DNA of 38,664 nucleotides from Candidatus Falkowbacteria bacterium (GCA_037130845.1 JBAXSE010000013.1:1-38664), one strand, 5' to 3'; positions 1 to 38,664 are shown, counted from the stretch's first letter. Program-made: numbers and translations. Notes: a model not told the origin generated them from the sequence alone.

Positions 1-40
1 TTACCCCTTGATGCCTAAGCCCGCGTAGCGGGCAAGATAG

Positions 41-74
41 AAACCGCCGGCTTTGACGGCGGTTTTCATTTTTT
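41..74 (+). terminator. Rho-independent terminator of a gene lying upstream of the window
   Basis: 9-bp stem aaaccgccg (41-49) / cggcggttt (57-65), 7-nt loop, then T-rich tail tcatttttt. Confidence 0.5.
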
Positions 75-81
75 ACCTGGC

Positions 82-110
82 TTGACATTGTTATTAAAAT
101 GTGTTAAAAA
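82..110 (+). promoter_or_regulatory. Candidate sigma70-type promoter for the zinc-ribbon gene
   Basis: TTGACA (82-87), 17-nt spacer ending in TGT, weak -10 TAAAAA (105-110). Confidence 0.35.
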
Positions 111-164
111 AGCCATAATTATTTGAAAATTAATCAGTATTTATGCATATATGTGGAGGTTTTG

Positions 165-1553
165 ATGTTATTGCAACAGGAATATAAGCGTCTTTGCCAG
201 GTCATGACTATGACGGCGGAGCATTTTGGAGTGGACATCGTCCTACCGTCAGTCATCCCTGATGAGTGGCAGACGGAATTTGATAAGAAAAGCAAGGTGG
301 TGTTGAGCCTTGGTTCGCATCATCTGGTTATCATGAGATATCTCAATACCTTGAAGATTGAATTGGTCAGCAATGCTGCTCATAATCTTAAGGATGAATG
401 GGCGCTCAAGGTCCATGACATCGATTTTGTGACTTGGGTCTATGGCAGCTATTTTTCTGCCGATAAGGTGTTTGATTTGACCAAGACGATCGGGACGCAT
501 TATCACCCCGAGATATTTCCTGATAAACCTTGGGAATGGAAAGAGAAAGCACCAACAGAAACAAAGGCGGAAACGATCGGACAATTCCTGCATCTCGAGC
601 CGGAGGTCCCGGTGGTTCCGGATATGGTAGTTGAACCTAATTTCGGCCAGCAGCCGGTAGTTGTGGAGAAAAGGCGGAATTGTCCTCATTGCAATCATCG
701 CTTGACTGCCGAAGAAGTGGCGGATGAATGTTGCAGCAAATGCGAGGAGTATTTCTATGTTTGTCCGCGTTGTTCAGTTCTGCTAAAAGAAGACCCCGAC
801 GACCTGGAAGAGTGCCCCAAATGCCATAAGACCTATCTGCATATCGATTGCCCTAGCAATAATTGCCAAGCCGAAGTCTGGATAGATGCCAAGCACTGTC
901 CTGAGTGCAAGAAGACGTTTGAACGACAGCCTTGCCCGAGCTGTGAAAAGCCGATTATCTTTTCGGAATCACAGGAGGAGTGTCCGCATTGCGGAAATAC
1001 GCTCTATATCTGCCCGCGCTGCCATTGTTATATTGATGAAGATCCTGACGATGTTGAGGAGTGCCCCAAGTGCCATAAGACGCTAAGGATAACCGATTGT
1101 CCTGGTAATCATTGTCGTGCGGATGTTTATGCCGATGCCACGGAATGTCCGGAGTGCCATATGCCCTTTGACCTCAAGCCTTGTCCGAGCTGCGAAAAGC
1201 CGATTATCTTTTCGGAAAATCTGGATGAGTGCCCATATTGCGATACTACGCTCTATATCTGCCCATTCTGCCATGAGTATATAGATGAAGATCCTGACGA
1301 TGCCGATGAATGTCCTAAATGTAAGGCTAGTCTGCGGCAGATGGATTGTCCAAATTGCGGTGACACTATCTTTGCGGATTATAAGTCTTGCCCGGCCTGC
1401 CATACTGAATTCGATTTTATTAAGTGTCCTGTCCTGGGCTGTGAAGAGATGATTATCTTGCACCAAGATGTAGAATCTTGTCCGCATTGTGATTTTGATA
1501 TCACATATACCAAATGCCCGCATTGCGACAAAGCGTATTATGTCGTGGTTTAA
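165..1553 (+). CDS. Poly-zinc-ribbon protein: ~170-aa N-terminal domain of unknown function plus about ten CPxC...CPxC zinc-ribbon pairs
   Basis: ORF 123-1553. Preferred start is ATG165, 5 nt after GGAGG (155-159). The C-terminal ~290 aa hold at least 10 paired CxxC/CPxC knuckles spaced 10-14 aa apart. Confidence 0.75.
   Translation: MLLQQEYKRLCQVMTMTAEHFGVDIVLPSVIPDEWQTEFDKKSKVVLSLGSHHLVIMRYLNTLKIELVSNAAHNLKDEWALKVHDIDFVTWVYGSYFSADKVFDLTKTIGTHYHPEIFPDKPWEWKEKAPTETKAETIGQFLHLEPEVPVVPDMVVEPNFGQQPVVVEKRRNCPHCNHRLTAEEVADECCSKCEEYFYVCPRCSVLLKEDPDDLEECPKCHKTYLHIDCPSNNCQAEVWIDAKHCPECKKTFERQPCPSCEKPIIFSESQEECPHCGNTLYICPRCHCYIDEDPDDVEECPKCHKTLRITDCPGNHCRADVYADATECPECHMPFDLKPCPSCEKPIIFSENLDECPYCDTTLYICPFCHEYIDEDPDDADECPKCKASLRQMDCPNCGDTIFADYKSCPACHTEFDFIKCPVLGCEEMIILHQDVESCPHCDFDITYTKCPHCDKAYYVVV
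756..1502 (+). repeat. Three tandem 249-bp (83-aa) in-frame coding repeats, each encoding three zinc ribbons
   Basis: Units begin Y-[VI]-CP-[RF]-C at nt 756, 1005 and 1254. Long identical nt strings recur one period apart, e.g. gaaaagccgattatcttttcggaa and acgctctatatctgccc. Confidence 0.85.
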
Positions 1554-1762
1554 TATATATCATTCTTTTGGGATTCATATTTACCATAATTAGAAACCAT
1601 TACCATTGAGCCAATAAATAGATATTTGATGAAAATCATCATTTCGAAGCCTTGATACTAACAATATTGAGGCTTTTTATATTATTAGTGTGGGCTTGTA
1701 ATATTTTGATATTTGTGTTTTAATTGACCCACTGTACAAAAAACTAACAAAAAGGAGGCCGT

Positions 1763-2191
1763 ATGTTTGGTCGGATAGAGCCGATTGTGGAGCGTGAATA
1801 CTTGGATGAGGTAGAGCTATTGTCTGTTTGGTTTGAGAATATCAAAGTCGTCAATAATGTATTCTCGCCGGTAGCGGTGTTCTCTTCTTGGTATGCCGCA
1901 GAAAAAGTAGGGGGTAGTCTGGATTTTAAGCAGGCAGCTCTTATTGAACGCACTGGAGAAATGCTAATGAAACATCTGGACGTGGCTTGGTTGATTCAAT
2001 TTTACGCCGCCGCTCCTCGCCATCAGTCCATACTACGTGATATTATCGTCGGTCTTATCGCCGAGTTGGTAGATCGCGAAAACAACACGGGATTGTTGGA
2101 ACACTATCTCTATTATGCGCAAAGATCAAAAGCGATAATAATCCAATCGATTATTCAATACAAAATAGGTGAATTATCGCTTGCCAAGTAA
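1763..2191 (+). CDS. Hypothetical protein (142 aa)
   Basis: ATG1763 lies 4 nt after AAAGGAGG (1751-1758). Clean ORF, no motif recognised. Confidence 0.6.
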   Translation: MFGRIEPIVEREYLDEVELLSVWFENIKVVNNVFSPVAVFSSWYAAEKVGGSLDFKQAALIERTGEMLMKHLDVAWLIQFYAAAPRHQSILRDIIVGLIAELVDRENNTGLLEHYLYYAQRSKAIIIQSIIQYKIGELSLAK

Positions 2192-2300
2192 AGCCCAAGG
2201 TGCAATACCGCGGGCTTTTTATGTACTTTGTTTGCCAAATACAAAAGGGCTAAAATAAAGGATATTTTAGTATATAGCCTGTGGCGAGTCTCTCAAACCA

Positions 2301-2329
2301 TTGACAGAAATGCCAAAGTATGCTATACT
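2301..2329 (+). promoter_or_regulatory. Sigma70-type promoter
   Basis: TTGACA (2301-2306), 17-nt spacer, TATACT (2324-2329), about 50 nt upstream of ATG2381. Confidence 0.55.
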
Positions 2330-2380
2330 GTAAACAATCAAAAAAGTTCATTATATTATCAATAAATTTGGAGCAGCCTA

Positions 2381-2686
2381 ATGTCAGTAAATACATACGA
2401 ATTCGCCACGGAACAGCGCTACATGTTCGGTTTTAATTACAACGGCGGAGCGCCGACAGACGTTATAGTCGAAACGCCGTCGTTGATAAATGACACACAG
2501 ATACTTTTCCATTTCTTGCATGGCCATCATTCACTGGGTGAATTTATCAACAAAAGCGATATTATCGCCGTCGGCGATGATAAGAATGGCACAGTAGGAG
2601 TCAAGGGCTGGTCCGGTAAATATGTCATTTTGAACGAGAAATTGTTTAATCAGTACAAAAAGACCGGTGCTCTGGAATTGAAATAA
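2381..2686 (+). CDS. Hypothetical small protein (101 aa)
   Basis: ORF bracketed by its own promoter (2301-2329) and terminator (2692-2724). No motif recognised. Confidence 0.6.
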   Translation: MSVNTYEFATEQRYMFGFNYNGGAPTDVIVETPSLINDTQILFHFLHGHHSLGEFINKSDIIAVGDDKNGTVGVKGWSGKYVILNEKLFNQYKKTGALELK

Positions 2687-2691
2687 GTTTA

Positions 2692-2724
2692 ATAGCCGTG
2701 TGAATGATCACCGGCTATTTTTTG
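2692..2724 (+). terminator. Rho-independent terminator
   Basis: Stem atagccgtg / caccggctat with one bulge, followed by ttttttg. Confidence 0.55.
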
Positions 2725-2764
2725 TTGTAAAATGGCTAAGATATAGGCTATTCTTGCCGTAAGC

Positions 2765-2793
2765 TTGACAAATATGGTAATCTGTGATATAAT
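2765..2793 (+). promoter_or_regulatory. Sigma70-type promoter with extended -10
   Basis: TTGACA (2765-2770), 17-nt spacer ending TGa, TATAAT (2788-2793). Confidence 0.6.
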
Positions 2794-2838
2794 GTAGACA
2801 ATTAAAATTAATTATTGTTAATCTATTGTGGAGTTATC

Positions 2839-3402
2839 GTGAAGTTTTTTATCGTTCTTTTCGCCCTCATATTTGCTACCGTTGCTTATTCGTTTGAAAA
2901 TCAGATCGAAATCGAAAATGCCAGTTGGCCGAAGGTTTCGTCTGTGAATAGCATCAAGCTGGATGTCCTGACTCAGATCCCTGAACAGGGCCATGACTCG
3001 GTTAATATCTACGCTCATGTCGAGATAGAACAGGAAGGGGATTCGGTTAACGGCCGCAGCTTTGTCGGTCTGATCTATAGCTCATTCATGACTATTAATC
3101 TCGGGGTCGGCCTGTGGCAGCACGAACCTTCGCCTGGCGCTAATCTGGGCATCGGGTATAAGTCCGAGCATCATGAATTGGATTTCCAAGTGGATGTGTG
3201 CACGCATCTTAAGCTGAGAGGCTTCTATAACTACAAGGCCGCCGATTGGCTCAAGCTTGGTCTCTACGGCCGCAGTGAATTGGGCATAGGTCCCAGGGCT
3301 ATTATCAGAGCAAGCGAAAGCATTAGTTTAGGTCTTGCCTACAGCTACAATCCGGAAAAAAGCCATGGCTTAGCCTTGGCGCAACTAATTATAAAGTTCT
3401 AA
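2839..3402 (+). CDS. Secreted small beta-strand-rich protein, possibly an OMP-like 8-stranded barrel (hypothetical)
   Basis: GTG2839 lies 5 nt after TGGAG. Signal-like N-terminus KFFIVLFALIFATVAYS. Amphipathic Gly/aromatic strands (LGIGYKS, LRGFYNYKA, ISLGLAYSY). C-terminus ends ...LIIKF. Confidence 0.5.
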   Translation: MKFFIVLFALIFATVAYSFENQIEIENASWPKVSSVNSIKLDVLTQIPEQGHDSVNIYAHVEIEQEGDSVNGRSFVGLIYSSFMTINLGVGLWQHEPSPGANLGIGYKSEHHELDFQVDVCTHLKLRGFYNYKAADWLKLGLYGRSELGIGPRAIIRASESISLGLAYSYNPEKSHGLALAQLIIKF

Positions 3403-3451
3403 TCTACGAGCCCTCTGACGCAAGTCGGAGGGCTTTTCCGTTTGTTGTTTG

Positions 3452-3481
3452 TAAATTAAAACCCCCTTCATCGGAAGGGGG
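3452..3481 (-). terminator. Rho-independent terminator of the histidine kinase gene
   Basis: 8-bp stem cccccttc (3462-3469) / gaaggggg (3474-3481), 4-nt loop. On the minus strand it is followed by ttttaattta. Confidence 0.65.
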
Positions 3482-3488
3482 TTCGTGT

Positions 3489-6386
3489 TTAGTAATACTT
3501 TTTTAACAGGCTTTCAAGTATCCGCCAGTCGATTGGCTTTTGGATATAGTCGTTACTGCCGGCTTCCAGCGCTTTTTCTTTGTCGCCTGATAAGGCGTGC
3601 GCTGTTTGTGTTATTATTATTACCTCGTGGCTGATAGATCGGATTTGTCTTATGGCGGAATAGCCGTCGAGTTTGGGCAGTTTAATATCCATTAGAATCA
3701 AGTTAATATCTTGATTTGCTTGGAAGATTTCGACAGCCTCTTTGCCATCGAATGCAAATATTATATTTGCATTCGGAATGAACTTGTTTATCGCTTTTTC
3801 TAGCAGTTTTTTTGATGCTTTGTCGTCTTCGGCGATTAGTACTAATAATTTGGAATTTATTAAATCGGACGAAGCTGATGCTTGAAGATTTGATTTTGCT
3901 TCTTTGGTGTCTGGCTTTGGGATAAATGGGATGGTGAAATAAAAAGTTGACCCTTTGTCAATCTCGCTTTCAACCCATATTTCTCCTCCTAACATCTTTA
4001 CATATGCTTGGCATATTGATAGCCCGAGTCCCGTTCCTTGCGTTGCTCTAGAATTATCCACTTGAATAAATCGATCAAAAATGGCCGTTATCATATCTTC
4101 GGGAATGCCTATTCCGCTGTCCTTGATGAAGAATTCAAGGTATTCTGATTTATTTTCGGCGTCAATTTTTTTTGCGCATCCAAACTCAATTAGGCCTTCA
4201 TCGCAGTTCTTGATAGCATTTTTTATCAAGTTTAACAGTATGGCTCGTACTTTTTCTTTGTCGGTGATAACGAGATTATCTCCATCGGCAAGCGGCTTCT
4301 TGAATATAAATCCGATATTTTTTTCTTTTGCCTCAAGCTTTAACAAGTCATAGACAAAGCCGAATTGCTCATTAACTGAGGTGACGGTTTGGTTGACATT
4401 CATTTGTCCGGCCTCGATCTTAGACAGATCGACAACGTCGTTAATGATGTCTAGCAGGTGGTTGCCGCAGTTTTTTATTATATTCAAGTATTCTCGATCT
4501 TCTGTACATGTTATATTGTCCAGCAGCAAGTTCGAAAACCCTAGAATGCCGTTCATAGGCGTTCTTATTTCGTGGCTGATATTTGCCAGAAAGGCTGACT
4601 TGAGTCGGTCGCTTTCTTGCGCTTTGTTCATGGCCTTGACCAAGTCTTCTCTCATGTGAATTTGCTCTGTAACATCAATTAGAATGCCTTGAAGGACTGG
4701 GCTCTCATGCTCTGTGTTTAAGAGACGGCTGTATACGGTAGCCGAGATAATTGTGCCATCCTTGGTTCTAAACCGATAAGTGTTATTGCCGGTCAGCACT
4801 CCTTGGATGGAATCGCTTAGATTCTTTCGGCCCCTTTCTCTGTCTTCTTCGACTATCAGATTGAAGATATTCATGCCTTGGCCGATTTCTTTTTCGGTGT
4901 AGCCGAAGACTTCAAACGATTGCTTGTTGAGCAGCGTAGCATTGCCCAGACTGTCAATCTGGAAGACTACTTCCGGCATCATTTCCAGGATGTTGCTCAT
5001 TTTTTGCTGGCTGTCTTCAAGCGCTTTTTCGATTTGTTTGCGTTGCAACGACCCTCCGATCGCGATGCTGATGCCTTCCATAAAATTAATAAACTCAAGA
5101 GTGAACTGGTTTTTTCGCAAGTCGTTTAGCTGCAATAGTCCGATTATTTCTTTGTTTATTTTGAGCGGTATCAGGGCAACCGATAAATATCCTTCGTGGA
5201 TACAACGATTGCGCGGGTTGTGCCTAGGGTCTTGTTCCGGAGAGAGGCTGAGTAAATCTAGCAAATTATTGATCCATGCGCTGCCATAATTGGTAAATAG
5301 TTGGTTATTGCTGTCTGTTTTGCCAGAAACAACTAATCCGCAAGTGCATTCGAGGCTAATTTCTCCTTGTTCGTTGTGGCAAAAAGCTTGATTTTTGCTG
5401 ATGAGCGATCTTTCTGCTATGAGAAATTTATTGTCAAAGCCTTTGCTGGCGTAATAAGGGAAGTCGTGTTCTTGTTTAAGTCTTATGCCGACAGCGCTTA
5501 TGTTTAATCTCCTTTTGATAATGCTTATAATCTTGTCGATAGTTTCTTCTAGTGAATATGTTTCATTAAGGATTTTGAGTATCTCGATAAACATTTCTTG
5601 ATTGCTTTCGTGCTTTTTCCTTTTTGTAACATCTTTGCTGATACCGCGGTAGCCTAATAATTCGCCATTTTTGTCCTGTATGGGATAGCCATTAGTCAAG
5701 AAACAGACGGGCTGTCCATTCTTATGAAGATTCCAATTCTCTAAATCAACTATGGCTTTTTTTTCTGCTGCGATGTTGTTTAGCACTTCTTTGATGCGAG
5801 CCTGTTCATTCTCCGGCATCAGATCATAGAGCGTGATGCCAATAATCTCGTTAGGTGAATACCCTAATGTATCTTCTATTTGTTTTGAACAGTAAGTGTA
5901 TTCCGAGTTTGAGTTTATCTCCCAGGCTATATTGGATGAACTAAGGACGATGTCCTTAAACCGTTGCTTGCTTTCTTGCAGCTCAAGCTGCCTCCTTATT
6001 TCCGATGTCATATCCCGAGATACAATTTGAACAAATTCGATTGCATTGCCGTTATAAATCGGTGACATAGTTGAACTGACCCACGCAATTGTGGTGTCTC
6101 CTGAGTTGATTGGCCTGTAGTTGGCTTTTGTAACAATGCCTTCTAGGCATTTGTTGAAGATTTCTCGCATATGGCCGGCAGTATCTACTTGGAAAAACGG
6201 CAACTCATAAAAGAGCTTGCCAATCAAGCTATTTTCGCCGTTTTCTTGCGTAATGGCTATTGCTTTTGAATTACAGGTAATAATTATCTCATTTCTATCG
6301 ATAATAAATATGGCGTCAGAGCTATTGAGAAAGTAATTTTGATACAGTTTGCTTAGCTCGGCTTCTCCCGGTGAGTCGTTTTTCAT
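3489..6386 (-). CDS. Hybrid sensor histidine kinase (multiple PAS, GAF-like, HisKA, HATPase_c, C-terminal receiver)
   Basis: 965-aa ORF. H-box FLANISHEIRTPMNGILGF; ATPase motifs IKDSGIGIP and GTGLGLSI; receiver LVLIAEDD...LILMDIKLPKLDG...TAHA. The N-terminal 580 aa contain repeated PAS-like segments around a GAF-like block. Confidence 0.9.
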   Translation of the reverse strand: MKNDSPGEAELSKLYQNYFLNSSDAIFIIDRNEIIITCNSKAIAITQENGENSLIGKLFYELPFFQVDTAGHMREIFNKCLEGIVTKANYRPINSGDTTIAWVSSTMSPIYNGNAIEFVQIVSRDMTSEIRRQLELQESKQRFKDIVLSSSNIAWEINSNSEYTYCSKQIEDTLGYSPNEIIGITLYDLMPENEQARIKEVLNNIAAEKKAIVDLENWNLHKNGQPVCFLTNGYPIQDKNGELLGYRGISKDVTKRKKHESNQEMFIEILKILNETYSLEETIDKIISIIKRRLNISAVGIRLKQEHDFPYYASKGFDNKFLIAERSLISKNQAFCHNEQGEISLECTCGLVVSGKTDSNNQLFTNYGSAWINNLLDLLSLSPEQDPRHNPRNRCIHEGYLSVALIPLKINKEIIGLLQLNDLRKNQFTLEFINFMEGISIAIGGSLQRKQIEKALEDSQQKMSNILEMMPEVVFQIDSLGNATLLNKQSFEVFGYTEKEIGQGMNIFNLIVEEDRERGRKNLSDSIQGVLTGNNTYRFRTKDGTIISATVYSRLLNTEHESPVLQGILIDVTEQIHMREDLVKAMNKAQESDRLKSAFLANISHEIRTPMNGILGFSNLLLDNITCTEDREYLNIIKNCGNHLLDIINDVVDLSKIEAGQMNVNQTVTSVNEQFGFVYDLLKLEAKEKNIGFIFKKPLADGDNLVITDKEKVRAILLNLIKNAIKNCDEGLIEFGCAKKIDAENKSEYLEFFIKDSGIGIPEDMITAIFDRFIQVDNSRATQGTGLGLSICQAYVKMLGGEIWVESEIDKGSTFYFTIPFIPKPDTKEAKSNLQASASSDLINSKLLVLIAEDDKASKKLLEKAINKFIPNANIIFAFDGKEAVEIFQANQDINLILMDIKLPKLDGYSAIRQIRSISHEVIIITQTAHALSGDKEKALEAGSNDYIQKPIDWRILESLLKKYY

Positions 6387-6647
6387 GGTTATACCTTCTG
6401 GTAAATATATTTAAATTGTTAATGAACTTTCTAAAGGTAATTATTTAAGCATTATTGTGGCTGTTTGTCAATTTTCGTCAGTATACGGCTTATAATGCTA
6501 TGTAAACATTTTGCGCGTATTTTCGTAAATCGGGAGAAGCTTGGGATTTACATGTTGAGCAAATTAATTGCGTTATTTTTAATTGCAAAATTGCATTATT
6601 TGTTGATTCGTTAGATACTGATGTTAGGATAATTAATAAAAATTTAT

Positions 6648-7784
6648 ATGGCAGACGTCTATCAAGAGTCTTTGGCCTTGCACCAGGCTCATCGCGGCAA
6701 ATTTGAAATCAAAAGCAAAGTGCCATTAGCCGATAAGCATGACTTGTCTTTGGCCTATACGCCCGGCGTGGCTGAAGTCTGCCGGGTGATTGCAGCGGAC
6801 AAATCCAGGGTGATGGACCTGACACTCAAGGGGAATACAGTGGCCGTAGTGTCCGATGGCAGCGCGATTTTGGGCTTGGGCAACCTGGGCCCGGAGGCGG
6901 CCATCCCGGTAATGGAAGGCAAGTGCCTATTGTTCAAGGAGTTTGCCGGGGTTGACGCCTTCCCCATCTGTCTGGCCACGCAAGACACAGAAGAGATTAT
7001 TAAAGCGGTCAAGCTGATTGCCCCAGTCTTCGGCGGCATCAATCTGGAAGATATTTCCGCTCCGCGCTGTTTCGAAATCGAAGAACGGCTTAAGGCCGAA
7101 TTGGATATTCCGGTGATGCACGACGATCAGCATGGTACAGCCACGGTGGTTCTGGCCGCGCTGATCAACGCTCTCAAATTGAGCGGACTAGACAAGGACA
7201 CGGCGCGCTTGGTTGTCAATGGCGCTGGCGCGGCCGGCACAGCGGTGTCGGATCTGCTGATTAAATATGGTTTTAAGAATATTATCATCTGTGATAGCAC
7301 GGGCGCAATCTATGCGGGCCGTCCTGACTTGAGCGAAGTCAAAAAGAAGTTGGCCAGCCAGACTAATCCTGAACAAATCAAAGGCTCTCTGGCCGAGGCG
7401 ATCGTAGGCGCTGATATCTTTATCGGAGTTAGCGCGCCTGGCGTACTGACGGCGGAGATGGTCAAGACGATGGGCGCCAAGCCGATTATCTTTGGTTTGG
7501 CTAATCCTGTGCCCGAGATTATGCCCGAGCTGGCCTTGGCGGCGGGCGCCTTTATCGTGGCTAGCGGCCGCAGCGATTATCCCAATCAGATTAATAATGT
7601 CCTGGCATTCCCTGGCATCTTCCGCGGGGCCTTGGACAATGAGGTCAAGCAGATTACCGACGAGATGCTGATTCGCGCGGCCGAAAATCTGGCCGGCCTG
7701 GTAGCCGACCCGAGACCGGACGAAGTCTTGCCTAATGCATTTAATAAGGATGTGGCAAAAGTTGTGGCAGCAGCTATTTTTTAA
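6648..7784 (+). CDS. NAD(P)-dependent malic enzyme (short ~380-aa type)
   Basis: Motifs LAYTPGVA, DGSAILGLGNLGP, PVMEGK, FGGINLEDI, HDDQHGTA, Rossmann NGAGAAG, LANPVPEI, NNVLAFPG. Confidence 0.9.
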   Translation: MADVYQESLALHQAHRGKFEIKSKVPLADKHDLSLAYTPGVAEVCRVIAADKSRVMDLTLKGNTVAVVSDGSAILGLGNLGPEAAIPVMEGKCLLFKEFAGVDAFPICLATQDTEEIIKAVKLIAPVFGGINLEDISAPRCFEIEERLKAELDIPVMHDDQHGTATVVLAALINALKLSGLDKDTARLVVNGAGAAGTAVSDLLIKYGFKNIIICDSTGAIYAGRPDLSEVKKKLASQTNPEQIKGSLAEAIVGADIFIGVSAPGVLTAEMVKTMGAKPIIFGLANPVPEIMPELALAAGAFIVASGRSDYPNQINNVLAFPGIFRGALDNEVKQITDEMLIRAAENLAGLVADPRPDEVLPNAFNKDVAKVVAAAIF

Positions 7785-7870
7785 CTGCGCCTATATTTTT
7801 GTTTTCCGGCATGTTATAATATTTGCACAAGAGGCGTCGGTTAAGCGCTTGTGTTATTGTAAAGATTTAT

Positions 7871-8953
7871 ATGCCTAAGTGCGGAAAAATTAAGTCCGGA
7901 TTTACTTTAATTGAGCTGTTGGTTGTTATTGTGATTATTGGAGTGTTGGCCAGCTTGACAATGCTGGCCTTGAATAACGCTCGAGCCAAGAGTAGGGATG
8001 CTAAGCGGGTTAATGATATTCGGCAGATTAGCACTGCTGTTGAATTGTATTATGCTGAATACGGTATTTATCCTAGTTCTATTGCTAATGCTATTATTAG
8101 CGCTGATGGCACTAAAACATATATGGCCAAGACGCCGACTAATCCCAGTCCGATGAACGATGGCAGTTGCGGCGCTGACAATTACACTTATGCTACCACC
8201 TCGGATGCTACCGATTATTCATTGAACTTTTGTTTGGCTTATGGCGCAGGCGCTTTGTCGCCCGGCATTGGTTCGGTGAGCAAAGGCGGTTTTGATACCG
8301 CTCCCGGATTGATCGGCTGGTGGAAATTTTCTGACGGCAATAGTCCGGTAATTGATAGCAGCGGTAAAAGCAATAGCGGCTCGAATAATGGAGCAACTTG
8401 GGGCGCTGACAGCGGCCAATATGGCGGAGGGGCCTACACCTTCGATGGCGTTAATGATGCCATAGCTACTAATTCAAACATCTTGAATAACGCGACCGAA
8501 TTTACAATCGCTTTTTGGACCAAGCCATTGAGTTTTGGCGGTTGGAAAGGAATGATCGGCAAAGGTACGAGCGATACTAATGTTATAACGGTGCAGGCGG
8601 ATACGGGCGGGCGCATCTATGTCGACGTTGACAACGGTGTGTCAAATTCTTTTGCCAATACTGGCTTGGGTGTTTTGTCAGTCGGCCAGTGGGCGCACGT
8701 GGCGGCCGTTTATCAGGGTAGCGGCGCTACTAATGCTGATCGGGTAAAAGTCTATGTTAATGGCGCTAACTTGGCATTAACTTTTAGCGGAACGATCCCA
8801 ACGCAAACAGCTACATCCAACGCCGGCATTCTCTATATTGGTCAGCTCGGTTATGCCAGCAATTTCTATAATGGAATTATGGATGATGTGCGTATTTACA
8901 GCCGCAGTTTATTGCCCGAAGAGATAAGCGCGTTGTATAATTTTTCTAAATAA
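7871..8953 (+). CDS. Prepilin-type (type IV pilin-like) protein fused to a LamG/concanavalin-A-like lectin domain
   Basis: Start ATG7871 gives MPKCGKIKSG|FTLIELLVVIVIIGVLA, the class III signal/N-methylation motif. The C-terminal ~200 aa resemble Laminin_G_3 (WWKF..G....DSSG..N.G...GA.W, FDG.ND, FT...W.KP, DDVRIYSR.L...EI). Confidence 0.8.
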   Translation: MPKCGKIKSGFTLIELLVVIVIIGVLASLTMLALNNARAKSRDAKRVNDIRQISTAVELYYAEYGIYPSSIANAIISADGTKTYMAKTPTNPSPMNDGSCGADNYTYATTSDATDYSLNFCLAYGAGALSPGIGSVSKGGFDTAPGLIGWWKFSDGNSPVIDSSGKSNSGSNNGATWGADSGQYGGGAYTFDGVNDAIATNSNILNNATEFTIAFWTKPLSFGGWKGMIGKGTSDTNVITVQADTGGRIYVDVDNGVSNSFANTGLGVLSVGQWAHVAAVYQGSGATNADRVKVYVNGANLALTFSGTIPTQTATSNAGILYIGQLGYASNFYNGIMDDVRIYSRSLLPEEISALYNFSK

Positions 8954-8958
8954 AGTTT

Positions 8959-9258
8959 GTGGCAAATGATATTTACTACATCGCCGGCATCTTGCTGGCG
9001 CTCAACCTGATCGCCTTCGCGGCGATGATGGTAGACAAGATCAAGTCGGCCAAGACAGGCAAGCGGCGCATTTCCGAAGGCATGCTGTTCTTTATGGCAA
9101 CGCTCTTCGGCAGCGTCGGCGTCTATGCCGGCATGTTCGCCTTCCGCCACAAGACCAGGAAATGGTATTTTTTGATCGGCATTCCGCTCTTGATGATCGA
9201 GAACGCCGCCTTGCTCTATCTGCTTTATTTATTTTTGAGTGGAACGGTTATTTGGTAA
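8959..9258 (+). CDS. DUF1294 family membrane protein
   Basis: Signature VDK.KA..G..RISE..L...A..GG..G...GM..FRHKT.K..F is present (MVDKIKSAKTGKRRISEGMLFF...FRHKTRKWYF). GTG start is tentative. Confidence 0.75.
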   Translation: MANDIYYIAGILLALNLIAFAAMMVDKIKSAKTGKRRISEGMLFFMATLFGSVGVYAGMFAFRHKTRKWYFLIGIPLLMIENAALLYLLYLFLSGTVIW

Positions 9259-9273
9259 TATTCTATGGACTAG

Positions 9274-9301
9274 AGGCGCCCAAGCAAAGGCGTCTTTTTT
9301 G
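9274..9301 (+). terminator. Rho-independent terminator
   Basis: Stem aggcgcc (9274-9280) / ggcgtct (9289-9295) with one G-U pair, followed by tttttt. Confidence 0.5.
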
Positions 9302-9432
9302 TTAAACTTAGGCTTTTTTAGCCAAGGTGGAACATTTGACAAAGCGCCGATATAATACTATTTTAAGCATGTTCTTTGAAAAATAAATATAATTAAGAAA
9401 ACATAAATTTAAGATAAATTTTGGAGGTAGTC

Positions 9433-9876
9433 ATGTATTACGTATTCGTCGGAGTGGTGGTTGTATCCGGTGTATTCTACCACATATCACAAAAAGAAGT
9501 GCCCAAGTCGGTTAACCCGATGGCGTCGTTGGCCTTTAGCTATATCATAGCTTTGATTGGTTCTATAATTCTTTTGCCGGTTGTCTCCAGATTATCAGAA
9601 GCAAGTAAGTCTTTGAATCTGGACAAATTGACGCAGGCGGTAAATTGGCCCAGTTTCTTTGTCGGGGTCACGATAATCGGTATAGAAATCGGCGTAATGA
9701 TGGCCTATCGTTATGGCGGTAAGATGAATAATACGTCGTTGATTATTTATTCGACGATTGCGGCTGTTTTGTTTTTGGTAGGAGTCTATCATTATAATGA
9801 AACAATCTCCTGGCAAAAATTATTTGGCGCAGTATTATGTTTTGTCGGCCTCGTAGTAATGGCGTTAAGTAAATAA
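9433..9876 (+). CDS. Small polytopic membrane protein, EamA/DMT-like half transporter (tentative)
   Basis: ATG9433 lies 5 nt after GGAGG (9423-9427). 147 aa with 4-5 hydrophobic helices. Family assignment is by general resemblance only. Confidence 0.5.
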   Translation: MYYVFVGVVVVSGVFYHISQKEVPKSVNPMASLAFSYIIALIGSIILLPVVSRLSEASKSLNLDKLTQAVNWPSFFVGVTIIGIEIGVMMAYRYGGKMNNTSLIIYSTIAAVLFLVGVYHYNETISWQKLFGAVLCFVGLVVMALSK

Positions 9877-9898
9877 AGATCACGTTCAAATAATGTTT

Positions 9899-9930
9899 AG
9901 CCCCTAGAAATAGGGGCTTTATTTTATTTT
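9899..9930 (+). terminator. Rho-independent terminator
   Basis: Stem agcccct (9899-9905) / aggggct (9912-9918), 6-nt loop, then tttatttta. Confidence 0.6.
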
Positions 9931-9968
9931 GGCTTATGTTAGCCAAATTCAGAGAGAGCCAACCTCGA

Positions 9969-9997
9969 TTGACAAAAGGCCCGGAAAGTCCTAGATT
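9969..9997 (+). promoter_or_regulatory. Sigma70-type promoter upstream of hisS
   Basis: TTGACA (9969-9974), 17-nt spacer, TAGATT (9992-9997). Confidence 0.5.
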
Positions 9998-10083
9998 AAA
10001 GAGTTAAATGCACCTTAACAACAAAAAATCCTTAACCATAAATAAAATATTGGCAATTTGTATAACTATTTCGGAGATTAATA

Positions 10084-11499
10084 ATGGCAGAAGGCAACAA
10101 AGCCAAGGGCATAGTCAAACCTGAGCGTCCGGGAGGATTCCTGGATTTTTTACCGGCCGATTATCTGGCGCGGGAAAGAATCTTTGGCATCATAGCAAAA
10201 GTTTTCCGGTCTTATGGCTACGATCCGATCGAAACACCGATGGTGGAATTTGCAAAATCCCTTGTCGGCGAAGACGAAACATCGAAAAATATATTCTATA
10301 TTTCCAACAAGAATAAGAATATGACGCAAGAAGGGCAGTTGGGTTTGCGTTTTGACCACACTGTACCCTTTGCCAGATTGTTAGCGGCTAATCCATACAA
10401 CGCCGACACTAAAGAAGGCATTAAACTGCCTTGGCGCCGTATGGTGGTTGGTCCGGTGTTCAGGGGCGAAAGTCCGCAGAAAGGGCGTTACCGCCAGTTC
10501 TATCAATTCGATGTCGATATAGTCGGAGTTTCTTCCATGATGGCAGATGCTGAGATTGTGGCTATAATCTATGAAACTCTGACAGCTTTAGGGCTTGATG
10601 ATTTTGTAATCAAGATTAATAATCGCAAGTTATTAAATGGCTTGGCGGAATTATTGGATGTCCACGATAGGGCGGAAGTAAATCGAGATGATATTACCAA
10701 GGCTATTTTTAGAATCTTGGATAAATTGGATAAAATCGGCCTGGATCAGGTATTGTTTGAATTAACGCAAGAGCCTGACAGCATCTTCGATCCGGCGCCT
10801 AATTTATCGTCAGAGGCTGGAGAAAAGATCAAATCTTTTATTAATATCGATGGTGACAACTACGAGAAATTAATAAAAGCTAAAACAGTCTTTGCGGGTC
10901 TAAGTATCGCCGAAGACGGCATAAAGGAATTAGAGCAGATCTTAGGATTTACAGCTGATCTCGGCGTTCCGAGCGATAAGGTGTTAGTTGACTTTGGCGT
11001 TGCTCGCGGGCTGGATTATTATACCGGTCCGGTGATGGAGACAAGTTTGCTGACTGCGCCGGAATTCGGCAGTGTTTTCTCGGGAGGCCGTTACAACAAT
11101 CTGATGGAACGTTTTACAGGACAAGAATTGCCCGCGGTCGGCGCGTCTATCGGAGTCGATAGATTATTTGCCGCCTTAAGGCAGCTTGGTTTGTTGGACG
11201 TTAGTCGGGCTACCATTACCGATGTTTTGGTAATGCGCATTGCGGACAATCTTGATAGTGAATATCTGGAAATCGCCAAGATAATCAGGCGCTGTGGCCT
11301 GAATACGGAGGTTTCTATGCTTGAAGACAGGACTTTTAAGGCTCAATTCAATTTTGCGTTGGGTCGTGGCGTTAAATACGCCATTATTTACGGAGAAAAT
11401 GAATCAATCAAGCGCACAATCCAGATTAAGAATCTAAGCACTCGAAAACAGACAGAAATTAATTTTTCCGATTTGGAAATATATTTTAATAATATTTAA
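10084..11499 (+). CDS. hisS: Histidyl-tRNA synthetase (class II), of the LRFD.TVPFAR / FYQFDVD sequence type
   Basis: Motifs YDPIETPMVEF, LRFDHTVPFARLLA, GPVFRGESPQKGRYRQFYQFDVDIVG (motif 2), GLDYYTG, GGRYNNL, VGASIGVDRL (motif 3). C-terminal anticodon-binding-like domain (DVLVM...YAIIYGENE). SD GGAG lies 9 nt upstream. Confidence 0.9.
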   Translation: MAEGNKAKGIVKPERPGGFLDFLPADYLARERIFGIIAKVFRSYGYDPIETPMVEFAKSLVGEDETSKNIFYISNKNKNMTQEGQLGLRFDHTVPFARLLAANPYNADTKEGIKLPWRRMVVGPVFRGESPQKGRYRQFYQFDVDIVGVSSMMADAEIVAIIYETLTALGLDDFVIKINNRKLLNGLAELLDVHDRAEVNRDDITKAIFRILDKLDKIGLDQVLFELTQEPDSIFDPAPNLSSEAGEKIKSFINIDGDNYEKLIKAKTVFAGLSIAEDGIKELEQILGFTADLGVPSDKVLVDFGVARGLDYYTGPVMETSLLTAPEFGSVFSGGRYNNLMERFTGQELPAVGASIGVDRLFAALRQLGLLDVSRATITDVLVMRIADNLDSEYLEIAKIIRRCGLNTEVSMLEDRTFKAQFNFALGRGVKYAIIYGENESIKRTIQIKNLSTRKQTEINFSDLEIYFNNI

Positions 11500-11513
11500 T
11501 TTAGGAGTCAGAC

Positions 11514-13169
11514 ATGGAAAGGACTATTAGTCTAGATGGTCGCACTTTAACGCTGCAAGACGTTGTCTTGATAGCTCGCGGCTATCGCGGCCAAGACGGA
11601 CATCAACATTATCCATATGTTGAGTTATCCGAACAAGCACAAGCAGATATTGGCAGTTTTCGCCACGGCCTTGATCTTCGGATCGCGGCTGGCGATATTA
11701 TCTACGGTGTCAATACCGGTTGCGGTGTCAAGAAAGGCACTATCATTGATCAGAAAGAGATCGATGCCTATCAGGCTCATTATATTCCGGCGCATTGTGT
11801 CGGTTATGGCGAACCTTTTGATGAAGAAATTGTCAGAGCCGCTCTTGTTTTGCGGGTCAACTCTTTCGCCTTGGGAAATTCCGGAATCAGGCTGGAAACC
11901 TGCAATAAATTGTTGGAAATCTACAACAAGGGCGTGATTCCCTTTGTACCCGAACAGGGTTCGGTGGGCTCCAGCGGTGATTTGTGCCCGTTGGCTCATG
12001 TTGCGGCAGTCATTACTGGCGTCGAAGGACAACAAGCATTCTACCACGGCAAATTGATGCAAGCGGCAGAAGCTTTGTCGCTTGCCGGCATCGATCCGAT
12101 AGTATTAAAAGCCAAAGAAGCGATGGGCTTGACTAACGGCGCAACCTTAACTTTAGCCATGGGCTTGCTTGCTATTCATGATAGCAAAAAATTAATAGCG
12201 TATTCCCATATGGCGGCAGCATTGTCGCTTGAGGCGATCCGCGGTGAAAAAAACGCCTTTGACCCCAGAATCCACGAGGCCAGAAAGAACCAGCATAGCG
12301 CCAGAGTAGCGAAAATCATTCGTGACCTGACCAGCGGTTCAGACCGCATGACTACGTCAGCTAGAGATGTCTGTTTGACGGATGAGAAGAAATCGAAGAA
12401 ATATCAGGACGATGCTAAATCAAGGCCGACTCCTCGGGTCCAGGATGCCTATTCTTTCCGCGCCTATGCCCAGGTGGCAGGACCGGTGGTTAAAGCATTC
12501 GAGTATGCCGAAGAAGTCTTTTTGTCGGAAATGAATGCAGCTACAGATAATCCATTGATCTTTAAGAGCGGATTCGGGGAGAATGAAAGGTTTGAAGCGA
12601 TATCCGGTGGCAATTTTCATGGCGAACCGTTGGGTCAAGCAGCTGATTTTCTTAAGATTGCCATCCAGCAGTTGGCCAACATTTCCGATCGGCGTTTCTA
12701 TGCCTTGACGATGTCCACGACCAGCTATGGCTTGCCGGATGATTTGGCTGGAGCAATTAATCGCGATCTGAATACGGGATTAATGATCCTCCAATACACG
12801 ACAGCTGCTTTGGTATCAGAGAATAAAGCATTATGTTATCCTTCGGTTATCGATTCTATTCCGACTTCTGCAAACCAAGAAGATTATGTCAGTATGTCAA
12901 CTATCGGCGCGCGTAATCTGCGCAAGGTGATAAAAAATACTTATGGCGTTATCGGTGCCGAATTATTGGCTGCTGCCCAGGGCATATCACTGACCGAAGA
13001 CCAGCTAAGGCCGCTCGAGCTTGATGGCTTGGGAAGAGAAACTACCTTTGTTTATAAGAAGGTCCGCCAGGTAGTCGCCGCAATGTATGAAGATCGTTAT
13101 ATCCACAAAGATTTCAAGGCTTTGGTCGATTTCATGATAAAGTCTGATCCTCAGGATTTCTTACCATAG
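11514..13169 (+). CDS. hutH: Histidine ammonia-lyase-like MIO enzyme (aromatic amino acid lyase family)
   Basis: Collinear with HAL: YGVNTGCG, GSVGSSGDLCPLAH (MIO loop), LTNG, DPRIHEAR, QDAYSFR, TDNPL, SGGNFHGEP, TAALVSENK, PTSANQEDYVSM. AGGAG lies 6 nt before the ATG, which is only 14 nt after the hisS stop. Confidence 0.85.
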   Translation: MERTISLDGRTLTLQDVVLIARGYRGQDGHQHYPYVELSEQAQADIGSFRHGLDLRIAAGDIIYGVNTGCGVKKGTIIDQKEIDAYQAHYIPAHCVGYGEPFDEEIVRAALVLRVNSFALGNSGIRLETCNKLLEIYNKGVIPFVPEQGSVGSSGDLCPLAHVAAVITGVEGQQAFYHGKLMQAAEALSLAGIDPIVLKAKEAMGLTNGATLTLAMGLLAIHDSKKLIAYSHMAAALSLEAIRGEKNAFDPRIHEARKNQHSARVAKIIRDLTSGSDRMTTSARDVCLTDEKKSKKYQDDAKSRPTPRVQDAYSFRAYAQVAGPVVKAFEYAEEVFLSEMNAATDNPLIFKSGFGENERFEAISGGNFHGEPLGQAADFLKIAIQQLANISDRRFYALTMSTTSYGLPDDLAGAINRDLNTGLMILQYTTAALVSENKALCYPSVIDSIPTSANQEDYVSMSTIGARNLRKVIKNTYGVIGAELLAAAQGISLTEDQLRPLELDGLGRETTFVYKKVRQVVAAMYEDRYIHKDFKALVDFMIKSDPQDFLP

Positions 13170-13186
13170 TTCTGTATAGCTATCTT

Positions 13187-13218
13187 GCCGACCTTCGGAC
13201 CTGGGTCGGCTTTTTTTT
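13187..13218 (+). terminator. Rho-independent terminator after the hisS/HAL-like operon
   Basis: Stem gccgacc (13187-13193) / ggtcggc (13204-13210), followed by tttttttt. Confidence 0.7.
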
Positions 13219-13251
13219 GGCTATTCGTAGTAAAATTGGATTGGCTGGCAT

Positions 13252-13279
13252 TTGACAAAACTAGGAATCATGCTAGAAT
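13252..13279 (+). promoter_or_regulatory. Sigma70-type promoter for the GNAT/tRNA-His unit
   Basis: TTGACA (13252-13257), 16-nt spacer, TAGAAT (13274-13279). Confidence 0.5.
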
Positions 13280-13326
13280 ATTGAACAAAATAAAAATATC
13301 AGTTCATTAATAAAAAGGGTTAAAAG

Positions 13327-13995
13327 ATGCAAAAAAATACCTGCACTTATAGGAAAATAAATAACCTTGATAATGCCGCAGAAGCTGAAAAGTTAGCGCG
13401 TTGCTATCAGGAGGTTTTTGCCGGTTATCCTTGGAATGAATACAAGAAATGCCCTGATTGCGGGGTGAGGTGGGGCAAAGAAGATGCGCCGGAAGATGGA
13501 CGTTGTTCAAAATGTGATGCTACTCCCGTTCTTGTTGATTTCTGGGCGAAGGAGGATGTTATAAATGATTTCCAAAAACAATTACAAAGCTCCAGCGGCG
13601 TGTTGTGTGTTGCGGTTAATTCCAGAGACGAGATTACGGGTTTCTGTTCCGGTTACGAAACTACTCCCGAAGAATTGGAAAAGCATTTGCAGCTTCCTGA
13701 ATTGGCCAAATGGTTGCGTTGTTATTTTCCCAATGGTGTTAGATTCGGTTATCAAGATGAGATCGGCGTTCTCGATTCGTATCGAGGGCAGAAGATTGCT
13801 ACCGAACTTTTCAAGAAAAGAATGGAAGATTTTAAGGCAAGTGGTTTGGATATAGCTGTATTAAGAACCAAGACTATGCCTCCGACCATAACCTTTAAAT
13901 GGTACCCTCGATTGGGTTATAGTGTCATCCAATGTTATCATGATGATGATTGCCGTGTAATTATGGCGACAGAAATCAAGAGTATTCAGTTGTAG
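13327..13995 (+). CDS. GNAT-family N-acyltransferase with an inserted CxxC...CxxC zinc ribbon
   Basis: GNAT core YQDEIGVLDSYRGQKIATELFKKRMEDFKASGLDIAVLRT (acetyl-CoA motif-A-like R-G-Q-x-I-A) plus ...RLGYSVI. Zn ribbon CPDCG-x15-CSKC at aa 42-63. Confidence 0.7.
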   Translation: MQKNTCTYRKINNLDNAAEAEKLARCYQEVFAGYPWNEYKKCPDCGVRWGKEDAPEDGRCSKCDATPVLVDFWAKEDVINDFQKQLQSSSGVLCVAVNSRDEITGFCSGYETTPEELEKHLQLPELAKWLRCYFPNGVRFGYQDEIGVLDSYRGQKIATELFKKRMEDFKASGLDIAVLRTKTMPPTITFKWYPRLGYSVIQCYHDDDCRVIMATEIKSIQL

Positions 13996-14019
13996 AACAG
14001 TTGAGCTTTACATGCCGAT

Positions 14020-14094
14020 GGACGCGTAGCTCAGTTGGCCCAGAGCAATGGATTGTGGCTCCATTTGTCACGGGTTCGATTCCCGTCGCGTCCA
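14020..14094 (+). tRNA. tRNA-His (anticodon GUG), discriminator A73, no genomically encoded G-1, no encoded CCA
   Basis: Hand-folded cloverleaf. Acceptor GGACGCG (14020-26) pairs with CGCGTCC (14087-93). U8A9. D arm GCTC/AGTTGGCCCA/GAGC. Anticodon arm ATGGA / TT-GTG-GC / TCCAT with GTG at 14055-57. 5-nt variable loop. T arm ACGGG/TTCGATT/CCCGT. Position -1 is T14019 and position 73 is A14094. Confidence 0.9.
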
Positions 14095-14098
14095 CGAA

Positions 14099-14126
14099 CG
14101 GCAATTATAATGATTGCCGTTTTTTA
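14099..14126 (+). terminator. Rho-independent terminator directly after tRNA-His
   Basis: Stem cggcaat (14099-14105) / attgccg (14113-14119), followed by ttttttatt. Confidence 0.7.
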
Positions 14127-14162
14127 TTTACAAAAATGTCAGTTTGAGTCAGAATAGGATAT

Positions 14163-14975
14163 ATGAAATATGATGAGACGATAATTAAGATATCGGGCGC
14201 TAAGCCGGGCAAGACGCTGGCTGTTTTTGCCGGTGTCCATGGCAATGAAACCACGGGCATCAAGGCTCTTAAGCAAGTCGTAAAAAACATTAAAATAGAC
14301 GCTGGTACAGTATATTTTGTTTTGGCTAATCCGGAGGCGATTGGAAAGAATGTCAGGCAAGTTGATAAGAATTTAAATCGATGCTTTTTTCTCGGCAATA
14401 AAGGCAGGACGGCAGAGGATAAGCGCGCTAGAGAGCTGATGAAGCTGTTGGATAAATGCGAAGCGTTGTTAGATTTGCATGCCAGTAACAACCCCAATTC
14501 AATACCGTTCATCATCTGTGAAAAACACGCATTTCAAGCTGCCAGCATCTTTGATTTCAAAATTGTATCACATGGCTGGGATGCTTTTGAGCCCGGCGCG
14601 ACTGATGGCTACATGAATACTCAGCGCAAAATAGCCTTGTGTCTGGAGTGCGGTTCTGTACACGATAATAACGAACCATTAGCCGTTAAATCAATTATGC
14701 AGTTTCTTAAATTTTTTGGCGCAATTAAAGATGCAACTGTTAAGTATAATCATAAGAAACAAAAAATGATTAAGATTGTCAAAGCCGGTTATAAGAAATC
14801 GGAGCAGCTTGCCTTTGCCAAAAATTATAATGATTTTGCCAAGTTAAAACCCGGAGAAATATACGCCACGGATGGACCGAATAAATATAAAGCGGGGACG
14901 AACCAATGCATTATCTTTCCAAATATAAATAAAAAAATTGGCGAAGAAATATTCTTGATTGGCAGAACGATGTAA
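14163..14975 (+). CDS. Succinylglutamate desuccinylase/aspartoacylase (AstE/AspA) family zinc deacylase
   Basis: Family signature LAVFAGVHGNETTG (H-x-x-E zinc ligands) and LLDLHAS (third His ligand). Size is typical at 270 aa. Confidence 0.75.
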   Translation: MKYDETIIKISGAKPGKTLAVFAGVHGNETTGIKALKQVVKNIKIDAGTVYFVLANPEAIGKNVRQVDKNLNRCFFLGNKGRTAEDKRARELMKLLDKCEALLDLHASNNPNSIPFIICEKHAFQAASIFDFKIVSHGWDAFEPGATDGYMNTQRKIALCLECGSVHDNNEPLAVKSIMQFLKFFGAIKDATVKYNHKKQKMIKIVKAGYKKSEQLAFAKNYNDFAKLKPGEIYATDGPNKYKAGTNQCIIFPNINKKIGEEIFLIGRTM

Positions 14976-15035
14976 TGATGATTTTGACTGGTGTTATTTT
15001 CTGTGATTTGCTAAGATTGGTTATGGAATTTAATT

Positions 15036-16115
15036 ATGACTATTACAACTTTTAATAAGGCCTTGTTATTGATTGCCGTCTGCTTGTTGCTGGCGGTATT
15101 TTTGCCTTCTGCCCACGCGGTGCATGCGCAGGTCGCCAGTGATAATGTTACGGCTGCCGGCTTTCAGGCCGATTTGGAGCTGGGCGACGAGGGGGCGGAT
15201 GTGTTGGCTTTGCAGAAGCTGCTAATCAAATCGGGGTATCTGAAGATTACCAAGCCGAGCCCTGTCTATGGTTACAAGCCTAACGGCTACTATGGCGAGC
15301 AGACCAAGGCGGCTGTGGCTAAGTGGCAGAAGTCCAAGGGCATTAAGGCCTCTGGCGTCTTTGGCCCTATTTCGCGCGCCAAGGCTAACCTGGGCTATCT
15401 GGCGATTGCCAATAGGGAAACCGCGGCTACTTCCAGCGGCACCAGCACACCCGCAGTCAGCAACGGCCGCCTTATAGCGGCTAATACTTGCACTGCTTGG
15501 ACATACACCGATTGGTCGGCGTGTTCGTCCTGGGGCAACCAGACGCGCAGTATTGTCTTTGCTTATCCGTCCGGTTGCGCAGGCGGCGCCTTTGTGTTGG
15601 CGCAGGCTTGCGGTGCTAATGCGACTTCTACCGCTACTTCAACCGCGGAGACTGTTGTTGTAAGCGCGCAGCCTTCGATCGGCACTTTTCATCCTAGCCA
15701 GCAAAGTTTAACCTTGGATGATCGCTTGTTAAGCGTTGCTTTTTCCGAAAATGGGCTCAAGGTCGGTTTGACCTGCAAGCCTTGGGTCAGCAAGGTAGTG
15801 GCTGTGGCTACCGACCAGACTCTTGCCTTGCCCACGACCAGTGATAATAATTATACTTGGAAAAACAATGCCAATGGCCGAGTACAGACCAGGGATCACT
15901 CTATACAGAACACCGGCCGCGGTGACATTATCCAGATGAACATGCTGAAGAATGATCTGCCGCATACGGCGATTGTAGTGTCTGCTACACCTGCAGGCAT
16001 GGTTTGGATCCATAGCAATTGGCAGACCAAGAAGACTGTCAGCGTCGACTTTATCACCTATGCATATTTTAATGCCACCTTCGGTCCGGATTATTCCGTC
16101 TATCATCTCCAGTAG
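15036..16115 (+). CDS. Secreted protein with a peptidoglycan-binding (PG_binding_1-like) domain and a C-terminal CHAP/amidase-like domain
   Basis: Signal peptide ...LPSAHAVHA|Q. PG-binding repeat GDEGADVLALQKLLIKSGYL...YGEQTKAAVAKWQKSKGIKASG. C-terminal candidate Cys (LTCKPWVSKV) and His (GDIIQM...LPHTAIVV) are spaced as in CHAP domains. Confidence 0.55.
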   Translation: MTITTFNKALLLIAVCLLLAVFLPSAHAVHAQVASDNVTAAGFQADLELGDEGADVLALQKLLIKSGYLKITKPSPVYGYKPNGYYGEQTKAAVAKWQKSKGIKASGVFGPISRAKANLGYLAIANRETAATSSGTSTPAVSNGRLIAANTCTAWTYTDWSACSSWGNQTRSIVFAYPSGCAGGAFVLAQACGANATSTATSTAETVVVSAQPSIGTFHPSQQSLTLDDRLLSVAFSENGLKVGLTCKPWVSKVVAVATDQTLALPTTSDNNYTWKNNANGRVQTRDHSIQNTGRGDIIQMNMLKNDLPHTAIVVSATPAGMVWIHSNWQTKKTVSVDFITYAYFNATFGPDYSVYHLQ

Positions 16116-16138
16116 TCTCTGTAAATCTTAAGGGTATG

Positions 16139-16167
16139 AAAAAACTGACCGCTTGAGGGTCAGTTTT
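16139..16167. terminator. Bidirectional terminator between convergent genes
   Basis: Stem ctgacc (16145-50) / ggtcag (16158-63), flanked by an A-run upstream and a T-run downstream. Confidence 0.6.
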
Positions 16168-16174
16168 ATTAATT

Positions 16175-17494
16175 CTAATTCAAATGAATGTTGCTTGATG
16201 CCGCTTTGGCAGCAGTTGCGGTGGGCGATAAGAATCCGTGGACTCTTTTGTAATGCCTAAAGACATTTTCGAATTTTATTTTTTGCAAATGAGTAATTTG
16301 TGCAAACATATAATCTTCGGTTATCTGTCCCAGGTCAACCTGTGTTTGCAGATTGGCCAGGCAATACGGACAAAGCCGTTCTTCATCGCCATCGATTTCG
16401 TCGTCTGTCCCGTTGAGCTGTCTGAGTTGATTGATTTCCTCGACGGTTTTGGGCCATAGCTTGAGAGCCTGCAGCTGTTCTTCGTTAGCTTTCTTTTTCC
16501 TTAGCGCCAGCACTTTCTTTTTGGCTTCCAATTCGTAGCCTTGGATTTCCAGGTCAACCCTTTCTTTTTCTATCCTTAGCAATTCCTTTTCTTTGGCTAG
16601 TTGCAGGTCGGCTTTGCGCTGTTCTTCCAGTAGGTCGGCTTGCGCTTTAGCTGCCAGATCATCAGCTAATTTTTGTTTAGCTTTTTTGTCGGCTGCTTCT
16701 TTTGATTTCTTTGCGTCAGCAATTTGTTTGAGTTCTAGCTTTTCAGCTTCCTCCTTTAACTTTTTTGCATCCGTAAGCTGTTTGAGTTTAAGTTTTTCCG
16801 CTTTCTGGACTGCTGCCATATTATCGGCTGCTTTCTTTTCTTCAGCCTGTTTGGCTTTTTCAATCGCCTTGTTCTTGTCGGCAATTACCTTTAGCCTGGC
16901 CGTCTCTGTGTCTTTTTCTTGTTTGGCAAGCCAAACCAATTGCTGATTGTTCGCTTTGACCAGCCATTGTTCATCTTTAATCCTGTCTCGAACAGTTTTT
17001 TTGAGCCGATAGCTGATGGCAGCGCGTTTGATTTTTTTAACCAGGGCAATTAGTAGAAAAATACTAATGACGATTAAGGCGAAGATGATGGCAATTTTCA
17101 CTGTTCCACTCGGCAAATTGTCTAGTATGGATTTTGATTTGGCCGTTGAAGTATTTAGGTCAACGGCTTGGTAGGTGACTTTGAGTGCGGATTTGTCATC
17201 CTCTTCAATGTCGCCAATTGTAACCTTGGCGCCAAGCTTGGATAGTTTTTCGCCGAATTCTTCCGCCTTTTTCAAGGCTTCTGCTTTTTCTCTTTTTGAG
17301 GCATAGCAGCCGGTGATTTGAACCAGTATTTCCTGGTCTTTGTCAAAGGCTTTTTCTATCCTTTTTTGCCAATCGGTCATCGTTTGGTCCCAGTCTGTAT
17401 AGTCGGCCGGATAGCTGATTTTTTGTTCTTCGCCAGCCCATGCAACGCCGGCAGTTAGCAGAAAGGTAAATAAAATGATGAAAAAAGTTCTCAT
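16175..17494 (-). CDS. Membrane-anchored coiled-coil protein (K/E/A-rich repeats) with a C-terminal Cys2-His2-like motif; hypothetical
   Basis: CAGGAG SD lies 5 nt before the ATG (minus strand). N-terminal signal/anchor MRTFFIILFTFLLTAGVAWA. Internal TM IAIIFALIVISIFLLIALV. About 190 aa of AEKLKLKQLTDAKK-type heptad-like repeats. CPYC...H-x5-H near the C-terminus. Confidence 0.7.
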   Translation of the reverse strand: MRTFFIILFTFLLTAGVAWAGEEQKISYPADYTDWDQTMTDWQKRIEKAFDKDQEILVQITGCYASKREKAEALKKAEEFGEKLSKLGAKVTIGDIEEDDKSALKVTYQAVDLNTSTAKSKSILDNLPSGTVKIAIIFALIVISIFLLIALVKKIKRAAISYRLKKTVRDRIKDEQWLVKANNQQLVWLAKQEKDTETARLKVIADKNKAIEKAKQAEEKKAADNMAAVQKAEKLKLKQLTDAKKLKEEAEKLELKQIADAKKSKEAADKKAKQKLADDLAAKAQADLLEEQRKADLQLAKEKELLRIEKERVDLEIQGYELEAKKKVLALRKKKANEEQLQALKLWPKTVEEINQLRQLNGTDDEIDGDEERLCPYCLANLQTQVDLGQITEDYMFAQITHLQKIKFENVFRHYKRVHGFLSPTATAAKAASSNIHLN

Positions 17495-17607
17495 CGTAAC
17501 TCCTGTATCTTAGTTTGTAATGTACTTGTTTAAGGCTAAATTATAGCACATTTGTTGGTATTTGTCAATGATATGCTGAATTATATCTATTACATGCGTA
17601 ATATTAG

Positions 17608-17758
17608 CCCTTCGACGAGCTCAGGGCAGGCCAAATTTCTCTATTATTAGCTAAAAAAATATAAATTTTTGTAATAGATTACTAGCCTTGTTTTGTGCTT
17701 GGTATATCAAAAAAGCATGTCAAAAGACGAGAGGGCTTGCCCTGAGCATGTCGAAGGG
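17608..17758. repeat. Imperfect 25-bp inverted repeats flanking a 101-bp AT-rich core (MITE/REP-like element)
   Basis: cccttcgacgagctcagggcaggcc (17608-17632) versus the reverse complement of ggcttgccctgagcatgtcgaaggg (17734-17758): 22 of 25 positions match. Confidence 0.7.
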
Positions 17759-17787
17759 TTGACATTTACTATATTTTGTGTTATATT
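17759..17787 (+). promoter_or_regulatory. Sigma70-type promoter with extended -10, abutting the right inverted repeat
   Basis: TTGACA (17759-64), 17-nt spacer ending TGt, TATATT (17782-87). It would give a ~460-nt leader before ATG18251. Confidence 0.5.
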
Positions 17788-17914
17788 CTTCTCTATTAAA
17801 TATGTTTTGTCCGCAAGGTCCATGTTTAATAAAAAATAAGAGAAAGCAAAGTACATTAACAATTAAGTATCAATTGATTGTCAATATTCAAAGATTTGAT
17901 GACTTTAATGTTGG

Positions 17915-18115
17915 CTGAGGGGAAGTGAGGCGTCGTCCGAACTTATCCTTGGCTAATAATTGGAGCTATGAGAGCTTTTTATGTTGGTGGTAGATTATAA
18001 ATAATTGAGTCTTTGTTTTTAAGATTTTTCGATCGAAGAGCAGATTGTCTCGCAGGTTATTCTATTATTATCAGAAACTACTTAGATATGAAGTGAGGTA
18101 CGACCAAACTGATTA
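17915..18115 (+). promoter_or_regulatory. Candidate structured 5' leader (possible riboswitch-like RNA) upstream of the LysM-NlpC/P60 gene
   Basis: Two related modules 168 nt apart: GAAGTGAGGcgtCGtCCgAAC...CTAAT..GAGC from 17922 and GAAGTGAGGtaCGaCCaAAC..TTAAT.GAGC from 18090. No convincing ORF. Class not identified. Confidence 0.3.
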
Positions 18116-18250
18116 ATGAGCGGCCAGAAAATAAAAAAAATAATTGAAAATGCAATCCTATTGGAGTTCGAAACTTCGTCTGGAATAATGCCAGAAAATT
18201 ATGTCTGGCAAAAAATAACTTATTTTTTAATTTATACCACAGGCATAAAA

Positions 18251-19465
18251 ATGAAGAGAATATATTTAACTTTAATCGTGGCAGTTATCTTTTGCATTAT
18301 TTCCGCAAATGTTAACGCCAAAACAAAAACACGCACTACAAGCAATGCCCCAGCCGGCACCCCGATAATATACACGGTAGCCAAGGGCAATTGCTTATCC
18401 ACTATTGCAGATAAATTCGGCTTAAGCGTCGCTGAATTATATAATCTGAACAAAAGCAAAATCAGCGATAAAAGTTTGATTTATGCAGGTCAGAAATTTA
18501 TCGTCGGTTATCAGGAGACAGTCCAGCCGCAAACAACCACAGTGGTTTCTGGCGACGGCGCTGCTAATACTTTTAGCCAAAACTATTTCGGTTATCTGTT
18601 GCCTTTCTGCCTCTATGTTGCCCCATCTGATAGCACTTGCGGCCAGTCTGACCCGACGATTGCCGACAAAGAGGAATATGTCGAAGCTGATAGAATCTTG
18701 ATAGCCAAAGCTAAACTCTTGGGAATTAAATATAATACCCAGTCTAGCAAATTGTATTCAGCCAAAGAGATTATAAAAAGTTTCCAAGGCAAATTAATTT
18801 ATTGCAAGGACAAAAGTTTTGTCCTGGATAAGAACGGCGCTAAGATGTATCTTAGGCAGTCCGACAAAGATATACTGCTGTGGGCCTGTTATGGCCTGGG
18901 TATAGAATTGTATGATTGCCAGGATCCAAAGATGATTATTGAAGCTCATGAACTGGGCATCAAGTTCAATCATCCCGGCGGCCGTTATCACGATCGCGAA
19001 GAAATCGTACAGAGCATGTATGATGAAAATGGGCGCAAGAAAGTGGCCTATTCGCGGTCTATGCGTTTTCAGTGGATCAGCCGCTTGGTTTATTTGGACT
19101 GCTCCGCCTTTGCTTATTTTTTGAGCAATTGCTATGCGCAAATAGCCCCCGGCAATACTTCGCTTACTATCTTTACCGCCAAACACGGCAGGCGTCTGGT
19201 CACTTCTGTTGATCAGCTTAAGCCCGGCGATTTGGTAGGAAGGCCCGGAGTCTCTGAGGGGCACGTGGTTACTTATCTGGGTAATGGGAAATTCGCCCAT
19301 TCATCCGGAGATAAGCCGCTGTTTACCGACAAGGACCAGATCGGGCTTAAAAAAGGTTTGTTTTGCTGCCGACCGCAGCCAAACCGGGAATTGGAAAATT
19401 CCTTACTTGCTCATAACAAAATATTAAGCAAAAAATTTCCACAATCTATCGCTGGCAATAAGTAA
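18251..19465 (+). CDS. Secreted LysM-domain NlpC/P60-family peptidoglycan hydrolase
   Basis: Start ATG18251 gives signal peptide MKRIYLTLIVAVIFCIISANVNA. LysM segment YTVAKGNCLSTIADKFGLSVAELYNLN...GQKFIV. NlpC/P60 catalytic Cys (YLDCSAFAYF) and His (GDLVGRPG...GHVVTYLGNGKFAHS). Confidence 0.8.
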   Translation: MKRIYLTLIVAVIFCIISANVNAKTKTRTTSNAPAGTPIIYTVAKGNCLSTIADKFGLSVAELYNLNKSKISDKSLIYAGQKFIVGYQETVQPQTTTVVSGDGAANTFSQNYFGYLLPFCLYVAPSDSTCGQSDPTIADKEEYVEADRILIAKAKLLGIKYNTQSSKLYSAKEIIKSFQGKLIYCKDKSFVLDKNGAKMYLRQSDKDILLWACYGLGIELYDCQDPKMIIEAHELGIKFNHPGGRYHDREEIVQSMYDENGRKKVAYSRSMRFQWISRLVYLDCSAFAYFLSNCYAQIAPGNTSLTIFTAKHGRRLVTSVDQLKPGDLVGRPGVSEGHVVTYLGNGKFAHSSGDKPLFTDKDQIGLKKGLFCCRPQPNRELENSLLAHNKILSKKFPQSIAGNK

Positions 19466-19483
19466 TAGATTTTTAAAAACCAA

Positions 19484-19510
19484 CCCCGCTCAATGCTAGC
19501 GGGGTTTTAT
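19484..19510. terminator. Bidirectional terminator between convergent genes
   Basis: Stem ccccgct (19484-90) / agcgggg (19498-504), with an A-run upstream and ttttat downstream. Confidence 0.6.
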
Positions 19511-19574
19511 AATATTTAAAATAAGATTATAACCTTGCGGATAGTTTTGTTTATATTAACTATATTTAGAAAAG

Positions 19575-20393
19575 CTAGAAAGTGATAGGGTTATTATTAA
19601 AAGGCTCGACTTTGCAAAAGTCTGGAATTAAGTTTTCTTGGCTTCCTGCCTCTTGTATCCATCCGTTGCCCAGGCCCAGCTTGAGCTGATACTGGTGGAC
19701 GATGGCGAACTCTTCGGCTGTCACGGCGCGACCCAGTTCGGGGAAGCGGTCGGCCTGGTAAAGCGGGGAGTATTGGTTCATCAGGCTGATGTGCAGCTCC
19801 AAGTCGATGGCGGCCAGGGTGTCTAGCACGCCGAAGCTGTTGGTCAGCTGGTCGGGCAAGACCATGTGCCGGACTATCAGTCCCTTGGCTGCTTTATTAT
19901 TTACAATTTGCAGATTGCCGACTTGTCGGTACATCTCGGCGATAGCTGTTTGGGCGGTGGCAAAATAATCTTTGATGCCTGAGTATTTGAAGGCCAGATC
20001 GTCGTGGCTGTATTTGAAATCGGGGAGGTAGATGTCGATCAAGCCGTCCATCTCTTTGATGATGTCCGGCGATTCGTAGCCGTTGGAGTTCCAGGCGATC
20101 GGAATTTTTAGCCCTTGTCCTTTGGCGCTGATAATCGCTTCTTTGATGCACTGGTGCCAGATTGTGGGAGTGACTAGGTCGATGTTGGCTGCGCCGAGTA
20201 TTTGCAATTCTAGCATCATGCCAGCTAGTTCTTGGCTGTCAAAAAGCCGGCCCAGATACTGTTGCGAAATCTGGAAATTCTGGCAGAAGACGCAGTGCAG
20301 ATTGCAGCCGCTAAAGAAGATGCCGCCGGCCGGCAGCAGGGGTGGTTCTTCGCCCGTGTGCAGGCCATGCCAGGCGATTTTGGTTTGGGTCAT
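19575..20393 (-). CDS. Radical SAM enzyme, PflX-like (putative glycyl-radical-activating-enzyme family)
   Basis: FFSGCNLHCVFCQNFQIS carries the CxxxCxxC 4Fe-4S/SAM motif. 272 aa, collinear with COG1313-type proteins as I remember them. Confidence 0.75.
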   Translation of the reverse strand: MTQTKIAWHGLHTGEEPPLLPAGGIFFSGCNLHCVFCQNFQISQQYLGRLFDSQELAGMMLELQILGAANIDLVTPTIWHQCIKEAIISAKGQGLKIPIAWNSNGYESPDIIKEMDGLIDIYLPDFKYSHDDLAFKYSGIKDYFATAQTAIAEMYRQVGNLQIVNNKAAKGLIVRHMVLPDQLTNSFGVLDTLAAIDLELHISLMNQYSPLYQADRFPELGRAVTAEEFAIVHQYQLKLGLGNGWIQEAGSQENLIPDFCKVEPFNNNPITF

Positions 20394-20482
20394 AGATTGG
20401 TAGTATAATCAGCAATTTGACTCCTGGCAAGCTGTTTGCTATGGTCAAGAGGATAGTTGTTTCAAATATTAGGAATTATCGT

Positions 20483-21016
20483 ATGAAAACATTGTCATCG
20501 ATCGTCAAGATTGTTCACAAGAACATCTGTGCCAGCCCGGAAGTCTATAAGGCTTTCCAATTGCGGGTGTCCGAAGGCGCGCCGACGCGGGAGCAAAATC
20601 CGATGTCTCATTTTTCTGTCTATTTTTTGCCCTATAATCCGTACAACAAAAAAGTATTCATTACGCATCACAAGAAATCCGGCCTGTGGCTATCGCCCGG
20701 CGGACATGTGGACGAAGGCGAAACTTTGTGGCAGACGGTTAATCGCGAGATCAAAGAGGAGTTGGGCGTGGCTGATTTTTTCAAGCTTGAGCCTAAGCCT
20801 TTCTTGCTGACCATCACGCCGGTGGCCAATGCCGCTCATGCCTGCAAAACGCATTATGACGTTTGGTATCTGGTGATTACTGACGGCCATGATTTTAGTA
20901 TCGATCCCAGAGAGTTCCATGCCACGCAGTGGATGGCTATCGACGATGCCAAAAAGATTGTCACCGATCCGCCTAATCTGCTGGCCTTGGACCGGGTGGC
21001 ACGACTGGCCAAATAA
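20483..21016 (+). CDS. Nudix hydrolase
   Basis: Canonical Nudix box GGHVDEGETLWQTVNREIKEELGV. Start ATG20483 is preferred (AGGAA 7 nt upstream); in-frame alternatives at 20417 (TTG) and 20441. Confidence 0.8.
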   Translation: MKTLSSIVKIVHKNICASPEVYKAFQLRVSEGAPTREQNPMSHFSVYFLPYNPYNKKVFITHHKKSGLWLSPGGHVDEGETLWQTVNREIKEELGVADFFKLEPKPFLLTITPVANAAHACKTHYDVWYLVITDGHDFSIDPREFHATQWMAIDDAKKIVTDPPNLLALDRVARLAK

Positions 21017-21032
21017 TTCCAAAAAGAATAAA

Positions 21033-21065
21033 ACCCGCTCCGACTTGATGTCGGGCGGGTTTTTG
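21033..21065 (+). terminator. Rho-independent terminator
   Basis: Interrupted stem acccgc-tc-cgac / gtcg-g-gcgggt, followed by ttttg. Confidence 0.6.
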
Positions 21066-21263
21066 ATTGTTTTTCCGCTAATGTTAAAAAAATAATTTGA
21101 TAAGTGTAATATTGCTTAATAAGGTGCTACCATCTCGCATGCTTTACAAGATATAATAATTGTGTCATACTTTGCCGGTAGCTTTTTGGATTAGATATGC
21201 ACGGGGTAGATATATCAGATTTGAGGGCTAGTAATAATTAATATTAGCCAAAAAGCTATCATT

Positions 21264-23021
21264 ATGATCACATTTAAAGAACTCGGTCTTAACGACCATA
21301 TCCAGCAAAGCCTGGAAGAATTGGGCTATATCAACCCAACGCCTATCCAAGAACAGGCGATCCCTTTTGTCTTGGAGAACGAACAAGATTTGATCGGGCT
21401 GGCGCAAACCGGCACCGGCAAGACGGCGGCCTTCGGCTTGCCGATTTTAAACAAATTGGAAAAGAATAAGGACGTGCAAGCCATCATCCTTTGTCCGACC
21501 CGCGAACTGTGCTTGCAGATCAGCAAGGAAATGACCGGCTTTGCCAAACATTCGACCAGCGTCAAAATCGCTACTATCTATGGCGGCGCGCGCGCCGATT
21601 TGCAAGTACAGCAGATTAGGGCTGGCGCCAATATCGTTGTCGGTACTCCCGGACGCGTGCATGATATGATCCGCCGCAAGGTGCTCAAGATGCACACGAT
21701 CCGTTTCGTGGTGTTGGACGAGGCTGACGAGATGCTTGATATGGGCTTCAAGGACGACCTGGATGCTATCTTGGCCGATACGCCGGAGACCAAGCAAACC
21801 TTGCTGTTCTCGGCCACCATGTCTTCGGTGATCCACAATATCGCCAAGAAGTTCATGCACGACCCGAAGGAGATCAGCGTCGGCAAGAAGAATATCGGCG
21901 CCGACAAAGTGGTCCATCAATATTATCTGGTCAAGCAAGGCCAGAAGTATGAAGCCTTGCGCCGCATCGTCGATTCTGAACCGGATATCTATGGTATCTT
22001 GTTCTGCCGCACTCGCAACGAAACCCAGGAGATCGCCGATAAGCTGAAGGAAGATCATTATTCGACCGAGGCCCTGCATGGCGAAATTTCCCAGAGCATG
22101 CGCACTCAGATTATGGAACGATTCCGCCAGCGCAAAATCCAATTGTTGGTGGCGACCGACGTGGCCGCCCGCGGCATCGATGTCAACGACCTGACCCATG
22201 TCATTAATTACAATCTGCCTGATGTCAACGAATTGTATGTCCATCGCAGCGGCCGTACCGGACGCGCTCAGAAAAGCGGCGTCTCCCTTTCTATCCTGAC
22301 CAATCGCGAGCTGCACAAAGTGCGCGAGTTGGAATACAAGACCGGCAAGACCTTTGAACAGAAGCAAGTGCCGACCGGCCAAGAAATCTGCCAGAAGCAA
22401 TTGATCGCCTTGGTCGAGAAAATGAAAGAGATTAAGGTGGATAAGAAGGAAATCGCGCCCTTTATGCCGGCTATTGAAGAGATGCTGGGCGATTTTTCCC
22501 GCGAGGAATTGCTGACTCGTTTTGTCTCGGCTGAATTCAATCATTTTTTATCATTATATAAAGACAAATCAGACTTGGCGTCCGTGCCGATGGGCCGTGA
22601 GGCTGTCGGCGGCCGTACTAACGACCGAGGCGAGCGTCGTGAACGCGGCGAGCGCCAGCCGGAGGAGAACTTTGTCAACGTGCATATCAATATCGGCCGT
22701 CGTGATAATCTGGAGGTCAAAACTTTGTTGGGCTTTATCAATTCCCAGCCGGAATTGAAGGGCGCCGAGATTGGCAAGGTCAAGATTTCCGAAGCCTTTA
22801 CCGTTTTCGGTATTGACAAGAATCGCGCTGGAGTAGTGGCTGACAGCTTCAAGACTGCTCGCTATAACGGACGCGCCTTGGAGGCTAGAGTCGTTGGCGG
22901 CGGGGGAGGAATGGAAAGACCGAGCCGCGGCGGTTATGTCGAAAAGAGTTTTGCTGACAAAAGGCGCGATACCAAATCTTCTTATAAAGCAAGCTCAACT
23001 ACCAAAAAGGGCCGTCGCTAA
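21264..23021 (+). CDS. deaD: DEAD-box ATP-dependent RNA helicase with a DbpA-type C-terminal RNA-binding domain and a basic RG-rich tail
   Basis: Q motif GY..PTPIQ, motif I AQTGTGKT, Ia PTRELC, II VLDEADEM, III SAT, V ATDVAARGID, VI HRSGRTGRA. C-terminal VNVHINIGRRDNLEVKTLLGFI... Confidence 0.92.
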   Translation: MITFKELGLNDHIQQSLEELGYINPTPIQEQAIPFVLENEQDLIGLAQTGTGKTAAFGLPILNKLEKNKDVQAIILCPTRELCLQISKEMTGFAKHSTSVKIATIYGGARADLQVQQIRAGANIVVGTPGRVHDMIRRKVLKMHTIRFVVLDEADEMLDMGFKDDLDAILADTPETKQTLLFSATMSSVIHNIAKKFMHDPKEISVGKKNIGADKVVHQYYLVKQGQKYEALRRIVDSEPDIYGILFCRTRNETQEIADKLKEDHYSTEALHGEISQSMRTQIMERFRQRKIQLLVATDVAARGIDVNDLTHVINYNLPDVNELYVHRSGRTGRAQKSGVSLSILTNRELHKVRELEYKTGKTFEQKQVPTGQEICQKQLIALVEKMKEIKVDKKEIAPFMPAIEEMLGDFSREELLTRFVSAEFNHFLSLYKDKSDLASVPMGREAVGGRTNDRGERRERGERQPEENFVNVHINIGRRDNLEVKTLLGFINSQPELKGAEIGKVKISEAFTVFGIDKNRAGVVADSFKTARYNGRALEARVVGGGGGMERPSRGGYVEKSFADKRRDTKSSYKASSTTKKGRR

Positions 23022-23036
23022 TTATTTATAGATTGC

Positions 23037-23066
23037 AAAAACACTCTGTTAAATGGAGTGTTTTTG
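23037..23066 (+). terminator. Rho-independent terminator
   Basis: Stem aaacactc / gagtgttt around loop tgttaaatg, followed by tttt. Confidence 0.65.
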
Positions 23067-23143
23067 CTTTTTGCCTTGACATTATCTGCTTTTCGTACTA
23101 GCGTAAAAGAAAAATAGTTCATAAACAATTCTAAGGAGATGTA

Positions 23144-23821
23144 ATGGTAAGCAAGAATAATGTTTTTATGTTGGCTCCCGCTGAGCAACTGGCATCTTTG
23201 AGGGTGGATTTGGGCGAATTGCCTGATTTTAACCCGGACTTTATCGTCAAGCCTCTGCCGGACAAGGCAGCAAATAATTTTGTCGTGCCTCAGTGGAGCA
23301 TATTAGCGCCGACCTATCTGGAAGCTTTGGACAAGGTGCATCAGGCTTTGGCAGCTCATTTGGAGTTTACTAATGGCCTAAACCTGTCTCATGGCGAGCG
23401 CCAGGACCTCAAGTTCCTGCGTCCCCAATTTCGTACGGTTAAAGGATGGGAAAAAATGGTTCAGGCGCAGCAGTGCGGTGTAGTAATTGTGCCGGCGCAG
23501 TTTACCGGGCATTATCAGGATCTTGGCTTCCGTAATTTGTATACGGAAAAGATGAACAGGGAAGATGAGTTTGGCCTTGATCCGTATACCGTCGCCATTG
23601 TTTTGCTGTCGCATCAATATTTGTATTATGACGGTGCTGAACTTAATTTGGATATCCGTTGCGCCGGAGCGCATTATCCGCCCCGTAATCCGCCGGATGC
23701 TGACAGTAGTTCTATTTTATATTTTCTCAAGTCGCAGGAGGGTAAGCAAGAATTGTTTCTCTCTAGCAATGCCCATACTTTTAGCGATGCTGAAGGTTGG
23801 GCGACCGGCTATATTCTCTAG
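23144..23821 (+). CDS. Hypothetical protein (225 aa)
   Basis: ATG lies 6 nt after AAGGAG. Clean ORF followed by a terminator. No motif recognised. Confidence 0.65.
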   Translation: MVSKNNVFMLAPAEQLASLRVDLGELPDFNPDFIVKPLPDKAANNFVVPQWSILAPTYLEALDKVHQALAAHLEFTNGLNLSHGERQDLKFLRPQFRTVKGWEKMVQAQQCGVVIVPAQFTGHYQDLGFRNLYTEKMNREDEFGLDPYTVAIVLLSHQYLYYDGAELNLDIRCAGAHYPPRNPPDADSSSILYFLKSQEGKQELFLSSNAHTFSDAEGWATGYIL

Positions 23822-23831
23822 CCAAAAATCA

Positions 23832-23862
23832 AAGAATCGGGTATCAAATCCGATTCTTTTTC
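23832..23862 (+). terminator. Rho-independent terminator
   Basis: 9-bp stem aagaatcgg (23832-40) / ccgattctt (23850-58), followed by tttttc. Confidence 0.7.
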
Positions 23863-23896
23863 TTCCCTTTTTTCCTAATATTAGGCAAAAAATTAT

Positions 23897-23936
23897 ACAC
23901 CACACTTCAGTAAACTAGTTTACTGAAGTGTGGTGT
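23897..23936. repeat. Perfect 40-nt palindrome (19 + 2 + 19), either a second strong hairpin terminator or a protein-binding site
   Basis: acaccacacttcagtaaac-ta-gtttactgaagtgtggtgt, followed by gttttt. It lies 34 nt upstream of the -35 of the next promoter. Confidence 0.85.
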
Positions 23937-23969
23937 GTTTTTGTAAATACGGCAGGGTTATTAATTTTC

Positions 23970-23998
23970 TTGACATTTTTGGCCTTTTCTGGTATTTT
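23970..23998 (+). promoter_or_regulatory. Sigma70-type promoter of the RNAP-like gene
   Basis: TTGACA (23970-75), 17-nt spacer, TATTTT (23993-98). Confidence 0.5.
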
Positions 23999-24069
23999 GT
24001 ATTTACTCCAATTTTTGGTCGGGAGGATAAAACATAGGATCATTTAGTACCTTTACAAAGGAATAAGCA

Positions 24070-26706
24070 ATGAATGTTGCACAATTAAACACAGAAAAGC
24101 GTCTTGCTACGGCTATTATGCCTTGGAAAGACATCAGCATCGGTTCGGCCGCTATTGTTTCTAGCACTATCGCTAATAGCGGTATTTTTACTTCTACCCA
24201 AACCTTTAAGATTCAAGTTCCGCTTAGTGTTAACGAAAGCGTAACCAGGGATTATGACGGTTATCGCTTGCCAATGGACAAGCTGGACGAAGACGGAGTA
24301 ATCCGAGTCGGCGAGAGCGTCGCCTTGGGTGATGTGCTGGTTGCCATGATTGAATATGATCCACGAGAGTATCAGCCGGAAGAAAAATTGCTCAAAGCAA
24401 TTTTTGGCGACGGTGCTACTAACGTGACCGATCGTTCGGTTACCATGTCTTTCCCTGATCCTGCTATAGTCTATAGCGTCGAAAAAAAACTCGAAGGCAA
24501 AAAAAAGCTGGTGACTGTTTATCTGGCCTTTAAACGTAAACTACGTTTGGGTGATATTCTGGTCGATAGCAAAGGTAACCAAGCAGTTGTCTCGGCTGTT
24601 GTTGCTGATAATGAAATGCCTTATCTGAAAAGCTCGCAAACCAGAGCTCAAATAGTGGTTACGCCGCTCACTGATTGCGGCGAAACGATGGTAGATCATT
24701 TGGATAAACAAAGGCTGGTTGTGGTATATGATACCGAAGATCCCAAGTTTATCCTGATAGCGCCGCCGCTTGATAGGCCAAGCAAAAATAAGAAGTGGTT
24801 ATGCAAAGATGAAGAAGCGCGTTTTGGGGCTATCGCTTGGAAAAAATTAGAACTATTGTCCGGTCAAAAGAATATCGGTTATGGCGTTCAAAGTAGATTG
24901 CGCAACGATGCCCAATTGGTGGATGGCATCAAGATCCGCCAAGAATTTATCACAAGCCTGTTGCATTACAATCTGCCGGCTGTAGCCAGAGAATTTTTGA
25001 CCGTCAAGTCTGACGATGCCAAAGGCTACGGCGATACTGTACAAGCTATTATTAATGGATGGTCTTTGCCCGCAGCGGCTGCTCCGGCTTCGCTAAAGCG
25101 CTATGAAGCGACGATCAAGGCAATGGCCTTGACTATCGGAGTCGATAACGGCAGTAGGCAAGTCGGCTTACTTGATGGCTATAATTATCCCAACCAGGAT
25201 TTGCCAGGTATTGGCGTTTCTTTGTGGGTAACTCCGCAATCAGAGATTTTGGCTCAGTCCCACGGTGAATTGACCGGTGTTGATTATATGGATGATGCTA
25301 TCAAGCAGGCTCAAGGGAAAAAGAAAACAGACAAGATAGAAGTCGGTTTGTTCAGCCAACGCATTTTCGGCCCTCTACGGGATTATGAATGCGCTTGCGG
25401 TAAATACAAGCGAGTCCGCTATAGCGGCATCGTCTGCGATCGTTGCGGTGTCTTGGTAGCGCAAAGCTCTGTGCGCAAAGAACGTTTCGGCCATATCAAC
25501 CTGGCTTTGCCTTGCGTGCATCCTTTGTTCGAAAAAGCAGTTGCCGAGTTATATAAGTCGATCGATTACACGAACACTCCGCAATATTTTGAAGAGCTGA
25601 TCGAAAAAAACTTTGATCTAGAAAAAGCCGATTATCTTTTTGAATGTTCCGAGATAATGAAAAAGTTATCGTTGCCCGAACAGCAGATTCTTAATGTCAT
25701 CCCGGTCATGCCGGCCGGTTGGCGTTCCGATTGGATGTCTTATACTAGCAGTTGGACAATGGATTTAAATTATCTATATAGCAGATTAATGACTCGTAAC
25801 AATCGATTGACTCGATTAATCGACATCAAAGCTCCTTGGATGATTATCTCCAATGAATATCGAATGCTACAAGAGGCTTTGTCTGAATTATTTAATTGCA
25901 CTCATTTGGGGAGTGAGACTCCGCCTGTCGGATTGATCCATAGCCTGCAAGCAGCCGGTCGCAATCTTTATGACAAAAAGGTTAGTTATTCCGGACGTGC
26001 GCTGGTTATCCCAGATGACCGCCTGGCAATCGACGAATGCGTTTTGCCTAGAACTCTGGCAGTCAGATTGTTTGAGCCTTTTGTGCTTCAGCGCTTGATG
26101 GCATCGCCGCCGGAAACTCCTTGCGACCCGATTTGGGACGATTCTTATCCGGATCTGCCTCCTATCTTGGCAGATGTAGTAGTAGATATTGCCGCTGGCA
26201 ATAAGACTACAGTCGATCTAAAGAAGATTGATGAAGATGAAGCTAGAGCTTATCCGGGCTATACCTACAAGACGGCTAGTGGAATGGTTAAAAATAACCA
26301 CCCCGAAGCATTGGAAAAGCTGGAAGCGATTGTTGGCGATAGGGTTGTCCTATTGAGCTCTGTCAGTCAGATAGAATTTGCCGGTTTTTGTCCACGTTTA
26401 AGTAACGAAGAAGTCATCAGACTTCATCCGCAGGCTATTAAGCTTCTTGGTATTTCTCTGGGTAAGGCTGGCAAGGCGTTAGTCTATCTACCCTTGTCTG
26501 ATGATGCTCAAGCGGAAGTCAAAGGTGTTATGTGCGGCCAAGAATGGTCGTATGTTCCTCAGACTCCGAGCGTTGGATATAGCTCTGTTCTTAATAGTAA
26601 TCTCAAGCATCTTGTTTCTAATCCTTGGTTGGATCAACCGGAGCCGGAAACCTGCAAATGGTTGCTATCCTTAAATGATCGATTTTTGCTCAATTATAGC
26701 AAATAG
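24070..26706 (+). CDS. RNA polymerase beta (C-terminal third) / beta-prime (N-terminal third) fusion-like protein lacking catalytic motifs (pseudo-RNAP)
   Basis: 878-aa ORF, AAGGAA SD. Beta-like blocks: PEEKLLKAIFGDGATNVTDRSV, VYLAFKRKLRLGDILVDSKGNQAVVS..EMPY, FLTVKSDD. Beta-prime-like blocks: GLFSQRIFGPLRDYECACGKYKRVRYSGIVCDRCGV, VIPVMPAGWR, LYSRLMTRNNRLTRLIDIKAP..ISNEYRMLQEAL, VSYSGRALVI, LPRTLAVRLFEPF. There is no NADFDGD; the aligned segment is LGISLGKAGKALVYLPL. Confidence 0.85.
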   Translation: MNVAQLNTEKRLATAIMPWKDISIGSAAIVSSTIANSGIFTSTQTFKIQVPLSVNESVTRDYDGYRLPMDKLDEDGVIRVGESVALGDVLVAMIEYDPREYQPEEKLLKAIFGDGATNVTDRSVTMSFPDPAIVYSVEKKLEGKKKLVTVYLAFKRKLRLGDILVDSKGNQAVVSAVVADNEMPYLKSSQTRAQIVVTPLTDCGETMVDHLDKQRLVVVYDTEDPKFILIAPPLDRPSKNKKWLCKDEEARFGAIAWKKLELLSGQKNIGYGVQSRLRNDAQLVDGIKIRQEFITSLLHYNLPAVAREFLTVKSDDAKGYGDTVQAIINGWSLPAAAAPASLKRYEATIKAMALTIGVDNGSRQVGLLDGYNYPNQDLPGIGVSLWVTPQSEILAQSHGELTGVDYMDDAIKQAQGKKKTDKIEVGLFSQRIFGPLRDYECACGKYKRVRYSGIVCDRCGVLVAQSSVRKERFGHINLALPCVHPLFEKAVAELYKSIDYTNTPQYFEELIEKNFDLEKADYLFECSEIMKKLSLPEQQILNVIPVMPAGWRSDWMSYTSSWTMDLNYLYSRLMTRNNRLTRLIDIKAPWMIISNEYRMLQEALSELFNCTHLGSETPPVGLIHSLQAAGRNLYDKKVSYSGRALVIPDDRLAIDECVLPRTLAVRLFEPFVLQRLMASPPETPCDPIWDDSYPDLPPILADVVVDIAAGNKTTVDLKKIDEDEARAYPGYTYKTASGMVKNNHPEALEKLEAIVGDRVVLLSSVSQIEFAGFCPRLSNEEVIRLHPQAIKLLGISLGKAGKALVYLPLSDDAQAEVKGVMCGQEWSYVPQTPSVGYSSVLNSNLKHLVSNPWLDQPEPETCKWLLSLNDRFLLNYSK

Positions 26707-26715
26707 AAACCGAAG

Positions 26716-26746
26716 CCTCTCCGACGCCATGTCTGGGAGGTTTTTA
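26716..26746 (+). terminator. Rho-independent terminator of the RNAP-like gene
   Basis: Stem cctctccgac (26716-25) / gtctgggagg (26731-40), 9 of 10 pairs including one G-U, followed by ttttta. Confidence 0.6.
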
Positions 26747-26752
26747 TTTGCC

Positions 26753-26781
26753 TTGACTGGATTAATATCTTGTAATATGAT
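26753..26781 (+). promoter_or_regulatory. Sigma70-type promoter
   Basis: TTGACT (26753-58), 17-nt spacer, TATGAT (26776-81). Confidence 0.45.
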
Positions 26782-26830
26782 AGCGCTAAATATGTTATTA
26801 GAGTTCTTTTACTAATTTGGAGGATGGGGC

Positions 26831-27154
26831 GTGATACATTTGTTTAATTTGCATAATAAATCGACTTCTTTTGCTTGGGAGTGGTATATAGAGCGTTTGA
26901 TGCTGGTTTTGCCAATCTGGATAGTGATGGTGCTGGTTGGCATCTATGGAACCGTTTGCTATTTTCAAGTCGATATAAACCATCTGGAGAAGTATAGGGG
27001 AGACGTAAGTAATGTCCATTTGATGCTGATATTAAGCCTGGTAATCCCGACCCTAATCTTTGCTATCGACCTGCCAATCTCATATTATCTGGCGAAACGC
27101 AAAGAAAAAAGCCGTGAAAACTTAATCGAAGTTGCGCCCAAAAGCCAAAATTGA
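26831..27154 (+). CDS. Small membrane protein (107 aa, 2-3 TM), hypothetical
   Basis: GTG26831 lies 7 nt after GGAGGA. Hydrophobic helices LMLVLPIWIVMVLVGIYGTV and LMLILSLVIPTLIFAI. Confidence 0.55.
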   Translation: MIHLFNLHNKSTSFAWEWYIERLMLVLPIWIVMVLVGIYGTVCYFQVDINHLEKYRGDVSNVHLMLILSLVIPTLIFAIDLPISYYLAKRKEKSRENLIEVAPKSQN

Positions 27155-27161
27155 ACCGTTA

Positions 27162-27192
27162 ATATAGCTGAATCAAGTAAGCTATATTTTTT
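27162..27192 (+). terminator. Rho-independent terminator
   Basis: 8-bp stem atatagct (27162-69) / agctatat (27180-87), followed by tttttatttt. Confidence 0.6.
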
Positions 27193-27270
27193 ATTTTTGC
27201 GTCTGCTCTGGACATTTTTTCAATTATCTGTTATGATTTAGCGATTAACAATACTAAGTATACATATTAT

Positions 27271-28722
27271 ATGGCCGAAGAAGTAATTTTGCGTTTCGAC
27301 AATGTCGATTTTGAATATCAAGAGAAAAAGCCTATCCTGGATAGCGCTTGTTTCAGCTTGCGTCGAGGCGCCAAAGTTACGCTGATGGGCCAGAATGGGG
27401 CCGGTAAAAGCACGATTTTTGGCCTAATCCGCGGGGAACTCAAGCCCAAGAATGGTAATGTGGCCATAGGCAAGGAGACTAGCGTTGGCACCGCCAGACA
27501 GATGATTGCCCGCGAGGACCTGCCTTTGAGCGTGGAAGAATACTTCGCCCGTGCCTTTAATCCCGTGCCCTACAACTTGCCGGCTCGTATCGCCAAAGTG
27601 ATGGATGCGGTAAACCTGCAGGTGCCGCTAGACCGCAAAGTAGGTGAGTTGAGCGGGGGACAGCAGGCTCGTTTGCTCTTGGCCTATGCCTTGATTGAGG
27701 ATCCTGACATCCTGCTTTTGGACGAGCCGACCAACAACTTGGACAAGGCTGGCATTGATCATCTGGTCGCCTTTTTAATCATGTATGACAAGACAGTGGT
27801 GGTTATCTCTCATGATGCAGACTTTTTAAACTGTTTTACCGAAGGCGTCATTTATCTGGATATCTTTACCAAGCAGACCGAAATCTATGTCGGCGACTAT
27901 TATACGGTGACCGAAGAGATCGCCAAGCGGGTAGAGCGTGAACAGAAAAAGAACGCCCAGCTGGAAAAGACCATCCTGGACCGCAAAGAAAAGGTCAACT
28001 TTTTCGCCAATAAGGGCGGTAAGATGCGCAAGCTGGCCAAGAAGATGCGCGATGAGATTGAGGAGTCCGAGGAAAATATGGTGGATGTTCGCCGCGAGGA
28101 CAAGACTATTCGCCGTTTTACCATTCCGGCTCAGGATATCACTGGCGCTATTGTGGATATTAATTCATTCAAAATAATCGTCAATCACGAACCGGTGCTC
28201 AAGCACAAGGAAGTGGTGTTACGTATGGGGCAAAAGATGTTGATCTCCGGCCCCAATGGTATCGGCAAGAGCACATTTTTGCGCTCCTTGGTGTCGGGCA
28301 AGAGTGAAGGCGCCAGCATATTGCCGGAGGTTAAGATCGGTTATTATAGCCAGGACTTTGCCAATCTGGATTTCGACCAGACCGTATTTGCTTCTCTCGA
28401 GAGTCTGATTGGCGATGGCTGCGACGTGCAGGATATGCGTTCTATTGCTGCCGGCTTCTTGATTACCGGCGACCTGATGGGTCATCTGGTAGGCGATCTA
28501 TCTGAAGGGCAGAAAGGTCTTTTGTCCTTTGCCCGCCTAGTGATGATGCGTCCCGGCCTGCTGATTATGGATGAACCGACCAATCATATTAATTTCCGCC
28601 ATATCCCGGTAATTGCCGAGGCTTTGGACAAATACGAAGGCGCGCTGATTATGATCAGTCATATGCCTGATTTTGTAAAAGAAATTAAATTTAATGAGTT
28701 TATTGAATTGGATAGATTATAA
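27271..28722 (+). CDS. ABC-F family ATPase (two ABC domains, no transmembrane domain)
   Basis: Walker A GQNGAGKST and GPNGIGKST; signatures LSGGQQ and LSEGQK; Walker B ILLLDEPTNNLD and LLIMDEPTNHIN; charged inter-domain linker (EREQKKNAQLEK...). Confidence 0.88.
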   Translation: MAEEVILRFDNVDFEYQEKKPILDSACFSLRRGAKVTLMGQNGAGKSTIFGLIRGELKPKNGNVAIGKETSVGTARQMIAREDLPLSVEEYFARAFNPVPYNLPARIAKVMDAVNLQVPLDRKVGELSGGQQARLLLAYALIEDPDILLLDEPTNNLDKAGIDHLVAFLIMYDKTVVVISHDADFLNCFTEGVIYLDIFTKQTEIYVGDYYTVTEEIAKRVEREQKKNAQLEKTILDRKEKVNFFANKGGKMRKLAKKMRDEIEESEENMVDVRREDKTIRRFTIPAQDITGAIVDINSFKIIVNHEPVLKHKEVVLRMGQKMLISGPNGIGKSTFLRSLVSGKSEGASILPEVKIGYYSQDFANLDFDQTVFASLESLIGDGCDVQDMRSIAAGFLITGDLMGHLVGDLSEGQKGLLSFARLVMMRPGLLIMDEPTNHINFRHIPVIAEALDKYEGALIMISHMPDFVKEIKFNEFIELDRL

Positions 28723-28727
28723 TTAAA

Positions 28728-28832
28728 TTTTATCCCTGCGAAGGCAGGGATCCTGGACCCGTTTTTTTATTTTTATCCCTGCCCGCCAAAGGTCGGGTTG
28801 ACTCCGGCAGGCTTGCCTCCCGTGAGGGAGAG
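28728..28832. repeat. Cluster of small GC-rich hairpins (REP-like) that includes the ABC-F terminator region
   Basis: 12-nt direct repeat ttttatccctgc at 28728 and 28771. Hairpins atccctgc/gcagggat (28732-51), cctgcc...ggcagg (28778-28811) and ctccc-gtga-gggag (28817-30). T-runs at 28762-68 and 28843-48. Confidence 0.55.
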
Positions 28833-28873
28833 ATTATTAACCGTTTTTTGTTCATTAATTAATAGGAGTTTGT

Positions 28874-29524
28874 GTGAAAATGCATCAAGCTGATATCAAT
28901 TTGTTTTACAGCTGTTTTTACTCACTTGGTCTTGATAGTCGTGACAAAGGCTTTGCCGCTTTAGCCGAGTATGTAGTGAATACTTATGCTGAACCGGGCA
29001 GGCATTATCACGATTTCGGGCATATTGGTAAGATGTTGAATGTTTTGGATCAATACTTACCCGAAGCAGATAGTTTGGATGCTTTACGCATTGCGATATT
29101 GTTTCATGATCTAAGGCAAGGCCATAAACACGAGCGTGAGAGCGCTTCAATGGCTGGAATTTTGCTTAAGCCTTTCAACCATGTCTTAGGTCGAATGCTA
29201 ATCAATCGAGTTGCCGAGCTGATACTCGACACTGTCCACCCAGGCAACCCCACGACCAATGACGGCCAATTGATCCACGATATCGATCTGTATGGCTTCG
29301 GCCAGAGCTTTGAAGAGTGTCGAGATGCCAGCCGGGGAATACGATTGGAGTATGCCGATATGAATGATGAAGATTTCTATCAGGCGCAAAAAGGTTTCTT
29401 TGAACATCTATTGTCGCAAGACAGTATCTACAAGCATCCGAGCTTTGCCATCTTTGAAGACAAAGCCAGGAATAATCTCAAAAAGCTAATAAAGATCCTG
29501 CCGATCTTGAGTATAATGCCCTAA
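28874..29524 (+). CDS. HD-superfamily metal-dependent phosphohydrolase-like protein (COG4339-like)
   Basis: GRHYHDFGHIGKML...AILFHDL gives the H...HD metal-ligand pattern. GTG28874 lies 5 nt after GGAG (ATG28880 is the alternative). Confidence 0.6.
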   Translation: MKMHQADINLFYSCFYSLGLDSRDKGFAALAEYVVNTYAEPGRHYHDFGHIGKMLNVLDQYLPEADSLDALRIAILFHDLRQGHKHERESASMAGILLKPFNHVLGRMLINRVAELILDTVHPGNPTTNDGQLIHDIDLYGFGQSFEECRDASRGIRLEYADMNDEDFYQAQKGFFEHLLSQDSIYKHPSFAIFEDKARNNLKKLIKILPILSIMP

Positions 29525-29529
29525 AGTTA

Positions 29530-29554
29530 AGCCGTCCTAACCGACGGCTTTTTG
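29530..29554 (+). terminator. Rho-independent terminator
   Basis: Stem agccgtc (29530-36) / gacggct (29543-49), followed by ttttg. Confidence 0.65.
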
Positions 29555-29598
29555 TTATTTTCAAACTGAACATATTGTGTTATTATTATGTAAAAGAC

Positions 29599-29880
29599 AT
29601 GAAAAAAAATATCTTCACCAAGAAATTCGATATCTTTAATAAGATCGATCGATATAGCATGCGTGACGCCGGTACTGACCATTCTTTTTTAAATGAGCTG
29701 GTTGGCTTTTGTTTCGCGCCGCTATGGTACTTGCTTGGAGGTGGAAGTAAATTTTTGCAGCGGACGCTGAAAGGTAAATTGATTTATTCGCTTATTCCGT
29801 TGCTTGCGGCCATTATCGGTATTATTATTTTTTTAATTATTATCCTGGGTGCTTTATTAATAAGCAAATTTATAAAATAA
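29599..29880 (+). CDS. Small membrane protein (93 aa), hypothetical
   Basis: ATG29599 within ORF 29575-29880. C-terminal TM LIPLLAAIIGIIIFLIIILGALLI. Confidence 0.5.
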   Translation: MKKNIFTKKFDIFNKIDRYSMRDAGTDHSFLNELVGFCFAPLWYLLGGGSKFLQRTLKGKLIYSLIPLLAAIIGIIIFLIIILGALLISKFIK

Positions 29881-29890
29881 TTTTATATTT

Positions 29891-30256
29891 ATGATGAAGG
29901 AAACGAGCAAATCGCTCAAGGCATATTTTATGATTATCGGCGTGCTCGGAATGTTTTCTGGCATAATCGATGTTCTGGGTTCTCTTGACTCGATGAACGG
30001 TAAATTATTTTTTATTGGAGTAATCGAGTTGGTGATGGCTTTGCTATTTATATATTTTGGTTTTAAAATTGATCGATATCTGAGACGCTCGCCAAAAATT
30101 TTAATCGCCTTTATTGCTGTTGTGGTGGCGATCAGATGTGTCGTGGCTTTGTTGGGTAAGGGATATGCCGCAATCGTTGCCTCTTTATTGATTGGCTGGT
30201 ATCTAATCTATAATGTCAAGAAATTATCACTACTGGTTAAAGAGGTAAAAAAATAA
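29891..30256 (+). CDS. Small polytopic membrane protein (121 aa, ~4 TM), hypothetical
   Basis: ORF starts 10 nt after the previous stop. It contains four hydrophobic helices. Confidence 0.55.
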   Translation: MMKETSKSLKAYFMIIGVLGMFSGIIDVLGSLDSMNGKLFFIGVIELVMALLFIYFGFKIDRYLRRSPKILIAFIAVVVAIRCVVALLGKGYAAIVASLLIGWYLIYNVKKLSLLVKEVKK

Positions 30257-30503
30257 AACCATTGACACATAATAACTTTTGTGTTTTAGCATAAAAATGA
30301 GCAATAAAAATCGTCAATTATGGCGATTTTTTGTTTTTTTACAAAAAGATATTTGACAAAAATAACAAAATATATTTTGGATAAAATTATAAGCAAATGC
30401 TATTGACAATTAAATTAAATAGTGTTAACAAGGAGACAAACTATGAGTTATAGTGATTTTCGGCAATTTTGCCAAATGTACCTTTACAGCAAAGGAAGTC
30501 TAA

Positions 30504-32876
30504 ATGTTATTAAGCATTGTCCTACAGTACATCGTTCCGATAATCGTTGCGTTCATCGTATTGATTGTCGTTATGAATTCATTCGCGAACGCCAAAGGCG
30601 ATCAGATTATTTTGTTAGAACGCCGTTGGTTCGGCAAGTCTATGCCGGACGGCCGTACAGTTGCTCTTCATAATGAAGTCGGCGTCCAGGCCAGAGTTCT
30701 GGGTCCAGGTTTCCATTGGTTGATTCCATTTATTTATAAGACAACCAAGATGCCTTTTACCACCATCCATAAGAATAAGGTCGGTGTCGTGCGTGCCATT
30801 ACTGGTGCCACTTTGCCGAGCGATAAGATTATGGCCAAGACGGTAGCTTGTGACTATTTCCAAGATGGCGAAGCCTTCTTGATGAATGGCGGACAAAAAG
30901 GTCCGCAGATTACCATACTGCCAGACGGTGAATACAAGATTAATCCGCATTTGTTCAATGTGGTAGAAGTTGAAGCCATCATGATTGATGATGATCATAT
31001 TGCAGTCGTTGAAGCCATTGCCGGTTTACCGGTCACTAGGCCCGGAGGAAACTTTGGATCGCCAGTACCCTGTGATAATTTCCAGGATGGCGAAGCTTTC
31101 TTGGCAAACGGCGGACAGAAAGGCCCGCAGGTTGCTTTTATAGAGCCAGGGTTCTATAGGATTAATACGATCATGTTTGACGTAGCGCTCATGCCTATTA
31201 CCGTAATACCAGGCGGGCATGTTGGTTTGGTTTTAGCGACTGATGGTGCCAGGATTCCTGAAGGCCGTTTGTTGGCTAACAAAGTAGAAGGACATGATAA
31301 TTTCTATAATGGCGAAGCTTTCTTGGCAAAAGGCGGCGAAAGAGGCCGTCAAATCGATACTTTGCCTCCGGGAAGATATAGGCTTAATCCAAGACTCTTT
31401 GAAATCAAAGAAAATGCTATTATCCCTTGGACGAACATTTCGGCCGATGAGGTCGGAATTGTGACAGTCAATGAAGGTAGGCCGATTATCGACGCTACCA
31501 AGATAGCTGCTGAAGAACTACCCATGGGTACGCACAATAATTTCCAGGATCCGAACGCCTTCTTGAAGGCTGGCGGACAAAAAGGTTTGCAGATTCCAGT
31601 GCTACGCGCCGGAAACTATGCAATCAATCCCTGGTTCTGTACTGTGGAAAAAGTACCGATGGTCCAGGTGGCAATCGGATTCTGCGGCGTCGTCACTAGC
31701 TATGTCGGTGAAGAGGGCAAAGATCTGACGGAAGATGATGTCAATGCCAAGATTGTCGAGAACGGCAAGAAGGGTATTTGGTCCGAACCGTTACAGCCGG
31801 GCAAACACCCCTTGAATACCAAGATCTGTAAAGTGGACATTGTGCCCACGACCCAGATATTGCTTAATTGGGCGGATAACCGTTCCAGTGCTCATGAGCT
31901 TGATACTAACTTGAAGACCATTACCTTACGTACGTCAGACGCCTTTAATGTTAATATGGATGTCTCCGTGATTATCCATATCCCAATGAAGAATGCGCCG
32001 AAGGTTATCGCCAATCTTGGATCGGTCAAGAATATGATTTCTCAGGTTCTTGAACCGGCTATCTCGTCGCACTTCCGTAATGCTGCTCAGTATATCCAGG
32101 CATTGGAATTATATACCAAGCGTAAAGAATTACAGGATACTGCTAAGGTTCATATCGATAGCGTACTTAAGGTGCACCATATCGATTCCAAGGAAACTTT
32201 GATTGCTGATGTTGTCCTGCCGCTCGAATTAACCAAGACGGTTACCGACAGGCAGATTGCCGAACAGGAAAAGAAAACCTTCTTTACTCAGAAGGAGGCA
32301 CAGGATGAAAGACGTACTCTCGAAAACGCCAAGGCCCAAGCAGATATGCAGCCTGAGGTAGTTAAATCCGAGAGGAATGTCGAAATCGCCAAGAACATCG
32401 CCGAAGGTAAGGTCAAGGAAGCGGAAGGTATGAAATCCGCCGCTATCTTGAAGGCTACCGGTGATGCCGAATCAGTCAAACTGAAAGCCAGAGCTGACGC
32501 CGAAGCAGTCACTGTGACCGCCGAAGCGAACGCCAAGAAGGTCAAGGTCACGGCTGAAGCCGATTCTGAGGCTATCATGAAAGTTGGAACATCCGAAGCT
32601 GATATCATATTAGCCAAAGGTAAATCAACTGCCGAGTCCTACAAGCTGGAAGTCGATGCCATGGGCAAAGAGGTCTTTGGACAGATCCGTGTAGTCAGAG
32701 AAATCGCAGCCAGCAAGCTGAAATTCATTCCTGAAAACTTAATTATCGGCGGTGGCAGCGGTGCTGGCAGCAGTTCGATGGAAAACATGATGGGCATTGC
32801 TTTGATGGAAAAGCTATCCGGCAGAGCATTTAGTGCTACCGAAAAAGCTGTTGAAAAAACAGAAGTAAAAGTTTAA
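30504..32876 (+). CDS. Membrane-anchored SPFH/band-7 flotillin-like protein with a repeat-expanded N-terminal region
   Basis: N-terminal TM LLSIVLQYIVPIIVAFIVLIVVM. SPFH-like core (LRTSDAFNVNMDVSVIIHI...). C-terminal E/A/K-rich flotillin-type coiled coil (AEGKVKEAEGMKSAAILKATGDAESVKLKARADAEAV...). Confidence 0.75.
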   Translation: MLLSIVLQYIVPIIVAFIVLIVVMNSFANAKGDQIILLERRWFGKSMPDGRTVALHNEVGVQARVLGPGFHWLIPFIYKTTKMPFTTIHKNKVGVVRAITGATLPSDKIMAKTVACDYFQDGEAFLMNGGQKGPQITILPDGEYKINPHLFNVVEVEAIMIDDDHIAVVEAIAGLPVTRPGGNFGSPVPCDNFQDGEAFLANGGQKGPQVAFIEPGFYRINTIMFDVALMPITVIPGGHVGLVLATDGARIPEGRLLANKVEGHDNFYNGEAFLAKGGERGRQIDTLPPGRYRLNPRLFEIKENAIIPWTNISADEVGIVTVNEGRPIIDATKIAAEELPMGTHNNFQDPNAFLKAGGQKGLQIPVLRAGNYAINPWFCTVEKVPMVQVAIGFCGVVTSYVGEEGKDLTEDDVNAKIVENGKKGIWSEPLQPGKHPLNTKICKVDIVPTTQILLNWADNRSSAHELDTNLKTITLRTSDAFNVNMDVSVIIHIPMKNAPKVIANLGSVKNMISQVLEPAISSHFRNAAQYIQALELYTKRKELQDTAKVHIDSVLKVHHIDSKETLIADVVLPLELTKTVTDRQIAEQEKKTFFTQKEAQDERRTLENAKAQADMQPEVVKSERNVEIAKNIAEGKVKEAEGMKSAAILKATGDAESVKLKARADAEAVTVTAEANAKKVKVTAEADSEAIMKVGTSEADIILAKGKSTAESYKLEVDAMGKEVFGQIRVVREIAASKLKFIPENLIIGGGSGAGSSSMENMMGIALMEKLSGRAFSATEKAVEKTEVKV
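30765..31670 (+). repeat. Four clear tandem protein modules of 74-80 aa, plus degenerate copies on either side, within the SPFH gene
   Basis: Motif [CH]D[YN]F[QY][DN]GEAFL.[NK]GG[QE][KR]G.Q...L.PG.Y.[IL]N recurs with Phe codons at nt 30858, 31080, 31302 and 31542. The similarity is visible at nt level (tttccaggatggcgaagctttcttggcaaa...). Confidence 0.8.
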
Positions 32877-32906
32877 TAATCACTGAGTTAGTCTCATTAA
32901 TATCAC

Positions 32907-32937
32907 AATCCCATTCCGATAACGGCGTGGGATTTTT
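32907..32937 (+). terminator. Rho-independent terminator
   Basis: Stem aatccca (32907-13) / tgggatt (32928-34), followed by tttta. Confidence 0.5.
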
Positions 32938-32967
32938 ATATTTTACGTAACTAATCAACCTTGGACC

Positions 32968-32996
32968 TTGACGGATTTTTGAAAGGGGGATAATAT
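32968..32996 (+). promoter_or_regulatory. Sigma70-type promoter upstream of the NAD cluster
   Basis: TTGACG (32968-73), 17-nt spacer, TAATAT (32991-96). A second candidate is TTGACA (33028-33)-17-TTAGAT (33051-56). Confidence 0.45.
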
Positions 32997-33014
32997 AGTG
33001 TTATATTTACACTA
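32996..33014. promoter_or_regulatory. Candidate operator: inverted repeat TAGTGT-N7-ACACTA abutting the -10
   Basis: tagtgttatatttacacta with perfect 6-bp arms, starting at the last base of the -10 hexamer. Confidence 0.3.
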
Positions 33015-33129
33015 AGTAAAAATGCTATTGACATCGCTTAGGTAAAGTGTTTAGATAGGCTCATTATTACGATAATAAAAAGCTAATAATAGCATAAAAT
33101 TGTTCATTAATATATTTGCGGAGGATAAA

Positions 33130-33807
33130 ATGGAAAGGTCTAATAGAGTAATTATCCCGGGTTTAGGGACTATTCTCAGGCTTAAGATCGCTAGCATGCA
33201 TGTCGATGCGGAAAACGGCTTTGCGCCCCTGTGTCCGTTGGAACTGCCGGTACCGGACGGCCAGAATATTGTACACGAGCTGATAGCTCAAAATAACTTC
33301 GCCCGCTATCTGGTAGGCAGCAAAGAAGGACACTCGGACCATCCCCAATGGGCGGCCACCGAGAGCGAGCCGGCCTTTACGCCGATGACGGGCTATCCCA
33401 ATATGAATCGGCGTTGGAATGTGCATTGCGCTATCGGTACCTATGGCGGACAATTGCTGGACGGACTGCCGCCGATTAGCGGCTATGATTTTATGGTCTG
33501 GAAGGGCATTGAAGATGATATGCATCCCTATGGGGCTTGCTATCACGACCTGGCCAAGAAGCTGTCTACCGGGCTGATAGAATGGCTGACCTGCCAGAGA
33601 ATCTCGACAGTGATAGTGGGTGGTCTGGCGACTGATTACTGCGTGCTGGAAACAGTCTTGGAATTATTAGAGGCTGGTTTTGAAGTAGTAGTCAATCTGG
33701 GAGCTTGCCGCGGTGTCGCAACAGACACGACAGACACAGCTATCAAAAAGATGATTAAGCACGGCGCGATTATTATCCAGTCCAGCCAAGAACTAACGCT
33801 TGTCTAA
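33130..33807 (+). CDS. pncA: Nicotinamidase (isochorismatase-fold, PncA)
   Basis: ATG33130 lies 4 nt after GGAGGA. Catalytic Asp region VDAENGF, Lys in MVWKG, Cys in VGGLATDYCV. His-rich metal-site segment EGHSDHPQW. Confidence 0.8.
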   Translation: MERSNRVIIPGLGTILRLKIASMHVDAENGFAPLCPLELPVPDGQNIVHELIAQNNFARYLVGSKEGHSDHPQWAATESEPAFTPMTGYPNMNRRWNVHCAIGTYGGQLLDGLPPISGYDFMVWKGIEDDMHPYGACYHDLAKKLSTGLIEWLTCQRISTVIVGGLATDYCVLETVLELLEAGFEVVVNLGACRGVATDTTDTAIKKMIKHGAIIIQSSQELTLV

Positions 33808-33947
33808 GGGCACGATCCATCGCAAAGTCAAACAGGGGAAAGCCAGCCTTTCCCCCTACTCAAGTGGCGCTGAAAGTTTCGGCGCCAGCTGTCTAGGCAG
33901 TTCTTTAAAATTGAATAATCAAATTGTTATATTTATCAGGAGTAGAC

Positions 33948-35222
33948 ATGTATTTACCATCAAGTTTGTTCAGCTACAAGCAGGACAAAGGCATCATCCA
34001 AACGCTCATGGATGTGGACTTCTATAAGTTCACTATGGGGCAATTGGCCTTTAAGTATTATCGCAATGTGCAAGTGACCTTCAAGTTCACCAATCGCAAT
34101 AAGAATGTTAAGCTGGCCAAGATTATCGATATCGCCCGTTTGCGTGAAGAGCTGGACCATTGCCGTACCCTAAGCTTCAAGAATTCGGAGATCCATTATT
34201 TGCGCGGTACTAATGAGTATCAGCATAGGATGTTCGAGGAAGATTACTTGCAGTTCTTGGCGACCTTGCGTTTGCCAGATTATGAGCTGGAATTTGTGGG
34301 AGATGAAATTTGGCTGACCTTTACGGGCTTTTGGCCGGAAGTGACATTGTGGGAAACCCTCGCCTTGTCGATTATCAACGAGCTCTATGTTCGTGCCATG
34401 TTAGGCAAGGATACTAGCGCTTGGGAACGCAACTACGCTGTCGGAGTCACCAGGTTGTATGAGAAGATTGAAAGCTTGCGCGAATATCCGGAATTAGTCT
34501 TCACTGATTTCTGTACCCGTCGCCGTTTTAACGGCCCGTGGCAGGGATACTGCATCGAGACGACCGTGCGAGAATTACCCGGGCAGTTCCTGGGCACTTC
34601 CAACGTGATGTTCTCTCAGCAATTGGCAGACCACAATTTCGTCCCTATGGGCACATCCGCTCATGAACGTGATATGGTGTTGGCTGCTTTGCAGTTCAAT
34701 AGCGATGTGGGCATCCTTAATAGCCTCTGGCAGAGCGCGGATGAATGGTACAATCAATATGGCGAAGGCCTGTCTATCTTTTTGCCCGATACCTTCGGCA
34801 CCGATGCCTTTTTCGCCCAATTCGGGTCGGCTCGAGCCAAAAAATGGAAGGGCTCGCGGCAAGATTCCGCTGATCCATATGCCTACGGCAGAAAGTTGAT
34901 CAAGTATTATGAAGGCTATGAGATTGATCCACGAAATAAAATGTGCATCTTTAGCGATGGCTTGACGCACGAATTGATGATTTGTTTGCATATATATTTC
35001 CATCGGCAGCTCAAAGATGGTTATGGCTACGGCACGCATTTCGGCAACGACTTGCTGGTTCCGCCTTTGCCCATTGTGGTCAAAGTCGACAGCGTCAACG
35101 GCAATCCGGCTGTCAAGCTTTCTGACAATCTGGCCAAAGGCATGGGATTGCAGACTGAACAAGAGCGTTACAAAAGGATATTTGGCTACACGCGTGATTT
35201 CAGACAAGAATGTGTTGTATAA
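33948..35222 (+). CDS. pncB: Nicotinate phosphoribosyltransferase
   Basis: ATG33948 lies 5 nt after CAGGAG. N-terminal DVDFYKFTMGQ, FTDFCTRRR, MGTSAHERDM (phospho-His loop), SDGL. Length 424 aa. Confidence 0.85.
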   Translation: MYLPSSLFSYKQDKGIIQTLMDVDFYKFTMGQLAFKYYRNVQVTFKFTNRNKNVKLAKIIDIARLREELDHCRTLSFKNSEIHYLRGTNEYQHRMFEEDYLQFLATLRLPDYELEFVGDEIWLTFTGFWPEVTLWETLALSIINELYVRAMLGKDTSAWERNYAVGVTRLYEKIESLREYPELVFTDFCTRRRFNGPWQGYCIETTVRELPGQFLGTSNVMFSQQLADHNFVPMGTSAHERDMVLAALQFNSDVGILNSLWQSADEWYNQYGEGLSIFLPDTFGTDAFFAQFGSARAKKWKGSRQDSADPYAYGRKLIKYYEGYEIDPRNKMCIFSDGLTHELMICLHIYFHRQLKDGYGYGTHFGNDLLVPPLPIVVKVDSVNGNPAVKLSDNLAKGMGLQTEQERYKRIFGYTRDFRQECVV

Positions 35223-35240
35223 TTTAACTCGGAGTTTAGA

Positions 35241-36149
35241 ATGATAGTAGAAAGAAGGAAGTTCTATGGTCTGAACGGAGTGATCCAGGAAGACCGTGAG
35301 CGGTTTAAGCATATTCCTTTGTTGGAATTCTCTAAGGAAGTTATGAATAGTTTTTCTCTTGCCAGTACAAAGATACGCGACAAGGATGATCTAGAGAAAG
35401 CGGTAGCTGATATTTATTGCAAATGGACGGCAGGCTATGGTTATTATGGCGATGTCATCAATGTTAGCTGTTTTATTGCTGACGACCATTGTTATCTGCA
35501 AGTAAATTATATCGCTCGTTTGGCTTTTCCCAAGCCGAATATGGCCTCCGACCTGGTGCCTATCGTGATTGATAATCGCGGCTATGCCTTTCTGATTGCC
35601 ATTACCCGCAAATACAATCCCGGTAAAGGCGGACTTGCCTTGATAGGCGGCTTCCGAAGCGTGATCAAGAATCGCATGGAAACGTCAGTTGAAGCAGCAA
35701 TGCGAGAGGCTAGTGAAGAAGCAGTCGGTCTTGATCTAGAGTATATAGTTAATTGTCACGATGGGATATATTCTAATATAACTCCCCAAAACAGTCAGGC
35801 GATACTAGTGCTGGGCCTGCGTCATGAGATTGTCGGCGGCATCTGGCAGCAGGTGGTGAATCTGGAGTGGTTGGGTACTTATCGTACTGCTCCGGATCGA
35901 GATGAATCATACATCACTCGGCAACGAGTCGATATAACTGATGCTTATGTCCTGCCGATTCGAGTTGATCGGCTGTTGACCAAAGCAGAAATCGCCACTT
36001 GGTTTAGACCGGGCGATGATGCTGAAACGGTCGAAATTATCCGGATTGACGATGGCTACGAGCCTGCTTTTGTCTTTAACCATCATAGTGTCATCTTCAA
36101 GGAAGCTTGGAAAAAGATCGCGAATGAAGTGGCCGTTCTCTATATGTAA
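35241..36149 (+). CDS. Nudix-fold protein with a ~100-aa N-terminal extension and a near-canonical Nudix box; function unclear
   Basis: GGAG SD. LALIGGFRSVIKNRMETSVEAAMREASEEAVGL has E-x7-REASEE intact but the G-to-E spacing is lengthened. C-terminal AFVFNHHSVIFKEAW resembles the LAFDH..I motif of ADP-ribose-type Nudix/NrtR proteins. Confidence 0.6.
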   Translation: MIVERRKFYGLNGVIQEDRERFKHIPLLEFSKEVMNSFSLASTKIRDKDDLEKAVADIYCKWTAGYGYYGDVINVSCFIADDHCYLQVNYIARLAFPKPNMASDLVPIVIDNRGYAFLIAITRKYNPGKGGLALIGGFRSVIKNRMETSVEAAMREASEEAVGLDLEYIVNCHDGIYSNITPQNSQAILVLGLRHEIVGGIWQQVVNLEWLGTYRTAPDRDESYITRQRVDITDAYVLPIRVDRLLTKAEIATWFRPGDDAETVEIIRIDDGYEPAFVFNHHSVIFKEAWKKIANEVAVLYM

Positions 36150-36264
36150 GCAAATTGATTATTCACAGTCGACGGCTAACACGACCGTCGACTATTTATC
36201 TAAGCGATCAAACTCTTGATCCTTTGGATAAGTAAAGTACTTTGAAAATTTATAAGGAACAATC

Positions 36265-37002
36265 ATGAAATATTTAACCGTTTTTTCGGACAGTCTGGCT
36301 GCACAAGATCTAGCCCGCCAAGTCAAGGAAAAGCATTTGCAGGTAACCGATGATCCGCAACAAGCGGATGCGATTATCGTTGGTGGTGGAGATGGCACTA
36401 TGTTGCACGCAATTCATCAGTATTGGCAATTAAAGGTACCTTTTTTAGGAATTAATTGTGGTTCGGTCGGTTTTTTATTAAACCCTGTCGAAACGGAGAG
36501 GGATCTTTTGTTGTTATTGCATCATTTCCAAGAGGTTAAATTGAACTTAATGGAAGTGCATATAGATGCTGAAAGCGATAGCTTTACCTTGCATGCCTTC
36601 AATGACGTTTATCTAAACGTCAAACCGGGCTCCATTTGTTATGGCACGATTCAAGGCGAGCATTATCCCAGACAAAAATTTCGTGGAGACGGCCTAATAG
36701 TAGCTACCGGCCAAGGTTCAACGGCCTACAATCGTAATGCCGGCGGGTCGATATTACCTTTGCAAAATGACCTGTTGGCTATTACCGGTATTTGTACTTA
36801 TGATACGCTACGCGATGTGGTGTCTCAACAGGATCTGATTATTACTATCACTCGTGGTGAGGTGACGGCCAATGCTGACAATCAGTCGGTAGCCGGTGTC
36901 AGGTCAATCGTTATCCGTCCGGGCTTTAGCACTGTCGCCTTGGGTTTCCGCCCCGACTATAATTTCGAAAGCAAAAGATATTCATTCTATAACCAATTCT
37001 AG
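36265..37002 (+). CDS. nadK: NAD+ kinase
   Basis: DAIIVGGGDGTML (GGDG motif), NDVYL, GDGLIVATGQGSTAYNRNAGGSI. Confidence 0.88.
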   Translation: MKYLTVFSDSLAAQDLARQVKEKHLQVTDDPQQADAIIVGGGDGTMLHAIHQYWQLKVPFLGINCGSVGFLLNPVETERDLLLLLHHFQEVKLNLMEVHIDAESDSFTLHAFNDVYLNVKPGSICYGTIQGEHYPRQKFRGDGLIVATGQGSTAYNRNAGGSILPLQNDLLAITGICTYDTLRDVVSQQDLIITITRGEVTANADNQSVAGVRSIVIRPGFSTVALGFRPDYNFESKRYSFYNQF

Positions 37003-37012
37003 GAGTGCAGTA

Positions 37013-37954
37013 ATGTATAAATTAACACAGCAACAGTTGGCTGACGTAGCAAAATACGCCAGCTCTAACCTCTACGCCTATTGCGTGAAAAATAATATCC
37101 ACCATCTGGTGGTTGGTTCTTCCGGCGGTTTGGACAGCGCGGTTACGCTTAAACTAGCTCAATTAGCCTGCAACTTAGCCGAAAAAGATGGCTATGAATT
37201 AAAGAGCATCGGCATGGTCTTGCCTTGTTTCTCCAGCCGTAGGTCGATTGATTTGGGTCGGCTAGCTATTAGGTCTGCCGGTGCTGAAGTAATCGAAATC
37301 AATCTGGATAAAGCTTTTAGTGCTTTGATGAATAATGCAGTCGAGGAAGGCATCGGGTGGCAGTTGGATGACATCGAACCTGATGTAACGGCTGCCGACT
37401 GGCGGCAAAGGCGAATCATCGCTCAGGGCAATATCAAAGCTCGTCTGCGTATGATCCATGTCTATCAGGTAGCCGGCTTGCTCAAGGGCATAGTGCTCTC
37501 GACCGATAATCTGAGCGAACTATGGATGGGCTTTTGGACCCTGCATGGGGACGTAGGCGACTACGGCATGATTCAGAATCTGCTCAAAGGCTTGGAGCTC
37601 TATGACTTGGCACGCTACTTGGGCGTACCGAAAGAGATTATCGCGGCTAAGCCGGACGACGGACTAGGCATAGGCAAAGGGGATGAAGATCAGTTGCATG
37701 CGCCTTATGACAAGATTGATGAAGTGATGATTACGTTCTATCAACAGAACGAACCGCATATCATAAACAGACGACACTCGGCAGTCCTGCCGGCTGTCGA
37801 GGGAGTGAAGCCGGAAGTAGTCTCAGAATTAGTGGCTCGCTACCAAGCGACCAATTATAAGCGTTGGGGGACGGTCAATCTGACCCGCAGCGACTTGCAT
37901 CTGCCGCCAATCAACAATATCAATCTGCGAGGCGACAGTGAAAACCAAGCTTGA
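37013..37954 (+). CDS. nadE: NH3-dependent NAD+ synthetase
   Basis: ATG37013 lies 7 nt after AGGAG and 10 nt after the nadK stop. PP-loop VVGSSGGLDSAV; GNIKARLRM; STDNLSELWMGFWTLHGD; KPDDGL. Confidence 0.85.
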   Translation: MYKLTQQQLADVAKYASSNLYAYCVKNNIHHLVVGSSGGLDSAVTLKLAQLACNLAEKDGYELKSIGMVLPCFSSRRSIDLGRLAIRSAGAEVIEINLDKAFSALMNNAVEEGIGWQLDDIEPDVTAADWRQRRIIAQGNIKARLRMIHVYQVAGLLKGIVLSTDNLSELWMGFWTLHGDVGDYGMIQNLLKGLELYDLARYLGVPKEIIAAKPDDGLGIGKGDEDQLHAPYDKIDEVMITFYQQNEPHIINRRHSAVLPAVEGVKPEVVSELVARYQATNYKRWGTVNLTRSDLHLPPINNINLRGDSENQA

Positions 37955-38579
37955 TTTCATCCAAGGCTTCAAGGCCTTAACCGAACTGGCATTGGCCGCT
38001 GCCAAGCCGGTAGTAGTATTAATTGCCGGAGCCAGTGGTTCCGGCAAGAGTCATCTGGCTAAGCTGTTGTCCGCCAAGCTGCTGCAATGCGGCATTTTGA
38101 CTACCGTTATTGGACAGGATGATTATTTCCGCGATTGTTTCGATCCCGATTTGCCGCTCGATAGCCAAGGACGGGGAATCTTCGATCTGCCGGCTTCCTA
38201 TCTCGATTTGGAACTGGCTAGCGACATCCGCATGTTGCTTAGCGGCTTTACGGTCCAGGGTCCGCTTTATGACAAGAAAGTCAATCTGCGGTCGCTAACC
38301 AAGAAAACGCTGGAAGCTGCGCCTGTGGTTATTGTGGAAGGTCTCTATGCCATTTTGGCGTTGGCTGATAATGATGATATGCCTATCATCAAGATTTATG
38401 TGGAGGCCGACTCGGATATTTGTTTGCGGTCGCGAATTAGGCGTGATACCGTGGCTTTTGGCATCAGCGCCGAAAAGGTAGAGAAATTCTACAACGAACG
38501 GGTATTGCCTTATGCCAAGGAGGCCTTGACCGACCAGGCCAAGCTGGCTGACTTGATTATCGTTAATGATCACCTATAA
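37938..38579 (+). CDS. Uridine kinase/PRK-family P-loop nucleoside kinase (possible nicotinamide riboside kinase)
   Basis: GTG37938 overlaps the nadE stop by 17 nt. P-loop IAGASGSGKSHLAK, GQDDYF, PLYD, IVEGLYA, YVEADSDICLRSRIRRD. Confidence 0.7.
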   Translation: MKTKLDFIQGFKALTELALAAAKPVVVLIAGASGSGKSHLAKLLSAKLLQCGILTTVIGQDDYFRDCFDPDLPLDSQGRGIFDLPASYLDLELASDIRMLLSGFTVQGPLYDKKVNLRSLTKKTLEAAPVVIVEGLYAILALADNDDMPIIKIYVEADSDICLRSRIRRDTVAFGISAEKVEKFYNERVLPYAKEALTDQAKLADLIIVNDHL

Positions 38580-38586
38580 ATTATAG

Positions 38587-38616
38587 TCTGCCCATGTAAA
38601 ATGGGCAGATTTTTTA
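38587..38616 (+). terminator. Rho-independent terminator of the NAD cluster
   Basis: 9-bp stem tctgcccat (38587-95) / atgggcaga (38601-09), followed by ttttttatt. Confidence 0.75.
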
Positions 38617-38664
38617 TTAAAGGAAAAACCGCCGGCTTTAGCCGGCGTGTGCGTTTGATGGCGT

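What the first reader, a model, noticed from the sequence alone, without database searches (positions are those of the whole stretch)
33130..38579. Compact NAD salvage/maturation cluster that lacks nadD and carries a divergent Nudix protein and a Udk-like kinase instead
Six co-directional, tightly spaced genes make up the cluster: pncA, pncB, a Nudix-like gene, nadK, nadE and a Udk/PRK-family kinase. The gaps after the Nudix-like gene are 115 nt and 10 nt, followed by a 17-nt overlap.

The Preiss-Handler route runs nicotinamide -> nicotinate (PncA) -> NaMN (PncB) -> NaAD (NadD) -> NAD (NadE) -> NADP (NadK). Every step is present except the NaMN adenylyltransferase.

No protein in the cluster has the (H/T)xGH nucleotidyltransferase motif. 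The gene that follows pncB is a 302-aa Nudix-fold protein with a novel ~100-aa N-terminus. Either nadD/nadM is encoded elsewhere, which is the conservative reading, or the adenylylation step is handled unconventionally.

The arrangement also places a potential NAD(H)/ADP-ribose-cleaving enzyme inside a NAD-making operon.
Basis: partly seen in the sequence, partly recalled or inferred. Interest (0 to 1): 0.5.

Follow-up and report, generated by a model that had tools for sequence, protein, structure and literature searches.

The report
NAD salvage operon missing nadD
This is a real six-gene NAD salvage operon from a tiny-genome (Patescibacteria) bacterium; its odd Nudix protein and uridine-kinase-like gene belong to two uncharacterised families that sit in NAD gene clusters of other microbes next to the normal nadD, so neither replaces nadD, which is most likely encoded elsewhere in this genome.

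Summary
Window 33130-38579 holds six co-directional genes: pncA, pncB, a 302-aa Nudix-fold protein (X), nadK, nadE and a Udk/PRK-like kinase. The spacings are as reported, with a promoter-like site upstream and a terminator-like hairpin just after the kinase. No NadD, NadM or NadR signature occurs in any frame of the 38.7-kb window.

The unconventional reading is not supported. X belongs to a family of about 130 clusters of roughly 300-aa proteins. Its Nudix domain groups with the ADP-ribose-binding clade (NrtR, NadM-Nudix, NUDT9), and the catalytic glutamates are invariant. Its N-terminal 100 aa is a separate small domain with no nucleotidyltransferase features.

All seven non-CPR bacterial contexts I retrieved place X in an NAD cluster that also encodes NadD. 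Some also carry prs and an ADP-ribosylglycohydrolase. The closest operon reads NrtR-PnuC-NadR-pncA-pncB-X-nadK-nadE-nadD.

The kinase subfamily recurs directly after nadD in three other clusters that show no NadR. It has lost the residues Udk uses to read uridine.

Best reading: X is an ADP-ribose-type pyrophosphatase that recycles ribose-5-phosphate. The kinase is a candidate nicotinamide/nicotinate riboside kinase. nadD was dropped from this operon and lies elsewhere. That last point could not be checked with these tools.

The parts
32979..33007 (+). Sigma-70-like promoter candidate (TTGAAA-17-TATATT with an extended TG) in the 253-nt gap upstream of pncA. A GGAGG ribosome-binding site lies at about 33121.
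   Evidence: Consensus scan and the sequence itself. This is a consensus match only.
33130..33807 (+). pncA-like nicotinamidase, isochorismatase family, 225 aa
   Evidence: PF00857 E 1.3e-15. The best NCBIfam match is NF008623 nicotinamidase/pyrazinamidase, E 5e-22, below its cut-off. The 'VDAENGF', 'WKG' and 'ATDYCV' motifs are visible in the translation. NCBI MEI6378811.
33948..35222 (+). pncB nicotinate phosphoribosyltransferase, 424 aa
   Evidence: PF17767 plus PF04095. TIGR01514 scores 280 bits, above its 269.55 cut-off. NCBI MEI6378812.
35241..36149 (+). X: a 302-aa protein of an uncharacterised family. It has an N-terminal alpha/beta domain (about residues 1-97) followed by an ADP-ribose-type Nudix domain with an insertion of about 50 aa. 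The Nudix box is G137-x9-E147-x7-R155-E156-x2-E159-E160-x2-G163-L164.
36265..37002 (+). nadK NAD kinase, short form, 245 aa
   Evidence: PF01513 plus PF20143. The best NCBIfam match is NF003406 NAD kinase, E 9e-37. NCBI MEI6378814.
37013..37954 (+). nadE single-domain (ammonia-type) NAD synthetase, 313 aa
   Evidence: PF02540 E 4e-37. TIGR00552 scores 116.6 bits, above its 63.65 cut-off. NCBI MEI6378815.
37938..38579 (+). Udk/PRK-family P-loop kinase, 213 aa, GTG start, overlapping nadE by 17 nt. It belongs to a subfamily linked to NAD clusters and is a candidate nicotinamide/nicotinate riboside kinase.
   Evidence: PF00485 E 7e-18. The Udk equivalog scores 103.6 bits, below its 180 cut-off. 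The best PDB match is Thermus uridine-cytidine kinase, E 3e-20. Recurrence in NAD clusters and altered specificity residues.
38585..38611 (+). Terminator-like hairpin (11-bp stem followed by TTTTATT) starting 6 nt after the kinase stop codon. It is the probable end of the operon.
   Evidence: This is a consensus match only.

Best explanation
The region is one operon for NAD salvage, recycling and maturation in a Patescibacteria (CPR) bacterium.

Steps supported by family assignment:
- PncA: nicotinamide to nicotinate.
- PncB: nicotinate plus PRPP to NaMN.
- NadE: NaAD to NAD.
- NadK: NAD to NADP.

Inferred role of X: X is a catalytically competent Nudix hydrolase of the ADP-ribose-binding clade. 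It most likely cleaves ADP-ribose, the product of NAD consumption, or a close ADP-ribosyl nucleotide, to AMP plus ribose-5-phosphate. That returns the ribose-phosphate to PRPP for PncB. This is the job done by the Nudix half of NadM-Nudix in other NAD clusters. X's private N-terminal domain is an accessory domain, not an adenylyltransferase.

Inferred role of the kinase: the Udk-like kinase is the counterpart of the NadR kinase domain or of eukaryotic Nrk1. It would phosphorylate nicotinamide riboside or nicotinate riboside to NMN or NaMN.

Inferred fate of nadD: the NaMN adenylyltransferase step is not encoded in the operon. In homologous operons nadD follows nadE, and in some the kinase follows nadD. 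This lineage has therefore lost nadD from that slot, and the enzyme is most probably encoded elsewhere in the genome.
For: (1) Gene identities.

(2) X's Nudix domain:
- The family profile hits 2yyh, 2fml and 2qjt at E 3e-10 to 4e-7.
- Across 92 family members, E156 and E160 are 92/92, E159 is E or D in 85/92, and G136-G137 are 92/92. This contrasts with the degenerate Nudix boxes that PMC2330246 reports for many of the non-catalytic NrtR regulators.

(3) Context of the X family in other bacteria:
- L010/L042 and L067: NrtR-PnuC-NadR-pncA-pncB-X-nadK-nadE-nadD.
- L069: NrtR-PnuC-NadR-pncA'-nadD-ADP-ribosylglycohydrolase-NAPRTase-u301-X-nadK-nadE.
- L068: ADP-ribosylglycohydrolase-pncB-u307-X-prs-X'-(NadE-NadD fusion)-PRK kinase.
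- L072: pncA'-pncB-prs-X-(NadE-NadD fusion)-PRK kinase.
- L070 and L071: nadD directly upstream of X.

The link from ADP-ribose through ribose-5-phosphate and prs to NAD synthesis is the rationale given for such clusters in PMC2330246.

(4) The block is homologous between the window and L010: PncA 58%, PncB 63%, NadK 55%, NadE 52% and X 36% identity.

(5) The kinase:
- It is 32-38% identical to the kinases that directly follow nadD in L013, L068 and L072.
- It is absent from the clusters that carry PnuC plus NadR.
- All five NAD-cluster kinases replace the Udk 'RGR' motif and the specificity His (here Asn116), and lack the Udk C-terminal helix. They keep the P-loop, the catalytic 'DD' and the 'EG' motif.
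- All score 97-114 bits against the Udk equivalog, whose cut-off is 180.
- Eukaryotic NR kinases are ~200-aa relatives of uridine-cytidine kinase, with essential Asp36 and Glu98 (PMC1994991).

(6) Operon limits: a promoter-like site at 32979-33007 and a terminator-like hairpin at 38585-38611.

(7) PncB, PncA and NadE are 93%, 85% and 81% identical between the two CPR relatives. The pathway is therefore maintained, which implies that an adenylyltransferase exists somewhere.
Against: - No biochemical data exist for X or for the kinase subfamily. The substrates are inferred from fold clade and neighbourhood only.
- The window protein itself fails the Pfam NUDIX threshold (12.7 bits against 21.1). 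Its Nudix box has non-canonical spacing, with 9 rather than 5 residues between G and E and one extra residue before the final G.
- In Asgard archaea the X family sits beside a tRNA_bind gene rather than NAD genes, so the family may not have a single function.
- The kinase is still closest to uridine kinases in every library, and it could simply be a pyrimidine salvage enzyme.
- nadD was not found. Only 38.7 kb of this genome and 21 kb of the relative's 361-kb scaffold could be read.
- A word-indexed search with the L010-type NadD returned no CPR protein.
Confidence: 0.6

Rival explanations
1. The lineage has no canonical NadD, NadM or NadR. The NaMN to NaAD step is carried out by a protein of this operon: either X, through its extra N-terminal domain, or the P-loop kinase that now occupies the slot nadD holds in homologous operons.
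For: - nadD is absent from the operon and from the whole 38.7-kb window.
- It is also absent from the 21 kb read around the relative's operon.
- In the closest homologous operon, nadD overlaps the end of nadE exactly where the kinase does here.
- The L010-type NadD has no detectable CPR homologue in a word-indexed search.
Against: - X co-occurs with NadD in all seven non-CPR bacterial contexts.
- The kinase subfamily co-occurs with NadD in L013, L068 and L072.
- X has no HxGH or SxTxxR signature conserved across its family and no Rossmann nucleotidyltransferase fold.
- The kinase keeps the phosphotransfer motifs of nucleoside kinases.
- Most of the genome was not examined.
Confidence: 0.04
2. 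X is a Nudix hydrolase, but its physiological substrate is not free ADP-ribose. Candidates are NADH or NAD(P)H, NaAD, ADP-ribose-1''-phosphate or its cyclic form, and NAD-capped or otherwise modified RNA or tRNA.
For: - The conserved catalytic glutamates show hydrolase competence but do not define a substrate.
- Asgard homologues always follow a tRNA_bind gene.
- The large insertion in the Nudix domain and the extra N-terminal domain could reshape the substrate pocket.
Against: - The closest structural and sequence relatives are the ADP-ribose-binding Nudix domains.
- Bacterial neighbours include prs and an ADP-ribosylglycohydrolase, which make sense for ADP-ribose recycling.
Confidence: 0.2
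3. X is a non-catalytic ADP-ribose sensor or regulatory subunit, an NrtR-like effector domain without a DNA-binding domain, that modulates neighbouring enzymes.
For: - The top fold hits are NrtR and AraR regulators.
- The window operon has no NrtR gene, whereas the closest homologous operons do.
Against: - X has no winged-helix domain. PF21906 and PF19368 hit the true NrtR of L010 but not X.
- The Nudix glutamates are invariant across 92 members, unlike those of many NrtR regulators (PMC2330246).
- X coexists with NrtR in L010, L067 and L069.
Confidence: 0.08
4. The last gene is an ordinary uridine/cytidine kinase for pyrimidine salvage that merely rides on the NAD operon.
For: - The best matches in Pfam, NCBIfam and PDB are uridine kinases.
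- CPR bacteria depend on nucleoside salvage (own knowledge).
Against: - The same subfamily appears directly after nadD in three other, distantly related NAD clusters.
- Generic Udk homologues from 28 GTDB genomes have no NAD genes nearby.
- The subfamily has lost the 'RGR' motif and the specificity His of Udk.
- It scores far below the Udk equivalog cut-offs.
Confidence: 0.25

Closest known systems
Nudix (ADP-ribose pyrophosphatase) domain of bifunctional NadM-Nudix (Synechocystis slr0787, Francisella NadM; PDB 2qjo, 2qjt) and the phage NadM-Nudix/NatV type
   Same: - Shared sequence landmarks: 'KP..A.D' entry strand, 'R...PG.G..AL.GG', 'GDDA', and a C-terminal '(D/H)H..I' helix.
- Embedded in NAD salvage clusters.
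   Different: - X has no NMN adenylyltransferase domain.
- The apparent BLAST extension into the NMNAT C-terminus of phage MD18 NadM is not supported by the family profile, which scores no better than 2000 shuffles.
- X has its own ~97-aa N-terminal domain and a ~50-aa insertion in the Nudix domain.
NrtR (Nudix-related transcriptional regulator of NAD metabolism; PDB 3gz5, 3gz8, 2fml)
   Same: - Best structural match to the Nudix domain.
- Same genomic theme, with NAD salvage genes, prs and ADP-ribose.
   Different: - No C-terminal winged-helix DNA-binding domain.
- The catalytic glutamates are conserved.
- X coexists with a true NrtR in L010, L067 and L069.
NUDT9 / TRPM2 NUDT9-H ADP-ribose pyrophosphatases
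   Same: - Two-part architecture, with an N-terminal cap of about 100 aa or more followed by a Nudix core.
- ADP-ribose specificity of the clade.
   Different: - Sequence similarity is marginal (E 0.07).
- Equivalence of the N-terminal domains was not shown.
Eukaryotic nicotinamide riboside kinases Nrk1/Nrk2, and the kinase domain of bacterial NadR
   Same: - The window kinase is a ~200-aa P-loop metabolite kinase related to uridine-cytidine kinase, as Nrk1 is (PMC1994991).
- It keeps the 'DD' catalytic and 'EG' carboxylate motifs.
- It sits in NAD clusters where NadR's kinase domain is absent.
   Different: - No direct sequence match to Nrk1 or to NadR AAA_28 was obtained.
- Its closest relatives are bacterial Udk proteins.
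- The activity is untested.
Bacterial uridine kinase Udk / Thermus uridine-cytidine kinase (PDB 3asy, 3w8r)
   Same: Same fold and family (PF00485), about 30% identity, E 3e-20.
   Different: - Fails the curated Udk equivalog cut-offs (103.6 bits against 180; 92.5 against 220.3).
- Asn replaces the specificity His/Tyr.
- 'RGR' is replaced by F/Y-G/Q-I/V.
- The C-terminal helix is missing.
- It is linked to nadD/nadE rather than to pyrimidine genes.

Membership tests
Nudix hydrolase superfamily (X) | Nudix alpha/beta/alpha fold | tested here: met
   [not shown]
Nudix hydrolase superfamily (X) | Nudix box GX5EX7REUXEEXGU with the catalytic Glu residues | tested here: inconclusive
   The REx2EE core is present: R155, E156, E159, E160. 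E156 and E160 are invariant in 92/92 family members. The spacing is non-canonical, with G-x9-E and one extra residue before the final G. Pfam PF00293 scores 12.7 bits, below its 21.1 cut-off, for the window protein. 29 of 92 members hit it at E < 0.01.
ADP-ribose pyrophosphatase (NadM-Nudix / NudF-type function) (X) | Closest relatives are ADP-ribose-binding Nudix domains | tested here: met
   3gz8 (NrtR with ADP-ribose), 2qjt (NadM-Nudix), 2fml, NUDT9 and TRPM2 are the top hits.
ADP-ribose pyrophosphatase (NadM-Nudix / NudF-type function) (X) | Proline about 15-16 residues downstream of the Nudix box (Bessman-type ADPRase signature; recalled from memory) | tested here: inconclusive
   The family alignment has a majority Pro (60/92) about 16 residues after the box. 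In the window protein, P182 lies 18 residues after L164. The rule itself comes from my own knowledge and was not re-checked.
ADP-ribose pyrophosphatase (NadM-Nudix / NudF-type function) (X) | Mg-dependent hydrolysis of ADP-ribose to AMP plus ribose-5-phosphate | not testable with these tools
   This needs an enzyme assay.
NMN/NaMN adenylyltransferase (NadD / NadM / NadR-AT) (X, or any gene of the window) | (H/T)xGH motif at the N-terminus of a Rossmann nucleotidyltransferase fold | tested here: not met
   [not shown]
NMN/NaMN adenylyltransferase (NadD / NadM / NadR-AT) (X, or any gene of the window) | Second signature ISxTxxR / SxxxxR | tested here: not met
   'ASTKIR' in the window protein looks similar, but it is not conserved in the family. 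P0003 has 'DTMIN' and others have none. The N-terminal profile against NadM scores no better than shuffles.
NrtR transcriptional regulator (X) | C-terminal winged-helix DNA-binding domain (PF21906) | tested here: not met
   X has no such hit, and the model ends in the Nudix C-terminal helix. The L010 NrtR scores E 5e-24 against PF21906.
Uridine kinase Udk (last gene) | Curated equivalog score (NF004018 at 180 bits or more; TIGR00235 at 220.3 or more) | tested here: not met
   The scores are 103.6 and 92.5 bits. The homologous NAD-cluster kinases score 97-114 bits.
Uridine kinase Udk (last gene) | Pyrimidine-recognition residues (specificity His/Tyr after 'YD', and the 'RGR' motif in the lid) | tested here: not met
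   His/Tyr is replaced by Asn116. 'RGR' is replaced by 'FGI', and by Y-Q-I, Y-G-V or Y-K-I in the homologues. The roles of these residues are taken from my own knowledge of UCK2 and ttCK.
Nicotinamide riboside kinase (functional class; last gene) | P-loop, catalytic Asp (Nrk1 Asp36) and Glu (Nrk1 Glu98) equivalents | tested here: met
   GASGSGKS, Q-D61-D62-Y and V-E134-G are present and conserved in the subfamily. Residue roles are from PMC1994991.
Nicotinamide riboside kinase (functional class; last gene) | Phosphorylation of nicotinamide or nicotinate riboside | not testable with these tools
   This needs an assay or complementation. Support comes only from context: the kinase follows nadD or nadE in four independent clusters and is absent where NadR is present.
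Preiss-Handler pathway operon | All five steps encoded: PncA, PncB, NadD, NadE (plus NadK) | tested here: not met
   NadD is missing from the operon and the window. It is present in homologous operons L010, L043, L044, L067 and L069.

The most novel reading that the evidence does not exclude
The Falkowbacteria-type lineage has no NadD, NadM or NadR anywhere in its genome. The NaMN (or NMN) adenylylation step is carried out by a non-canonical enzyme of this operon. That enzyme would be either the P-loop Udk-like protein that took over nadD's slot after nadE, or X acting through its N-terminal domain, which weakly resembles an ATP-grasp subdomain. This would be a new, non-homologous NMN/NaMN adenylyltransferase.
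Probability: 0.04. Interest if true: 0.85.

Novelty: new variant of a known kind. Interest (0 to 1): 0.38.

Why it matters
The headline anomaly, an NAD operon without nadD, is most likely only a matter of gene placement.

The follow-up does expose two uncharacterised protein families that are consistent members of NAD salvage clusters across distant prokaryotes:
- A ~300-aa Nudix family with its own N-terminal domain. It comprises about 130 clusters at 50% identity and has no Pfam or NCBIfam model. NCBI annotates the window's copy as 'hypothetical'.
- A Udk-like kinase subfamily. NCBI annotates the window's copy as 'adenylyl-sulfate kinase'.

If the first is an ADP-ribose pyrophosphatase and the second a prokaryotic riboside kinase of the Nrk1 type, two recurrent gaps in NAD pathway reconstructions would be filled. 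This matters most for reduced-genome CPR bacteria that must scavenge vitamins. Both predictions can be tested with simple enzyme assays.

Tried and rejected
1. 'X is an N-terminally truncated NadM-Nudix that keeps the C-terminal half of the NMNAT domain.'
- A BLASTP/tblastn alignment to Phaeobacter phage MD18 NadM-Nudix ran from X residue 16 to 161, against NadM 116-262, and included 'ASTKIR' against 'ATTIR'.

2. Looking for the missing N-terminal half of NadM, or any NadD or NadR, as a separate ORF. Motif scans and tblastn in the window and in L001-L004 were negative.

3. Finding nadD elsewhere in the genome.
- This was not possible. The GTDB representative collection holds neither this species nor a close relative.
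- A search with the L010-type NadD gave only 7 hits, none from CPR bacteria.
- Only 10 kb on each side of X could be read on the relative's 361-kb scaffold.

4. Family-wide locus retrieval with the broad alignments A2 and A3. They were too diverse for pattern design. A4 found nothing in GTDB.

5. The afdb50 fold library was unavailable.

6. Generic Udk homologues from GTDB (L014-L041) served as a control. None has NAD genes nearby.

7. Rfam found no riboswitch in the operon leader, only a tRNA at 14020-14094.

8. A phage origin was considered. There is no DNA match to phages, and the window carries housekeeping genes such as HisRS, histidine ammonia-lyase, a DEAD helicase and malic enzyme.

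9. A NARP1-like route from ADP-ribose to NAD without an adenylyltransferase was considered. The window has no Prs-like gene, and its PncB passes the curated NAPRTase equivalog.

10. Literature searches for NAD metabolism or nadD in CPR/Patescibacteria and for bacterial Udk-like riboside kinases returned nothing relevant.

Full report
**Source and setting.**

The window is nearly the whole of a 39,153-bp contig of an NCBI metagenome-assembled genome labelled 'Candidatus Falkowbacteria bacterium'. This phylum belongs to the Patescibacteria/Parcubacteria group, that is, the candidate phyla radiation.

The rest of the window encodes ordinary bacterial genes: histidyl-tRNA synthetase, histidine ammonia-lyase, malic enzyme, a DEAD-box helicase, a PAS/GAF hybrid histidine kinase, an ABC-F ATPase and cell-wall hydrolases. 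It has no DNA match among phages. This is a cellular locus, not a viral one.

**Observation check.**

- pncA 33130-33807
- pncB 33948-35222
- X 35241-36149
- nadK 36265-37002
- nadE 37013-37954
- a Udk/PRK-family kinase 37938-38579

The 115-nt gap, the 10-nt gap and the 17-nt overlap are all correct. The chosen start codons reproduce exactly the proteins deposited at NCBI.

Family assignments hold for five of the genes. PncB passes the curated NAPRTase equivalog, and NadE passes TIGR00552. PncA and NadK match best to nicotinamidase and NAD kinase. The last gene is in the PRK/Udk family.

A sigma-70-like promoter candidate (32979-33007) and a GGAGG site precede pncA. An 11-bp hairpin followed by a T-run lies 6 nt after the kinase stop. 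The six genes therefore look like one transcription unit that ends before the window does. Rfam finds no riboswitch.

**The missing adenylyltransferase.**

No ORF of the window carries a cytidylyltransferase-like domain. No PxHxGH or GxFxP...H motif occurs in a credible reading frame. tblastn with a phage NadM-Nudix, a NadD and a NadR finds nothing beyond Nudix-box matches. The factual core of the finding, that the cluster lacks nadD, is correct.

**What X is.**

X has no Pfam family above threshold (NUDIX E 0.13). An exhaustive HMMER search nevertheless finds about 130 clusters (at 50% identity) of proteins, nearly all 290-330 aa long and aligning end to end.

A profile of 92 of them matches the Nudix domains of Aquifex 2yyh, the NrtR-like 2fml and Francisella NadM-Nudix 2qjt. 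An AlphaFold model built on this alignment is confident (pLDDT 92).
- Foldseek places it with 2fml, NrtR bound to ADP-ribose, AraR, NadM-Nudix and NUDT9/TRPM2.

Across the family, the metal-binding glutamates of the Nudix box are invariant or nearly so:
- E156: 92/92
- E160: 92/92
- E159: E or D in 85/92
- The GG pair, R229 and an HH pair in the last helix are also invariant.

X is therefore a probable active hydrolase of the ADP-ribose-binding Nudix clade, not a decayed one. Many NrtR regulators, in contrast, have degenerate Nudix boxes (PMC2330246). X also lacks the winged-helix domain that defines NrtR.

**The N-terminal ~97 residues.**

A pairwise alignment to a phage NadM-Nudix seemed to extend into the C-terminal half of the NMN adenylyltransferase domain and to include an 'STxIR' motif. 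I tested this idea and reject it:
- The family's N-terminal profile scores that NadM no better than shuffled sequences.
- The motif is not conserved.

**Comparative context of X. This is the decisive evidence.**

A 65%-identical homologue lies in an identical six-gene operon on a 360,932-bp groundwater scaffold.

The next relatives (31-36% identity to the window's X) lie in the following contexts:
- L010, L042 and L067: NrtR-PnuC-NadR-pncA-pncB-X-nadK-nadE-nadD.
- L069: NrtR-PnuC-NadR-pncA'-nadD-ADP-ribosylglycohydrolase-NAPRTase-unknown-X-nadK-nadE.
- L068 and L072: (ADP-ribosylglycohydrolase)-pncB-...-X-prs-(X')-[NadE-NadD fusion]-PRK kinase.
- L070 and L071: nadD immediately upstream of X.

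So X accompanies a bona fide NadD in seven of seven non-CPR bacterial contexts. The L010 NadD matches best to TIGR00482. X cannot be that enzyme's replacement.

Its recurring partners are pncB, prs, an ADP-ribosylglycohydrolase and NrtR. These are the ones expected for recycling ADP-ribose to ribose-5-phosphate and PRPP, the logic set out for NAD regulons in PMC2330246.

The window's block is clearly homologous to the L010 block: PncA 58%, PncB 63%, NadK 55%, NadE 52% and X 36% identity. Other related NadE-anchored clusters (L043, L044) also include nadD.

Against that background, the CPR operon is the exception that has lost nadD. It is not a different solution to the pathway.

**The kinase.**

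NCBI calls it adenylyl-sulfate kinase. By every library it is closest to uridine kinases. It scores only 103.6 bits against the Udk equivalog, whose cut-off is 180.

Kinases 32-38% identical to it lie directly downstream of nadD (or of the NadE-NadD fusion) in L013, L068 and L072. None of these clusters shows a NadR or PnuC. The clusters that do carry PnuC and NadR have no such kinase.

As a control, 28 generic Udk homologues from GTDB genomes have no NAD genes nearby.

An alignment shows that all five NAD-cluster kinases keep the P-loop, the catalytic 'DD' and the 'EG' motif. They replace the Udk specificity His/Tyr with Asn, replace the lid 'RGR' with F/Y-G/Q/K-I/V, and lack the Udk C-terminal helix.

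Eukaryotic nicotinamide riboside kinases are ~200-aa relatives of uridine-cytidine kinase with essential Asp and Glu at the equivalent positions (PMC1994991). I therefore infer, with moderate confidence, a nicotinamide/nicotinate riboside kinase. It would be a functional analogue of the NadR kinase domain. A plain pyrimidine kinase remains a live rival.

**How the operon most likely works.**

Shown by family membership:
- Nicotinamide is deamidated by PncA.
- Nicotinate is converted to NaMN by PncB.
- NaAD is amidated by NadE.
- NAD is phosphorylated by NadK.

Inferred:
- X hydrolyses the ADP-ribose released by NAD-consuming enzymes to AMP plus ribose-5-phosphate.
- The kinase feeds scavenged ribosides in as NMN or NaMN.
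- The NaMN to NaAD step is supplied by an adenylyltransferase encoded elsewhere.

Strong conservation of PncB (93%), PncA (85%) and NadE (81%) between the two CPR relatives argues that the pathway is in use. That in turn requires such an enzyme.

I could not verify its presence. Only this contig and 21 kb of the relative's scaffold were readable. The species is not in the GTDB representative set, and a word-indexed search with the L010-type NadD returned just seven proteins, none from CPR bacteria.

**Comparison with known systems, and novelty.**

The arrangement is a variant of the NrtR-type NAD salvage and recycling clusters already known from comparative genomics. The 'NAD-cleaving enzyme inside an NAD-making operon' is not paradoxical, because ADP-ribose pyrophosphatases are established members of such clusters.

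What is new:
- The Nudix component belongs to an undescribed family with its own N-terminal domain and no model in Pfam or NCBIfam.
- The kinase belongs to a Udk-derived subfamily tied to nadD/nadE.

Both are new variants of known kinds. A truly novel adenylyltransferase is not excluded, but I give it about 4%.

**Verdict.**

Interest is moderate to low for the headline anomaly and moderate for the two uncharacterised NAD-linked families, which are directly testable.

Noticed in passing
window 24070-26706 (+): An 878-aa ORF combines Pfam RNA_pol_Rpb2_6 (aa 10-199) with RNA_pol_Rpb1_1 (aa 528-613) and a weak Rpb1_2 match, all in one short chain. It looks like a fused, miniature beta/beta'-type two-barrel RNA polymerase-like protein and is far smaller than RpoB plus RpoC.
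   Followed up: no
window 30504-32876 (+): A 790-aa SPFH/Band-7 protein lies just upstream of the operon. Its N-terminal half carries four copies of a ~30-aa motif, 'D(N/Y)FQDGEAFLxNGGQKGPQ...G.Y.INP'.
   Followed up: no
window 19575-21016; L001 17797-20212: A canonical NUDIX gene (20417-21016, PF00293 E 2e-16) lies beside a radical-SAM gene (19575-20393, minus strand). The same pair lies a few kb downstream of the NAD operon in the relative's scaffold, so the two genomes are rearranged relative to each other.
   Followed up: no
L068 2611-3534; L069 7077-7982: A conserved 301-307-aa gene sits directly upstream of X in two NAD clusters. The two copies are 50% identical, and L068's copy has no Pfam or NCBIfam hit (L069's has none on record). 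L068 also carries two X paralogues (35% identical) flanking prs.
   Followed up: partly
L068 6735-9197; L072 4413-6869; L013 2-1057: These loci encode an ~820-aa fusion of CN_hydrolase, NAD_synthase and CTP_transf_like domains, that is, a glutamine-dependent NadE fused to NadD. It is followed by the Udk-like kinase. In L068 and L072 a Ser/Thr protein kinase gene comes next.
   Followed up: partly
L006, L008, L009 (Lokiarchaeota and related contigs): Distant X-family members in Asgard archaea always follow a 111-127-aa tRNA_bind (PF01588) gene and are not in NAD clusters. In L009 a PRK-family kinase lies just upstream and a SIR2_2-TPR protein just downstream.
   Followed up: partly
[not shown]
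   Followed up: partly
window 37938-38579: NCBI's pipeline names the Udk-like kinase 'adenylyl-sulfate kinase', and X 'hypothetical protein'. The kinase name is probably a misannotation, given its much stronger Udk/PRK matches.
   Followed up: yes
window 14020-14094 (+): A single tRNA gene is the only Rfam match in the window.
   Followed up: no
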